Under the pieces are notes generated by a model. It made no database searches, was not told the origin of the DNA, and saw only the letters and a list, made by a program, of their open reading frames with translations. Source: Actinomycetes bacterium (GTDB lineage: Bacteria > Actinomycetota > Acidimicrobiia > Spongiisociales > SHLN01). From it: DNA of 61,032 bases. The stretch is from contig JAHEJY010000002.1 of NCBI GenBank assembly GCA_024638625.1, forward strand, positions 1-61,032, written 5' to 3'. Shown in pieces: positions 1 through 61,032 of this stretch; the first letter of the stretch is position 1, and each line of letters starts with the position of its first letter. A program made the translations under genes and the position numbers.

Positions 1-254
1 GAAGGCGAGGCAAAATAGTCCGCCATGTCAACCCAAACTGCTCCCTCCTCGACGTCAGCGTCGATGAGATCGCCGGGACCGTAGCCAGGGAGACCGCACA
101 TGAAAATGAGATTGAGGTCATCTACCAGCTCAGATTCCCTCGTGTAATCGAACCGTTCGATCACCTCCGCGATATCCGCCCCCGGATTCGCGATTACGTA
201 GGGGAGCATGCCCAGAATGCGACGCAGGCGTTTGACGGTTTTTGGACTGGTCAT
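1..254 (-). CDS. pafC: PafC, HTH/WYL-type transcriptional regulator (N-terminal part; gene runs off the window start)
   Basis: Minus-strand translation from the ATG at 252-254 gives MTSPKTVKRLRRILGMLPYVIANPGADIAEVIERFDYTRESELVDDLNLIFMCGLPGYGPGDLIDADV.... This is an HTH N-terminus with the LFMCGLPGYGPGDLI block typical of PafC. There is an ATGA overlap with the upstream gene's stop. It is the third gene after pafA, as in mycobacteria. Confidence 0.8.
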   Translation of the reverse strand, partial: MTSPKTVKRLRRILGMLPYVIANPGADIAEVIERFDYTRESELVDDLNLIFMCGLPGYGPGDLIDADVEEGAVWVDMADYFASP

Positions 255-1183
255 GGCACCGCCACCTCCGAGATGTGTGCCACGAGGCGATCCCGCAGCG
301 CCTGCGGCTCGAGGATCTCTGCCTTATCCACGAATCCGATGATCCAACCGATGAAGGCATCCGGGTTTGCGACGTCAAACGATGCCGTGGTCGAGCCATC
401 TTCGGCTTCGCCCGTGACCGCCTGTGGTGGGAGTTCACGTCGCGCCAGCCAGGCAACGTCGGAGTCGAAGCGGACCGTCGCACGGTACAACTCGTCTCCG
501 GCCTCCCATGGTCGCTCGATCATGGCCTCATCCACCCGGAACCCCCTGGGTCGGTCGAAAGCCTCATCTTGTTCACCTACCGCAAGGTTTTCGAGCCGAT
601 CGACCCGGTACACCCGAATGTCGTCGATGTCTCGTTGGCGCCCAACGACGTACCAATGACCATGGCGGTGTGCCAACCCGTACGGATCGACCTTGCGAGC
701 TTTGTCCCGGTAGTCGAACCCGATACGAGCGTGACGCGCAACGGCATCGAAGAGAGCAGCAACTGTGTCGAGGTCAGCTCCGAGGTTGGCCGCCAGCGGC
801 TCGCCGGTGGTTGACGCGGGTGCTCCACCCAGCTTGAACATCGCCTCCGGGCCGGTGGGCTCGCCACCGACGCGGACAACTTGTGCAGCCAGCCACAGCG
901 CCGCTCGTTCTTCGTCTGTCAGGCCGGGATCAACCAGCTGGTACTCGGCTGGATCGACGACATAACCGAACTCGACCTCCCAGTGATCGGTCGGAGCCAG
1001 CTTCATAGGGATACCCAGGCCCCGCAACAAGTCTTTGTCCCGTTCGAACATGCGACGGAAGGCCTCATCCGTGGGCTGGTCGTAGCCGGCGACCGTGAAT
1101 CTGATCTCCTCCGCCGACACGGGGCGGCCAACCGTGAGCAGGAAGGCGAGCAGATTGATGATGCGTTCGATGACTTTGTTCAT
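251..1183 (-). CDS. pafB: PafB, HTH/WYL-domain transcriptional regulator
   Basis: The ORF is 251..1363. The likely start is the ATG at 1181-1183 (MNKVIERIINLLAFLLTVGRPVSAEEIRFTVAGY...), which gives the HTH N-terminus typical of PafB/PafC. A WYL-like central region is present (HRHGHWYVVGRQRD). It lies directly downstream of pafA. Confidence 0.8.
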   Translation of the reverse strand: MNKVIERIINLLAFLLTVGRPVSAEEIRFTVAGYDQPTDEAFRRMFERDKDLLRGLGIPMKLAPTDHWEVEFGYVVDPAEYQLVDPGLTDEERAALWLAAQVVRVGGEPTGPEAMFKLGGAPASTTGEPLAANLGADLDTVAALFDAVARHARIGFDYRDKARKVDPYGLAHRHGHWYVVGRQRDIDDIRVYRVDRLENLAVGEQDEAFDRPRGFRVDEAMIERPWEAGDELYRATVRFDSDVAWLARRELPPQAVTGEAEDGSTTASFDVANPDAFIGWIIGFVDKAEILEPQALRDRLVAHISEVAVP

Positions 1184-1302
1184 GCTCGAATCCCGAATAG
1201 GTGCGCCGTAAGCCCGGCAGTACGGGCGCTGGAAGCGTATGTCATGGGAACCGGAGGATGAAGCACCCATGCGAGGAATCTCGCTACCGCGCTCGATAGC
1301 CC

Positions 1303-2658
1303 TCAGAGGCTGGCAATGAGGCGTTCTACCCGTTCGTCTACCGCCTTGAACGGGTCCTTGCACAGCACGGTACGCTGCGCCTGGTCGTTGAGTTTCAGGT
1401 GTACCCAGTCAACTGTGAAATCACGTTTGTTGGCTTTTGCCGCCTTGATGAAGTCGCCTCGCAACTTTGCCCGGGTTGTCTGAGGTGCCATGGTCATCGC
1501 CTTCTCGATGGCGTCGTCCGTCACCACCCGATCCATCATGCCGCGACTCTGGAGGATATAGAACAGGCCTCGCTGCTGGTTGACGTCGTGATACGCCAGG
1601 TCCAACAACGACAAACGGGGCGAACTCAGGGCCAGATCGTGCCGGGCCCGATACTGTTCGAGCAGGTGGTATTTCGCCACCCAATCGACCTCTCGTCTGA
1701 GGCCTAGAGGGTCTTTTTCCAAATTGGTGAGCAGGTACTCCCACATATCGACCGCTTTCTCGACCTGCGGAGGGAAACCGGTCGTCCTGGCATATCTGAC
1801 AGCTCGCTCCAGGTATTCCCACTGCATATCGAGAGCCGACAGCTCTCGACCGTTGGCCAGACGAACCTTGCGGCGGCACGACATGTCGTGACTGATTTCA
1901 CGGATGGCCCGGATCGGGTTCTCGAGCGAGAGATCACGAAACACAACTTCATCTTCGAGCATCTGAAGAATGGCCAGAGCGGCGCCTACTTTCACGAAAT
2001 TCGTGTATTCGCTCATGTTTGAGTCGCCCGCTATGACATGGAGCCGACGATAGCGCTCGGCGTCGGCGTGTGGTTCGTCACGGGTATTGATGATCGGGCG
2101 GCTTCGCGTGGTGGCCGAGGACACTCCCTCCCATATGTGCTCGGCGCGCTGGGCCAAGCAATACACCGTTCCGCGAGCGGTGTGCAGCAACTTGCCCGCA
2201 CCGGCAAACACCTGGCGACTCACAAAAAACGGAATCATGGTGTCGATCATCTTCTGGAAATCACCCTGGCGACCAACGAGGTAGTTCTCGTGACAGCCAT
2301 ACGAGTTGCCTGCCGAGTCGGTGTTGTTCTTGAAGAGATAGACATCTCCCCGGATCCCTTCCTCCTCGAGCCGCTTTTCGGCCGAGTCGACCAATGCCGC
2401 CAACACCCGTTCACCGGCCTTGTCATGGGCCACGACATCGAGGAGGTTGTCGCACTCGGGGGTGGCGTATTCGGGGTGACTGCCTACGTCGAGGTAGAGC
2501 CTCGCGCCGTTTTCGAGAAAGACATTCGACGACCGACCCCAGCTGACCACCCGCCGGAAGAGGTAGCGGGCGACCTCATCAGGTGAGAGTCGTCGTTGAC
2601 CGCGCAACGTGCACGTGACCCCGTACTCATTCTCGATTCCAAATATCCTGCGATCCAT
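1303..2658 (-). CDS. pafA: Pup--protein ligase PafA
   Basis: 451 aa. [16 protein letters not shown]... with an HPEYATPEC block. It is a paralog of the dop product in this window and sits in the canonical position downstream of prcA. Confidence 0.95.
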
Positions 2659-2730
2659 TGCGACCAGAGTACCCCCTCCCCCGTGTTGGACACCGGACCA
2701 AGCCGTCCCGGTCGGAGAACGACCGGCCAG

Positions 2731-3417
2731 CTAGCTTCGGTTGCGGGCGGCCTCGATTTCATCGGCAGTCAAACGGCGGAAGGACCGGCGCCCGTTCTCC
2801 CTGTCGACCACGGCCGCCTCCCACTCGTTTGACGGGATGGTTCGTTCCTCGACGGCTTCGAAGGCTCCGATGGCCATCGCGACGGCCGCGTCGAGCGACA
2901 ATCCACTTTCGTAGCGGTCTCGCAATACCTCTGTGAGCTCTTCTTCCTGCCCACCTATGGCACAGAAGTCTCGCTCATCCCCCAGCGTTCCGTCGTACCG
3001 AATCCGAAAGAGCCGGTTGTCGTCGGCTTCATTACCGACCTCGGCAATCAGAAGTTCGATCTCAAACGGCTTGGGTTGGTTCGTGAAGACCGTACCGAGC
3101 GTTTGGGCGTAGGCGTTGGCCAGTCCCTTGGCATTCACGTCTTCCCGCCCGTAGTTGAAGCCCTTTACGTCCGCATGTCGGATCCCTGCAACCCGCAGTG
3201 ATTCAAATTCGTTGTATTTGCCGACGCCGGCGAAGGCGATCTTGTCGTATACCTCACCGATCTTGTTGAGAGCCCGGCTGGGGTTTTCGGCAACAATGAG
3301 AATGCCCGTTGCGTATTCGATGGCCAGGATGGACCGGCCCTTGGCAATGCCTTTGCGGGCGAACTCGGCCCGGTCCTGCATGAGCTGCTCGGGAGGCACG
3401 TAGAACGGCATCGTCAT
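2731..3417 (-). CDS. prcA: 20S proteasome alpha subunit
   Basis: 228 aa. [29 protein letters not shown]... is the typical bacterial PrcA N-terminus. There is a 4-nt overlap with prcB. Confidence 0.95.
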   Translation of the reverse strand: MTMPFYVPPEQLMQDRAEFARKGIAKGRSILAIEYATGILIVAENPSRALNKIGEVYDKIAFAGVGKYNEFESLRVAGIRHADVKGFNYGREDVNAKGLANAYAQTLGTVFTNQPKPFEIELLIAEVGNEADDNRLFRIRYDGTLGDERDFCAIGGQEEELTEVLRDRYESGLSLDAAVAMAIGAFEAVEERTIPSNEWEAAVVDRENGRRSFRRLTADEIEAARNRS

Positions 3418-4196
3418 GATTGGCGCTCCAAGACTTCGCGAGAGATACGGGCAACTTCGGCTTCATCGACCTCCTGATACCCTCCGGCGTCTACGACTGC
3501 CACGATCGGAAATATGGCCCGTTGAATGTCTGGACCCCCGGTGGCAGTGTCTTCATCGGAGGCTGCGACAATCGCCTCGATAGCCGCCGCGGCGGCTTCT
3601 TCTTTGGAGAGGTCGTCGCGGAACACAGCGCGTAAATACGCCTTGGCATGCAGGCTTCCTGAGCCGGTTGCCGCATAGTCGACCTCCTCGTAGCGTCCGC
3701 CGACTACGTCGTACGTGTAGATCCGGCCCCGCTCGTCGCGTTCGTCATAGCCACAGAACAGCGGAACGACTGCCATGCCCTGCAGGGCAAGAGGCATCTG
3801 ATTGCGCACCAGCGCCCCCAGGTAGTTGGCCTTGCCTTCGAGCGACAGCCGGTTGCCCTCGAGCTTTTCGTAGTGCTCCAGTTCCGTTTGAAACAGCTTG
3901 ACGAGTTCCATTGCGATGCCGGCTGTGCCCGCGATGGCAACCGCTGAATGAGAATCAGCCGGGAAGACCTTGTCCATTCGCCTATGAGCGATGAGATTGC
4001 CCATCGTCGCCCGCCGGTCCCCCACCATCGCCACCCCGTCTGCAGTCTTGAGCGCAAGGACGGTCGTCGCCTCGGGGGCTCCTGCCAGATCGATCGCACC
4101 AACATCCCAGGTGGGCATCTGACCCGCCCGGCGCAACAAGTCTGTGAAACTCGATTCGTGCCGGTGGTCGAATCCGTTCGGGAGGTCCAAACTCAC
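3414..4196 (-). CDS. prcB: 20S proteasome beta subunit (with propeptide)
   Basis: 260 aa. The propeptide is followed by a [21 protein letters not shown] block (catalytic Thr1 context). There are 4-nt overlaps with pup and prcA. Confidence 0.95.
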
Positions 4197-4381
4197 TCCC
4201 CGCCCTTTTGGACGTAGTTCTTCACAAACTCTTCTGCATTCTCTTCGAGAACCGAATCGATCTCGTCGAGTAGGTCATCGATCTTTTCGGTCAGCTCTTC
4301 GCCGGTTTCGGACGACTCGATTTCCGTCTCGACCTCGTCAGTGGACTCGGATCTCGATGAGCTCTGTTCCCGTTCGGTCAT
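4193..4381 (-). CDS. pup: Prokaryotic ubiquitin-like protein Pup (C-terminus GGE)
   Basis: 62 aa, acidic and disordered-looking, ending ...[15 protein letters not shown] Shine-Dalgarno sequence lies upstream. It sits between dop and prcB. Confidence 0.95.
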
Positions 4382-4508
4382 GCCGACTCCTCTTTGTACT
4401 ACACGTCTGGATTATGGAAAATCTGGTTGACGGAAAATAGGTATCCGTAGATAGGTAGCAGTATGGCGCGTCTGACATTATGCCCCGGCTTTCGTCGGAC
4501 GGGAACGA

Positions 4509-5990
4509 TCAGGCCGAAAGTCCTTCTATGAGAGATTTCGGATCCGGCGAGGCATCCAGCAAGCCCTCTACCAGCTCCCGGTTGCCGTTGAGGGGTTCCA
4601 TCATCGGAATTCGCTGATGGACATCGGTCCCGACGTCAAATACGAGAGAATCCCAGTTGGCCGCTTTGAGCCACTCCTGGTAACGGCGAACGCATTCGCC
4701 GCGGAAATAGGCCCGGGTGCGTTCGGGTGGCCGGTCAACAGCCGCTTCGATCTGCTCGTTTGTGAACAGCCGTCGCATTCGTCCGGCCCGGGTCAGCTTG
4801 TAGTGAAGGCCGCGTTCTGGCTCGATGTCGTGGTACTGGAGAGCTACCAAGGACAGCTTGGGATCGTCCCAGTCGAGTTCATCCCGGTCTCGATACTGAT
4901 TGAGAAGCTGCATCTTGGCCGTCCAGTCAAGCCGGTCAGCCGTCAGCACCGGATCGGCCTCGAGGTCGCCGAGTAGTGATTCCCATTCCGAGATCACCAT
5001 CGCGTAGCTCTCCGGTAATTCGTTGTTTTCAACGTATTTCGCGGCCTGTTCGAACATCAGCCACTGCAAGTTCAGGGCGGTGACGACATCGCCGTTGTCC
5101 AGCTCGACCGTGTGCTTGAGGGTCGGATCGTGGCTGATTTGCCAATGAGCGGTAACGGCATCGGCGAGCCGGGGAGGGGCGGTGAGAACCTCATCCTCGA
5201 TCATCGACAACATGAGAGCCGTAGAACCGAGCTTGACGAGCATCTGGACTTCCGACATGTTGGCATCGCCGACGATGACATGGAGGCGCCGATACTTACT
5301 CGGGTCACCGTGCGGCTCGTCGCGAGTGTTGATGAGTGGCCGCTTCAGCGTCGTTTCCAGACCAACTTCTTCCTCGAAGAAATCGGCCCGTTGGGTGATC
5401 TGGTAGGGAACCGCAGTCCGACCGTTCTCTGACTTGAGTTTTCCCGAGCCAGTGATCACCTGGCGGCTGACCATGAACGGCAACAGATGGGAGACAACGT
5501 CGCCGAACGGAACCTGCCGGCTCAACAAATAGTTTTCATGGGCACCATAGGAGTTCGATTTGCCATCTGAGTTGTTCTTGTGGACGAGAAGTTCTTCACC
5601 GTCGTCGAATACGTTCACCGAACCGCTCTTTGCCCTCGCCATCACGACTTCGCCGGCCTTGTCGTAGAGCACAGCCTCCAGTGGATCGAAGCATTCGGGC
5701 GACGAGTACTCCGGGTGAGCGTGGTCGACATACAGGCGAGCGCCGTTTGCGAGAACGACGTTCACCAATCCGCTGTCGAGATCGGGTATGAAACCACCTT
5801 CGGGACCGTATCCGCGAGCATCACGACCAGGGCTTTCCTCTTCATGGGACCACTGAATGCGGGCCCGCAGCCCGGCGTACGAGTTGACGAGTATCGACGA
5901 GAGCAACACGGGATTGAATTCAGGATTGCCACGGAGAGCGATTCCAAACTCGGTTTCGGTCCCGATGACCTTGTGGATGGCCCTGGTCAC
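4509..5990 (-). CDS. dop: Depupylase/deamidase Dop
   Basis: 493 aa, GTG start. (M)TRAIHKVIGTETEFGI..., HPEYSSPEC. It is a PafA paralog located between mpa and pup. Confidence 0.95.
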   Translation of the reverse strand: MTRAIHKVIGTETEFGIALRGNPEFNPVLLSSILVNSYAGLRARIQWSHEEESPGRDARGYGPEGGFIPDLDSGLVNVVLANGARLYVDHAHPEYSSPECFDPLEAVLYDKAGEVVMARAKSGSVNVFDDGEELLVHKNNSDGKSNSYGAHENYLLSRQVPFGDVVSHLLPFMVSRQVITGSGKLKSENGRTAVPYQITQRADFFEEEVGLETTLKRPLINTRDEPHGDPSKYRRLHVIVGDANMSEVQMLVKLGSTALMLSMIEDEVLTAPPRLADAVTAHWQISHDPTLKHTVELDNGDVVTALNLQWLMFEQAAKYVENNELPESYAMVISEWESLLGDLEADPVLTADRLDWTAKMQLLNQYRDRDELDWDDPKLSLVALQYHDIEPERGLHYKLTRAGRMRRLFTNEQIEAAVDRPPERTRAYFRGECVRRYQEWLKAANWDSLVFDVGTDVHQRIPMMEPLNGNRELVEGLLDASPDPKSLIEGLSA

Positions 5991-6122
5991 TGTGTCCTCA
6001 TGTCTTTGGCCGCTGCCCCATTCGTCGCCTCGCCACCAAACCTCCCGCAGTCCGACGTGCGACCTGCATCGTGGCTCGGGCGGGGAGGTGCCGAGCGCAG
6101 GAGGATCAGCTTAGAGGCGTCC

Positions 6123-7844
6123 CTAGAGATACTGACCGGTCGAGGTGGTCTCGATCGTCCGGCTCTCTCTATTGCCCTCGATAAGCGTGCGAACGTACAC
6201 GATCCGTTCACCCTTCTTGCCACTGATCTTGGCCCAGTCATCGGGGTTGGTGGTATTCGGTAGATCTTCTTGCTCGCGGAATTCTCGAACAACGGACTCG
6301 ATGAGGTCCGCGGCGCGGATGCCACCTAGCCCGGTTTCGATCTCTCGTTTGATGGCCTCTTTCTTGGCTCGCCTGACCACGTTTTCGATCATCGCGCCGC
6401 TGCTGAAGTCCTTGAAGTACAAAACTTCCTTGTCGCCGTTGGCGTAGGTGACCTCGAGAAACCGGTTCTCGTCGCTGACGTCATACATCGCATCGACAGC
6501 AGAGTTCACCATCGCGGTCATCATTTTCTGCCGATCCTTGCCGTATCTGTCAAGCTCCTCCGCGTCGAGGGGAAGGTTTTCTTTGAGGTAGATCGCGAAG
6601 ATCTGTCGAGCTGCCATATTGTTCGGCCGATCGATCTTGATCTTCACATCCAGCCTGCCCGGGCGCAGGATCGCCGGGTCGATCAGGTCTTCTCGATTGG
6701 ATGCGCCTATGACGATTACGTTCTTGAGCGCTTCGACACCGTCGAGTTCGGACAGCAATTGAGGAACGATGGTGGATTCGACGTCGGACGATATCCCCGT
6801 GCCGCGTGTCCGAAACAGGCTGTCCATTTCGTCAAAGAACACGATGACCGGCACACCTTCGTCGGACCGCTCCTTGGCCCGCTGGAAAATCAGCCGTATC
6901 TGTCGCTCTGTCTCACCGACATATTTGTTGAGAAGCTCCGGACCCTTGATATTCAAGAAATAAGAACGTGCGTCGGCGTGGCCTTCCTTCTCGGCGACGG
7001 CCTGTGCCAGATTGTTGGCGACCGCTTTCGCGATCAGCGTCTTACCGCAGCCAGGAGGCCCGTATAGCAGAATCCCCTTCGGGGGCTCCAGCTGGTACTC
7101 GACGAAACGATCCTTGTGAACGAACGGCAGCTCAACCGCATCGCGGATCATTTCGATCTGGTCCGTGAGACCCCCGACCTGGTCGTATGTCACATCCGGG
7201 ACTTCTTCGAGAACGAGCTCTTCGACTTCAGGGCGAATCAGGCGCTCGAGAACGAGTCCCGTCTTGGGTTCGATACGCACGTGGTCGCCTACCCGGACGA
7301 ATTCACCGAGCATCGGCTCGGAGCGGCGAACCACTCTCTCCTCGTCTCCCCTGGACAGGATCAGGATCCGCTCTTCATCCATGATGTCCTTGACAGTCAC
7401 GACGTCGCCCTGGATCGTGAAGTCGCGCAGGTCGACAACGTTGTACGCCTCGTTCAACAGCACTTCTTGCCCCCGTTCGAGGCTCTTGATCTCGATCGTC
7501 GGCTCGACGTTGACCCTGAGCTTCCGGCCGCCTGTGAACACATCTGCCGTACCATCAGCGTTGATGCCCAGAATGGTTCCGAATGGATTTGGCGGTGATG
7601 TGAGCTTCTCGACCTCATCGCGGAGGATTGCCAGCTGCTCGCGAGTTTCCTCGAGCGCAACGCTGAGCTTGTCGTTTTGAGAGGCAGCTTGGGAAAGCTG
7701 GCCTTTGGTCTCGAGCAGGCGTTCTTCGAGCACGCGGACCCGTCGCGGTGAGTCTTGCATGCGGCGGCGTAAGATCATGATCTCGTCTTCGAGATTCCGG
7801 ATCGTCGCCCGGAGCTCGGCCACGTCTCTGGCTTCGTCGCTCAT
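6123..7844 (-). CDS. mpa: Proteasome-associated AAA ATPase Mpa/ARC
   Basis: 573 aa. N-terminal coiled coil, Walker A GPPGCGKT, and the C-terminal GQYL proteasome-docking motif (...STGQYL). Confidence 0.95.
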
Positions 7845-8004
7845 AGGTTCCTTATCGGTCGGTCGGCTGCCACGGATAAGCAGTATACGAGTGGGTCAAG
7901 ATAGGGAATCGGTTCGCGAAAAACGCGGTAATAGCTTCCAGAATCTACCACAGCATGGCAGTCAGACGTGCGTGGAAGAGGGGGCCGGCATGAATTGTCG
8001 GGCG

Positions 8005-8031
8005 CGAAAAAGGCGCCACCAGGGCGCCTTT
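8005..8031 (-). terminator. Rho-independent terminator downstream of the ferredoxin gene
   Basis: On the minus strand: AAAGGCGCC-CTGGT-GGCGCCTTTTT. The GGCGCC stems are at 8012-8017 and 8023-8028, followed by a T-run. It lies about 35 nt after the ferredoxin stop. Confidence 0.6.
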
Positions 8032-8062
8032 CGCTACAAATCTCGTCCAGTCGGACGTCCGA

Positions 8063-8308
8063 TCAGGGTTCGATGAAAATACACTCACCCGGACACTCTT
8101 CGGCAGATTCGACAACCAGATCTTCCTGACCGGAAGGTACTACCGCCAGTCCCTCGGCGCCCTCAGGATTGCCCTTCTCTGCCGCGAAAACCTTTTCGCC
8201 CTCCCGAACGTAGGCCAGACCATCGTCGAGCAATACGAACACATCGGGTGCAATCTCCTCGCAGAGACCGTCTCCGGTGCAGAGGTCCTGATCAATCCAA
8301 ACTTTCAC
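8063..8308 (-). CDS. Small single-cluster ferredoxin (3Fe-4S/4Fe-4S type)
   Basis: 81 aa, GTG start. (M)KVWIDQDLCTGDGLCEEIAPDVF...ECPGECIFIE, with the Cys pattern CxxDxxC...CP typical of actinobacterial Fdx. Confidence 0.85.
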   Translation of the reverse strand: MKVWIDQDLCTGDGLCEEIAPDVFVLLDDGLAYVREGEKVFAAEKGNPEGAEGLAVVPSGQEDLVVESAEECPGECIFIEP

Positions 8309-8350
8309 ATCGAAACCTTTACGTCGAAACCTTTACGTCGAAACCTTTAC
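8309..8350. repeat. Three tandem 14-nt repeats (minus sense GTAAAGGTTTCGAC/T) abutting the ferredoxin start codon
   Basis: Units are at 8337-8350, 8323-8336 and 8309-8322. The first 14 nt of the CDS (8295-8308, GTGAAAGTTTGGAT) form a fourth, diverged unit. Confidence 0.9.
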
Positions 8351-8481
8351 TACTGACCTTGCAGGTACAGCTACCACCTTTGCAGCTACGGACTGAGATC
8401 GGTCTCAAGCCCGGCCTATCGGCCAACGACGATTGTACCCCGTTCTGTGCACTGTCCCGATGGTTCTCTTTGCTCTGAGTT

Positions 8482-9264
8482 TCATGGAGCGCCCGCCAGC
8501 TTACGAGCGAACGTCAGGAAACCGGTATGCCCCACCATCCGATGGTCCGGGCGGACCGATCGTCCCGTGACATTCCATGTGCGCTGCATGACTTCGAGGT
8601 GCATGACATCGGCAAAGCACCCGGCCTGGTCGAGTGCGTCCTGGGTCTGTTGAAGCTGCGGCACGGTCGGCACGTAGGTCGTCAGCACGCCTCCCGGCTG
8701 CAGGCCGGTAGCCACCGCCGGAACGACCTCGAATGGCTCAGGCAGGTCGAGCACCACCCGGTCGGGGCGGGTTTCTTCAATGTGGTCGGCGACGTCGCCG
8801 ATGGTCAACTCGATCCAGGACGGAATCCCTCCGAAGAATCGCTCGATGGTCTTCGCAGCGTGGGCTGCATGGTCGTCCCGGCGCTCTACCGAAACCAGGC
8901 GACCGGTGGAACCCACGATTCGCCCAAGGGCGCACGTTAGGGCTCCCGAGCCGGTTCCGGCTTCTACGACCGTCTGCCCGGGTGCGATATCGCCCCACAC
9001 AATGATGTGCCCGATGTCCTTTGGATAGACGACCTGGGCGCCTCGTTTCATCCTGAGGATGAAGTCCGCCAAACGTGGATGAAGCGCCGTCAGCTTCGCT
9101 CCCCCGCTCGATTCGACGATGCTCCCCGAATCGAGACCGATGATGGTGTCGTGTGCGAGGAAACCCCGATGGAAGTGGAACTGGCCTCCCGATTGGAGGC
9201 TGACCAGATACTTGCGGTCTTTTTGGTCGATCAGCATGCACTGATCACCCTCGGAAAACTTCAC
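8482..9264 (-). CDS. trmI: tRNA (adenine58-N1)-methyltransferase TrmI
   Basis: FHFHRGFLAHDTIIG..., then the SAM motif VVEAGTGSGALTCALGRIVG. The ORF extends to 9489, but the likely start is the GTG at 9262-9264, which overlaps the ttuA stop (GTGA). trmI next to mpa is a conserved actinobacterial neighbourhood. Confidence 0.85.
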   Translation of the reverse strand: MKFSEGDQCMLIDQKDRKYLVSLQSGGQFHFHRGFLAHDTIIGLDSGSIVESSGGAKLTALHPRLADFILRMKRGAQVVYPKDIGHIIVWGDIAPGQTVVEAGTGSGALTCALGRIVGSTGRLVSVERRDDHAAHAAKTIERFFGGIPSWIELTIGDVADHIEETRPDRVVLDLPEPFEVVPAVATGLQPGGVLTTYVPTVPQLQQTQDALDQAGCFADVMHLEVMQRTWNVTGRSVRPDHRMVGHTGFLTFARKLAGAP

Positions 9265-10181
9265 GCTTTCATCCTGATTTCCAGGCGGCAGAAGGCACAC
9301 GTCTCCCCAATGGTCGGTTGCCCGCAGGACTGACAGGTAGTGAGGTGAGGCTGCTCGCTCGAGAACCGATCCGCCGCGTTCTCGAGGTAGCCAAACAGGA
9401 ACCTGTGTTTGGCTCCGGGTGCTCGTTCCTCCAGCTCGTTGAGCCACTCTTTCATCTTGATACCCGTATTGCCCTCGACCATCGGACATTCTTCGACCTC
9501 GTAATCGATGCCGTTGAGAATGCAGTAGGCGGCGGTTTCACGCTCGGCCAGACGGATGAGGGGCTTGACTTTCCGAATCAAACCGTTGCCGGAAGCAGGC
9601 AGCACCGGGTGTTGACGTCCGATGTACTCGGTGTTCCATTGCAACACGTTCCCCATGAGCGTCGCCGCCTCGTCGTCGAGGTTGTGGCCCATGACAAGAG
9701 CGTCGTACTCGCCATCCAGGGCAGCTTGATTGAGGATGTATCGCTTCGACAAGCCACAGACCGAGCATGGGACTCGCCGGGTTTCGGTTGCAGCCTCGGG
9801 AATCGTGAAGCCGTAACGCGTCGACAGGTCGATGATTTCGAGCTTCAGGCCCCGGTCCGAGGCGAAGGACTCGCAGTATTGACGGCTGACATCGCTGTAT
9901 GCGTGACCCTCCTCCTCGGAAAGCTCTCCTCCGATACCGAGCTCCAGATATACGCCATCCACCGAATAGCCGAGCCGGGTGAGAATATCCCACATTGCGA
10001 GGCTGTCTTTTCCGCCCGAGACACCTAGCAAGAGGCGGTCTTCGAACGTCACCATGTCGAAGTCTTTGATGGCTTTTTCGACCTGTCGGACGGCGTGCGC
10101 CGTGAAATGTTCTGGACAGAAGGCGGCGTTATGCCGTCGAATCTTGATGGCCGCCTTCCCCCGACATACCCGGCATTTCAT
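9261..10181 (-). CDS. ttuA: TtuA/NcsA-family PP-loop tRNA 2-thiolation ATPase
   Basis: 306 aa. N-terminal zinc finger MKCRVCRGKAAIKIRRHNAAFCPEHF, PP-loop SGGKDS, cluster cysteines PCSVCG...ECP, and a C-terminal zinc finger CQSCGQPTIGETCAFC. Confidence 0.8.
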   Translation of the reverse strand: MKCRVCRGKAAIKIRRHNAAFCPEHFTAHAVRQVEKAIKDFDMVTFEDRLLLGVSGGKDSLAMWDILTRLGYSVDGVYLELGIGGELSEEEGHAYSDVSRQYCESFASDRGLKLEIIDLSTRYGFTIPEAATETRRVPCSVCGLSKRYILNQAALDGEYDALVMGHNLDDEAATLMGNVLQWNTEYIGRQHPVLPASGNGLIRKVKPLIRLAERETAAYCILNGIDYEVEECPMVEGNTGIKMKEWLNELEERAPGAKHRFLFGYLENAADRFSSEQPHLTTCQSCGQPTIGETCAFCRLEIRMKA

Positions 10182-10732
10182 GGCGAACGCTCCCCCACTG
10201 AAAGATCCCCAGGGAGTTCAGACGTTTCCCGGAAGGGATTCCCAACATCACGTCTCTCATGGAGTTGCGAAGCAACTTCCAAGGAACCCGAAGCGTTCCC
10301 CGCACCTCCCAAGGAACCGGGAAGGTTCCCAGTCTCATGGAGTTCAGACCCAGCTCCCAGGAGTTGCGAAGCAACTCCCAAGGAAACGGGAAGGTTCCCA
10401 GTCTCATGGAGTTCAGACCCAGCTCCCAGGAGTTGCGAAGCAACTCCCAAGGAACCCGAAGGGTTCCCAGTCTCATGGAGTTCAGACCCAGCTCCCAGGA
10501 GTTGCGAAGCAACTCCCAAGGAACCCGAAGGGTTCCCAGCGCCCCCCGAGATGACAGGCCGCAGCTCGATGACGTCGTCGGGTTCCAGGTGCTCCGAGGC
10601 GAGAAGCAACTCGCCGTCACGGATGACCAGGACCGTCTCCGGAAGAATCTCGAGCCACTTGAGGACTGAGCTGACAGTCGACATGCCATCGACCTCCACC
10701 TCCCGCGTGGGGTGGCGGAGGATGACCTTCAT
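10178..10732 (-). CDS. ThiS/MoaD/TtuB-family ubiquitin-like sulfur-carrier domain (residues 1-64, ending ISGG) with a repeat-encoded 120-residue in-frame tail
   Basis: MKVILRHPTREVEVDGMSTVSSVLKWLEILPETVLVIRDGELLLASEHLEPDDVIELRPVISGG is the beta-grasp carrier pattern. There is no stop after GG. The frame continues through the 69-bp repeats to a TGA that overlaps the ttuA ATG. Whether the tail is translated is uncertain. Confidence 0.6.
   Translation of the reverse strand: MKVILRHPTREVEVDGMSTVSSVLKWLEILPETVLVIRDGELLLASEHLEPDDVIELRPVISGGAGNPSGSLGVASQLLGAGSELHETGNPSGSLGVASQLLGAGSELHETGNLPVSLGVASQLLGAGSELHETGNLPGSLGGAGNASGSLEVASQLHERRDVGNPFRETSELPGDLSVGERSP
10213..10540. repeat. Tandem array of 69-bp units, each carrying two perfect hairpins (three near-identical units plus degenerate ones)
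   Basis: The period of 69 bp is seen from GGAGTTGCGAAGCAACTCC at 10360, 10429 and 10498, with one mismatch in the copy at 10261. The second hairpin, GGAACCCGAAGGGTTCC, is at 10451-10467 and 10520-10536, with degenerate copies further left. Confidence 0.95.
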
Positions 10733-10852
10733 CAGCTCGTCAAGACGCCGGCAAGCACGGTGAGGACCATGCCGACCACGACGACGACTGCCACGATTTG
10801 CACAAACTTCTGGCGGTTCTTAAACACGGTTCGAAAGCCTAACCTGCAGAGT

Positions 10853-11152
10853 GTGAAGTTCTACCGCTACGCAATCTCGCAGCTGTTCAAATCAACCCGA
10901 ACCCGCCAATCGCCATGGATCATCGGATTCTGGGCAGGTGCGTCGGTATTCAGCTATCTGAGGAAACGCACTGCGCCGAACAGAGTGCGGCTGACCCGTA
11001 AGTCTCTGAAGCCCGGGGCGAGCTACATCGTTCGCGTGCCGAAGGGCACCGGTCCGGTCGGATCCGACCTCTCCGCGATTACCGGAGATCTCATCAAGGA
11101 CTACCCGATCTCAAAACGTCAGCTCAAGAACATGGACCGGGGCAAACGCTGA
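10853..11152 (+). CDS. Hypothetical small basic protein with one predicted TM segment
   Basis: Candidate GTG start at 10853 within ORF 10712..11152, chosen because the ORF's earlier part overlaps the minus-strand operon. VKFYRYAISQLF...SPWIIGFWAGASVFSYL.... Codon pattern looks coding. No recognisable family. Confidence 0.35.
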   Translation: MKFYRYAISQLFKSTRTRQSPWIIGFWAGASVFSYLRKRTAPNRVRLTRKSLKPGASYIVRVPKGTGPVGSDLSAITGDLIKDYPISKRQLKNMDRGKR

Positions 11153-11153
11153 C

Positions 11154-11351
11154 TTAGCGAATTCGATATATCTCGAGTTGTTGGCCGGCGACACTTCCGC
11201 CTTTACGTCGGCCCAGGAGAAACACCACTGCCATCGCGATCACGATCACGATCGCGATGATCGTGCCTTTGTTCTTGATCGAGGCAGCAGTCTCGTCCAC
11301 CGCTTGCTGCAATTCGCCGAACTTCTTCTTCAGGTCATCGGGTTCAATCAC
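11154..11351 (-). CDS. Hypothetical small membrane protein (N-terminal helix plus one C-terminal TM segment)
   Basis: 65 aa. MIEPDDLKKKFGELQQAVDETAASIKNKGTIIAIVIVIAMAVVFLLGRRKG.... It lies downstream of the holin-X-like gene. Confidence 0.5.
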   Translation of the reverse strand: MIEPDDLKKKFGELQQAVDETAASIKNKGTIIAIVIVIAMAVVFLLGRRKGGSVAGQQLEIYRIR

Positions 11352-11403
11352 ACAGCATCCTCTCCATCGCGGTCCTCTCCGTTGTCCTGTCTCGGGGTGA
11401 TCC

Positions 11404-11727
11404 TCAACCGGATCCCGACGACGTATCGTCCCGGGACGTCGACGCTCGCCATCCCACGAATGCGGCCAGCGCCAGCATCACGACTCCGCTGATCATATAA
11501 CCGGTCCCTTGCCAAATGGTGGTGTCCGGGAGCAGTCCGACCACGATCCGCATGCCTGCCACACCGAGAAACAACGTTGCCAACCCGAATACCAGGGCTG
11601 CGGCGACGCCGTAGCCTGCGACTCTCCCCAGGTTCTTGGCAGGCTCGAGCGTTTCTTGCCGCAGATACTGCTTCGACAAATCGAAGGCTTCTCTGGCAAG
11701 TTCGGGGATTTCCTGGGTGGCTGACAT
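11404..11727 (-). CDS. Holin-X-like (phage holin family 3) two-TM membrane protein
   Basis: 107 aa. An amphipathic N-terminus is followed by two hydrophobic segments (GYGVAAALVFGLATLFLGVAG ... GYMISGVVMLALAAFVGW). The architecture resembles actinobacterial 'Holin-X' proteins. Assignment is by pattern only. Confidence 0.5.
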   Translation of the reverse strand: MSATQEIPELAREAFDLSKQYLRQETLEPAKNLGRVAGYGVAAALVFGLATLFLGVAGMRIVVGLLPDTTIWQGTGYMISGVVMLALAAFVGWRASTSRDDTSSGSG

Positions 11728-11862
11728 GAGGCAAATCTAGTTCCCTGCGGATCCTCGATGTATTCCTTACGTCTGCTGCTCGGCAAACCGGCCCGGGGAT
11801 CCCCGATTGATATGTCCGAATCGGTCTCTTCGCACCTGCGGACGCAACCTAATCTCGCGTGA

Positions 11863-12789
11863 ATGACTCGCCTCGTCAGCACGTCGCGTGGATCCAACGA
11901 CCAAGCCTTCGGGGCGTCGGAGTGGGCACTGTTGGCCGTCCCGGCCTTCATCTGGGGCGCGTCCTTCTATTTCATCGCCGTCGCGCTCGAGTCGTTCCCG
12001 CCCCAGATCGTCACACTCGGTCGCATCGCGTTCGGATTCGCAGCGCTGAGCGTGATGGCCCGGGTTCGGGTTCCGATCGATGTCGGCGATCGCTCCCGAT
12101 TCCTTCTGCTCGGGGTGCTCTGGATGGCCTTTCCGTTCGCGATGTTTTCTTTCAGCGAACAATGGATCGACAGCGCGGTGGCAGGCATGCTCAACGCAGG
12201 AACGCCCATATTCGCGATGCTGGTCGGTTCACTGCTCCTCAAATCCATGCCAAGGTGGGTGCAACTGGCGGGGGTTGCTCTCGGTACGATCGGCATCGGC
12301 CTCATCTCATGGCCTTCGCTCGGAGAAGGGTCGGTTTCGGCGCTGGGCGTGGTCATGGTGATTGCGGCCAACGTCAGTTACGGGGTCGCCCTCAACCTCG
12401 CTGTCCCTCTCCAACAAAAATATGGTGGTCTCCCGACTATCTGGCGTACCCAGATGGTGGCATTGGCGATCTGGATTGTTCCCGGACTCTGGGCAATCCC
12501 GGACGTTGATTTCGCGTGGGGGCCGATGGTGTCGCTCATTGCCCTGGGCGTGCTCGGCACGGGCGTGGCGTTTGTCCTGGCCGCGACGCTCGCCGGCCGC
12601 GTGGGTGGTCCCAGGGCATCGATTCTCACCTATTTCATGCCAATTGTGTCGATCGCGCTGGGAGTTCTGTTTCTCGACGAGGTCATCACCGGTTGGGAGC
12701 TGGTCGGGGCGGCCACACTTCTCGCCGGGGCGGTCGCCACCAGCCGACGCGAGCGATCGAAGGTACGCATAATCAGCCGGGCCGGCTAG
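11863..12789 (+). CDS. EamA/DMT-family transporter
   Basis: 308 aa, about 10 TM segments, duplicated EamA-like halves (WALLAVPAFIWGASFYFIAVAL...). Confidence 0.85.
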   Translation: MTRLVSTSRGSNDQAFGASEWALLAVPAFIWGASFYFIAVALESFPPQIVTLGRIAFGFAALSVMARVRVPIDVGDRSRFLLLGVLWMAFPFAMFSFSEQWIDSAVAGMLNAGTPIFAMLVGSLLLKSMPRWVQLAGVALGTIGIGLISWPSLGEGSVSALGVVMVIAANVSYGVALNLAVPLQQKYGGLPTIWRTQMVALAIWIVPGLWAIPDVDFAWGPMVSLIALGVLGTGVAFVLAATLAGRVGGPRASILTYFMPIVSIALGVLFLDEVITGWELVGAATLLAGAVATSRRERSKVRIISRAG

Positions 12790-12815
12790 TCGTGCATGGG
12801 TTGACTGCCAACCAC

Positions 12816-13703
12816 CTAGTCGTGAACCAGGGACGCCAACGCTTTGTCGATGTGTTCGTGGTCGAACTCATAGCCCGAGTCACTCAGCTTGTCGGCCGAG
12901 CAGCGCTGGCTCGCCATGATCATGTCTTCGACCAGTTCTGATCCCTGCCAGAGCGCCAATGCGGCAGCTGGAACGGGAATGATCGCAGGCCGGCGCAGTG
13001 CTTTGCCAAGCTGTTTTGTGAATTCTTTGTTCGTGACGGGATTCGGTGCAACCAGATTCACCGGGCCTTCGACGTCGGCATCGAGGAGGTGACATATCGC
13101 CGCCACTTCGTCTGCCAGGGTTATCCATGACCACCAGGATTGACCCTTGCCAAGGGGTCCGCCGAGGCCAAGTCGAAATGGCAACAGCAGCCGCTCGAGT
13201 AATCCACCATCCGGCGACAGCACGAGGCCGGTCCGAAGGAGCGCAACCCTTTTGCCCGCATCTGCGGCAGGCCGGGCAGCCGCCTCCCATTCGACGCACA
13301 GCTGTGCAAGAAAGTCATCCCCGGGAGGCGAAGACTCGTGCAGGATTTCGTCGCCGTTGTGCGCGCCGTAGTACCCGATGGCCGATCCAGACAACAACAC
13401 CTTGGTGTCTGGAGAGGCGGCCACGGCCTCCGCAACCAGCCTGGTTCCGATCGTACGGCTCTCGACCAATTCCTTCTTGTACTCATCGGTCCAGCGTTCG
13501 TCAGCCAGCCCGGCGCCGGCCAGATGCACAACCGCATCGATTCCTTCGAGGGAATCGATCATGCCCTCAGATGGTTTCCAATAGAGCTCGCCCAGGCCAG
13601 GCGGACGCCGAACGACCGGTACCGCCTCTCCGTAGAGGCGATGCAGGACGTCGACCAGGGTCGAACCGATAAAACCGCTGGCTCCGGTAACCGCAACACG
13701 CAT
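12816..13703 (-). CDS. TIGR01777/YfcH-type epimerase-family (SDR39U1) protein
   Basis: Likely start is the ATG at 13701-13703 (MRVAVTGASGFIGSTLVD...), giving a Rossmann GxxGxxG motif. The C-terminal DUF1731-like region ends ...DKALASLVHD. The ORF extends to 13877, but that part overlaps the divergent gene's start region. Confidence 0.8.
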   Translation of the reverse strand: MRVAVTGASGFIGSTLVDVLHRLYGEAVPVVRRPPGLGELYWKPSEGMIDSLEGIDAVVHLAGAGLADERWTDEYKKELVESRTIGTRLVAEAVAASPDTKVLLSGSAIGYYGAHNGDEILHESSPPGDDFLAQLCVEWEAAARPAADAGKRVALLRTGLVLSPDGGLLERLLLPFRLGLGGPLGKGQSWWSWITLADEVAAICHLLDADVEGPVNLVAPNPVTNKEFTKQLGKALRRPAIIPVPAAALALWQGSELVEDMIMASQRCSADKLSDSGYEFDHEHIDKALASLVHD

Positions 13704-13743
13704 GCGCAAATCATAGGATCCCGCACGAACGAAGAGGAGATAC

Positions 13744-14154
13744 GTGAACGACACCAAAGACGTACTCAGCAAGTATCGGACGATCGCCGTGGTCGGCCTT
13801 TCGCCCAACCCGCTACGAGATGCGTTGGGAGTCGCAAACTTCCTGAAAGCCATGGGATATGAGGTTGTAGGGGTCAACCCGAATTACCAGGAGATACCCG
13901 GGTTCCAGATGTACTCCACCCTGGCTGATATTCCGGAACCTCCCGATATCGTCGACATCTTCCGAAGATCCCCCGGTCCCCACGTGGACGAAGCCATTGC
14001 GGTGGGGGCAAAGGCGGTGTGGATGCAATTTGGTGTCATCGACCACGAAGCCGCCGGGCGCGCCGAAGCCGCCGGCCTCGATGTGGTCATGGACAGATGT
14101 CCCAAAGTGGAGTACTCCCGGTTCTTTGGTCGCACCCCGCTGCCATCCGTCTAG
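13744..14154 (+). CDS. CoA-binding domain protein (YccU/YneT-like)
   Basis: 136 aa. YRTIAVVGLSPNPLRDALGVANFL...VGVNPNY...DIVDIFRRS...GAKAVWMQFGV. Confidence 0.85.
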   Translation: MNDTKDVLSKYRTIAVVGLSPNPLRDALGVANFLKAMGYEVVGVNPNYQEIPGFQMYSTLADIPEPPDIVDIFRRSPGPHVDEAIAVGAKAVWMQFGVIDHEAAGRAEAAGLDVVMDRCPKVEYSRFFGRTPLPSV

Positions 14155-15389
14155 ATCCGCCGTCGTTCATCCGGCAGACCGAACGCGACGACGCCAATTG
14201 CCAGCGGGACGAGGGCGAGCAGCGCACCGGCCCGCCCGTACCCGCCGGTGGCATCACGGAGGAGCGATAGCGCGATGGGGCCGACCGCGGACGCGGCGAC
14301 ACCGGCAAACGTTGCGACGCCCCGGATGGCGCCGATATGGCCCACACCGAACCAACGGGGAAGCAGAGTCTGGTCGACCGACCGCATGGCTCCCCCCGTC
14401 GCACCCATGGCCAGAACGTAGAGAAGAGCGCTCAGCCCGGGAGCGGCGCGACCTGCCAAGACCAGTGAGAGCGCCATCAGCCCCATTGCAGCGGGCACCA
14501 TGACCCGGCCCGGCAACCGGTCTGTGAAATAGCCGAAGCCGATGCCCGCCAAAGACGCGGCCAGAACTTGCGGAAGGAACGTGGCGGCAGCCTCGGTTTC
14601 CGTCAACCCGGCGCCGGTCAGGATGTCGATCTGTTGGAAGTTCAGGCCGGTGATCAGCATGGCAACCGTCATCGTTGCGGCAGTGAGAATCCAGAATCGC
14701 CCGGTGCGCAGCGCCTGCGGCCGGGTCACCGTCTCCGACTGCAGCATCGTTCTGATCTTTGCGGACGGCACTGACCCCCCATCGGGAACCTGTCCGACGT
14801 CAGCCGGCTTGTCGATCAGGCCGAACCGGGCAATGGGGATCACGGTCAGCCAGATCGTCACCCCGGCGACCACCCAGGTCCATCGCCAACCCAGAAACCC
14901 GATCCCCTGGTTCAGGAGAATGGGAGCCAACCCCATGAGGGCACTGACGCCGGTCGCAAGAACGCCGATCGCGAGACCACGGCGATGCTCGAACCAGTGC
15001 GTGACGGCCACGCCGCTCGCCAGGGAGAGAGAACCCTGGCCGAAGAACCGGATGAAAACGAAACCCAGGGCAAGCGTTAGGACCCCTCCGACCCCTGACA
15101 TCGCGATCAAGGAAATCCCGAAGGACAAACCGATGAATGTCGTGGCCAACCGGACTCCCCGGCTATCTATGAACCGGCCCATGAGCGGCAACCCCAGTGA
15201 CGCCGTCAGGGTGCCCACCAGGTAGGCGGTCGAGACGGCGCTCCGGCTGAGTTCGAGATCTTCGATGAAACGGTTGACAAAGACCGAAACACCGATCGTC
15301 TGTCCTGGTCCGGTGAGACCCCCGAGCAGAATGGCAAAGGCGACAACCCGCCAGCCGGAGAAACCCGGTTTGGCGACTAGTTGTTGCAC
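14151..15389 (-). CDS. MFS transporter
   Basis: 412 aa, about 12 TM segments, typical MFS loop motifs. Confidence 0.85.
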   Translation of the reverse strand: MQQLVAKPGFSGWRVVAFAILLGGLTGPGQTIGVSVFVNRFIEDLELSRSAVSTAYLVGTLTASLGLPLMGRFIDSRGVRLATTFIGLSFGISLIAMSGVGGVLTLALGFVFIRFFGQGSLSLASGVAVTHWFEHRRGLAIGVLATGVSALMGLAPILLNQGIGFLGWRWTWVVAGVTIWLTVIPIARFGLIDKPADVGQVPDGGSVPSAKIRTMLQSETVTRPQALRTGRFWILTAATMTVAMLITGLNFQQIDILTGAGLTETEAAATFLPQVLAASLAGIGFGYFTDRLPGRVMVPAAMGLMALSLVLAGRAAPGLSALLYVLAMGATGGAMRSVDQTLLPRWFGVGHIGAIRGVATFAGVAASAVGPIALSLLRDATGGYGRAGALLALVPLAIGVVAFGLPDERRRI

Positions 15390-15422
15390 CCGGCGAGCTT
15401 AGAGACGCCAGAGAACGTGTGG

Positions 15423-17258
15423 CTACTCCAGGCTGCCGGCTACGGGAATCTGGCCCGCGGCGGGAACGAAGAAGCGTTCGTCAGCCACCCTTGTTTCGTT
15501 TTCGTAGCTGAGATAGACGACGCTGTCGGAAGGGCGCAGCACGCCCAGCGTGTCGTCGCCATCCCCATCCCAGTCGCCAACCATGATGAGGTCGTCCGGG
15601 CGTCCGAAGAAGAATTCGATTTCTGCGGGGCCTGTGGTTCGACTATTTCGCAGATACGCAAATCCGTTGGTGGCGCGGTAGGCGCCGATGTCGGTCGTGC
15701 CATTGCCATCCCAGTCGCCGGCAATCGGCGTATCCGAGCCCAGCCCGTAATAGAAGACTTCATCGGCGAAACCGGTGGTGAGGCTGTTTCTCACAAGAAT
15801 GAGCCCGTCCCGGAACACCGCAAGTGTGTCGCAGCCGTCATCGTTCCAATCGCCGGCCAACGGGATATCACCGCCGATGCCCAGGAAAAAACTGCTCTCG
15901 GCAACCCCGAAGGCGTTGGAGTTGCGGAGGTATGCGAAACCATTCGAAGGGCGGAACATGCCCACCGTATCGATACCGTCACAGTCCCAATCGCCCAGGA
16001 GCGGGATATCGCCAGGAACCCCGTAGTAGAAGGATGCACTATTGGCGGGGACTGCCCACAGGCCGGTGGCCGGATCAAAGATACCAACCGCCGGGTTCAC
16101 CGGTCCTGTCGGCGGTGGTTCCTCAATCACCAACGGCAGGGAATAGACATCGGCCCCGCCGATGTAGGTGGTTGTCGTCCCGGGAAGACCCACCAACAAC
16201 GCGTCTCTGGTCAGATCAACCGAAGAGCCAAAGAAGGATCCTGGATTGGCCACATCGGGCACAGGGGTGACGGTTCCGCCGCTGACCCACTGCCCGGATG
16301 GTTGCCGATCGAACACCGACGCGGCCCCATCGGTACCCAAGCCAGGAGCGCCCACCGCCAGCCGTTCCCCGACGAGGGCTACGTCGAATCCGAACAGCGT
16401 CCCGGTTGTCCCGGCTTCGATCTTGGTTTCCTGGACCCAGAAGCCGCCACTGTTGCGGGCGAAGACGTAAACACCTTCGTCGGAACCCACCGCTATTCGA
16501 CCGGCGTCAATCGAAACGCTTCGCCCAAAGGCGCCCTGCCGGGCCGGGTCCGAAGGGTAGAGGGTTGCCGTCCGTTGCCACGTCCCACTCCTCAGCGTGA
16601 ACACATGAGCGGCGCCCGCTCCGGATGCAGCGATCGAGTCGGCTGGAGCCCCGACCACAACGGTGTTCCCATCGATGGCAAGCGCGTCGCCGAAACGGTC
16701 GAAGAGAGAAGCCGCGGGAGATGAAAGAGTGGTTACCAGTGGCCAGCCGCCGGCCGGACCGTTTTGAAACAGTGAGACAGTGCCGTTCAAGTCGGCGTCG
16801 ATAGCAGAGACGAGCACGGTCGATCCTTCGATGGCAACCTCGGTCCCGAAGCCTTCGTTTCCTGTGAGCGTCTGGCTGATGTTCCAGAACCCATCCACCA
16901 CGGTAAAGATGGTTGCACGATTCTGGCCGGGAGCTCCGACTACCGCACGGGGTAACGACAGATCGACGGAAGCGCCGACCCTGGCGCCTGCGGTGCCAAG
17001 GCCCGTGATCGCGGCAGCCTCTCGCCAGCTTCCATCGGGGTTTTGGGAGTAGAGGTACAGAGCACCACGATCGTCGGTTCCCGCCCGCGGAGCCCCAACC
17101 GCCGCCGTGGTGCCGTCCAGTGCAACGGAGAACCCGGTAGACGCGCCCGCCTCCAGGTCTCCGGGAAGCCGGTGCTCCGGGTCGTCCGCCAGCGCCGGAA
17201 GCGCGAGAAGTACCAGGATGCCCAGCGCGAGCATCAATCGGTATGCCATCACCATCAT
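15423..17258 (-). CDS. Secreted FG-GAP/VCBS-repeat protein
   Basis: 611 aa with a signal peptide (MMVMAYRLMLALGILVLLALPALADD). The N-terminal half has repeats of G.xFG.SV.L.G.T..VGAP. The C-terminal half has repeats of GDWDGDG.DT.G..R.S.G..YLRNS. Confidence 0.8.
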   Translation of the reverse strand: MMVMAYRLMLALGILVLLALPALADDPEHRLPGDLEAGASTGFSVALDGTTAAVGAPRAGTDDRGALYLYSQNPDGSWREAAAITGLGTAGARVGASVDLSLPRAVVGAPGQNRATIFTVVDGFWNISQTLTGNEGFGTEVAIEGSTVLVSAIDADLNGTVSLFQNGPAGGWPLVTTLSSPAASLFDRFGDALAIDGNTVVVGAPADSIAASGAGAAHVFTLRSGTWQRTATLYPSDPARQGAFGRSVSIDAGRIAVGSDEGVYVFARNSGGFWVQETKIEAGTTGTLFGFDVALVGERLAVGAPGLGTDGAASVFDRQPSGQWVSGGTVTPVPDVANPGSFFGSSVDLTRDALLVGLPGTTTTYIGGADVYSLPLVIEEPPPTGPVNPAVGIFDPATGLWAVPANSASFYYGVPGDIPLLGDWDCDGIDTVGMFRPSNGFAYLRNSNAFGVAESSFFLGIGGDIPLAGDWNDDGCDTLAVFRDGLILVRNSLTTGFADEVFYYGLGSDTPIAGDWDGNGTTDIGAYRATNGFAYLRNSRTTGPAEIEFFFGRPDDLIMVGDWDGDGDDTLGVLRPSDSVVYLSYENETRVADERFFVPAAGQIPVAGSLE

Positions 17259-17771
17259 TTAACTGCCGCCAGACCCGTGCGTCGAACCCATTTCTGCAAA
17301 TCCGGTCTGGCGCATGGCCTCGTAGAGGACAATCGCCACGGAGTTTGACAGGTTGAGGCTGCGGCTTCCGGCCCGCATTGGTATCCGGAGGGCAGCGGTA
17401 ATACGTTCATGCTGAAGTATGGCCGCAGGAAGCCCGGTTGATTCCTGGCCGAACAACAGGACATCCGTTGGCGCATACTCGACCGAGGTGTAATCACGTT
17501 CCGCATCACGTGATAGGGCGAACACCCGGGATATGGCGAGGTTGGACAACATCGACTCGAAATCAGGATGCTCTACCACGTCGGCGTATTCGCGATAGTC
17601 CATGCCGGCTCGCTTCAGTTTGGTGTCGTCGAGTGGAAACCCCAGCGGGTGCACCAGATGCAACGTCACCCCGGCATTGGCGACCAACCGCATGACATTT
17701 CCCGTGTTCGGCGGGATCTCGGGTCGATACAAAACGACGTGGAACACGCACGCACTGTAGATCCTCAGCAT
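17259..17771 (-). CDS. trmL: tRNA (cytidine/uridine34-2'-O)-methyltransferase TrmL (SpoU/TrmH family)
   Basis: 170 aa. VVLYRPEIPPNTGNVMRLVANAG...RIPMRAGSRSLNLSNSVAIVLYEAMRQTGF. Confidence 0.85.
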   Translation of the reverse strand: MLRIYSACVFHVVLYRPEIPPNTGNVMRLVANAGVTLHLVHPLGFPLDDTKLKRAGMDYREYADVVEHPDFESMLSNLAISRVFALSRDAERDYTSVEYAPTDVLLFGQESTGLPAAILQHERITAALRIPMRAGSRSLNLSNSVAIVLYEAMRQTGFAEMGSTHGSGGS

Positions 17772-17804
17772 GTCCTAACGCACCATTGCTGCTCTAATGA
17801 CGGC

Positions 17805-18320
17805 ATGACGAACACCACGCCAGCCCGCTTCCGTGCGGGCATTCGGGCAACCACGTTCGCGTCCATGCTCGCGTTGGTGCTTGTCGCCTGTGGCCCTGGC
17901 GGCAACCCCTCGGCGGTACCGATGCTGCCGGAGATAGATCCAGTCGGTATGCAGGAGATTCTCGCCGTTTCCGAGAAACCTGTCGTCGTGAATGTGTGGG
18001 CGTCCTGGTGCATCCCATGCCGGTCGGAGGCGCCGCTGCTGCGGGAGGCACACGCCCAATTCGGCAACCGTGTCACCTTCATAGGTATTGACATCTCCGA
18101 TTCTCAGAACAACGCAAGGGCCTTTCTCGACGAGTTCGGGTTGACCGGTTTCGATCACTACTTCGACCCGTCGGGTTCTGTGCCGGCTGTTCTCGGCGGC
18201 AACGGAGTTCCGCTCACCTTCTTCTATGCGCCCGGTGGGGAGTTGGTCGAGCTGCATTTCGGCGTCATCGACGAGCGGGCCCTCGCGTTCAACCTCGATG
18301 AAATCATGCGAAGGTCCTGA
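17805..18320 (+). CDS. TlpA/ResA-family thiol-disulfide oxidoreductase lipoprotein
   Basis: Start is the ATG at 17805 within ORF 17568..18320. Lipobox LVLVACG and thioredoxin motif WASWCIPC are present. Confidence 0.8.
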   Translation: MTNTTPARFRAGIRATTFASMLALVLVACGPGGNPSAVPMLPEIDPVGMQEILAVSEKPVVVNVWASWCIPCRSEAPLLREAHAQFGNRVTFIGIDISDSQNNARAFLDEFGLTGFDHYFDPSGSVPAVLGGNGVPLTFFYAPGGELVELHFGVIDERALAFNLDEIMRRS

Positions 18321-19003
18321 TGGAGTTCACGCTGCTCGGCAGCGTCCTCGTGGCCGCCGGCAGCCTATACGCGGGTCTCTGGCTGATGGGCCGGCGCGAC
18401 CCGGCGATATGTGTTCGCGATCTCTGGGATCTGGCGTTGGCGGGAGCGATCGCAGGACTGGTCGCTGGAAGGTTGGTTGCCATGGTCAAAGGCGGAGTCA
18501 ACCCGTTGACCCATCCAACAGATTTCATTCTCCTCCGGGCGGGGGTCGACACGGTCGGCGCCACGATTGGGGCATTGGCTGCGGTGACGTTCCTCCAACG
18601 CCACCGGTTGCCTGGTCTCCTCGACCAGCTGGCAGCGGCCGCTCTGGTTGGAATGGGAGGCTGGCACGCCGGGTGCCTCGTCCGGGGCACATGCCTCGGA
18701 ACACCGTCCGATCTGCCCTGGACCTGGGCGGTGGAGGGCAGCTCGATATCACGGCATCCTGTTGAAATCTACGCCGCACTTGCGTTTTGGTCAGCGGCCT
18801 ATTTCGTATTCAGGTGGCGCAACAAGCCGTGGCTCGCCGCAAGTCTCGGTTTAGCGGTGGCCGGCCTCATTCGTCTTGTTGTCTTTCCCCTCCAGGTTTC
18901 TCTCCATTCGGGTGTTGTATGGTGGTATCTATCAGCGGCGGCGGTGGGACTGATGGTGGCTTCCTATACTGCCCGACCTCTGTCGGAGTGGCGGAATTGG
19001 TAG
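18320..19003 (+). CDS. Prolipoprotein diacylglyceryl transferase (Lgt)-family membrane protein
   Basis: 227 aa, polytopic. GGWHAGCLVRGTCLGTPSDLPWTW...SRHPVEIYAAL resembles the Lgt core (G.C.G.P...W...RHP.QLYE). TGATG coupling to the TlpA-like gene. The 3' end overlaps tRNA-Leu. Confidence 0.55.
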   Translation: MEFTLLGSVLVAAGSLYAGLWLMGRRDPAICVRDLWDLALAGAIAGLVAGRLVAMVKGGVNPLTHPTDFILLRAGVDTVGATIGALAAVTFLQRHRLPGLLDQLAAAALVGMGGWHAGCLVRGTCLGTPSDLPWTWAVEGSSISRHPVEIYAALAFWSAAYFVFRWRNKPWLAASLGLAVAGLIRLVVFPLQVSLHSGVVWWYLSAAAVGLMVASYTARPLSEWRNW

Positions 19004-19069
19004 ACGCGCTAGGTTGAGGGCCTAGTGGGCGATAAGCCCGTGGAGGTTCAAGTCCTCTCTCCGACACCA
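18982..19069 (+). tRNA. tRNA-Leu (anticodon GAG), class II with long variable arm, encoded CCA
   Basis: Acceptor stem GTCGGAG/CTCCGAC. Anticodon stem CTAGG/CCTAG with loop TTGAGGG. Variable arm TGGGCGATAAGCCCG. T-loop GGTTCAAGTCC. Terminal ACCA. Confidence 0.9.
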
Positions 19070-19096
19070 CAAACTGATCCCCAACGTCCGGGCGAC

Positions 19097-20452
19097 TCAG
19101 GGCCATACTCCCCGCTGGGCGGCCGCTTCCCGACAGGCTTGCACGGCTACGGCCGTGGCTGCCGTTCGAAGGTCGGGCACCGGCAGCTCGGGGGCCTCCG
19201 GCATCGTTTCCTGCCACCTGTCCCGGTAACTGTCGAACGCGTCGACCATGGCGGCCCGGCGGGTGACGACCACTTCGGTGGCGTGATGCATACGCTGGCG
19301 CAACTGGGTGCCGACTGCCGCATCGTCCCACTGCTGGTTTTCGATGTTCTGGGCCCATTCGAAGTAGGAGACAACGACGCCACCGGCGTTGGCCAGGATG
19401 TCGGGGATCAGTCGAATGCCGCGTCCGGCCAGGATGTCGTCGGCGCGGGGAGTGGTGGGGCCGTTTGCCAGTTCTACAATCAACTGGGCTTGGATTCGCT
19501 CGGCATTGTTCGCAGTGATCTGCAATTCGATCGCGGCCGGAACGAGTATGTCGCAATCAACTTCCAGCAATTCCTTGGGTGACAACTGTTCTGTGCCGTC
19601 GAGTCCGATAACACTGTCTGTGGCGTCCTTGTGTCGCCCCGCCTGGCCGGGATCGATCCCGGACGCATCAAAGATTCCCCCTTTTGAGTCCGATAGTGCA
19701 ACGATGAGCGCTCCGGCTTCATGGAACAGCGAAGCGGCATTGCGCCCTGCATTGCCGAAGCCCTGGATAGCGATCCGCGCTCCATCGAGAGAACCGAGCC
19801 CGGGAAGCCCCGCGATCTCCAGGTAGCGCTGTGTCACGTAGAACCCACCCTGGGCAGTAGCCGCGGCTCGGCCCGCCAGTCCTCCGAGCGCCATCGGCTT
19901 CCCGGTGACAACCGGCAGGTTGGCCGACCCCGGATGCATCATCGAATACGTGTCATAGATCCACGCCATGGTCTGAGCGTCCGTGTATAGATCGGGCGCC
20001 GGGATATCGGTATGAGGGCCGATCGTGTCGCCCAGGGCGGCCGTGAACCGTCGGGTCAGGCGTTCCTTCTCACCCTGCGACAGCAAATGGGGGTCGCATC
20101 GCACTCCCCCCTTGGCGCCCCCGAACGGGACGTCAACCAACGTGCATTTCCACGTCATCCACGTGGCGAGTGCTTTGACTTCCTCGACACCGGCTTCGGG
20201 GTGGAATCGGATTCCGCCCTTGCCCGGGCCGCGGACCGTGGAATGCAGCACTCGATAACCACGGTAAATGTGGACATAGCCGTCGTCTGACCGGACTGGC
20301 AGGACCACCTCGACGATGCGTTCCGGTTCGAAGAGCCACTGGGCCATCCCCCGCCACCCGTCGACAACCTCGGTATAGGGGGCAGCGCGATCAAACTGGA
20401 CCTTTGCCATCCTGTGCAGGTCGAGGTCTTCGAGGACCGGCTCCGCGTTCAT
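19097..20452 (-). CDS. gdhA: Glutamate dehydrogenase (Glu/Leu/Phe/Val dehydrogenase family)
   Basis: 451 aa. Catalytic block VPFGGAKGGVRCDP and dinucleotide fold IQGFGNAGRNAA. Confidence 0.9.
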   Translation of the reverse strand: MNAEPVLEDLDLHRMAKVQFDRAAPYTEVVDGWRGMAQWLFEPERIVEVVLPVRSDDGYVHIYRGYRVLHSTVRGPGKGGIRFHPEAGVEEVKALATWMTWKCTLVDVPFGGAKGGVRCDPHLLSQGEKERLTRRFTAALGDTIGPHTDIPAPDLYTDAQTMAWIYDTYSMMHPGSANLPVVTGKPMALGGLAGRAAATAQGGFYVTQRYLEIAGLPGLGSLDGARIAIQGFGNAGRNAASLFHEAGALIVALSDSKGGIFDASGIDPGQAGRHKDATDSVIGLDGTEQLSPKELLEVDCDILVPAAIELQITANNAERIQAQLIVELANGPTTPRADDILAGRGIRLIPDILANAGGVVVSYFEWAQNIENQQWDDAAVGTQLRQRMHHATEVVVTRRAAMVDAFDSYRDRWQETMPEAPELPVPDLRTAATAVAVQACREAAAQRGVWP

Positions 20453-20538
20453 GGTCGCGTCCCTTCATGCTGTTACCACGAGTCAATCGTGCCCAAGCGC
20501 TCCGGCCAAGAGGCGGAAGTCCCTACTGCAGGGGGGTA

Positions 20539-21681
20539 TCAGCTGTGACGATCCCGGAGTTGGTCGAGGCTTTCGCAGCCGGTTTGGTGCATCGTGTTGA
20601 CGAGACCGTCTGTGAGGATGTCGAGCACGTGTTGGGGTCCTGTCTCTCCCAATGCTCCGAGGCCGAACATGAAGGCCCTCCCGCAAAAAACGAACGACGC
20701 TCCGAGTGCGATTGCCCGGGCTACATCGATGCCGTGCCTCACCCCTCCGTCGAACAGCACGGGGGTTGTGCCGCCGATTCTGTCTACCACAGCCGGAAGT
20801 GCCTCGATCGAGGCGGGGGCACCGTCCAGCTGCCGGCCGCCGTGGTTCGAAACGATCACGGCATCTGCACCCGTATCTACACAACGCGCCGCGTCATCCG
20901 GATCCAGAATGCCCTTTACCACGAGCGGCCCATCCCACATCTCACGCACTTCGGACAAGTAGCCATACGAAAGGGTGCCACCGAGCCTGGCACCGACGAA
21001 CCCTGCCGCAACGCGCATCGTCGCCGCGTCCAGATAACGCTCCAATGTCCGGAACCTCGGCAGACCGTGTTTCAGCAACCCGAACGTCCAGGCGGGACGG
21101 ATCAGGGCTTGCGCCACCAGCCGCGGTCCGACGACGGGGGGAACCCGGATTTGGGCTTTTCGCTGCCGCTCGCGTCTGCTGGGTGTCGGGACGTCGGCAG
21201 TTACGACAAGCGTCGTAAAACCCGAGGTGGCGGCCCGGGCGATGAGATCCTTCCGCACCGATTCCTCACGCGGCGGGTAGAGCTGAAACCAGCCCATGCC
21301 GTCAGTGGCCGGACCGATGACTTCCGGCTTCTCGGTTCCGACGGTGCTCAGCACAAACGGGATGCGATTGGCCGCGGCCACGGTGGCCAATGCCGCGCCG
21401 GCTCCCGGCCAGATGAGCCCGGTCATTCCGATCGGAGCGATCCCGATCGGCGCCGAGTAGTGAATCCCGAAGAGCTCCGTCCCGATGTGCGGGCTCAAGA
21501 CGCCTTTTAGGAGTTGAGGTATAAACGTCACAGCCTCCATGGCAGCAACGTTCCGGTCCCGGGCGACATCGGCGCCGGTTCCGGCCGCAAGATACTCCCA
21601 CGCGAAATGGGGTATCCGTCGCTTGGCACGTGCTTCAAGATCACTCACCGCCGGATATGTGTCCATCAAGGGCTTGGCCAT
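20539..21681 (-). CDS. FMN-dependent alpha-hydroxy-acid oxidase/dehydrogenase (LldD/glycolate oxidase family)
   Basis: 380 aa. ...[21 protein letters not shown]...[18 protein letters not shown].... Confidence 0.85.
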
Positions 21682-21723
21682 CGACCCACGTTAACCTTTG
21701 ACGCTCTGTGTCAGAGGTACCCG

Positions 21724-22263
21724 ATGACTACCCAACCGCCAGAACCACCTCCCCCTGATCTCAAGGACTGGACTTGGGTGTTGGATCGCGAGTGCCCCGA
21801 ATGCGGATTCGACGCCGGCTCGGTTGAGCGTCAACAGATCGGCGATCTTCTTCGGCAGAACACCGAACGATGGCGAAAGGTTCTCCGCGGAGACGAGCAG
21901 GCGCTCAGAACGAGACCCCGGCCGCAAACCTGGTCAACAACCGAGTACGCCTGTCATGTACGCGACGTCCATCGGCTCTATTTGGAGCGTCTCCACCTCA
22001 TGCTGCACGAGGACGATCCCCTCTTCGCGAACTGGGACCAGAACGTGACTGCAGTCGAGATGCGCTACGACCTGGCCGACCCTGCCGTGGTGAGCCAGGA
22101 ACTGGCCGAAGCCGGCCTTGCGCTGGCTGACGGATTTGACGCTGTCGAAGAGCACCAATGGAGTCGCCCGGGGAGAAGAAGCGACGGTGCCAGCTTCACA
22201 GTCGAATCGTTCGCACGCTACCTATTGCATGATCCTGTACATCACCTCCACGACGTGACGTGA
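21724..22263 (+). CDS. DinB-family (DinB_2) metal-binding protein
   Basis: Start is the ATG at 21724 within ORF 21514..22263. Contains a CPECGFD zinc-ribbon-like N-terminus and His-rich four-helix signature (YACHVRDV...LLHDPVHHLHDV). Confidence 0.7.
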   Translation: MTTQPPEPPPPDLKDWTWVLDRECPECGFDAGSVERQQIGDLLRQNTERWRKVLRGDEQALRTRPRPQTWSTTEYACHVRDVHRLYLERLHLMLHEDDPLFANWDQNVTAVEMRYDLADPAVVSQELAEAGLALADGFDAVEEHQWSRPGRRSDGASFTVESFARYLLHDPVHHLHDVT

Positions 22264-23048
22264 GCGAACTCTCAGATCAGGACCGATCAATCGCGTTCGC
22301 CCGCCGTCACCACGGGAGGTTGGCCAACTCGATCATCCCTTTTCGGTGGGGATCGGCCTACGTCGATGAAGATGTTCCGCTCAGATACGGCTCCAACTTC
22401 CTGTGGGTTGATGGTTCTCCTGTCGACGCAACCGCAGCCGGCCTCATCGCAGAAGCTGACCGCATTCTCGGTGGAGCGGGCTTCCGCCATCGTATCGTTG
22501 CGATAGACGATGCCGACCTCGCCGCCCGGGTGCGCCCCGGATTCGTAGCTGCAGGCTGGGATCTCACGCAACTGGTCCTCATGGTGTTGTCGAACCTACC
22601 CAGCACCGCCCGCCCCCGGGGCACTGTCGCCCGGGAGGCGAGCTACGGAGAAATACGGGATCTACTCGAAAGGCTCCAGTACACCTACGAACCACCCAGG
22701 TCGCCCGAGGCGATGCGGGTGCTGGTCGAATACACCGCTCGATTGGAGTCAGTGGTCGGGGCCCGCTTCTTCGTTGCCGAGGTGGACGATGAGCCGGTGT
22801 CTGTCTGCGATCTCTACATCGATGGGACCGAAGCTCAAATCGAGGCGGTGAACACCCTTCCCGATTTTCGAAATCGGGGGTTTGGAACAGCCATCATGCG
22901 AGCCGCCATCGAGGCCGCACGGACCGAGGGGGTCTCCTGGATTCACCTCTACGCCGAGGGTGACGACTGGCCAAGATACTGGTACGAGAAACTGGGATTC
23001 GAGGTGGCTGCCGGATACAGCCATTTCCACCTTTACCCCGACCGTTAG
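22260..23048 (+). CDS. GNAT-family N-acetyltransferase
   Basis: 262 aa, GTG start overlapping the upstream stop (GTGA). Acetyl-CoA motif RNRGFGTAIMRAAIEAA in the C-terminal domain. Confidence 0.7.
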   Translation: MSELSDQDRSIAFARRHHGRLANSIIPFRWGSAYVDEDVPLRYGSNFLWVDGSPVDATAAGLIAEADRILGGAGFRHRIVAIDDADLAARVRPGFVAAGWDLTQLVLMVLSNLPSTARPRGTVAREASYGEIRDLLERLQYTYEPPRSPEAMRVLVEYTARLESVVGARFFVAEVDDEPVSVCDLYIDGTEAQIEAVNTLPDFRNRGFGTAIMRAAIEAARTEGVSWIHLYAEGDDWPRYWYEKLGFEVAAGYSHFHLYPDR

Positions 23049-23278
23049 GTCCAGAGCAGAACGAGCGTGACGGTTGTCGCCGTGAATACGAGCCCGGCGA
23101 TGATCGTCAACCGATCGAGGTTCTTCTCGACGACTGTGGACTGCGAAGCCGGACCAAAACCACCGCCGAACATATCCGAAACTCCGCCGTCCTTGCCCGA
23201 ATGGAGCAGGACAAGCAGAATCAGCACTCCCGACACAAGGAGGTGCAGAATCAGAATGACAGCGGTGACAATGTCCAT
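23045..23278 (-). CDS. secG: Preprotein translocase subunit SecG
   Basis: 77 aa. MDIVTAVILILHLLVSGVLILLVLLHSGKDGGVSDMFGGG... Confidence 0.9.
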   Translation of the reverse strand: MDIVTAVILILHLLVSGVLILLVLLHSGKDGGVSDMFGGGFGPASQSTVVEKNLDRLTIIAGLVFTATTVTLVLLWT

Positions 23279-23320
23279 GGTTGCCGCAGTGTAATGAGCA
23301 ATACGCCGGAAATGGCAGCC

Positions 23321-23854
23321 TCACTTCCGAAGATCCAACACCATTCGGATGTCAGTAATGGACTGCCCGCTGACCCGAAAGGCATCCTCAAAGGTCCCAA
23401 CAATTTCAAACCCGAGCTTGCTGTACAACGCCAGCGCTCGCGAATTGCCTTCGAACACACCGAGGTCGATACCCGCAACACCGGCCTCGCGTGCCCAGGA
23501 GATCGCGGTTTCCATCAGTGAGCGGCCTAGCCCGGTGCCTCGATGGGGACGTTGCACACCTACGCCGAGGAACGCCCGGTGACGGGTCGCCTCGATGTCG
23601 CCTCCGTGCAACTCGACATCGCCGACCACCCGGCCTTCAACGAATGCTCCCCAGGTGCGAATCCAGCCGGGTTCGTCGAGGCTCTTGTTCCAGCCGTGCT
23701 TGCGACTGGAACGCGCCCCATCGACCTCTCTGCTATCAGGAAACGGCGTGAAGATCGAATCACCCCCTTTCCCCGATTCAGCGCGATGCAGCGCGTGGTG
23801 CTCTAGATACGCATCGAGGTCGTCGAGCGACAAACCCCGGATCTCCGGCTTCAG
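23321..23854 (-). CDS. GNAT-family N-acetyltransferase (start uncertain)
   Basis: Motif [22 protein letters not shown]. The ORF extends to 23953 but overlaps the upstream ABC gene. There is no ATG or GTG near the junction; candidate starts are CTG at 23854 or TTG at 23830. Confidence 0.65.
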
Positions 23855-24879
23855 GCCGGGCGCTCCGGGAAGTAGCAGGCGACAGGGTGGTCCGTATCTC
23901 GAAGTATCAGTTCCGGGATTTCGCCCGCACAAATCTCTTGAGCTTTCCAGCATCGCGTCCGGAAGCGGCAGCCGGAAGGTGGGTCGGCCGGGCTCGGTAC
24001 GTCACCTTCGAGCAGGATCCTGTGTTCTACCTGCTTGGCATTTGGGTCGAGTGCCGGGACGGCAGAGAGCAGGGCTTTTGTATACGGATGAGCGGTGTGC
24101 TCGTACACCTGGATTTCGTCGCCGATTTCGACGATCTTGCCGAGATACATGACCGCGACCCGATCACAAATGTGGCGAATAACGGAAAGATCGTGAGCAA
24201 TGAAGATATACGACAACCCGAGTTCGGCCTGGAGATCCTCGAGGAGGTTGACCACCTGGGCCTGCACCGAGACATCCAGGGCAGAAACCGGTTCATCGGC
24301 AACGATCACGCTCGGATTCAAGGCCAGGGCCCGGGCGATACCAATGCGCTGGCGCTGGCCTCCCGAGAACTGGTGGGGATAGCGATTGATGTGGTCGGGG
24401 TTCAGGCCCACCATCTCGAGCAACTCCAGCGTTCTCGCCTGCTGCTTCTCCTTTGCCAGTACTTCAGGGTGTATGCGCCAGGCCTCGGCAACGATGTCGC
24501 CGACCGTCATCCGCGGATTCAGCGATGCGTAGGGATCCTGGAAAATGACCTGGATCTCGCGGCGAACCTCGCGAAGCTCCTTTTGCGACATCTTGAAGAT
24601 GTCTTTGCCCCGGAATATGACACTGCCGCTGGTCGGGGTCTCCAACCGGAGAATCGTCCTGGCGGTCGTCGTCTTGCCGCAACCCGATTCTCCCACCAAA
24701 CCCAGTGTTTCCCCGCGGTGGAGCTCGAAGCTGACGTCGTCGGAGGCCTTCACGGTACCGATCTGGCGCTTGAAGAGGATCCCCTGGGTTATCGGGTAGT
24801 GCTTGACGAGGTTGTTCACGGTGAGAATCGGTTCGCCCAACTTCTTGTCAGAGCCTGCTTCCGGAGCGGTTTCGAGCAT
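23851..24879 (-). CDS. Oligopeptide/dipeptide ABC transporter ATP-binding protein (OppF/DppF type)
   Basis: 342 aa. Walker [10 protein letters not shown], signature FSGGQRQR, and a C-terminal oligopeptide-type extension with CRFRTRC. Confidence 0.9.
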
Positions 24880-25912
24880 CCCTCACCTCCTCGACGAAGT
24901 GGCAGGCGCTTACGCGGCCTGCCTCTCCAAGTTCATGGAGGTGCGGTTTTTCGACGCGGCATATGTCCTGGGCATACGGGCAGCGGGGGTTGAACGCGCA
25001 CCCTGCCGGGATTGCCATCAGGTCGGGCGGGGAGCCCTTGATCGGGTTCAGGCGATCCTTTTGGACGTCGTGTCTCGGCATCGAATCCATCAAGCCCATC
25101 GTGTATGGGTGAGCGGGATTGTGGTAGACGTCGCTGATCTCGCCCTTCTCGACCGAGTCACCCGCATACATCACAACCACCCGATCGGCCACCTCCGCTA
25201 CGACGCCCAGGTCATGGGTGATGAGAATCAGACCCATCCCGGTCTCTTCCTGGAGATCGGACAGGAGCTGCATGATCTGGGCCTGCACGGTCACATCGAG
25301 TGCGGTTGTTGGCTCGTCGGCGATGAGGACGTCAGGATCGAGCGCCAATGCCATGGCGATCATGACGCGTTGTCGCATCCCGCCCGAAAACTCATGAGGG
25401 TACGAATTGACCCGGTCTCGAGCCAGCGGAATCTTGACCCGATCCATCAGTTCGACCGCTGCGTCAAGACCCTCCTTCTTCGTGCTTCCGTGGTGCTCGC
25501 GAAACATCTCACCGATCTGCCAGCCAACGGTGAATACGGGATTCAGGGCAGTGAGCGCGTCCTGGAAGATCATGGCGATCCTCTCGCCCCGCACCTGGCG
25601 GCGTTCCTTTTCGGCCATCGTCAACAGCTCGACGCCCCGGAACTTGACCGAACCGTCGGTCACGAATCCGGGAGGACTATCGATGATGCCCATGACTGCC
25701 TGGGCGCTGACGCTCTTGCCGCTGCCCGACTCGCCGAGTATCGCCACGGTTTCCCGCTCGTTCACGTGGTAGGTGAGCCCGTTAACCGCCTTGACGGTTC
25801 CGAAATCCAGCCGGAACTCGACATGGATATTCTCGACGCTGAGCAGAGGAGCGCCCGGCACCGCTGGTTTGCCTGCGACGAGATCCCTGGTTTGCAGTGG
25901 TACCTGGGTCAT
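24848..25912 (-). CDS. Oligopeptide/dipeptide ABC transporter ATP-binding protein (OppD/DppD type)
   Basis: 354 aa. Walker A GESGSGKS, signature FSGGMRQR, and [10 protein letters not shown] in the C-terminal domain. Confidence 0.9.
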
Positions 25913-26862
25913 CGCAGCTTCGGATCCAGCGCATCGCGGAGGGCGTCGCCCATGAGGATGAAACTAAAGACCGTGATGCTGAGAACCGCGCCGGGAAAGA
26001 ACAACAGGTGGGGCGATGTGAGGATCCGATTCTGGGCGGTGCTGATCATCAGCCCCCATGAGATGGCGGGAAGCTGGAGGCCGACGTTCAGAAACGAGAG
26101 CGCCGCCTCTGCAGCGATGACGACACCGACGGTGATCGTTGCATAGACGATCACCGGCGCCAGGGAGTTGGGCAGGATGTGGCGAGTTATGATCCGGAAA
26201 TCGGTCGCGCCCAGAGCCCGCGCAGAATCCACATACTCCGTTTCTTTCACAGATATCACGGACGATCTCACCAAACGCAGCATGGTTGGCCAACCCAGAA
26301 CGATGAGAACCAGGCTCACCTGAGCCACACCGCGGTTTTGGAACAAAGCCAGGATGACAATTCCACCGAGGATGGTGGGAATCGCAAACCACATGTCGGT
26401 AACGCGGGCTATCAGAGTGTCGACGATACCGCCGTAATAACCGGAGATAGAACCGCCCACCAGGGCAATCGTGAGAGCGAAGGTCGTGACGATCAGGCCG
26501 ATCGTAATCGAGACCCGGGCTCCGTATATCGTCCGCGCGTAGTAGTCACATCCCTGCACGTCGGTTCCGAACCAGTGCTCCGCGCTCGGCGTTTGCAATG
26601 CTTCGGACAATGGGCAGGATCGGGGGTCTTTGGATGTGAACAACCCGGGAAACACAGCCATCACCATCATGATCAGAATCAAGAGGGCGGAAATAACGAA
26701 GATCGGCTTTCGAATCAGCGCCCGCCACGCATCTCCCCAGAGGCTGGCTACCCGATCTTCAGTGGCCTCGTCCACATGTTCGTCCGGGAGTTCGATGTCC
26801 CCCGTGATCGCAACGCGGTCACTCATAACGAATCCGGGGGTCGAGAACTGCGTAGAGGACAT
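25909..26862 (-). CDS. ABC transporter permease (OppC/DppC type)
   Basis: 317-aa ORF. The alternative start at ATG 26826 would reduce the overlap with the upstream gene to 8 nt. It is a BPD-type permease with the EAA-like loop (SARALGATDFRIITRHILPN). Confidence 0.9.
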   Translation of the reverse strand: MSSTQFSTPGFVMSDRVAITGDIELPDEHVDEATEDRVASLWGDAWRALIRKPIFVISALLILIMMVMAVFPGLFTSKDPRSCPLSEALQTPSAEHWFGTDVQGCDYYARTIYGARVSITIGLIVTTFALTIALVGGSISGYYGGIVDTLIARVTDMWFAIPTILGGIVILALFQNRGVAQVSLVLIVLGWPTMLRLVRSSVISVKETEYVDSARALGATDFRIITRHILPNSLAPVIVYATITVGVVIAAEAALSFLNVGLQLPAISWGLMISTAQNRILTSPHLLFFPGAVLSITVFSFILMGDALRDALDPKLR

Positions 26863-27742
26863 CGACCACCAGGTTGGCGATGAGATAGATGAAGACCAGG
26901 AAGGTCACGATCCCGACGACCACCGTCCCCTCCTGCCGCTGAACCCCCTCAAACACCGCTCTGCCGATTCCGGGGATGTTGAAGATCGTCTCAGTGATGA
27001 TTGCTCCGCCCATGAGGGCGCCCAGGTCGATGGCGAGGAACGTGACGACCGGGATCATCGAATTGCGCAGAGTGTGCACACCGACGACCCGCAGACGGGA
27101 AAGACCTTTGGATGTGGCGGTTCGGACGTAATCCGCTCTCAGATTCTCGACGAGAGCCGCGCGCGTCAACCGAGCGATATAGGCGAGCGACACGGATCCA
27201 AGCACCAGCGCAGGCAGCAGATAGCTAAACCACCCCTCCCTTATGCCGGCGACCGGGAAGATCGGGAACTGGACTCCCAGTAGCAGCTGTGCAAGGAAAC
27301 CCAGCACGAAGATGGGAATCGCAATGACTACCAGCGTTGAGGTAAGCACCAGGTTGTCGAGGTAGTTGCCCTTCCGAACGCCGGCGACAATACCGGCCGC
27401 AATTCCGATGATGACCTCGAAGCCGAACGCCAGGATGGCCAATCGAGCGGTAATCGGTATGCGCTGGCCCATGAGCTCGGAGACCGGACGACCTCTGAAA
27501 TCAGTTCCGAAGTCACCCTGGAAAACGCCGCTGATGTACAGCCAATATTGCTGCCAGGCGGGTTTGTCCAGGTTGTATTCCTCGGTGAGCGCAGCCCGCA
27601 CGGACTCGGGCATAGCCCGATCACCCGCAAGAGCTCTTATGGGGTCTCCCGGAATGATCCAGACCATGATGAAGATGAGAAGCGTGGCACCGAGGAAGAC
27701 CGGAATGAACTGGAGAACTCGCCGGGTCAAGTACCTGCCCAT
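26819..27742 (-). CDS. ABC transporter permease (OppB/DppB type)
   Basis: 307 aa. MGRYLTRRVLQFIPVFLGATLLIF...DYVRTATSKGLS... Confidence 0.9.
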   Translation of the reverse strand: MGRYLTRRVLQFIPVFLGATLLIFIMVWIIPGDPIRALAGDRAMPESVRAALTEEYNLDKPAWQQYWLYISGVFQGDFGTDFRGRPVSELMGQRIPITARLAILAFGFEVIIGIAAGIVAGVRKGNYLDNLVLTSTLVVIAIPIFVLGFLAQLLLGVQFPIFPVAGIREGWFSYLLPALVLGSVSLAYIARLTRAALVENLRADYVRTATSKGLSRLRVVGVHTLRNSMIPVVTFLAIDLGALMGGAIITETIFNIPGIGRAVFEGVQRQEGTVVVGIVTFLVFIYLIANLVVDVLYAVLDPRIRYE

Positions 27743-27850
27743 TCACTCCTCGTCTTTCAGGTTCATCAACTATACCGATATTTCGCGACCTCCTCAATTG
27801 CGATCGTGCCAGTCGAATGATGAGGTCGCGTAGCCAAACGAATTCGTGAC

Positions 27851-27885
27851 AAAGAAAAACGGGCGGCCCGGAGGCCGCCCGTTTT
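27851..27885 (-). terminator. Rho-independent terminator or attenuator after the substrate-binding protein gene
   Basis: Minus strand: AACGGGCGGCC-TCCG-GGCCGCCCGTT followed by TTTTCTTTG. The stems are at 27858-27868 and 27873-27883. Confidence 0.7.
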
Positions 27886-27905
27886 CCATGTATGAGACGG
27901 AACGA

Positions 27906-29588
27906 TTAGCTCGGGTTGAGCTCGTCGTACCCAACGATATTGCGATAGAAGCTGTTGTTCTGCTGGCCATTGGCGCCATCAGCTCCGTAGTTCCATGCGT
28001 TGATGAACGAGGCCGAGGTGACCGGCTCGCCATCGTGGAACGTCCAGCCATCGCCGATCGTGATCGTCCAGGTCACGCCACCATCATCGGAAGTGATGGA
28101 GTCGGCAACCAGGTTGAACGGCTCATTCGTCTCGAAGTCGAACTGCACGAGCGGCGAGAACAAGGCTCGCAGCACGGCAATACCGTTCGACTCATTGGTG
28201 TTGGTCGGGAACAGGTGCTCAGGCTCAGAGATCTGGTACGAGATCTCGCCGTCATCGGCCGTCACCTTGGTGTACCCGAGGTCGCTGTACGAATCAAAGA
28301 AGACGTTCTGAATGCCTTCTCCGTAGACGAACTGGTTGGTCCGATAGTTGATCGGGGCGATTTGGGCCTGGTCACACAGCACGTCTTCGGCCGCCTGGTA
28401 GAACGGTACGCCGTCTGCCAATTGACCGCTGGCTGCAACAGCTGCCTTGCCCTCTGCGAGGAGCGAGTCGAACTCGGCGTTGTTGAAGTTCGTGTTGTTC
28501 GATCCAACCGGTGGGGCGTTGTACGAGGCGTACAACGGCTCGAGGAAGTTCAGCGGGGAAGGATAATCCTGGCCCCAGCCGAGCCGGAACGGTCCGGTGG
28601 CTTCCTTGTTGTCGAGCAGCGGCAGGTACTCGGAGAACTCGAGTGTTACGAAGCTGATGTCCTGCACACCCAGCGTGTCACGCCACATGTTCGAGACTGC
28701 CTCGACCCACTCTTCGTGTCCACCGCCGGAGTTGAACCAGATGATCATCGGATCGATAGGTCCGGCAGCATCCCAGAGCTCCTTCGCGGTGTCCGGGTCG
28801 TAGCCCCAGTTGGCGCACACGCCTCCGTCACCCGAGCGGGCGCCGGCCAGAATCGGCGGAATGGCCGAATAGGCGGGAACACGGCTCCCGGAGAAGATGA
28901 CCTCGTTGATCAGCTCACGGTCGATCGCCAGGTTGAGCGCCCGCCGATGGTCCTGGGTGAACTCCTCCAAGTACGACGGGAACCCGAGGTACGTGAATGA
29001 AGTCGACGATGATTGACCGAATCGATCACCGAACTCGGCAGGCGCCGAAGCGATCTGATCGGTCGGGATCGCGGGGCCCATTACGTCGAGCGACCCGGCA
29101 CGAACCTCGTTGTAGGCCGTGTTGAGATCGTCAATGATCACAAACTCGAGCTGGTCGATTTGCGGGGCGTCTGATCCGACGTAGTTCTCGTAGGCCGCCG
29201 TCGGAATGGAAACATCGTGCTCCCATACGCCGTCCATACGGAACGGGCCGTTTCCGACAGGCATCTCTTCGTAGGCCTGTGGATCGGCGAGAGCGACTGC
29301 CGGCATCGGATAGAACGCCGCATACGCCATCTGGATCGGGAACTCCGGATCCGCAGTTGACAACTCGACCTGGAAGGTCTTGTCGTCGACCATCGTCAAA
29401 CCGGCGAGTCCGCCTTCTTCAATCATGGCCGGTTCAGTGGTCTCGGTTGTCGCAGCTGTGGTAGTCACGGCTTCGGTTGTTGGTGTGGTTTCTTCTGTAG
29501 TGGGGTCGCTGTCGCCACAGGCGGCTGCGACCATGGCCAGCGCAAGCACCATTGCCAGCACGCGCCACGTCTTCCGTCTAGAGAACAT
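27906..29588 (-). CDS. ABC transporter substrate-binding lipoprotein, family 5 (OppA/DppA type)
   Basis: 560 aa. Signal peptide plus lipobox (LALAMVAAACGDS), a Thr-rich linker, then a family-5 SBP-like body. Confidence 0.85.
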   Translation of the reverse strand: MFSRRKTWRVLAMVLALAMVAAACGDSDPTTEETTPTTEAVTTTAATTETTEPAMIEEGGLAGLTMVDDKTFQVELSTADPEFPIQMAYAAFYPMPAVALADPQAYEEMPVGNGPFRMDGVWEHDVSIPTAAYENYVGSDAPQIDQLEFVIIDDLNTAYNEVRAGSLDVMGPAIPTDQIASAPAEFGDRFGQSSSTSFTYLGFPSYLEEFTQDHRRALNLAIDRELINEVIFSGSRVPAYSAIPPILAGARSGDGGVCANWGYDPDTAKELWDAAGPIDPMIIWFNSGGGHEEWVEAVSNMWRDTLGVQDISFVTLEFSEYLPLLDNKEATGPFRLGWGQDYPSPLNFLEPLYASYNAPPVGSNNTNFNNAEFDSLLAEGKAAVAASGQLADGVPFYQAAEDVLCDQAQIAPINYRTNQFVYGEGIQNVFFDSYSDLGYTKVTADDGEISYQISEPEHLFPTNTNESNGIAVLRALFSPLVQFDFETNEPFNLVADSITSDDGGVTWTITIGDGWTFHDGEPVTSASFINAWNYGADGANGQQNNSFYRNIVGYDELNPS

Positions 29589-29716
29589 GTACTTTTCCTC
29601 CTAATAGGTGCCGCCGATGACAAGAACGGGAAGCCCTCACCTCGACGAACAGACCAGTAAGGCTACAACAAGGCTGCGAATGTCCGCAACATCTTTCGCG
29701 GCTTCGGCCCGCGAAT

Positions 29717-30463
29717 CTAGCCCTTCGCCTGATCGGCAACGGCTGCTGCTGCGGCCCTGGCGGCCTCTTCGTCGCCCAGGTACCTGGAAGCGATCGGTTG
29801 CAGCGATGAGTCGAGCTCATACACAAGCGGAATGCCCGTTGGAATGTTGAGGCCGACGATCTCCTCCTCGGATATGCCATCGAGGTGTTTGACCAAAGCC
29901 CGCAAGCTGTTGCCATGAGCCACGACGAAGGGGACCTTGCCATCTGCCAGCACGGGAACAATGGAATCGTGCCAATACGGCAGCATCCGGTCGACCACAT
30001 CGGCCAGACATTCGGCGGCCGGAAGGACATCGGGTGCGAGGTTGGCGTACCGGGCATCGTGACGCGGGTGACGCTGGTCCTCTTTCTCGAGGGCCGGTGG
30101 TTGCACGTCGTAGGACCTTCGCCAGATCAGCACCTGCTCCTCACCATATTCGTCGGCAGTCTCCTTCTTGTTGAGCCCCTGCAGACCGCCGTAATGCCGT
30201 TCGTTGAGCCGCCACGAACGCGACACGGGCAACCACGACATGCTCATTGCGTCAAGTGCGAGATTGGCGGTCCTCGTAGCCCTCGTGAGCACGGACGTGA
30301 AGACGACGTCGGGAACGATATGTTCGGCCACGAGCAGATTTCCGGCCGATTTCGCTTCGGCCTCGCCCTGTTCGGTCAAGTCGACATCCGTCCAACCCGT
30401 GAAGAGGTTTTCGAGATTCCAGACGCTTTGGCCGTGGCGGAGAAGTACCAGTGTGCTGCTCAT
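29717..30463 (-). CDS. gpmA: 2,3-bisphosphoglycerate-dependent phosphoglycerate mutase
   Basis: 248 aa. [29 protein letters not shown]...[12 protein letters not shown].... ATGA overlap with tpiA. Confidence 0.92.
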
Positions 30464-31236
30464 ACCCAGTACCGCACGATGGATGCGAAACTGTCCGGAT
30501 CCAACGATGCTCCGCCCACCAGAGCTCCGTCGATGGTCCTCTTGGCCATGAAATCGGCGATGTTGCCTGCATTCACCGACCCACCGTACAGCACCCGGAC
30601 GACGTCGCCGGCGTCACCCAATGCCGCCCGGATCACATCAATGACCCCGGCAGCATCGTCGGTCGACGGTGTCCTTCCGGTACCGATCGCCCAGATGGGC
30701 TCGTAGGCGAATACCAGTTTCGAGAGATCCTCTATCCCTTTGATCGCCCCGGCCACCTGCCCGGTCACCCACTCATTCGTATCCCCACTCTCGCGGATCT
30801 CCAGGGTCTCGCCGACGCACACAACGGGTGTCATTCCTGCTGCGAGTACCGCTTTTGCCTTCTGGTTGACGAGCGCATCATCTTCGCCGAAATGCTCACG
30901 GCGTTCGCTGTGTCCCACGATCACAAACCGGACGGACAGCTTCGCCAACATCGGAGCCGAGATCTCCCCCGTGAACGCTCCACTTTCGGCGAAGTGGGTG
31001 TCTTGGGCCCCCAGATGAATGGGCAACCGGTCGGCCTCGATCACGGTTTGTCCAGAGCGCAGCGCCGTGAACGGTGGGGCGACTCCTACGTCCACCCGTT
31101 CATAGTCGGCGAGATCCAACCGGTACGAGAGCTTCTGGATCACCTGGATCGCCTCGAGGTGGGTGTGATGCATCTTCCAGTTGCCGATGATGAGATCCTT
31201 GCGACCCTCATCCAGTTTTTCTTGGCTTTCAGTCAT
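30460..31236 (-). CDS. tpiA: Triosephosphate isomerase
   Basis: [15 protein letters not shown]...VIVGHSERR...[10 protein letters not shown].... The chosen start is the ATG at 31234-31236, preceded by GGAGG. An alternative ATG is at 31248. The longer ORF to 31500 overlaps pgk. Confidence 0.9.
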
Positions 31237-32440
31237 CCTCGCCTCCATTGCTTCGGATTTCACTGGCGGAACGTTCGAGCATGGTAAGGCCGGGAAGTCT
31301 TTTTCCTTCGAGCAGCTCGAGGCCCGCGCCTCCCCCGGTCGACACAAACGAAACCTCGTCCTCGAGCCCGAGAAGCCGCAATGCCGCCACCGAGTCTCCT
31401 CCTCCGACGACCGTAAAAGCATCTGCGTCTGCCACCGCTTTGGCCACGGCCGCGGTCCCAGCGCGGAACGGTTCCCACTCGAAAACCCCCATTGGACCAT
31501 TCCAGAACACGCTGCCGGCTTCGTTCACGATCGCGGCGTAGCGGGCGGCGGTCACCGGTCCGATGTCGAGACCCATGGCCCCATCCGGGATGTCACCGGC
31601 GCCAACAACCTCCGGTTCCGCATCCTCGGCAAATTCGGTCGCGACGACGATGTCTTCCGGTAGCACGATCTTGGCGCCATCAGCCGACGCCAACAGCTCA
31701 CGCATTTGGGGAACCATGTCAACCTCCACCAGCGAGCTGCCTACCTTGATTCCCGCTGCCATCATCAAGGTGAAACACATACCACCACCAATCAACATGG
31801 CATCGACCTTCGGCAAGAGGGACGTGAGCACTCCGATCTTGTCTGAAACCTTGGCGCCACCGAGCACGACGACGAACGGGCGTGGGGCACCAGCGACGAG
31901 CTTTCCGATTGCCTCGAGTTCTTTCTGGAGGAGTGGCCCGGCGAAGGATGGAAGATGTTCGCCGACGCCAACGGTGGAGGCGTGTGCGCGGTGGGCTGTT
32001 CCAAACGCGTCCAGAACGAAGGCATCTGCCAATCTCCCGAGCTTGGCGGCCAGATCGGGGTCGTTGGATGTTTCCCCGGTTTCAAACCGGGTGTTCTCGA
32101 GCACCAGGATCGTGGCAGGATCCATCTCTTTGATGGCATCTTTTGCCGCGCGACCGACCAACGACGCGACGAATGTCACCGGGACGGTTGCCAACCCGGC
32201 CATCCGATCGGCAACGGGTTGCAAGGAGAGCTTCTTCGACTTCTTCTTCGGGCGGCCGAGGTGGCTCATGACGACGACCCTCGCACCCCGGGCGGCCAGG
32301 GTTTCGAGCGTCGGAAGGGCCGCACGAATCCTGAAGTCATCGGTGATCTCACCGTCCTGAAGCGGGACGTTGAGGTCGGAGCGAACCAGCACGGTCTTAT
32401 GGTCGGGCGTGAGGTCATCGGTTGTGAGGAATCGAAGCAT
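31229..32440 (-). CDS. pgk: Phosphoglycerate kinase
   Basis: VLVRSDLNVPL...VVMSHLGRPK...FWNGPMGVFE...STGGGA. The likely start is MLRFLTTDDL at 32440. The ORF extends to 32467. Confidence 0.92.
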   Translation of the reverse strand: MLRFLTTDDLTPDHKTVLVRSDLNVPLQDGEITDDFRIRAALPTLETLAARGARVVVMSHLGRPKKKSKKLSLQPVADRMAGLATVPVTFVASLVGRAAKDAIKEMDPATILVLENTRFETGETSNDPDLAAKLGRLADAFVLDAFGTAHRAHASTVGVGEHLPSFAGPLLQKELEAIGKLVAGAPRPFVVVLGGAKVSDKIGVLTSLLPKVDAMLIGGGMCFTLMMAAGIKVGSSLVEVDMVPQMRELLASADGAKIVLPEDIVVATEFAEDAEPEVVGAGDIPDGAMGLDIGPVTAARYAAIVNEAGSVFWNGPMGVFEWEPFRAGTAAVAKAVADADAFTVVGGGDSVAALRLLGLEDEVSFVSTGGGAGLELLEGKRLPGLTMLERSASEIRSNGGEDD

Positions 32441-32527
32441 CGCCCAGAAACGATAATGCTGGAACATGCTCGTCTATCCGAACGGGTAGCGTTAACGTTT
32501 CCGAGGGATCATCATGAAAGGAACCGC

Positions 32528-33541
32528 ATGCGCGTAGGCATTATGGGATGCGGCCGGATCGGACGAAACGTATTCCGATTGCTGGCCGATCATCCAAGTC
32601 TGGAGGTGAGCGCCGTCGTCGATACGGCCGACCCGAAAGGTCTTGCGTACCTTCTCAAATACGATTCGATCTATGGCAGGTTCCCCGGCGAGTTGAACGC
32701 GATCGACAACGGCGTCGTTCTCAATGGCCGTGAGATTCCCTTCACACAGGATCGTGAGCCGGGGGATGTCGATTGGGAAGGCCTCGGGGTCGAGCTTGTC
32801 GTCCAGGCGCTTCCGAAATATCACACCGGCGACTGGATGGAAGCGCACCTCAAAGGAGGAGCGAAGCGGGTCGTCATGGCCTCGACGCCCGAAACTCTCG
32901 GCGATGTGCCGCTACTCCTCTGGGGGGTGAACGATGACATTCTGAAATCCGACACGCGAGTGGTCGCACTTGGATCGAACACTTCCAACGCCCTGGCCCC
33001 GATCTTGTCGATTCTCGACAACCGCTTCGGGATCGCGCAGGCCACGTTTACGAGCGTCCACGCCTTTACCAACAAACAGCGCCTGGCCGACGTGCCGACG
33101 TCTGGGTTTCGCACGTCACGGGCAGCTGCGGAAAACATCATTCCGTCAGAGACAACCTCACCTGCGATACTCGAGTGGGTGCTTCCGGAACTTGCGGGCA
33201 AGATACGCGGAATGGCCTTGAACGTTCCCGTGTCAGACGGATCTACCATCGATCTGGTTGCGGTCCTCGAAGCTCCCACCTCGGTGGAGGGCATCAATGA
33301 AGTCATGAAGGAAGACATCACCAACCGCTATTCGAACATCATCGAATACATCGAGGATCCGATCGTGTCGAGCGATGTGACCGGCACCACCCATTCTGGG
33401 CAGTTCGACAGCCTCGCGACCCTGGTCCTCGGCGACACGATGGTCAAGCTCATCGTCTGGTTCGACAACGGCTGGGGTTACGCCAACCGGATTGTCGAGA
33501 CGCTCGAAGTATTCGAACGATTTGAGGAAGGAAGCGCATGA
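32528..33541 (+). CDS. GAPDH-family paralog lacking the catalytic cysteine (Cys to Asn)
   Basis: 337 aa. MRVGIMGCGRIGRNVF (NAD fold). It aligns along its full length with the downstream gap product, but the active-site block SNASCTTNCLAP reads ALGSNTSNALAP (Asn codon at 32978-32980). His in TSVHAFTNKQ is retained. ATGA overlap with gap. Confidence 0.8.
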   Translation: MRVGIMGCGRIGRNVFRLLADHPSLEVSAVVDTADPKGLAYLLKYDSIYGRFPGELNAIDNGVVLNGREIPFTQDREPGDVDWEGLGVELVVQALPKYHTGDWMEAHLKGGAKRVVMASTPETLGDVPLLLWGVNDDILKSDTRVVALGSNTSNALAPILSILDNRFGIAQATFTSVHAFTNKQRLADVPTSGFRTSRAAAENIIPSETTSPAILEWVLPELAGKIRGMALNVPVSDGSTIDLVAVLEAPTSVEGINEVMKEDITNRYSNIIEYIEDPIVSSDVTGTTHSGQFDSLATLVLGDTMVKLIVWFDNGWGYANRIVETLEVFERFEEGSA

Positions 33542-34554
33542 CAAAGATCGCCATCAACGGCTTTGGCCGCATCGGAAGAGCTGTGTTCCGGATCATCGCC
33601 GAAAGACCGGATTCAGGCCTGTCGGTCGTAGCCATCAACGATCTCTCTGATGACGACGTTCTGGCCTACTTGCTCAAACGTGACTCGGTCATGGGAACCT
33701 TCGAGCACGACGTGACGGTCGGCAACGACCGGATGCAGGCGGCCGGGCATGATATCGCCATGCTGCGCGAGCCTGATCCTGCTGACCTGCCCTGGGAGGA
33801 ATTGGGTGTTGATATCGTCATCGAAGCCACGGGGGTCTTCCGAAGTCGTGACCAGCTCATGAAACACATCGAAGCCGGAGCGAAGCGGGTGTTGTTGACC
33901 GTGCCCGCCAAGGATGAGATTGACGCCACCATTGTCCTGGGGGTCAATGACGCCGATCTCGAGCCATCTGATCAGATCGTATCCAACGCCTCATGCACGA
34001 CCAACTGTCTCGCCCCTCTCGCCAAGGTCCTCGATGACGAATTTGGAGTTGTCCGGGGAGTGATGACAACAGTCCACGCCTACACGAATGATCAACGCCT
34101 GGCAGACGTACCCCATGCCGACCTTCGACGATCACGGGCTGCAACCGAAAACATCATTCCCACGACCACCGGGGCTGCCAAAGCTGTCGGCAAGGTGTTG
34201 CCGTCTCTGGACGGCAAACTCGATGGCATCGCGATGAGGGTCCCGGTTCCGGATGGCTCCATCGTCGACCTCGTGGTGGAGCTCGACGAGTCGGTTACCG
34301 AGGACCAGGTGAAGGCTGCAATGAAGAAGGCGAGCCAAGAAGGCCTCTCGGGGATTCTCGAATACTCGGAGGAACCACTCGTCTCAACCGATATCATCGG
34401 CAACCCGCACTCGAGCATCTTCGACGCTGCCGCCACTCAGGTCATGGACGGCAACCTGGTCAAGATCGTCTCGTGGTACGACAACGAGTGGGGGTATTCC
34501 AACCGCGTGGTCGATCTCCTGGAGCGAATGGCTGCGCAGTTGGTCGCGGCCTAG
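33538..34554 (+). CDS. gap: Glyceraldehyde-3-phosphate dehydrogenase (type I)
   Basis: 338 aa. KIAINGFGRIGR, SNASCTTNCLAP, TTVHAYTNDQ, WYDNEWGYS. Confidence 0.93.
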   Translation: MTKIAINGFGRIGRAVFRIIAERPDSGLSVVAINDLSDDDVLAYLLKRDSVMGTFEHDVTVGNDRMQAAGHDIAMLREPDPADLPWEELGVDIVIEATGVFRSRDQLMKHIEAGAKRVLLTVPAKDEIDATIVLGVNDADLEPSDQIVSNASCTTNCLAPLAKVLDDEFGVVRGVMTTVHAYTNDQRLADVPHADLRRSRAATENIIPTTTGAAKAVGKVLPSLDGKLDGIAMRVPVPDGSIVDLVVELDESVTEDQVKAAMKKASQEGLSGILEYSEEPLVSTDIIGNPHSSIFDAAATQVMDGNLVKIVSWYDNEWGYSNRVVDLLERMAAQLVAA

Positions 34555-35510
34555 CGTCCATTCCACAGCTCGGACAACGCCTGGCCCAAGAGCATCGGAT
34601 CATGCTGGGGCCAGGCAAAGCCTTCATCTTTCAACTCGGCTTCGACGTAGGGCACGGGCATATTCGCGACCGGCGTCACCACCTGAAACGGGGGCGGAAC
34701 CTCAATGGGTCGCTTGTTGACGAGCGTCACGAAATCGGGTTTGAGGCCGGTGAACGACATCAACGCTTCCACATGATCCGACAGTGTCATCGAAAGCGTC
34801 TCACCATCCTGGGTGATGAGGTTGGCCACATAGACGAGTTGGGCGTCGCTGCGATTGAGGGCTTCCGCCAGGCCCGGAACCACGAGTGCCGCAATGAGTG
34901 ATGTGAAGAGGCTTCCGGGCCCGATGACAATCTGATCCGCCTCCGCAACCGCATCGAGCACAGGAGGATTCACCTCGACACCCTCCGGTTTGACGGCGAT
35001 GGACTCGAAGATGCCGCGAGTGCGGCTGATGAGAGCCTGGCCCGCAACCAACTGCCCATCAACCTCAGCTTCGAGTATGAGTGCTTGCAACGAAACGGGA
35101 AGAACCGTGCCAAGCGCACCCAACGCCTCTCCTGCGATCTGCAGGCCCGTGTGGAAGTCACCAAAGATATCTGCCATGGCGGCGAGGATCAGATTGCCAA
35201 GGCTATGTCCGCCGACGTCCGAACTTCCGAATCGGTAGTCAAAAAGCTCACCAAGAAGTGTTGGCTCCGAACTGAGGGCGAGCAGGCAACGGCGTAAATC
35301 GCCCGGCGGAAGGATGTCCAACCCCTCTAACAGCCGCCCCGAACTCCCCCCGTCGTCCGCCACGGTGACAACGGCCGAGATCCTCGACGCGTAGCACTGT
35401 ATCCCGACCAGAGCTTGCGACAATCCATGGCCTCCGCCGATCGCCACCACGCTGGGACCGTCGGGGCTCAACGTCATCAATTCTTCGAGTTCGGTCAGGA
35501 GCTCGTTCAT
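34551..35510 (-). CDS. yvcK: YvcK/CuvA-family gluconeogenesis factor (LPPG:FO transferase-like, UPF0052)
   Basis: 319 aa. VVAIGGGHGLSQAL...VVTVADDGGSSGRL...GPGSLFTS. Confidence 0.9.
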   Translation of the reverse strand: MNELLTELEELMTLSPDGPSVVAIGGGHGLSQALVGIQCYASRISAVVTVADDGGSSGRLLEGLDILPPGDLRRCLLALSSEPTLLGELFDYRFGSSDVGGHSLGNLILAAMADIFGDFHTGLQIAGEALGALGTVLPVSLQALILEAEVDGQLVAGQALISRTRGIFESIAVKPEGVEVNPPVLDAVAEADQIVIGPGSLFTSLIAALVVPGLAEALNRSDAQLVYVANLITQDGETLSMTLSDHVEALMSFTGLKPDFVTLVNKRPIEVPPPFQVVTPVANMPVPYVEAELKDEGFAWPQHDPMLLGQALSELWNGR

Positions 35511-36400
35511 ATGTCGCGATGCTGAACGATCACGTCTGCCTCCTCCCCCAGCGTTTCGGCGAGGAACTCGGAGATGGCGACCGATCGATGCCTACCGCCG
35601 GTACATCCGATACCGATTGAGACGTACGACTTTCCTTCGGCCCGGTATCGGGGCAGCAAGAAGTTGATGAGCCCCACGGTACGGTCCAGGAATTCTTTGG
35701 CGTCATCGGACGACAATACGAACTCGGAGACAGCCTGATCCCGGCCCGTCAGTGGACGCAGTTCGGGTACCCAATGGGGATTCGCCAGGAACCTGACGTC
35801 CAAGACGATATCGGCATCGCGAGGGGCTCCGTGTTTGAAGCCGAAGGATGTGATGGAGACATTGAGACCGCTTCCCTCATGTTCGTCGGCGAATACGCTC
35901 GAAAGCCTCCTGCGAAGCTCATGCACATTGAGGTTCGACGTGTCGATCAACACGTCGGCGGCTCCGCGCAGTTCCGCAAGAGCCTCCCGTTCGAGCGCGA
36001 TTGATTCGGCGAGGGTTCCACCGGATACAGGGTGCGGCCTTCTGGTCTCGTTGAACCGTCGCACCAGGACGTCGTTGTCGGCGTCGAGGAACACCACCCC
36101 GGAGCGAACTCCGTATTTGTTGAGACGGGCCATCTGATCTCGCAGTTCGCCGAACGCATGAACCCCGGTCCGGCTGTCGACCGCCATAGCGATCTTCGAT
36201 CGCGAGATCTCAGCAAGCTGATTCGCGTCCAGAACCCGGGATATGAGTCGGGGCGGAAGATTGTCGATAACGAAGAACCCGAGGTCCTCCAAGACGTTGC
36301 AGGCTGTTGAGCGCCCCGCCCCGGCCATGCCTGTCACGATTACGACGAACGGTGAATCATCGACCGGTACGAACTCCATGGTCGTGTCCGCATCCGACAT
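35507..36400 (-). CDS. rapZ: RNase adapter/nucleotide-binding protein RapZ (YvcJ)
   Basis: 297 aa. P-loop GMAGAGRST and a C-terminal block IGCTGGRHRSV. Confidence 0.9.
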   Translation of the reverse strand: MSDADTTMEFVPVDDSPFVVIVTGMAGAGRSTACNVLEDLGFFVIDNLPPRLISRVLDANQLAEISRSKIAMAVDSRTGVHAFGELRDQMARLNKYGVRSGVVFLDADNDVLVRRFNETRRPHPVSGGTLAESIALEREALAELRGAADVLIDTSNLNVHELRRRLSSVFADEHEGSGLNVSITSFGFKHGAPRDADIVLDVRFLANPHWVPELRPLTGRDQAVSEFVLSSDDAKEFLDRTVGLINFLLPRYRAEGKSYVSIGIGCTGGRHRSVAISEFLAETLGEEADVIVQHRDI

Positions 36401-36551
36401 CTCTGCATGGCTGGATCCTTCTTCGTCGGTAGCGGTGATGATTGCTCCCTCTTCTGCACCTGCTCAAGCACCAGCAGCTGGTTCTGCACCTGGTAGTGCA
36501 CCTCGTCGTGCAGCTCGGGCACAGGCGGGTCTGACCAGCCGGCTGGGCTCC

Positions 36552-38396
36552 CTAATGGAGTGCAGCGTACAAGTTTATGGCCACGTTCTGGGGGACCACC
36601 TCCGCCAACTCTTCCAGGGGCGCCTCCCTCATCTTCTTGACCGACTTGAACTTCTTCACGAGAGCCTGTTTGCGGCTGGGCCCGACGCCGGGCACGTCAT
36701 CGAGGATCGAATCCACCATGCTCTTGCCCCGGATCTTTCGGTGATACGTGATAGCGAATCGATGGGCCTCATCGCGGATCCGTTGCAAGAGATAGAGCGC
36801 GTCTTCACCGCGGGGGATGCGCACAGGTTCTGCGCGACCAGGCAGATACACCTCCTCCATTCTCTTCGCCAGACCGGCGATCGGGATATCGATCCCCAAC
36901 TCCCCCAAAGCCTTCACTGCACTCGAAACCTGACCCTGTCCACCATCCACGAGCACCAGAGACGGCGGGTAGGCGAAACGGCCTCGTTCTTCGATCGGCA
37001 GCTTCAGCTCCTCTAGATATCGGTTGAAGCGGCGACGCAGCACCTCTTCCATCGAGGCGAAGTCGTCCTGACCGTCGACCGACTGAATACGAAAATGGCG
37101 GTAGTCACTCTTACGAGGAAGTCCGTCCTCGAGAACGACCATCGATGCAACGGTGTTGGTGCCCTGGACAGTCGAAATGTCGTAGCATTCGATCCGGAGC
37201 GGCGCTTCCGGCAGATCGAGGTGCTCCTGGAGACTGCGAAGAGCCCTGGCGCGGGCATTGTGGTCGGATTGCCGCCGCAACCGGTGGCGGGCGAACTCCT
37301 CGCGGGCATTTGCCTGGGCCGTTTCCATCAGGCGCGCTTTTGCGCCGCGGGCGGGTACCCGAATAGTCACGGTAGAGGATCGACGACCGCTCAGCCATCT
37401 TTCCCACACCCGGTTATCGGGGGGCAACTCCTCTACGAGGACAACGGGAGGCGGCGGATCAGATCCATAGAGCTGGGCGATCATCCTCGAGATCAGCTCG
37501 GGGGTCGTCACGTCCTCAACCTTGTCGATGATCGTCACGATTCTGCCGACCACCCGACCGCGTCGAACATGCAGAACGGCGAGCGCTGCCTCCAAATCAT
37601 CATCGTGAAGAGCGATGAGGTCGAAATCTTCCTTCTGGTTCGAAACCATTTCCTGGACGCCCGCTGCTCTTTCCAATGCCGACAGCTGGTCTCTGAATCG
37701 GGCAGCCTGCTCATACTGGAGATCGTCTGCTGCCTCCTCCATTCCCGCTCGAAGCTCCTCGATTACGTCTGATTGGTCTCCCTGCAGGAATTCTGCGAGG
37801 CCATCGACATAGGACGCGTACGCCTCGGCCGTAACCTCCCCGACACAGGGTCCGCTGCACCGCTCAATGTGGAAGAGGAGGCACGGCCTGCCGGCTTGCT
37901 CATGGCGGCGGAACTTCGCATTGGAACAGGTTCGAACCGGAAACGTCCTCACGAGCAGATCCAGCGTCTGACGGATCGCATATGCCCTGGCATAAGGGCC
38001 GAAGTACTGCGTGCCCTTGCGCTTCTTACCGCGCATCACGAGAGCGCGGGGCCACTCCTCGGATCGGGTAATCGCCAGATACGGAAAACTCTTGTCGTCC
38101 TTGAGTCGAATATTGAAGCGGGGCAGTTCCTGCTGGATGAGGTTGTACTCCAGCATGATTGCTTCTTCCTCAGAACTGGCCACGATCCACTCCACGGACG
38201 CCGAGGCGTCGATCATCGCCCTTGTGCGCGGCGCGAGGCCAGTCCGGAAGTAGGAGGAGAGTCGCTTACGAACCGACTTGGCCTTCCCCACATACATGAC
38301 GGCACCGTGCCGATCTCGAAAGACATAGACGCCTGGAATATCCGGGATCTCCGACGGGGACGGCCAATCATCCACAATGACCGTCTTTCGAATCAT
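36552..38396 (-). CDS. uvrC: Excinuclease ABC subunit C
   Basis: 614 aa. GIY-YIG N-terminus (GVYVFRD...VMYVGKAKSVRKRLSSY), UVR domain, and C-terminal HhH. Confidence 0.95.
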   Translation of the reverse strand: MIRKTVIVDDWPSPSEIPDIPGVYVFRDRHGAVMYVGKAKSVRKRLSSYFRTGLAPRTRAMIDASASVEWIVASSEEEAIMLEYNLIQQELPRFNIRLKDDKSFPYLAITRSEEWPRALVMRGKKRKGTQYFGPYARAYAIRQTLDLLVRTFPVRTCSNAKFRRHEQAGRPCLLFHIERCSGPCVGEVTAEAYASYVDGLAEFLQGDQSDVIEELRAGMEEAADDLQYEQAARFRDQLSALERAAGVQEMVSNQKEDFDLIALHDDDLEAALAVLHVRRGRVVGRIVTIIDKVEDVTTPELISRMIAQLYGSDPPPPVVLVEELPPDNRVWERWLSGRRSSTVTIRVPARGAKARLMETAQANAREEFARHRLRRQSDHNARARALRSLQEHLDLPEAPLRIECYDISTVQGTNTVASMVVLEDGLPRKSDYRHFRIQSVDGQDDFASMEEVLRRRFNRYLEELKLPIEERGRFAYPPSLVLVDGGQGQVSSAVKALGELGIDIPIAGLAKRMEEVYLPGRAEPVRIPRGEDALYLLQRIRDEAHRFAITYHRKIRGKSMVDSILDDVPGVGPSRKQALVKKFKSVKKMREAPLEELAEVVPQNVAINLYAALH

Positions 38397-38405
38397 CCAT
38401 CGCCA

Positions 38406-39128
38406 TCATCCATCACTCGAATGTAGCTCGCCAATTCGCCACCGAATCCCCATCAATCTCGGGATGTGCCTTTGTAGATCGAGCAGTGGGATACGTTCTA
38501 CCGAGGCAGCAGGCGGTCCCTGCTCGAGGAGCAGGTCCAGCCGCAGCCCGGCCGCGGCCGCCTCGGTCAGGAGGACGCCCGCCGGACGGTGAAAGAACCG
38601 GAGGACCTTGTCGGCCACCGGCTCGTCGTGCCAACCCGTGGACAGGTATTCGCCGACCCGCCACAACACCTCAGCATCCACGGGATCGACCACCGGAGCC
38701 GACCCGGGAGCCGTCGACATCGGGTGGTTGAGCACGGCAACGAAGCGCCCACCCGTGCGCACGACCCTGGCAACTTCCTCAAATAGTTCCCCAAGCGAAG
38801 GGAGGTGTTCCAGCACGAGCACTGCGTACGCGAGGTCGAAGCCGTTCGTAGGAAGTGGGGAAAGCGCCGGAAGGTTGCCATGGACAACTTCTCCAAAACC
38901 GGAAGCATCTGCCAACAGAACCTGTGAGCTGTCGAAACCCACGATGCGGGTGGCGGATGTGCCGAGCTGGGCCATGACCCGCCCGGTGCCGCAACCGATG
39001 TCGAGGATCTCCAAACCACCCGGGTCCCCGATCAGTCGCCAGAACAGCGGATCCACCTCATCGGCGTACGCCGGGTCGTTTTCGATTTCGGCGCGCCACC
39101 ACCTGGCCAGATCATCCCACATGCTCAA
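38406..39128 (-). CDS. Class I SAM-dependent methyltransferase
   Basis: 240 aa. Motif [13 protein letters not shown] 4-nt overlap with the uvrA stop and only 9 nt before uvrC. Confidence 0.8.
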
Positions 39129-42001
39129 CCCGGCAAGATGTCACGCAAGAACTTGCCCGTATAGCTTTCTGCCACTGCTGCGACTTCCTCGGGAGTACCG
39201 GCGGCCACGATCCGGCCGCCCCCTTCGCCCCCCTCGGGTCCGAGGTCGATGACGTGGTCGACGGTCTTGATGACGTCGAGATTGTGTTCGATGACAACCA
39301 CGGTATTGCCGTTGTCCACCAATCGCTGCAGCACAGCCAGCAGCCGATTCACATCTTCGAAGTGGAGTCCCGTGGTCGGTTCGTCGAGTATGTAGAACGT
39401 GCGACCGGTCGCACGGCGACCAAGTTCTGCCGCCAGCTTGACCCGTTGCGCCTCTCCTCCCGAAAGGGTTGGTGCCGGCTGTCCCAGCCGCACGTAACCC
39501 AAACCAACGTCATAAAGCGTCTGCAGGATGCGCGCGATGCTCGGCTGATTGGTGAAAAACTCGAGCGCCTCAGAGACGGGCATCGCAAGCACGTCGGCGA
39601 TCGACTTGCCCTTCCACAGGATCTGGAGCGTGTCACGGTTGTACCTGGCACCCTTGCAGACCTCACAGGGGATATAGACGTCCGGCAAGAAATGCATCTC
39701 GATTTTGAGTGTGCCGTCACCTTTGCAGTGTTCGCACCTGCCGCCTTTGACGTTGAAACTGAACCGCCCGGGCTTATAACCGCGTGCTTTGGCTTCCGGG
39801 CTCGACGCGAAGAGGGTCCTGATCCGATCGAACAACTTGGTGTAGGTGGCCGCATTCGACCGGGGGGTTCGGCCGATCGGGCTCTGGTCGATGTTGATGA
39901 CCTTGTCGATCTGATTGATGCCGTTGATCCGCTTGTGACGGCCAGGCATCGTGCGTGATTTGTACAGTCTCTGCTGCAACCCGCGCCATACCACCTGTTG
40001 CACGAGTGAGCTCTTTCCCGACCCCGAAACGCCGGTGACAGCGATGAACAAGCCGAGCGGGAACTCGGCATCGATGTCCTGGAGGTTGTTCTCGAACGCT
40101 CCGATGACGCTGATGGACTTACCCTTTTGCGGGGCCCGGCGCACCAGCGGCACCTGGATTGTCCGCTTGCCTGACAAATAGTCACCGGTGACAGATTCTT
40201 TTACCTTGACGATGTCAGCAACCGTCCCCTGAGCCACGATCTCACCTCCGTGCTCACCGGCACCGGGACCGATATCGACGATGTGATCAGAGACGCGGAT
40301 CGTATCCTCGTCGTGCTCGACGACGATCACAGTGTTACCGAGATCGCGAAGGCGCAACAGGGTTTCGATCAGGCGCTGGTTGTCGCGTTGGTGAAGACCA
40401 ATCGAAGGTTCATCGAGAATGTAGAGAACGCCGACGAGGCCCGAACCGATCTGGGTCGCCAACCGGATGCGTTGGGCTTCGCCGCCCGCGAGCGTCGCTG
40501 CTCCCCGCGACAGCGACAGATAGTCGAGGCCGACATCGAGCAGGAACCGGAGCCGCGCCTTGATCTCCCGAAGGATCAGATCGGCAATTTTGGCGTCGCG
40601 CTCGTCGAGCTCGATTGTCGCAAAATGGTCAGCCGCTCTGTGCAGCGCCAGGTCCGATACCGAATGGAGTGGTTGACCGGCCACGGTCACTGCACGCGCG
40701 AACTCATTGAGCCGGGCCCCTTCGCACGTGGCGCACGGAACTTCCCGCATGAACTGCTGGTAGTAATCCCGCTGGCTGTCGGAATCTGTTTCGGTATGGA
40801 GACGTTCGACAAACGTCACAACACCCTCGTAGACGGTTGTGTAGCGCCTCAGGCGGTTCCACCGGTTTCGATACTCCACGTCTACCGGTTTGTCGGCCAG
40901 CCCGTGAAGCATGATGTCTCGCTGCTTTTTCGTCAGTTTTTTCCAGGGCCTGGTCGTGTCGATTCCCACCGAATCGGCGGCAGCTTCCAACACGCGCTTG
41001 TAATACCGGTCGCTGTTGCCCGCCCACACGGCAATGGCACCGTCATCGATGGACCGGTCCTTGTCTGGGATGATGAGGTCGGGGTCAACCTGAAACCGGG
41101 TCCCGAGACCGGAACAAGCCGGGCATGCTCCGTAAGGACTGTTGAACGAGAAATTCCGCGGTTGCAGCTCGTCAAACGACAAACCATCCACCTCGCAGGC
41201 CAGATGCTGACTGAAGGTCAAGGTCTCGCCATCGATGATCTCAACCATGGCAACGCCTTCGGCTAGCCCGAGCGCGGTTTCCAGGGAGTCGGTGAGCCGG
41301 CGGTTGATACCCGGTTTGGCAACCAGGCGGTCCACCACGACTTCGATGTCATGCTGGTAATACCGGTCGAGCTTGATGTCGTCCGTGACATCGACCACCT
41401 CACCGTCTACCCGGGCGCGGCTGAACCCTTGCTTGGCGAGATCCCGAAAGAGATTCTCGAACTCCCCTTTTCGGCTTCGCACGATGGGCGCCAGGATTTG
41501 GAACCTCGTGCCTTCGTCCAGATCTGCCACCTGATCGACGATCTGTTGAGGGGTTTGGCGTTTCACGACCCGGCCGCATTTGGGACAGTGCGGCACACCT
41601 ATCCGCGCATACAGCAGGCGCAGATAATCGTGGATTTCCGTAACGGTCCCGACCGTTGATCGTGGATTGCGGCTGGCCGTTTTCTGATCGATCGAAATCG
41701 CAGGCGACAGTCCCTCGATGAACTCGACATCGGGTTTCTCCATCTGACCGAGGAATTGCCGCGCGTAGGCGGAAAGACTCTCGACGTAGCGGCGTTGGCC
41801 CTCCGCGTAGATCGTGTCGAAGGCGAGACTCGACTTGCCGGAACCAGACAATCCAGTGAACACAATGAGCTGGTCTCGCGGTAATTCGAGCGCCAGGTTC
41901 TTGAGGTTGTGCTCCTTGGCTCCCCGGATAATGATGCTCTGGTCAGCGCGACCCATCAGACGTCCATTCGTGATCGATGACCCGCCAGCACCCTGATGCA
42001 T
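39125..42001 (-). CDS. uvrA: Excinuclease ABC subunit A
   Basis: 958 aa. Two ABC modules (GLSGSGKSS; GVSGSGKSS), zinc-finger cysteines, LSGGEAQR twice. Confidence 0.96.
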
Positions 42002-42082
42002 GGTCCCTGGGCGGGGTGAGGGGCCCCTCGACCCGTCGCTTCGGAGGAGATTCTATGTCGCGTACCGTTGGGAGCCGGACCC

Positions 42083-44083
42083 TCATCCGGTCGCAGCCAC
42101 CATTTCGCGCAATTCTCGCTTCAGATCCTCCACCTCGTCCCGAATCCGGGCTGCGTATTCGAATCTCAGCTCACGGGCAGCTTCGTGCATCTCGTCTTCG
42201 AGGCTCTGAATCAGTCTGCGGAGGTCATCGGCCGGAAGAGCGAGAGGTTCCCGCTCTTCGCGGCGCCGACGGTCGACAGAATCTCCCGATCCGCTACCAA
42301 CGAGCTCGAGGATGTCGGAAATGTTCTTGCGGACGGTCACCGGGTCGATGCCGTGCTCTTCATTGAAAGCCTGCTGCGTGGCGCGTCTGCGATTGGTCTC
42401 GTTGATGGCATACTGCATCGAGTCCGTGACCTTGTCGGCATACATCACGACCTGCCCGTTGACATTGCGGGCGGCGCGCCCGATGGTCTGGATGAGGCTC
42501 GTGGAAGATCGCAGAAATCCCTCTTTGTCTGCGTCCAGAATCGCCACCAGGGAAACCTCCGGGAGATCGAGCCCTTCGCGCAACAGGTTGATTCCGACGA
42601 GCACGTCGAACTCCCCGACCCGCAGTTCACGGAGGATTTGCACGCGTTCGAGGGTATCGATCTCTGAATGCAGATATTTGCAGCGGATGCCGAGCTCGAG
42701 CAGATAGTCGGAGAGGTCCTCAGACATCTTCTTGGTCAGCGTGGTCACGAGAACCCGCTCACCGGCTTCGGACCTGGCGTGGATTTCGGCCACGAGGTCA
42801 TCGATCTGACCTTTGGTGGGCCGAACCACGATTTCGGGGTCGATGAGCCCCGTAGGTCGCACCAATTGTTCGACCACGCTTTCGGAGTGCTCGAGCTCGA
42901 AGGGCCCCGGTGTGGCCGACATGAATACCACCTGGTTGGATTTGTCGAGCCATTCATCGAATTCGAGCGGTCGATTGTCAATCGCAGACGGCAATCGAAA
43001 TCCGTGCTCGACCAGAGTCTCTTTGCGGCTCCGGTCCCCGGCGTATTGGCCCCTGATCTGGGGAACGGTCACGTGGCTCTCGTCGATCACGGTGACGAAA
43101 TTCTCCGGGAAATAGTCGAGCAAGGTGTAAGGAGCTTCGCCGGGCCGGCGCCCATCCAGATGACGGCTGTAGTTCTCGATGCCCGAGCAGAATCCGACTT
43201 CTCGCATCATCTCCAGGTCGTAAGCGGTTCGCATGCGCAGACGCTGGGCCTCGAGCAGCTTGCCCGATTCCTCCAGGTCAGCGAGCCGATCGGCCAGTTC
43301 GATCTCGATTTCGGCGATCGCCTGGTCCATCCGCTCCTTGCTGGTCACGTAGTGGCTGGCCGGATACACCCATAACTCCTGCATCTCTTCGATGACCTCA
43401 CCGGTCAGGGGATTCATACGCAGGATCCGCTCTACCTCATCGCCGAAGTATTCAACCCGGGCCACCGTCTCTTCGTAGGCGGGAAAGACCTCCAGCGTGT
43501 CGCCTTTCACTCTGAAGTTGCCACGAGTGAGGTTGACCTCGTTGCGGTCGTACTGGATCGAGGCAAGCCGCCGCACGGCCAGCTCGAGCGGATATTCCAC
43601 GCCTCTGACAATACGAACCAGCTGTCCCTCGTATTGATCGGGCGAGCCGAGCCCATAGATACACGAGACGGAGGCCACGATGATCACGTCTTCGCGGTAT
43701 AGCAACCCCGACGTGGCGGAATGACGGAGTCGATCGATCTCGTCGTTGACCGACGAGTCTTTCTCGATATAGGTGTCGGTTTGGGGTATGTATGCCTCTG
43801 GCTGGTAGTAGTCGTAATACGAGACGAAATACTCGACCTTGTTGTTGGGAAAAAACTGCCGAAACTCGTTGGCGAGTTGCGCTGCCAGCGCCTTGTTCGG
43901 GGCGATGACGAGCGTCGGTCTTTGGACCTTTTCGATCATCCAGGCGATGGTCGCTGATTTTCCCGACCCGGTTATGCCCAGCAGCGTCTGGAACTCCTGA
44001 CCTGCCTCGATACCCTCCGCAAGCGCGTTTATGGCGTCCGGCTGGTCTCCAGACGGCTCAAAATCGGCCTCCAACTTGAACAT
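42083..44083 (-). CDS. uvrB: Excinuclease ABC subunit B
   Basis: Likely start is the ATG at 44081-44083 ([18 protein letters not shown]...GITGSGKS). It has helicase motifs and a C-terminal UVR domain. The ORF extends to 44188 through the upstream terminator, so the shorter form is preferred. Confidence 0.95.
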
Positions 44084-44186
44084 GGCCGGAAGTGTACGCC
44101 GGGCCTGTGACAAGTTGTCGAGGTGGCATGCGAAGGGAGTTCGGGCCCCTTTGCGTCGATTCTGAGCGCGTCTCAGAATTGCCGAC

Positions 44187-44221
44187 AAAAAGAAAAGGCC
44201 CGGCGTTTCCGCCGGGCCTTT
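44187..44221 (-). terminator. Rho-independent terminator after the flp pilin gene
   Basis: Minus strand: AAGGCCCGGCG-GAAA-CGCCGGGCCTT followed by TTCTTTTT. The stems are at 44195-44205 and 44210-44220. Confidence 0.8.
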
Positions 44222-44243
44222 GCTCTTGATCAGCTGTTAGCTG

Positions 44244-44441
44244 CTAGTTGGTCGTCGTGGCCTGAGCCGTGTCGATCTGCGTGTTGACGGTGTCGAAGGT
44301 CTCGTCGACGTTGTCACCAACGGCGCGGACGGCCACCATGGCCACAACAGCGATCAATACAACCAACATGGCATACTCCACCATCGAGGCGCCCTCGTCG
44401 GTGTTGCGATAAACCATGAACTTGGTATAAGCCTTAAGCAT
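44244..44441 (-). CDS. flp: Flp/Fap-family type IVb pilin
   Basis: 65 aa from the ATG at 44439-44441, preceded by AAGGAGA. MLKAYTKFMVYRNTDEGASMVEYAMLVVLIAVVAMVAV... contains the Flp motif G/ASMVEY followed by a hydrophobic helix. Confidence 0.85.
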   Translation of the reverse strand: MLKAYTKFMVYRNTDEGASMVEYAMLVVLIAVVAMVAVRAVGDNVDETFDTVNTQIDTAQATTTN

Positions 44442-44606
44442 TTTGGATTTGTCTCCTTGGGTGTGTGCGTACCTTTCGTAAGTCAATGTACGGCCGATTA
44501 CGCGCTTCCCTCCATGGGTCGGAGGGACCAGATTCAAACCAGAATTCCGCCCGGAAGGGGCTATACCGTGGGGATTCGGAAGTGACTAGTCACGTCAACA
44601 AATCCC

Positions 44607-45230
44607 TTACAGGCCCAAGCGAATTGCCTCAACAGCCGCCTGGGCGCGATCGCTGACGGCCAGTTTGTCGTAAATGGAGGCGAGATGGTTCTTGACCGTT
44701 TTCTGTGAGATGAACAGCTTGTCGGCAAGTTCGTCCGTCGAAGAAACCCCGGTTGCCAGCAGCGAAAGTAACTCGCGCTCGCGGGCAGTCAAGGCGGCCG
44801 CCCCCGGGTCGAGCACGGCATCCATGTGGGGCGACAGGTCATATTCGCCATCGATGAAGCTCTCACCGGCCGCCGCCGCTCGCATGGCAGCCGCGAGCCG
44901 CGGAAGAGGGGTCGATTTGGAGAGGAAGCCAACGGCACCGGAGTCGATTGCCTGCTTGCGCACCTTCATCGATTCGTGCATTGTGACAACGATTGCCGGC
45001 GGGCCACCGCGCATGCTCCCCAACGCCTCCAGACCCGACATGCCCGGCATATCGACGTCAACCATGATGACGTCCGGAGACAGCTCGGCCAAGCGCTCGA
45101 GGAGGTCCGATCCGGAGGAAGCGGTTCCGAGCACCTGGATATCGGGAACTGCGCCCAAAGCTTGTTCCAAGCCGTCACGCAGCAGGTCGTGATCGTCTGC
45201 AATGAGAATACGGATCATCGGTGATCCCAC
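44607..45230 (-). CDS. NarL/LuxR-family response regulator
   Basis: 207 aa. REC domain (IRILIADDHDLLRDGL...DVIMVDVDMPGMSG) plus a LuxR HTH (LTARERELLSLLATGVSSTDELADKLFISQKTVKNH). Confidence 0.9.
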   Translation of the reverse strand: MGSPMIRILIADDHDLLRDGLEQALGAVPDIQVLGTASSGSDLLERLAELSPDVIMVDVDMPGMSGLEALGSMRGGPPAIVVTMHESMKVRKQAIDSGAVGFLSKSTPLPRLAAAMRAAAAGESFIDGEYDLSPHMDAVLDPGAAALTARERELLSLLATGVSSTDELADKLFISQKTVKNHLASIYDKLAVSDRAQAAVEAIRLGL

Positions 45231-46711
45231 TCGATCACAATCGACGTGCCCATCCCGGGAGAACTCTCGATCACGAGCTGAGCCTCCATTTTGCGGGCGC
45301 GCTCTCTCATACCAACAACACCGTAGTGGTTGGGCACAGGTATGTCGGGGTCGAACCCGACGCCGTCGTCGCTGATCCTCACCCGACCGAGGTCTCGATC
45401 TACGAGTCCTGAGATTCTGATTTCGTCGGAGTAGGCGTGCCTCACTGCGTTGCGCACCGCTTCGCTCATGAGCGAAGCCGCGTCGGTCCCGACGTTGGCC
45501 CTTGGGCCGCGACGCTCTTCGAGATCAACCACGATCTTCGACTCCGGATAGTCGGTCACCAGCCGGCGGGCGTGACGGAGTAGCGAGACCTTCTCATCCT
45601 GTCGCAGATCGGCAACAGTCTCGCGTACTTCCTCCACGAGGCCCTCGACGCTAGACCGCAGCGCCTGAAGATCGCCGGTTTGGCCCGGCCCGGCCTGCAA
45701 CATGGCGACGTCGAGTCCTAGTCCCAGCGACGCCAATGACGGTCCGATCTCGTCGTGCAACTCACGGGCGAGCCGGGTCCGCTCCTCCTGCACCGCCCGT
45801 TTGGCAATGTCCTGGAGAATCAAGACGTTCGAAAAGGCCAACGACATGGGCCGTACGCCGTTTTCGACGACCGAGCGTTCATGGTCGTCGAACGGCTCGT
45901 CGCGGCCCAGGACGACAATTCCGACGTCCCGATTGCCGACGGTGAGGGGTACCCGCAGGTCGTGGGCCGGTTCACCCTGGCCGGCACGCGCGACCACGAC
46001 AGGGCCGTCTGAACTGGCAATGGCCACGTGCCCGATTCGGTATTCAACAAGCGAACCCAACTGCTCGAGGGCGGTCGCTCCAACCGAGACCGGGTTCAAC
46101 TCTGCCCCATCAGCCATGTCACTCAGTCTTTGCAGCAACTGGTTGGCACTCTGGAGGCGTTCGAGGTGATCCTGGGTCTCATCCGATGCCTCCAACAAGG
46201 CTTCGGTGGTCAGCTCAGCCTCGACCAGGAGGTAACGCGCATAGGACAGCAACACCGCAACCAGCAAATAGAGGCCGCTCCAACCGAGGATCTGGGGAGC
46301 CAGGGCCTCATCGAATCCGCTGATGAGGAACAGAGCCGCGATCGAGAGGATTGCTGTTTCCAGACCGAGTCGCCATCCTGCCACCGCCCCTGCGAAGAAA
46401 ACGGGCGTGATCGTGAGGAGCAGGTATGGGCTCTCAGTCCGACCGGTCAGAAAGACAGCCATCATGGTTGCCACCGCACCGCCCACAGCGAGGATCTCCC
46501 TTGCCCATCGCGACCGGCGGACGGTCGGATGGATGCTCTGATAGGTCACGATGAAACCTGCCGCGATCAGGCCTGCAGCGATAATCGCCGGACCCGTGCC
46601 CATCTGCACGACGGAAACGAGCACGCCTAGAGCCAACGCCGTCCATTGGACGAGCGTCAAAACCCGGTCAAACCTGTCCTCCCAGTCGGAGGCCTGATCC
46701 CACATGACCAT
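45215..46711 (-). CDS. Sensor histidine kinase (multi-TM N-terminus, GAF-like domain, HisKA_3, HATPase)
   Basis: 498 aa. H-box RLARELHDEIGPSL and an ATPase region ending GMGTSIVIEW. Overlaps the response regulator gene by 16 nt. Confidence 0.88.
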   Translation of the reverse strand: MVMWDQASDWEDRFDRVLTLVQWTALALGVLVSVVQMGTGPAIIAAGLIAAGFIVTYQSIHPTVRRSRWAREILAVGGAVATMMAVFLTGRTESPYLLLTITPVFFAGAVAGWRLGLETAILSIAALFLISGFDEALAPQILGWSGLYLLVAVLLSYARYLLVEAELTTEALLEASDETQDHLERLQSANQLLQRLSDMADGAELNPVSVGATALEQLGSLVEYRIGHVAIASSDGPVVVARAGQGEPAHDLRVPLTVGNRDVGIVVLGRDEPFDDHERSVVENGVRPMSLAFSNVLILQDIAKRAVQEERTRLARELHDEIGPSLASLGLGLDVAMLQAGPGQTGDLQALRSSVEGLVEEVRETVADLRQDEKVSLLRHARRLVTDYPESKIVVDLEERRGPRANVGTDAASLMSEAVRNAVRHAYSDEIRISGLVDRDLGRVRISDDGVGFDPDIPVPNHYGVVGMRERARKMEAQLVIESSPGMGTSIVIEWDHR

Positions 46712-46725
46712 CAGGCTACAGTCAC

Positions 46726-47307
46726 GTGATGGTCCGAATTATCGTGTCCGGAGGCATTGGCTCGGGCAAGAGCACCGTGACTTCGATCATGCAGGGATTG
46801 GGGGCCGCTGTCATCCATGCAGATGAGATCGGCCATTCGGTTCTCGACCCTGAGGGAGAAGCTTTCGGAGACGTGGTGGACCGATGGCCGGCTGTGGTTT
46901 CCGACGGCCGCATCGACCGCAAGCAACTGGCGACCATCGTATTTTCCGACCCTATGGCGTTGGCCGAACTCGAAGCGTTCACGCATCCGGCCATCGGTCG
47001 GAAGCTCCGGGAGATCACCGGCTTCATTCATGCCCGGCTTCTGGTGGTGGAGATCCCGGTGTTGCGTGAGTTTCTCGATTCCGATTGGACCCGGATCGTC
47101 GTGACGGCTCATCCCGGCCTCAGGCAGGCTCGCCTCGCATCGCGCGGCATGACCATCGCAGATATCGAAGCCAGAATCGGTGCTCAACCATCCGACGCCG
47201 AGTGGATCGCCGCCGCCGACCATGTCATCGCGAACAACGGCTCCGTCGAAGAACTGGAGGAAGCGGTCCGTGCTTTCGTGCATACCCTGATCGAGACATC
47301 CGAGTAA
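46726..47307 (+). CDS. coaE: Dephospho-CoA kinase
   Basis: 193 aa. VSGGIGSGKSTV P-loop. GTG at 46726, or ATG at 46729. Confidence 0.9.
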   Translation: MMVRIIVSGGIGSGKSTVTSIMQGLGAAVIHADEIGHSVLDPEGEAFGDVVDRWPAVVSDGRIDRKQLATIVFSDPMALAELEAFTHPAIGRKLREITGFIHARLLVVEIPVLREFLDSDWTRIVVTAHPGLRQARLASRGMTIADIEARIGAQPSDAEWIAAADHVIANNGSVEELEEAVRAFVHTLIETSE

Positions 47308-47321
47308 CGGTGCCGACCCTC

Positions 47322-48260
47322 CTATCCGAAGAGTCCCGATTCCTGAATGCTGAGGACCGCGGGTCCGAGAAGCACAATGAAGATGACCATGATGAGCAAC
47401 ACGAGAGGGCCGATCAGTTTGACCGGAGCCGCGTGCGCCTTTTCCTGTGCGATCTGACGACGCTTGATGCGCATCTCATCTGCCTGAACCCTCAAGGTAC
47501 GCGAAATGGATACTCCGAAAGCCTCGGCCTGCATCATCGCCAGCAGAAAACCGCGCAACTCATCGACATTCGTACGGTCGCGCAGGTTTCGCATTGCCGT
47601 GCGGCGGGCGACACCAACCCGGGTCTCCTGAATCATCCTATGAAACTCGTCGCTCAGCACGCCCGGAACGACCTTGACAACCCTTGCGAGGGCAGCATCG
47701 AACCCAAGGCCGGCCTCAACCGAAATCACGAGAAGGTCGAGCACGTCCGGCAGCTGTGTTCTGATCGCAACATTTCGATCATTGATGATCCGATTGAGCC
47801 AGGCGTCGGGTCCGAAGACCCCGCCAAACACCAACAGTCCGAGCATGAGAACTTTCATCCCGGGATCCTGGCCACCCTGGGCCAAACCCCAAATGACGAT
47901 GCCGCCTACGACGGCACCGACTTTGATGATCGCGAACGTCGACGCGTCGAGATTGCCGGGGTTTCCAGCCATCATGAGACGAAGCTCGGTGCGATCGATC
48001 CACGACACCGGGGTCCATCGCGAAAAGGCACCACCGAGTCGTTCGACGATCGGAGCAATCACGCGCTCGGCGAATGGCCGTTCCATTTCGGCATCCCGGT
48101 TCGCATCAACCTGGGCGGCGATCCGCCGACCATATGTTGCCAAGCGATCTTTGGTCGTGGCCCTGGCCGAAGACAACCCGGTCGCCACCGCAAAGGTGGC
48201 TAACCCGACCAGCCCGACGACTGAACCAACCGCTGCTATCTGAAGGATTGTTGGATCCAT
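47322..48260 (-). CDS. tadC: Tad pilus inner-membrane protein TadC (T2SS-F family)
   Basis: 312 aa. T2SSF-domain pattern (...DVLDLLVISVEAGLGFDAAL...) with flanking TM segments. Confidence 0.85.
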   Translation of the reverse strand: MDPTILQIAAVGSVVGLVGLATFAVATGLSSARATTKDRLATYGRRIAAQVDANRDAEMERPFAERVIAPIVERLGGAFSRWTPVSWIDRTELRLMMAGNPGNLDASTFAIIKVGAVVGGIVIWGLAQGGQDPGMKVLMLGLLVFGGVFGPDAWLNRIINDRNVAIRTQLPDVLDLLVISVEAGLGFDAALARVVKVVPGVLSDEFHRMIQETRVGVARRTAMRNLRDRTNVDELRGFLLAMMQAEAFGVSISRTLRVQADEMRIKRRQIAQEKAHAAPVKLIGPLVLLIMVIFIVLLGPAVLSIQESGLFG

Positions 48261-48264
48261 AGTC

Positions 48265-50157
48265 CTATATCTCGATATCGACGATTTTGCGAACCCAGGC
48301 GATAGCAGCAGCCATCAATCCGAGTGATATGCCAACGAGGGTCCAACCGGTGGTGGAGCTGCTCAGTTGCATGAGGTACGGCCGGTTATTCACGAACAGG
48401 AACATCACGAGAAATATCGGCATGAGAAGAAGAATCCCCGCCGAGAAGCGGCCTTCAGCAGACAGCGCCCGAACCTCGCGTCGGAGCCGCGTTCGCTGAA
48501 GCATCGTGTCACTCACGATATCGAGGACTTCGGCGAGGTTTCCCCCGACCTCGCGCTGAATCTCGGTCGAAATGACCACCCATTGAAAATCACTCGAACT
48601 CATACGCTCGCTGATGCCTTTGAGTGCTGTTCCGACCGTGCGACCCAGCCTCACTTCGGCCACGGCACGGTTGTATTCACGTGCTGTTGGCTGTGCGGCC
48701 TCAGATGCGACGGCTTCCATAGCCTGCAGGAATGATTGGCCAGACCGCAACGACGTCGCCAGCAGGCCGAGTACGCTCGGCAGCTGGTCCTCGAACTTCT
48801 TGCGATCCCGGCTGGCGATTCGATTCACGAACATGTAAACGAACCCAACCAGCAACACGGCGGCAAGTATCGCAACGATCAGCGAGCCGAAGTACAGCCC
48901 GATAGCAGCTGCAACAACGGCTGAGAACGTGAGAGCAAACGCCACAGCCTCTCCGGGTAGCCACGGCAAATTGGCGGATTCGAGCAAGTTGGCGATTGGC
49001 TGCATCAACCCGCGCTCGGTGGCAAACCCTTCCGCCCGATTCGAGAGTTGGCTGAAGCCGGGAATGCGGCTGAGGATTGTTCCCCCGTCCTGGTCGTCGA
49101 CCTCCTCGACGCGACCGCGCGACGAGTATCCCGCGAGGCGCCGGCTGAGCGCGGCTTGAGAGTTTCGGTACGAATCCACAAACACCCATCCGATCATGCC
49201 TGCAGCCAGAGCGGCAGCCACGATGGCGCCAATCTGGAACCACTGGCGCAGACCGGGATTTGCCACCAGCGGAGCGGTCAGACGCGGTTCAAACGTCGTA
49301 AAGGACTCGACCAACGTCTCCACGTCGACGGTCGGAACCAGAGCACTGATTTGGGCTGATGCGCCCTGGTAGCCAACGTCGAAATTGAGCTCGTCGGCGA
49401 GTCGGGCGGCCGACTCGAATGTAACAACAACCCGGTTGACCTGAGGACGGTCGGCATTGCGAATGGCGGCCTCGACCAGGGCCCGGTTGTCACCCGGCAC
49501 AACCCGATCGCCGATCTGATTGAGGATGCCAGGTTCTGGCTGACCTCCCGACAGCGCAATGACGGTGACATCCATGTGATCGATCGCAGCGAGGGCCTCT
49601 TCTTTGCTGACGATACTGTTGGTATCAACACCAGATGTGATCACAAACACCTGGGGCGTGGTCACATCTCCGAAGAGCTTCGGGAGACCGTTGAGCGCGT
49701 CGTAGAGACGGGTCTCCTCTGAGGCGTAAATGCTGTTTGCCTCGATATTGAGCAGCGTCTGGCTCTGCGTTGAAATCTGCGACCCGGGATCAGCATCAAT
49801 CGGCACCAACCTGATACGGTCGGCCGGGTTCTTGTTCTCGATGAGCGTTCCGGCCAGCGCTTGTGCGAGGGCCACGCGCTCAGGGTTGGCGTCTACCAGC
49901 AGCGCCATTGGGTAGTCGGCGGCGATCGGCTGGACACTTTCAAGCTCAAACTCGACCGGTACGCCATTCTCCGAAACGGATAGATTCTCGACGGAAAACG
50001 ACGAAGAACCGACGTCGACGGCCAATCGGACAACCGGGTGTTCCGTGATATTGGCCTGCACGATGTCGACAGACGTTCCACCGGTTTGGGCAAACGCGGG
50101 AGAAGCCCCGGCCAACACCAAGAGAGCAAGTAGCAGCGAGAGAACTCGACGGATCAT
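48265..50157 (-). CDS. tadB: TadB (T2SS-F family) fused to an N-terminal secreted vWA-like domain
   Basis: 630 aa. Signal peptide (LLLALLVLAGASPAFAQ), an extracytoplasmic domain of about 290 aa, TM segments, then a T2SSF domain (LPSVLGLLATSLRSGQSFLQAMEAV). Confidence 0.8.
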   Translation of the reverse strand: MIRRVLSLLLALLVLAGASPAFAQTGGTSVDIVQANITEHPVVRLAVDVGSSSFSVENLSVSENGVPVEFELESVQPIAADYPMALLVDANPERVALAQALAGTLIENKNPADRIRLVPIDADPGSQISTQSQTLLNIEANSIYASEETRLYDALNGLPKLFGDVTTPQVFVITSGVDTNSIVSKEEALAAIDHMDVTVIALSGGQPEPGILNQIGDRVVPGDNRALVEAAIRNADRPQVNRVVVTFESAARLADELNFDVGYQGASAQISALVPTVDVETLVESFTTFEPRLTAPLVANPGLRQWFQIGAIVAAALAAGMIGWVFVDSYRNSQAALSRRLAGYSSRGRVEEVDDQDGGTILSRIPGFSQLSNRAEGFATERGLMQPIANLLESANLPWLPGEAVAFALTFSAVVAAAIGLYFGSLIVAILAAVLLVGFVYMFVNRIASRDRKKFEDQLPSVLGLLATSLRSGQSFLQAMEAVASEAAQPTAREYNRAVAEVRLGRTVGTALKGISERMSSSDFQWVVISTEIQREVGGNLAEVLDIVSDTMLQRTRLRREVRALSAEGRFSAGILLLMPIFLVMFLFVNNRPYLMQLSSSTTGWTLVGISLGLMAAAIAWVRKIVDIEI

Positions 50158-51536
50158 CAGAACTCGTCGAGCCCGCCGGCAAACGGCTCCGGTGCGAAGA
50201 GCTCGGGGGCTACTGGATAACCGGCCTCGGCCAGGTCTTGCGCAAACGTCGGCCGTACCCCGGTCGCCTTCAGGCGTCCCAGGTACTTGCCATCCTCATC
50301 GACACCCATGCCATAATCGAACTTGAAGAGATCCTGGGTTGTGATGACTTCACCCTCCATCCCCAGCACCTCAGTGATATGTGTGATGCGGCGGGTGCCG
50401 TCGCGGAGGCGCATCAAGTGAACGATGAGGTCGACGGCAGACGAGACCTGCTCGCGAATCGCCCGCATAGGCATATCGATCCCCGACATGAGCACCATGG
50501 TCTCAATACGCGACAAGGTGTCGCGAGGAGAGTTTGAGTGCACCGTGGTCAACGATCCATCGTGACCGGTGTTCATTGCCTGCAACATGTCGAGCGATTC
50601 ACCGCCGCGAACCTCCCCGACGACGATGCGGTCGGGGCGCATGCGGAGGGAGTTCTTCACGAGGTCGCGAATCATGACCGCACCCTTGCCTTCAAGGTTC
50701 GGTGGCCGTGACTCGAGACTCAGCACGTGATCCTGGTGAAGCTGGAGCTCTGCCGCGTCTTCGATCGTGACGATCCGCTCGTCCGATGGGATATACGACG
50801 ACAGAACGTTGAGCATGGTCGTCTTACCGGAGCCAGTGGCGCCGCTGACGATGGTGTTGAGTCTCCCATTGATGCATTGGCGAAGAAACATTGCCGCGTT
50901 CCGCGTTATCGAGTCGAATCGGATCAGATCCTCCTCGAGGAGCGGATCGACCGAGAACTTGCGAATCGTGAGAAAAGGGCCGCCGATCGCCAGGGGCTTG
51001 ATGACGGCGTTGACGCGGGATCCATCCGGGAGGCGGGCGTCGACCATGGGGGTCGATTCGTCGATACGCCGACCCACCTGGCTCACGATCTTTTCGATGA
51101 TTCGGCGCAGATGGGTGCTGTCCACGAACTCAGCAGGTGACAGAGTCAAGCGCCCCAGGCGTTCGACATACACGCGGTGCGGACCGTTGACCATGATTTC
51201 TGTGACGTCCTCGTCCTTGAGCAAAGAGTCAATGGGCCCGTAGCCGAGCACGTCGTCAGAGATTTCCTGCATCATGGCATCGCGCTCTGCCCGCGAGATC
51301 GGAATCGACTCTTCCTGGTCGAGCGCCCAGTCGAGCATCTCCATGACGCGGACCTTCAGCTCGGCGTCGCTCATCTGGCGGTCATAGAGCTGGGGACCGA
51401 GTCCCTCTACGACTTTGAAGTGCAGTCTCCGTTTGAGTTCTTGCAGGTCGTTGGTCTTGGGACTTCCTCCCGGCTTCGGGACGTGGCCTGACTCGGCGGC
51501 CTTGGCTGCCGCCACCCGTTCTGAAAGTGAACTCAT
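50157..51536 (-). CDS. tadA: Tad pilus secretion ATPase TadA/CpaF
   Basis: 459 aa. Walker A SGATGSGKTT, Asp/His boxes, VVGEVRGGE. Confidence 0.93.
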   Translation of the reverse strand: MSSLSERVAAAKAAESGHVPKPGGSPKTNDLQELKRRLHFKVVEGLGPQLYDRQMSDAELKVRVMEMLDWALDQEESIPISRAERDAMMQEISDDVLGYGPIDSLLKDEDVTEIMVNGPHRVYVERLGRLTLSPAEFVDSTHLRRIIEKIVSQVGRRIDESTPMVDARLPDGSRVNAVIKPLAIGGPFLTIRKFSVDPLLEEDLIRFDSITRNAAMFLRQCINGRLNTIVSGATGSGKTTMLNVLSSYIPSDERIVTIEDAAELQLHQDHVLSLESRPPNLEGKGAVMIRDLVKNSLRMRPDRIVVGEVRGGESLDMLQAMNTGHDGSLTTVHSNSPRDTLSRIETMVLMSGIDMPMRAIREQVSSAVDLIVHLMRLRDGTRRITHITEVLGMEGEVITTQDLFKFDYGMGVDEDGKYLGRLKATGVRPTFAQDLAEAGYPVAPELFAPEPFAGGLDEF

Positions 51537-51555
51537 CGCTATTCCTCTCCCCTAG

Positions 51556-52755
51556 TTAGAACCAGCGCCGCTTGCGATTGCTGTCTGCAACCGGTGTGTC
51601 TGCTGAAAGAACCAGTTTCGCTATCTCCTCGAAAGCCTTGGCAGGCTTCGATTTGGGATGTCCATCCACGATGGGGACGCCTTCGTTGATAGAGGCGGGT
51701 AGGAGCCCGTCAGATGGAATCGAGCCACTGATTTCGAAGCGCAGCGAGCGTTCGATCTCCCCCATATCAAGCCGGGCCTTGGAGTTGCTGCGATTGAGCA
51801 CGATACGAATGGCGTTCGACGGGAAGTTGAGAATCCTCAACGTTTCGAGGGCGAGCTTGGCGTTCTTGATGCTCGGCAGGTCCATGTCGACGACGAAGAG
51901 CACCTGTTCCGATCGCTCGAGGACGGCGAGGAGGCGGTCATCGAGAGCGGGAGCAGTGTCCACGACGACATAGTCGAACATCCCTTTCATCAGGTCGAGA
52001 ATGTGCGTAAGGGTCGGCGTGGGGACCTCGTCGGCAAAAGCCGGTTCGAGAGGCGCAGCCATGATCTTCAGACCACTTGGATGATCCGTCAACACCGTTG
52101 CAAGGAAGCCGGCATCGAGTCCTTCGCCCTCTTTGGCCGCATTGACGATTGTTTGCTTCGGATCAACCTGTAACACGAGCGCAACGTCACCGAACTGCAG
52201 ATTGGCGTCGACCATCGCCACTGTTCCCGGCTCGCTCCAACGTGCCAGCAATGTGGCGACGTTGGTGGCGACAACGGTCTTGCCGCTTCCGCCTTTGGCT
52301 GCCATGACAGTTATCAGCTTGCCGTCTCGTCGGGTGACACGCTCGGGGGTTGTAGGCGCAGCCGGTGCGGCACTGGCCCGATGTTGCATCAGGCGCGAGG
52401 CTTGCTCGAGAGCGGAAGAAACGGCGTCTGGCTGAAGAGGCTCTTCGACAATGTCGCGAAAACCCGTGCGGATCGCCCTTCGCAAAACGTCGTTATCTAT
52501 GTTGACAGGAGCCACGAGAACCATCACCACGTCAGGATTGACGTCGTACGTCTCGATGCTCAGCAAGCCCGCCGAGGTTGCGAACGACGGACCCCAGAAA
52601 ATCACCTCGACCTCGGACCTGGCCGCCAGGTCAACAGCTTCCTGAGCGAATGTAGTCGTGAAGACGTCTCCGTCGAACAGTTGTTTTGATTCGGCAAGGA
52701 AGCCCTCATCGCCGTCGACGATGGCTACTCCCTCCGAAGCGAATCGATTACTCAA
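51556..52755 (-). CDS. tadZ: TadZ/CpaE (receiver-like N-domain plus ParA/MinD-type ATPase)
   Basis: Deviant Walker A AAKGGSGKTVVATNVA. The proposed TTG start at 52753-52755 is preceded by AAGGGAGA and overlaps the cpaB stop. The ORF extends to 52866. Confidence 0.8.
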   Translation of the reverse strand: MSNRFASEGVAIVDGDEGFLAESKQLFDGDVFTTTFAQEAVDLAARSEVEVIFWGPSFATSAGLLSIETYDVNPDVVMVLVAPVNIDNDVLRRAIRTGFRDIVEEPLQPDAVSSALEQASRLMQHRASAAPAAPTTPERVTRRDGKLITVMAAKGGSGKTVVATNVATLLARWSEPGTVAMVDANLQFGDVALVLQVDPKQTIVNAAKEGEGLDAGFLATVLTDHPSGLKIMAAPLEPAFADEVPTPTLTHILDLMKGMFDYVVVDTAPALDDRLLAVLERSEQVLFVVDMDLPSIKNAKLALETLRILNFPSNAIRIVLNRSNSKARLDMGEIERSLRFEISGSIPSDGLLPASINEGVPIVDGHPKSKPAKAFEEIAKLVLSADTPVADSNRKRRWF

Positions 52756-53620
52756 AGAGATTCTCCCTTGTGATGCCTGTAGTCGCGACGGGCGTGAAGT
52801 CATCCGGTACGAGTGTGAAGTACGTATCGCCGTTGAGCGTCGCATACACGAGCCGCTCCGCCTCATCAGCCGTTACCGCCACGGTCACGAGGCCGAATTG
52901 AGTCACCGAGCTCAGCGGCTGTCCATTCTGGTCGAGACCGGATTCGTTGCCGGTCAGGATGACGTGGTCAGCATCATCGTCTCCCGTCACGATTTGCTCC
53001 CCAACAGCGAGGACCTCGAGACCCTGCAGAACGAAACGTGTTTCGAGACTTTGCTCAGAAGCTTCAACGAGTGCCAGCACTTCTTCACGGGTGGCGTCGA
53101 CGTCGATTGCGTCGAATTCGATGCCGGCGCTGCCGATGTTCACCAGCACGTTGATCCGGTCACCGGGACGGGGGAATCCACCAACAGCTTCTTCAGATGC
53201 CACCTGAAGAGACATGGCCTGGCGACCGCGGGGAATTCTCTCACTGAGAGGCTCACTCGCCGTTACATCTGAGGCATCCTCCCATTGCAACGAGGTCAGA
53301 ATCTCATTGGCCGCAATCGGGCCGATGGCGATGCGGTTTTCGAGGACAACTCTGAGGTCGGGCTCGGACGCAATGGCCACAGGGTTATCTCCACCGGGGA
53401 GGAAATCGCGATTCTCGGAGCTCTTGACAAAGAGACCGTTCGCGATGACATCGTCACCAGAAACTCCCGCAGGCAGGTCTTCCGCGGCGCGATACACGTC
53501 CACGAGTGTGAACTTGTCCTGTGCTGCCTGATCAACCGAGGCGAGATATCGCCAGACCGAAAATCCTGCGACCGCCGCTAGCACTATGGCGACGGCCACT
53601 ACGGCGATGCGCTTTCCCAA
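52748..53620 (-). CDS. cpaB: Flp pilus assembly protein CpaB/RcpC (SAF domain)
   Basis: 290 aa, TTG start preceded by AAGGAG. An N-terminal TM anchor (IAVVAVAIVLAAVAGFSVW) is followed by a SAF-like region. Confidence 0.8.
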   Translation of the reverse strand: MGKRIAVVAVAIVLAAVAGFSVWRYLASVDQAAQDKFTLVDVYRAAEDLPAGVSGDDVIANGLFVKSSENRDFLPGGDNPVAIASEPDLRVVLENRIAIGPIAANEILTSLQWEDASDVTASEPLSERIPRGRQAMSLQVASEEAVGGFPRPGDRINVLVNIGSAGIEFDAIDVDATREEVLALVEASEQSLETRFVLQGLEVLAVGEQIVTGDDDADHVILTGNESGLDQNGQPLSSVTQFGLVTVAVTADEAERLVYATLNGDTYFTLVPDDFTPVATTGITRENLFE

Positions 53621-53726
53621 CGTCGAACTCCTTGTTTGACCTGAACCCGTGTTGCACGGGGGCGGGATCTGCCCGCGTTGGAGTTACATCGGACGTTGCG
53701 TGGTTGAACTAAAAGTCTTTTCTGAC

Positions 53727-55448
53727 TTAGTTGCCGATACCTTTTTCCTTCAGCTCCTGAAGGATCGCTTCCAGCGACGCGTCGGCAGTGAAGTGCGGCG
53801 AACGATCGGTCGTTTCTTCGCTCTCGGACGTGTAGTCCTTGCTGCGTTCCGGACGCTTCTTCTGAGGCCGCGAGGGCTGCTGGGACTGTGCCTGCTGGCG
53901 GTCCTGCCACTCGGGCATAGCCTGTTTGATGGACAGTGAGATTCTGCGACGTTCCGCATCGATTTCGGTGATCTTGACCTTGACAGGCTGATCCATCGAC
54001 AACTCGAGTTCCGGGCTCTCGACATGATGAAGAGCGATTTCGGATACGTGCACGAGACCCTCAACCCCGTCCGTGACCGAAACGAACGCACCGAATGGCA
54101 CCGTCTTGGTTACCTTGCCATCCAGGATCGAGCCGACACCATAGGCCTCGGCGAAGGTTGCCCACGGATCCTCACGGGTCTGGCGGATGGACAAAGAGAT
54201 CCGCTCGCGGTCTCGATCCACCTCGAGCACTTTGATCTGAACCTTGTCGCCGACGGAAACAACCTCGGATGGGTGGGTCACGTGTTGCCAAGAAAGCTCT
54301 GAGACGTGGACGAGGCCGTCCATGCCTCCGAGGTCGACAAAGGCTCCGAAATTGACGACTGACGATACGACACCGTCGCGAATGTCACCCTCGGCAAGAT
54401 CGCCCAGGAACGCGTGACGTTGCTCGGCTTGTTCATCTTCGAGGTAAGCGCGACGAGACAAAACGACGTTGTTGCGGTTCTTGTCCAGCTCGATGACTTT
54501 GGCCTCGATCTCTTCGCCAACGTAAGGCTGCAGATCGCGGACACGGCGCAACTCCACGAGAGATGCAGGTAGAAATCCGCGTAGACCTATGTCGACAATC
54601 AAGCCGCCTTTGACGACCTCGATTACCGGGCCCTTCACGGTCCCTTTCTCGTGCATGATTCCCTCAATCGTGCCCCAGGCGCGCTCGTACTGGGCGCGCT
54701 TTTTGGAGAGAATCAAACGACCTTCGGCGTCTTCCATCTCGAGCACCATGGCCTCTACGACGTCGCCGATGTTCACCACATCACCCGGGTTGGCGTTGTT
54801 GCGGATCGATAGCTCGTTGGCCGGAATCACACCTTCCGACTTGTACCCGATGTCGACCAGCGCTTCGTCGTGGTCGATACGCACGATTGTGCCTTCGATG
54901 AGGTCGCCCTCTTTGAATTCCAGAACAGTCTTTTCGATCGCGGACTCGAAATCCTCCGGGGATAGGTCGTCCGGGAGATCGTCCAACCCCGTGTTCATCT
55001 TCACGACCGAGATCTCACGGGGTTTCGGCGGCAACACCGGTTCTACCATGGTTTCGGCAGCCGCTTCGCCCGCGGATGGATCAGCGTCGGCGTCCCCCGA
55101 ATCGACAGCGACGGCACGGTCGTTGCTTTCCGAACCTGCTTCGGAATCTGTCGGCGGCCGCGGTGTCAGGGGGGTTGCGGGATCGAGAGCCTCCGTGACG
55201 TCTTCACCGGTGGGTTCGACCGCCGGCGGGTTCGGCGTAGGGCCGCTTTCACCGGGATCGTCATCGGTGGGGCCCATTGCCGATTCTCTTACGAGAGCGT
55301 CTGTTGGACGGTCAACGGCTTGCCCGGTTTCCGGCCCGGGCTCGTGGGCGCCTTCCTCCGGGCCGGCATCGGTAGAGGCCTCCGTCTCGGCCTCAGGAAT
55401 TGTGGGAGGGGCTTCTTCTGTCAGGGAGTTGGCTTCTTCTTCGATCAT
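53727..55448 (-). CDS. rpsA: 30S ribosomal protein S1 (ORF includes a 150-codon acidic/Pro-rich N-terminal extension; alternative start at ATG 54998)
   Basis: Four or more S1 domains (GDLIEGTIVRIDHDEALVDIGYKSEGVIP..., RLILSKKRAQYERAWG...). A basic/acidic C-terminal tail is present. Confidence 0.9.
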   Translation of the reverse strand: MIEEEANSLTEEAPPTIPEAETEASTDAGPEEGAHEPGPETGQAVDRPTDALVRESAMGPTDDDPGESGPTPNPPAVEPTGEDVTEALDPATPLTPRPPTDSEAGSESNDRAVAVDSGDADADPSAGEAAAETMVEPVLPPKPREISVVKMNTGLDDLPDDLSPEDFESAIEKTVLEFKEGDLIEGTIVRIDHDEALVDIGYKSEGVIPANELSIRNNANPGDVVNIGDVVEAMVLEMEDAEGRLILSKKRAQYERAWGTIEGIMHEKGTVKGPVIEVVKGGLIVDIGLRGFLPASLVELRRVRDLQPYVGEEIEAKVIELDKNRNNVVLSRRAYLEDEQAEQRHAFLGDLAEGDIRDGVVSSVVNFGAFVDLGGMDGLVHVSELSWQHVTHPSEVVSVGDKVQIKVLEVDRDRERISLSIRQTREDPWATFAEAYGVGSILDGKVTKTVPFGAFVSVTDGVEGLVHVSEIALHHVESPELELSMDQPVKVKITEIDAERRRISLSIKQAMPEWQDRQQAQSQQPSRPQKKRPERSKDYTSESEETTDRSPHFTADASLEAILQELKEKGIGN

Positions 55449-55659
55449 TCGCTTCTTGTTGGTTGCTTACAGGGTCAAACCCGTCTGCGATAGGGGTACT
55501 ACCGAAGGCGGAAAGCTCGCCAGATGTTACCTGCGCGTCGAACCCTCGATAAGGGCTGGCGTGCTGGATCTGGAACGAACTGTTAGATGCGTCGTGAGAC
55601 GCAGCGGAAATGGTACCACATGTCGGCCAGACCTGTCCCATTCCTGGGAGATATCCGTT

Positions 55660-58272
55660 CTACGACTTGGTTTCTGCAAGGGTCTTTCCGGTGGCGGTAT
55701 CAACACGCAGTTTCACCCTTAGTTGCGCGACACCTTCCATGACCTCGCGCGTGAGTTCCAGGGTGTCGTCGACCTCGGTCAGGGGCGCCTCGAGCACCAG
55801 CTCGTCATGGATTTGTAACAATTGGCGGCTCGCGAGCCCTCGCTGCAAGAGGTGCTCATCGAGGCTGATCATCGCCATCTTGATCAGGTCCGCCGCCGAA
55901 CCCTGGATGGGAGCGTTCAGCGCCATCCGTTCACCGGTCTGCCTGACCCGGAAATTGCCCGAAGCGAGCTCTGGTAGATACCGTCTTCTCCCAAAGACGG
56001 TGGTGGTGTAACCCGTTCGCCTGGCCTCGGCGACGACACCGCTCATGAATGCCTGAACCTTGGGAAACTGGGCGAAGTACGCATCAATGTGCTCCTGGGC
56101 TTCTTCGCGATCGATTTCGAGGCGTGATGCCAGGCCGAATGCTTCCATCCCATACAACAAGCCGAAGTTCACCACTTTGGCTCGTCGACGCATGTCGGCA
56201 TCTACCTGATCGATTGAGATGCCGTTGACGCGGGCGGCCGTTGCGGCATGAATGTCCTGGTCACTGTTGAACGCCTCCAGGAGTCCAGGATCCTCGGTGA
56301 GATGGGCGAGAATTCTCAATTCGATCTGGGAATAGTCGGCAACCACGAATGTGGCACCCTCCGGCGCAACGAAGGCCTTGCGGATCGTCCGGCCCTCTTC
56401 AGACCGAATCGGGATGTTCTGCAGATTCGGCCGTTCCGATGACAGCCGGCCGGTCGCTGCCGCCGTCTGATTGAACACGGCGTGGACGCGCCCGTCAGAT
56501 GCGATGAGCGGCAGAAAGCCGTCCACATAGGTCGATCGCAATTTCTCCAGCTGCCGGTATTCGAGTAGCGCTTTGACAACCGGATGGTCCAGCTTCGCGA
56601 GCACGGACGCATCTGTGCTCGGCTGACCCTTGGGAGTTTTCTTGAGAATCGGCAGATCGAGATCTTCGAAGAGGACCTTTTTCAACTGCAGGGTGCTGTT
56701 GATGTTGAAAACCCGCCCCGCTTCATCATGGATCTGCGACTCGAGGGCCGAAAGCCGCGCTCTCAAGTCTTGTCCCAGCGTCTCGAGATACTCCCGGTCA
56801 ACCGCAATGCCTGCGTGTTCCATCCGGGCCAGCACGACGACCAGCGGGAACTCGATATCTTCCAACAGCGACATAGCGCCCCGCGCCGCCGCCTGTTCGG
56901 TCAGCGGCTCCACGAGCCGAGAGACTGCAACCACGCGCCTACCGAGCCCGTCGAGATCCGGACCTTCGAAATCAAGAGTCCCCTGGGCTGAGTCACCCCC
57001 TACGTCATCGAGGGAGTCGACTTCGACCTGAGCCACTTCCAGGGCGAGGTCCGTGAGTTCGTATGAGGCACGAGCCGGGTTGATGACGTATGAGGCCAGG
57101 AGGGTATCGAAGACGATCCTGGGCACCGGCAGGTCTGCGTCGAGTAGAGCCCTCACGATCGGCTTGGCATCGTGCGCTACGATCCCGCGTTCGGCCGCCA
57201 TGGAAGCCAGGTCCTTGAGGAGGTCCGGACCGACCAGCCCGGCCCGGGTTTCGTCGATCAAGACAACGATGCCAGAAACGTCCTCCTGCTCCTTGAGAGG
57301 CTCCAGTACCAGTGGACCGGAGTCGGGCAGCTCGCCAAGATCCCGCAGCGGCACGACCTCTGTGTCCAGGACCTCTCCGGCAGGCGTTGCCGACCCCCCG
57401 CCCAACTCAACGAGCCGCGTCCACAAGCTTTGAAACGCAAGACCGTCGAACACCCGCTTGACCTCGGCTGGATCCCACTCGGTCCTCCTCAAGTCGTCTA
57501 CTTCCCAGACGATGGGGACCTCTCGTTCGAGTTGGGTGAGTTGGAGGTTGAGGTACACCTGATCGCGATGTTGTGCCAGCGACTCGGCCAGTTTCGGGCT
57601 TGCCTGGTCGAGATGCTGGAAGATCCCGTCGAGCGATCCGTGTTCCTGCAGAAGCCGGGTGGCGGTCTTCTCGCCGACTCCGGGAACACCCGGAAGGTTG
57701 TCCGAATTGTCACCCCGGAGCGCGGCGTATTGCGGATAGGCGTCTGGCCCGATCCCGTACCGGTCCTCGACGTAAGCGGCGTCCGCTCTCACCACATCTG
57801 TGATGCCCCGGCGGGTGTACAGAACCGTGATGCGATCTTCGATGAGCTGAAATGCATCACGATCGCCAGTAACCACGAGGACGTCCCATCCTTCTCGTGA
57901 AGCTTCCGAGGCGACGGTCGCGATGAGGTCATCTGCCTCGTAGCCTTCGAGTTCAAACTGGCGGATCTGGAGTGCGCTCGCAACCTCTCGCATCAGCGGC
58001 AACTGGCTGCGAAAGAGGTCCGGGGCCGACTCTCGCTGAGCCTTATATTCCGGATAGAGATCGTTTCGGAAGGTTTTGGCGGGTGTGTCCCAGGCGACCG
58101 CCAGCGCGTCAGGCGCTTCATCCCCCAGCAGACGAATGATCATGGACGTGAAACCGTAGACCGCATTTGTGACTTGGCCGGCCGGAGTTGCCAGATCGCT
58201 TGGCAGCGCATAGAAGGCCCGGTAGGCCAGGGAATGGCCATCGAGAATGGCAAGGGTTGGCATCGACCGCAT
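55660..58272 (-). CDS. polA: DNA polymerase I
   Basis: 870 aa. 5'-nuclease domain (LAILDGHSLAYRAFYA), polymerase motifs (DYSQIELRILAH; QGSAADL; QIHDELV). Confidence 0.96.
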   Translation of the reverse strand: MRSMPTLAILDGHSLAYRAFYALPSDLATPAGQVTNAVYGFTSMIIRLLGDEAPDALAVAWDTPAKTFRNDLYPEYKAQRESAPDLFRSQLPLMREVASALQIRQFELEGYEADDLIATVASEASREGWDVLVVTGDRDAFQLIEDRITVLYTRRGITDVVRADAAYVEDRYGIGPDAYPQYAALRGDNSDNLPGVPGVGEKTATRLLQEHGSLDGIFQHLDQASPKLAESLAQHRDQVYLNLQLTQLEREVPIVWEVDDLRRTEWDPAEVKRVFDGLAFQSLWTRLVELGGGSATPAGEVLDTEVVPLRDLGELPDSGPLVLEPLKEQEDVSGIVVLIDETRAGLVGPDLLKDLASMAAERGIVAHDAKPIVRALLDADLPVPRIVFDTLLASYVINPARASYELTDLALEVAQVEVDSLDDVGGDSAQGTLDFEGPDLDGLGRRVVAVSRLVEPLTEQAAARGAMSLLEDIEFPLVVVLARMEHAGIAVDREYLETLGQDLRARLSALESQIHDEAGRVFNINSTLQLKKVLFEDLDLPILKKTPKGQPSTDASVLAKLDHPVVKALLEYRQLEKLRSTYVDGFLPLIASDGRVHAVFNQTAAATGRLSSERPNLQNIPIRSEEGRTIRKAFVAPEGATFVVADYSQIELRILAHLTEDPGLLEAFNSDQDIHAATAARVNGISIDQVDADMRRRAKVVNFGLLYGMEAFGLASRLEIDREEAQEHIDAYFAQFPKVQAFMSGVVAEARRTGYTTTVFGRRRYLPELASGNFRVRQTGERMALNAPIQGSAADLIKMAMISLDEHLLQRGLASRQLLQIHDELVLEAPLTEVDDTLELTREVMEGVAQLRVKLRVDTATGKTLAETKS

Positions 58273-58308
58273 CCTATTCGGACCGGATGACGCCTCTGGC
58301 GAGAACGA

Positions 58309-59805
58309 CTAGCCGATCAGGTGGACCGGGTTGCCTTCCACCTCGACCAACCAGGTAGTTCGATCGTTGGCTGTGACTCCGGCGGGAATCACATTGTTGA
58401 TTCGCCACCAGCAGTCGCTCAGACAGTTGTAGGTGGATGGAAGGTCAAAGGTCATATGGACCCACTCGCCCGAATACAACCGGTTTCCGTTGTTCTGCGT
58501 GTTCACGAAACAGTTGCCGACGTCATTACCGACGAACGTATTGCTGTCGCCGCGCGTAATCGTGCATGAGATCCCCGCAGCATCAGGCAACACATTCATG
58601 GTTGTGTTTCCTCCCCCGGAGGTGTCGCCGGGATCGAAGAAGCTTGCTTTGATCTTGCGACCGGCGTATTCCTCAGGCACCCGCATGAGATCGACCGTCG
58701 AGCTTCCACCGGCAATCGTGTTGCTCAACGACATCGATCCCAAGCCGTAAATCTTGACCGTACCGCTCCCCGTGTTGGAAACCGCTAATCCGAAAGAGTT
58801 GCCGCCCCGGTTGGCCGCATTGGCGGTGACGTGCAGCGGATAGATGCCTTCACTCGTGACCGGGACCACGCACAAGATGTCAACAACCGGATTGGTGGGA
58901 TCGAAGGGATCGAGGGCAATGTTGTTGGGGTACGCGGTCGGCGCGAACGTCCGGTCGCATCCAAGGATCGTGGCGTTGTCTGTGTAGTCAAATGGTGTGG
59001 CGTCAACCCCGGCCAGCCGGAATCGGGTACTCATGCTGCTCCCGTGCTCGAGAGGTTGAACCCGTCCATCGTTGTAGCGACTGCTGGCGTTGGCGCTGGC
59101 GTAGGCGGCATCGATGGTGAACACCGTGATGGCGCCGGCACCGGCAGGAACCTCGAGGGCGTAGTAATACCCTTCGATACCGGCCGCAGCACGGTCGTCG
59201 CGGATCGAATCGGTGCCCTGGTCGGCCGACCCACCAACCGGATTGGCTGAGCTGAACGGATCACCGTTTTCGTATCGATCGATCGTCGAGTTGATGGCGG
59301 CCCAGAATCCATCTCCGCCTCCACTGATCCCGACACCAAAGGTATTCGTGGATCCGCCAAGCGCTAACGGTGGCAGCGACTCGGCCAGGGCGTCCCGAGA
59401 AACCCGCATGGTGTCGATCCCGAATACTCTCGAAAAGAACATGTCAACGTCGTCTGACACCGTTACTTCGACCTGGTAGTCGTTGAATCGGCTCGCCGGG
59501 TTGTTCGGGTCGAGGGGCACGTTTGCGACAACGACCTGCCCAGCCGGATAGCCATTGTTCGCAGCAAGCTGAAAAGCCAGGGTTTCGGCCTGAGAACCGC
59601 TGATCGTCGGAGTCACGTGAGGGAGTCTGGTAACCGCGGCCAGTGCCGCCGCATCTGCCGCGTTCTGCACCCGGGAGGCATTGAGGTAGACCCAGCCGAG
59701 GTCAACGGCAAATCCCACCATGCCGAACAAGACCAGCGTCATGAGCGCTACCAGCGGCAATACGGCTCCCCGGTCGTCGTGTCTACTAGAAGCGACGAGG
59801 CTCAA
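58309..59805 (-). CDS. tadG: TadG-like pseudopilin/pilus-associated protein
   Basis: 498 aa. The N-terminal TadE/G-like hydrophobic segment plus Tad motif (GAVLPLVALMTLVLFGMVGFAVDLGWVYLNASRVQNAADAAALAA) is followed by a large extracellular domain. Confidence 0.75.
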   Translation of the reverse strand: MSLVASSRHDDRGAVLPLVALMTLVLFGMVGFAVDLGWVYLNASRVQNAADAAALAAVTRLPHVTPTISGSQAETLAFQLAANNGYPAGQVVVANVPLDPNNPASRFNDYQVEVTVSDDVDMFFSRVFGIDTMRVSRDALAESLPPLALGGSTNTFGVGISGGGDGFWAAINSTIDRYENGDPFSSANPVGGSADQGTDSIRDDRAAAGIEGYYYALEVPAGAGAITVFTIDAAYASANASSRYNDGRVQPLEHGSSMSTRFRLAGVDATPFDYTDNATILGCDRTFAPTAYPNNIALDPFDPTNPVVDILCVVPVTSEGIYPLHVTANAANRGGNSFGLAVSNTGSGTVKIYGLGSMSLSNTIAGGSSTVDLMRVPEEYAGRKIKASFFDPGDTSGGGNTTMNVLPDAAGISCTITRGDSNTFVGNDVGNCFVNTQNNGNRLYSGEWVHMTFDLPSTYNCLSDCWWRINNVIPAGVTANDRTTWLVEVEGNPVHLIG

Positions 59806-60316
59806 GCCGCATCTCCGTTTCTTCGTTCAGGATGCGCTCACCGCTCCCGAAGAGGTTGGTAATCCACTTGTGCTTGTAGTTGACCATCACAATGGCGTGG
59901 TCGAGATTGGCAACGTCCGTTTGGCGAGACGGAGGCGGCCAGCCGCTGTTGATCTGGCTCGAAACCCAACCACCGGAACCGTCCGGGGTGTAGAGGTACC
60001 CATCGCCGTTTTGGTTGACGACCGAGATCGAATCAACCTGAACCGCCGCTGCCTGCATCGTGGCGAAAGCCGCATCGAGTCCCCACTGGTCAGCATTCAC
60101 ATGGTCGCCGGCTGCCACGATGATGCGAGCCGCTTCCCGACTCGCCGAGTTCGCCGTCAGACTGTCCTTGAACAAGAGCCCGAACTCGAGCATGCCGATG
60201 ACCAGCATCACCAGCAGTGGTGCCAGGATCGCGAACTCCACCATGGCCGCGCCTCGATCGCGACGATCGTCGGAGAACCGCTTGCGCGTGAACCATGTCA
60301 AATCTCTTGTACCCAT
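59786..60316 (-). CDS. tadE: TadE-family pseudopilin
   Basis: 176 aa. RGAAMVEFAILAPLLVMLVIGMLEFGLLFKDSLTANSASREAARI is the TadE-like N-terminus. Confidence 0.8.
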   Translation of the reverse strand: MGTRDLTWFTRKRFSDDRRDRGAAMVEFAILAPLLVMLVIGMLEFGLLFKDSLTANSASREAARIIVAAGDHVNADQWGLDAAFATMQAAAVQVDSISVVNQNGDGYLYTPDGSGGWVSSQINSGWPPPSRQTDVANLDHAIVMVNYKHKWITNLFGSGERILNEETEMRLEPRRF

Positions 60317-60394
60317 TCGTGGACCTATCGGCAGCTCTACGAATTAGCTTCACCACTTGCGGTGTTCTCGCCATGGGCCGCCAGACCTACTCAT

Positions 60395-60900
60395 GTCGGC
60401 GGTTAGACGCTTGTTGGTTGGGACGTGGCGCACGTGGGAGCTGGTCTACGTGGGCCGTACTCGCGGCAGAGAGCTACCGCCCTTTGTGGCCGGACCTCCA
60501 TGCCACGAACAGCACGGGCCCTCAGAGCCTCGGGGTCGCGGTGGACGTGTCCGTGAGAGATCGCCGAGCGCTGGTCGAAGGCTTTCGTGGGAGATCGCCG
60601 GTTTTGGGTTGCGGTTTACGTGGGAGATTGACGAAGGATGCTTATTGTCGGCGGTTAGACGCTTGTTGGTTGGGACGTGGCGCACGCGGGAGGTGATCTA
60701 CGTCGGCCGTATTCGCGGCAGAGAGCTACCGCCTTTGTGGCCGAACCTCCATGCCACGAACAGCACGGGCCCTCAGAGCCTCGGGGTCGCGGTTGACGTG
60801 TCCGTGGGCCCGGGCGCGACCGGCGAACTCTTCCGTGGTCCATTACTGAGCGCTTGTTGAAGGCTTTCGTGGGAGATCGCCGTCCGGACATTGACGCGAA
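60395..60900. repeat. Two tandem copies of a roughly 252-bp non-coding unit
   Basis: The cores at 60395-60555 and 60647-60806 differ at about 8 positions, including a 1-nt indel. A second shared block (GAGCGCTKGTYGAAGGCTTTCGTGGGAGATCGCCG) is at 60567-60600 and 60849-60882. Confidence 0.9.
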
Positions 60901-60930
60901 GGGGCTCGAAGACTCTGCGCATGCCATCAA

Positions 60931-61024
60931 GGCGGTAGCTCCCCCACTCACGACCACGGCCTACGTCGACCACCCTGTTGCGTACGGTCGGTCCAACCCA
61001 CTGGAGCGTTTAGCCGCCGCCCAT
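60931..61024. repeat. Degenerate inverted partial copy of the first ~90 bp of the 252-bp unit
   Basis: GGCGGTAGCTC...ACGGCCTACGTCGACCA...AGCGTTTAGCCGCC aligns by eye with the reverse complement of 60395-60484, at roughly two thirds identity. Confidence 0.6.
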
Positions 61025-61032
61025 AACTCGCG

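Follow-up and report, generated by a model that had tools for sequence, protein, structure and literature searches.

GapX, a GAPDH-fold paralogue lacking the catalytic cysteine, is encoded in overlap with gap in Acidimicrobiia and may be a non-catalytic partner of Gap

GAPDH is among the most studied of all enzymes, and the bacterial form is regarded as a homotetramer whose subunits are all identical and active. The locus described here, from an Actinomycetes bacterium of the class Acidimicrobiia (contig JAHEJY010000002.1), raises the question of what a second GAPDH-fold protein, lacking the nucleophile of the family, does immediately upstream of a canonical gap gene. We call this protein GapX, a name coined in this analysis for the product of the open reading frame (ORF) at 32528-33541. 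Its features are listed below by position in the window, that is, the whole stretch of 61,032 nucleotides that was analysed.

32468..32527, no strand assigned: intergenic region separating the divergent genes pgk (minus strand) and gapX (plus strand), presumed to hold a promoter
32516-32523: Shine-Dalgarno-like GAAAGGAA upstream of gapX, read from the sequence
32528..33541, plus strand: gapX, a 337-aa GAPDH-fold paralogue without Cys149, Arg195 and Arg231, from sequence, orthologues and an AF2 model
32978..32980, plus strand: AAC codon, Asn where the catalytic Cys149 is expected (Asn in 80/80 orthologues)
33059..33061, plus strand: CAC codon, His176 retained in GapX (His in 78/80 orthologues)
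33221..33223, plus strand: AAC codon, Asn at the Ps-site Arg231, a clade-wide change (Asn in 80/80 GapX)
33524..33534, plus strand: GAGGAAGGAAG, Shine-Dalgarno-like element for gap within the last gapX codons, read from the sequence
33538..33541, plus strand: ATGA, the gap start codon over the gapX stop codon, read from the sequence
33538..34554, plus strand: gap, canonical type I GAPDH of 338 aa with all conserved catalytic and binding residues present

The gapX ORF runs from an ATG at 32528 to a TGA at 33539-33541; its mechanical ORF extends upstream to 31955, and the start was placed at 32528 on the basis of a 337-aa homologue (P0001, 91% identity) and the 80 orthologues. A consensus scan of 32468..32527 found no sigma-70-like promoter, so the gapX promoter is only presumed, and promoter/terminator, Rfam and tRNA scans gave nothing bearing on the gapX-gap pair. 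BLASTP bore out the end-to-end GAPDH homology claimed in the preliminary description, with 137/328 identities (42%, E = 4e-92) between GapX and the downstream Gap at 33538-34554. Both Pfam GAPDH domains are present (Gp_dh_N, 2e-27; Gp_dh_C, 6e-44), and the protein has the same length as Gap, ending in ...EVFERFEEGSA with no extension. The AF2 model (pLDDT 86) adopts the GAPDH fold, with Foldseek TM scores of 0.86 to both 1hdg and 1gd1. Pipeline annotations of GapX are inconsistent, and include "type I GAPDH", "aldehyde dehydrogenase" and "NAD-binding domain-containing protein".

The active site is where GapX departs from its family. The canonical block SNASCTTNCLAP reads ALGSNTSNALAP in GapX, with Asn for the nucleophile and Ala for the second Cys; the phosphate-site block TGAAKAV reads TTSPAIL, and the SVHAFTN block retains His176. 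These readings agree with the preliminary description, to which we add Arg231 to Asn, Arg195 to Thr and Glu314 to Gly; Gly209 is also replaced by Asn. Both Arg231 and Arg195 are conserved in 100% of the partner Gap proteins, and Arg231 likewise in 100% of canonical GAPDHs, whereas the Arg195 position varies among T, Q and S in the 80 GapX orthologues. The rest of the pocket is strikingly constant, with S148, N149, T150, N152 and N231 invariant in all 80 and S151 (79/80), H176 (78/80), S210 (75/80) and N209 (73/80) nearly so; Thr179 and Thr208 are likewise kept in GapX. An alignment placing Cys at the nucleophile position would have undone the original claim, but the best 120 database matches (57-91% identity) all carry Asn149 within the motif GSNTSNA, which, together with the 80/80 genome orthologues, puts Asn149 far beyond chance.

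Profile scores are in keeping with these changes. On TIGR01534, GapX reached 296.1 bits against a cut-off of 367.2, compared with 457.8 for the neighbouring Gap, which lies above it; against the Epd profile TIGR01532 it scored 223 (cut-off, 530) and against the ArsJ-type profile NF033735 it scored 247 (cut-off, 450), leaving it under every NCBIfam GAPDH, Epd and ArsJ-GAPDH cut-off. Judged by these scores and by the changes at Cys149, Arg231, Arg195, Gly209 and Glu314, which would exclude GAPDH chemistry, GapX cannot be an ordinary GAPDH. It is very improbable even that it supplies extra capacity as a weak GAPDH, or by non-phosphorylating oxidation of G3P without a cysteine. Such a role would draw on the retained fold, NAD-site motifs, His176, Ser148, Thr150, Thr179 and Thr208, but GapX lacks the nucleophile as well as the two arginines that bind inorganic phosphate and the phosphate of the substrate, and Cys149 Ala and Ser mutants of Bacillus stearothermophilus GAPDH are essentially inactive by established enzymology.

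Loss of key catalytic residues is also what a decaying gap duplicate, a pseudogene in progress, would display. A search for gene decay found none: dN/dS was 0.03-0.10 for gapX and 0.03-0.15 for gap, all 80 orthologous ORFs were intact and 68 columns were invariant across 59 GapX members. The gene occurs across several phyla, in at least 482 species-level genomes, and the identity between X and its own G was ~44% in every genome, which means that neither duplication nor gene conversion has occurred recently. Pairwise distances of X and G were correlated (r = 0.80), and together these patterns point to co-inheritance of the two genes after an ancient split. The decaying-duplicate reading is refuted; gapX is a conserved gene under strong purifying selection.

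We then consider the relationship of gapX to gap. A canonical gap lies directly after gapX in 77/80 Acidimicrobiia genomes, and in the remaining 3 the contig ends first. The same was true of 71/71 further loci with room downstream and of every divergent clade representative examined. The ATGA overlap at 33538-33541, as initially reported, is confirmed and recurs as the same -4 overlap in 68/76 Acidimicrobiia gapX-gap pairs, most of which also carry a GGAGG-like element at the same place in the end of gapX; overlaps of -1 or -4 predominate among the 71 further pairs from other lineages. The proposed translational coupling is thus conserved across the whole class and beyond. Other neighbours vary by lineage (pgk/tpi/gpmA, nadD/rsfS, M23 peptidase, moxR/VWA, trkAH or leu genes), which identifies the gapX-gap pair itself as the conserved unit; no conserved third gene was found in the loci compared across lineages, and neither arsJ nor pdx genes ever occurred beside gapX in the neighbourhoods examined.

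Several proteins resembling GapX-Gap fusions were set aside. The middle portions of P0271 (677 aa) and P0272 (673 aa) are garbled, Arg-rich and out of frame, indicating frameshift read-throughs, and the assembly behind P0273 is error-prone, with adjacent genes in fragments. With these three candidates explained as read-throughs, no genuine X-G fusion protein was found; P0110 and P0120, likewise rejected as fusion evidence, have miscalled N-terminal extensions.

The preliminary description had proposed a search for a Cys-less clade always adjacent to gap. The adjacency held, in that the gene always precedes gap, but Cys loss is not the defining character. The Asn149 family forms one branch of a multi-phylum clade (neighbour-joining bootstrap, 96/100) that is separate from all canonical GAPDHs in the tree. 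By sequence comparison this clade is defined by R231N, E314G, G209N and gap coupling, with Cys149 to Asn being the Acidimicrobiia state. Asn231 is present in 97% of Cys-retaining clade members and 80/80 GapX, whereas canonical GAPDHs have Arg there in 100% of cases. Depending on the sub-lineage, residue 149 is C, N, S, V, A, G, P or I. Many members retain Cys149, His176 and Arg195; P0280 from Terriglobia is one of those with the Cys. Since residue 149 varies while the gene, the pairing and the coupling persist in all sub-lineages, the nucleophile is dispensable for whatever role is conserved.

Some sequences were excluded from the clade. Giant multi-domain P0121 and P0134 ranked top in the representative search only through the summed scores of their several GAPDH domains; both still have Arg231 and Glu314, and neither is a GapX. 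Cys-less P0178, P0184, P0227 and P0260 are placed among canonical GAPDHs and are unrelated one-off losses or sequence errors.

A different enzyme could be built from such a pocket. GapX might have acquired a new function as an NAD-dependent enzyme that stands on its own, probably as a homotetramer, and acts on a non-phosphorylated substrate through His176 and an Asn/Ser/Thr pocket without covalent thiol catalysis; a role tied to the triose-phosphate node would explain its co-expression with gap. The NAD-site motifs and His176 are retained, the invariance of S148, N149, T150, N152 and N231 and near-invariance of S151, N209 and S210 are unusual for a dead site, a neutral ligand would suit a site that has lost two arginines, and those clade members keeping Cys149, His176 and Arg195 could be active with altered specificity. 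Nevertheless, variation of residue 149 within one clade is hard to square with a single conserved chemistry, gap is the sole conserved neighbour with no other pathway gene accompanying the pair, and the stop/start overlap is maintained across phyla, an arrangement that, in operon organisation, is commoner for subunits of a single complex than for a pair of enzymes. We regard this enzyme as a minority possibility, perhaps one chance among several.

The two proteins also share an S-loop signature. Solved structures of GAPDH tetramers have the S-loops of adjacent subunits packed against one another at the core. The S-loop core RLADVP occurs in 80/80 GapX, 114/115 Cys-retaining clade members and 69/76 partner Gaps, but in only 1/73 other canonical GAPDH cluster representatives. 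Metagenome X-G pairs follow the same RLADVP pattern, and two canonical gap genes without gapX upstream encode S-loops that differ from it. In the AF2 monomer of GapX, the S-loop (residues 182-203) is the sole unconfident part, which is only suggestive but fits a loop requiring neighbouring subunits. Of the NAD-site motifs, GxGRIGR, Asp32, Asn313 and Tyr317 are invariant in the 80 orthologues, but clade-wide changes lie near the cofactor site (Asn6 to Met, Asn31 to Ala/Ser and Glu314 to Gly); GapX probably binds NAD(H).

On this evidence, we favour, at a probability of roughly 55%, a non-catalytic role for GapX as a subunit, probably one that binds NAD(H), of a mixed tetramer with Gap. Translational coupling would set a fixed GapX:Gap proportion, and the two proteins would assemble into a mixed GAPDH-like tetramer, most simply X2G2, in which the GapX subunits bind NAD(H). 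The remodelled, Asn-rich former active site of GapX possibly holds an uncharged ligand, and the two catalytic Gap subunits may owe their stability, cooperativity or regulation to the GapX subunits. We infer both hetero-oligomerisation and a regulatory effect of GapX from genetic and sequence data.

Besides the absence of genuine X-G fusions and the completeness of the partner Gap, two further points count against a subunit role. The two proteins could each have retained the S-loop from a common ancestor while forming separate homotetramers. Likewise, the invariant pocket, and Cys149/His176/Arg195 in many clade members, would also fit an enzyme with a different substrate.

A further proposal is that GapX is a non-enzymatic GAPDH-fold binder that does not assemble with Gap, whether a sensor of NAD(H) or a metabolite, a nucleic-acid-binding or moonlighting protein, or a glycolytic scaffold. 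GAPDHs are known for moonlighting interactions, and strong selection on a protein whose catalytic residues are gone would suit such a function. It would leave unexplained, however, both the invariant tetramer-core S-loop shared specifically with the partner Gap and the fact that gapX is never found away from gap, and we consider it unlikely, more so than a new enzyme.

Extended to the whole clade, the mixed-tetramer reading becomes more tentative. It is conceivable, at somewhat less than even odds, that glycolytic GAPDH, instead of being the textbook homotetramer, is an obligate Gap/GapX heterotetramer in Acidimicrobiia, Candidatus Eisenbacteria, many Acidobacteriota and further lineages, with a fixed subunit ratio, an NAD(H)-binding GapX and a regulatory pocket. 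GapX would then be non-catalytic in Acidimicrobiia and other Cys-less lineages and would elsewhere perhaps have a crippled active site. Such an enzyme would represent a hard-wired form of the classical half-of-the-sites behaviour of GAPDH, with the former active site of GapX turned into a regulatory ligand pocket.

Known systems offer partial precedents. Relative to type I phosphorylating GAPDH (GapA; TIGR01534, EC 1.2.1.12), GapX has the same two Pfam domains, predicted fold and length, and shares GxGRIGR, Asp32, His176, Thr179, Asn313, Tyr317 and the S-loop, but it differs by Cys149 to Asn, Arg231 to Asn, loss of Arg195, Gly209 to Asn and Glu314 to Gly, falls under the TIGR01534 cut-off and belongs to a separate clade. 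The chloroplast GapA/GapB enzyme (A2B2) holds two GAPDH paralogues in one tetramer, one of them regulatory, and this is the architecture proposed for GapX-Gap. Both plant subunits are catalytically active, whereas GapX has no catalytic Cys, and GapB is regulated via a C-terminal CP12-like, Cys-containing extension that GapX lacks. Epd and the ArsJ-associated GAPDH are family paralogues with non-glycolytic functions, but both use a catalytic Cys; GapX lies far below their cut-offs, has no such Cys and is not beside pdx or arsJ. The engineered Cys149 Ala and Ser forms of B. stearothermophilus GAPDH (1npt, 1nq5) are nucleophile-free tetramers whose entry titles read 'complexed with NAD+', so GAPDH folding and cofactor binding are independent of Cys149; these point mutants were made in the laboratory and still have Arg195 and Arg231, whereas the anion site of GapX is wholly remodelled, in a lineage that is both natural and ancient.

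Among trypanosomatids, dead paralogues known as prozymes activate AdoMetDC and deoxyhypusine synthase (PMC6221367, PMC3663545). As with GapX, a dead paralogue is kept under selection beside an active enzyme, and prozymes form a heteromer that controls activity. GapX has the hallmarks of a dead-paralogue partner, namely catalytic loss with purifying selection and obligate co-occurrence with gap. In trypanosomatids, however, the active paralogue is impaired and needs its partner. A corresponding defect in Gap for GapX to complement was rejected: at every position with at least 80% conservation among canonical GAPDHs the partner Gap retains the conserved residue and, having lost nothing, has no obvious need for a partner. 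Prozymes are also eukaryotic and not operon-coupled, whereas gapX is bacterial and coupled to gap.

The original remark that GapX matches no described bacterial family has stood: no curated family or solved structure matching it was found in the databases searched, a literature search found no description of a Cys-less or gap-coupled bacterial GAPDH paralogue, and a 2025 review of aldehyde dehydrogenase superfamilies that includes GAPDH paralogues mentions none. These bacteria inherit and translate, together with gap, a second GAPDH-fold protein that is crippled or dead and is under selection as strong as that on gap. The two genes fit on a single 2-kb fragment and can be co-expressed, making the family directly testable. 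If GapX is a subunit or regulator of Gap, it would constitute a new quaternary and regulatory architecture for a step at the centre of glycolysis, in bacteria that are abundant in soils and the sea, and a bacterial, operon-encoded addition to the prozyme principle of dead paralogues; if it is a new enzyme, it would reveal Cys-independent chemistry on a GAPDH scaffold. Either way, metabolic reconstructions that score GapX as a second GAPDH are wrong.

Full-length alignment of the 337-aa gapX product with that of the gap gene directly downstream gave 42% identity (E = 4e-92), and both GAPDH Pfam domains were detected in GapX. Against TIGR01534 (cut-off 367), Gap scored 458 bits and GapX 296 bits; GapX also fell under the cut-off of all NCBIfam models for GAPDH, Epd and ArsJ-GAPDH and belongs to neither the Epd nor the ArsJ-type family. 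The features concerned are as follows.

32528 (ATG) to TGA 33539-33541, + strand: gapX, ORF of 337 aa
33538-34554, + strand: gap, downstream ORF of 338 aa, canonical type I GAPDH
32978-32980, + strand: AAC codon in gapX, Asn for the nucleophile Cys149
33538-33541, + strand: ATGA overlap of the gapX stop and gap start
33080-33100, in gapX: GapX S-loop core RLADVP
34096-34116, in gap: Gap S-loop core RLADVP

In GapX the active-site block SNASCTTNCLAP reads ALGSNTSNALAP, TGAAKAV has become TTSPAIL and His176 is retained. The sequence statements of the preliminary description were correct without exception, including the length and full alignment of the product, the Asn at the nucleophile codon, the TTSPAIL block with its catalytic His kept and the overlap of the two genes; to its list of changes we add R231N, R195T and E314G.

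GAPDH catalysis uses Cys149 and His176, with two anion sites formed by Arg231/Thr179 and by Arg195/Ser148/Thr150/Thr208/Gly209. The comparison of these and other residues covered GapX (80 sequences), partner Gaps (76), Cys-retaining clade members (115) and cluster representatives of other canonical GAPDHs (73). GapX retains the dinucleotide-fold motif GxGRIGR, Asp32, Ser148, Thr150, Asn152, His176, Thr179, Arg197, Thr208, Asn313, Tyr317 and the S-loop. Substitutions that became fixed are C149N, C153A, T151S, G209N, A210S, R231N, E314G and N6M, while Arg195, Asp181 and His190 are under relaxed constraint. GapX thus does not qualify as a phosphorylating GAPDH: it lacks the nucleophile and both arginines and scores under the curated cut-off. 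Because Cys149 and anion-site residues are lost, it cannot perform the GAPDH reaction, and we consider residual GAPDH activity very improbable. Judging from the sequence, GapX no longer has the positive charge for holding phosphorylated ligands; the lost residues are replaced by an invariant polar Asn/Ser/Thr pocket beside an NAD site that is probably intact. The AF2 monomer model (pLDDT 86, pTM 0.87) was confident except in the S-loop (residues 182-203) and matched GAPDH structures at a TM of about 0.85. No solved structure belongs to the GapX family, the top sequence match being the Thermotoga GAPDH 1hdg.

The best 120 matches in a search of 5.8 billion proteins shared 57-91% identity with GapX, well above the 42% of its own gap product, and all carried Asn at 149 inside a GSNT(S/A)N block. 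Scanning one genome per GTDB species revealed 482 genomes encoding a GapX relative, the best 80 of which were nearly all Acidimicrobiia MAGs; all members found came from metagenome-assembled or uncultured genomes. Decay in relatives, which the preliminary description had named as the mark of a dying duplicate, was not seen: all 80 orthologous ORFs extracted were intact, and pairwise dN/dS was 0.03-0.10 for gapX, compared with 0.03-0.15 for gap when calculated for the same pairs of genomes. The evolutionary rate of GapX is about 1.5 times that of Gap; the protein is under purifying selection, and its interpretation as a decaying duplicate is effectively refuted. Identity between GapX and its own Gap was about 44% in every genome (range 40-50%), indicating an old duplication without gene conversion.

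Of the 80 genomes, 77 have a canonical, Cys-containing gap as the next gene after gapX in the same orientation; the contigs of the other three end first. The gap ATG overlapped the gapX TGA (ATGA) in 68 of 76 pairs, with the remainder spaced at -1 or +1, and a GGAGG-like element sits in the final gapX codons. Conservation does not extend to the genes flanking the pair. In a subset that includes the window, pgk-tpi-gpmA lies upstream on the opposite strand and yvcK-rapZ-uvrC downstream; in most other relatives, nadD/rsfS, an M23 peptidase, moxR/VWA or trkAH is found close by.

Within the window (29717-38396), the gene order is a rearranged form of the usual actinobacterial uvrC-rapZ-yvcK-(whiA)-gap-pgk-tpi. 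In the place of gap, on the opposite strand, lies the gapX-gap pair, divergent from pgk, with gpmA after tpi; whiA is missing between yvcK and gap, which are convergent with overlapping stop codons (yvcK 34551-34553, gap 34552-34554). A subset of relatives shares this layout (L001-L003, L006, L008, L014, L015, L023, L024, L026 and L058), and most Acidimicrobiia carry the pair elsewhere. A single tRNA-Leu(GAG) at 18982-19069 was the sole Rfam/ARAGORN match in 61 kb, the remaining window being ordinary chromosomal housekeeping (polA, uvrA, uvrB, uvrC, an opp-type ABC transporter, glutamate dehydrogenase and an FG-GAP repeat protein).

When 1.8 billion cluster representatives were searched with a profile, other divergent GAPDH-like proteins ranked just under the Asn family, with S, V, A, G or P at position 149 and, in one case, Cys without Arg231 and Arg195. 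Canonical gap lay immediately downstream in six of the eight looked up (P0123, P0124, P0127, P0131, P0133 and P0141), usually with overlapping stop and start, in unrelated contexts of very different GC content. The gene after P0129, covered by its first 82 residues, resembles canonical Gap, and the contig of P0139 ends 59 nt past the gene. Two giant proteins from this search, P0121 (2089 aa) and P0134 (1455 aa), fell outside the GapX clade. Both come from low-GC organisms, have by eye a signal-peptide-like hydrophobic N-terminus and carry two kinds of Cys-containing GAPDH-like domain (GxGRIGR and GAGRISL types) in alternating pairs, placing two divergent GAPDH domains within one polypeptide; a mid-protein stretch of P0121 resembles, by eye, a PGK domain.

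A second profile, built from the divergent proteins, recovered a large set with Cys149, His176 and Arg195 together with R231N, G209N/W and E314G. These Cys-retaining members, from Terriglobia (Acidobacteriota) and Candidatus Eisenbacteria, also precede gap. Across 80 metagenome loci and those fetched earlier, gap came next in all 71 with at least 400 nt downstream (42 Cys, 21 non-Cys and 8 without a residue-149 call), mainly at a spacing of -1 (TGATG) or -4 (ATGA). Terriglobia, Eisenbacteria and many metagenome contigs have Cys at residue 149; other lineages have N, S, V, A, G, P or I (loci L082-L084, L085/L086, L089-L091, L093, L094-L096 and L098-L177). Metagenome calls were made by regular expression and a few may be wrong; a few loci read Y in one pass and S in the other. 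Nearly all members of the wider clade carry R231N and E314G. TIGR01534 scores of Cys-retaining members, 353-383 bits, fall on either side of the cut-off, so pipelines name them inconsistently. Source annotations of GapX-type proteins vary between "aldehyde dehydrogenase", "type I GAPDH" and "NAD-binding domain-containing protein". Apparent GapX-Gap fusions (P0271, P0272 and P0273, locus L097) were rejected as frameshift or assembly read-throughs, with garbled Arg-rich linkers and fragmented neighbour genes at L097.

Neighbour-joining trees on p-distance-derived distances placed these proteins in one clade (bootstrap 96/100, key columns excluded) separate from all canonical GAPDHs, including their own partners; the partner Gaps also group together. 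The preliminary description had asked whether Cys-less paralogs form a conserved clade always adjacent to gap; the adjacency held at every locus with enough downstream sequence, but the Cys-less Asn family belongs, as a single branch, to an older clade with Cys-retaining members. Cys-less lineages are scattered at several points among Cys-retaining ones and, with canonical GAPDH as outgroup, the nucleophile was therefore lost repeatedly while gene, pairing and coupling persisted. This argues for a conserved clade role independent of thiol catalysis. The Cys-retaining relatives and the invariance of the pocket would fit a free-standing, neofunctionalised NAD-dependent enzyme, but this is unlikely given such varied residues at 149 and no further conserved neighbour gene.

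All 80 GapX have the S-loop core RLADVP, as do 69 of 76 partner Gaps (QLADVP or HLADVP in the remaining seven) and 114 of 115 Cys-retaining clade members; among other canonical GAPDH representatives, where the segment is highly variable, it occurs in 1 of 73. Metagenome pairs follow the same pattern, and the sharing spans phyla. Two canonical gap genes without an upstream gapX (L163 and L174) have QVILDLPH and QRILDFPH, and a gap behind a frameshifted gapX has RLADVP. In solved GAPDH tetramers, S-loops of neighbouring subunits pack at the centre and touch the neighbour's NAD. An invariant, pair-specific S-loop in 44%-identical paralogues would be expected if both occupied one tetramer, for which it is suggestive, not decisive; separate homotetramers, each keeping an ancestral S-loop, are possible. 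That GapX is a binder acting apart from Gap seems distinctly improbable.

We found no description of such a protein in full-text literature searches or in a 2025 review of aldehyde dehydrogenase superfamilies, in agreement with the earlier impression that this is not a described bacterial family; as far as we could find, a dead-paralogue partner is unreported for GAPDH. Chloroplast GapA/GapB is similar in architecture to the mechanism proposed here, but both its subunits are active and regulation is by a C-terminal extension, which GapX lacks. Trypanosomatid prozymes (AdoMetDC and deoxyhypusine synthase; PMC6221367, PMC3663545) also resemble the proposed mechanism, but there the active paralogue is itself impaired, whereas partner Gap has lost nothing.

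We favour, with a probability of roughly 55%, GapX as a subunit that lacks catalysis, probably binds NAD(H) and is produced at a fixed ratio to Gap through translational coupling. The sequence data establish the lost catalytic and anion-site residues, the purifying selection, the universal, ancient coupling to a fully canonical gap and the shared S-loop; cofactor binding, hetero-oligomerisation and any influence on activity are inferred. GapX would join Gap in a mixed GAPDH-like tetramer, where its former active site may act as a ligand pocket that tunes the catalytic subunits in their cooperativity, stability or regulation.
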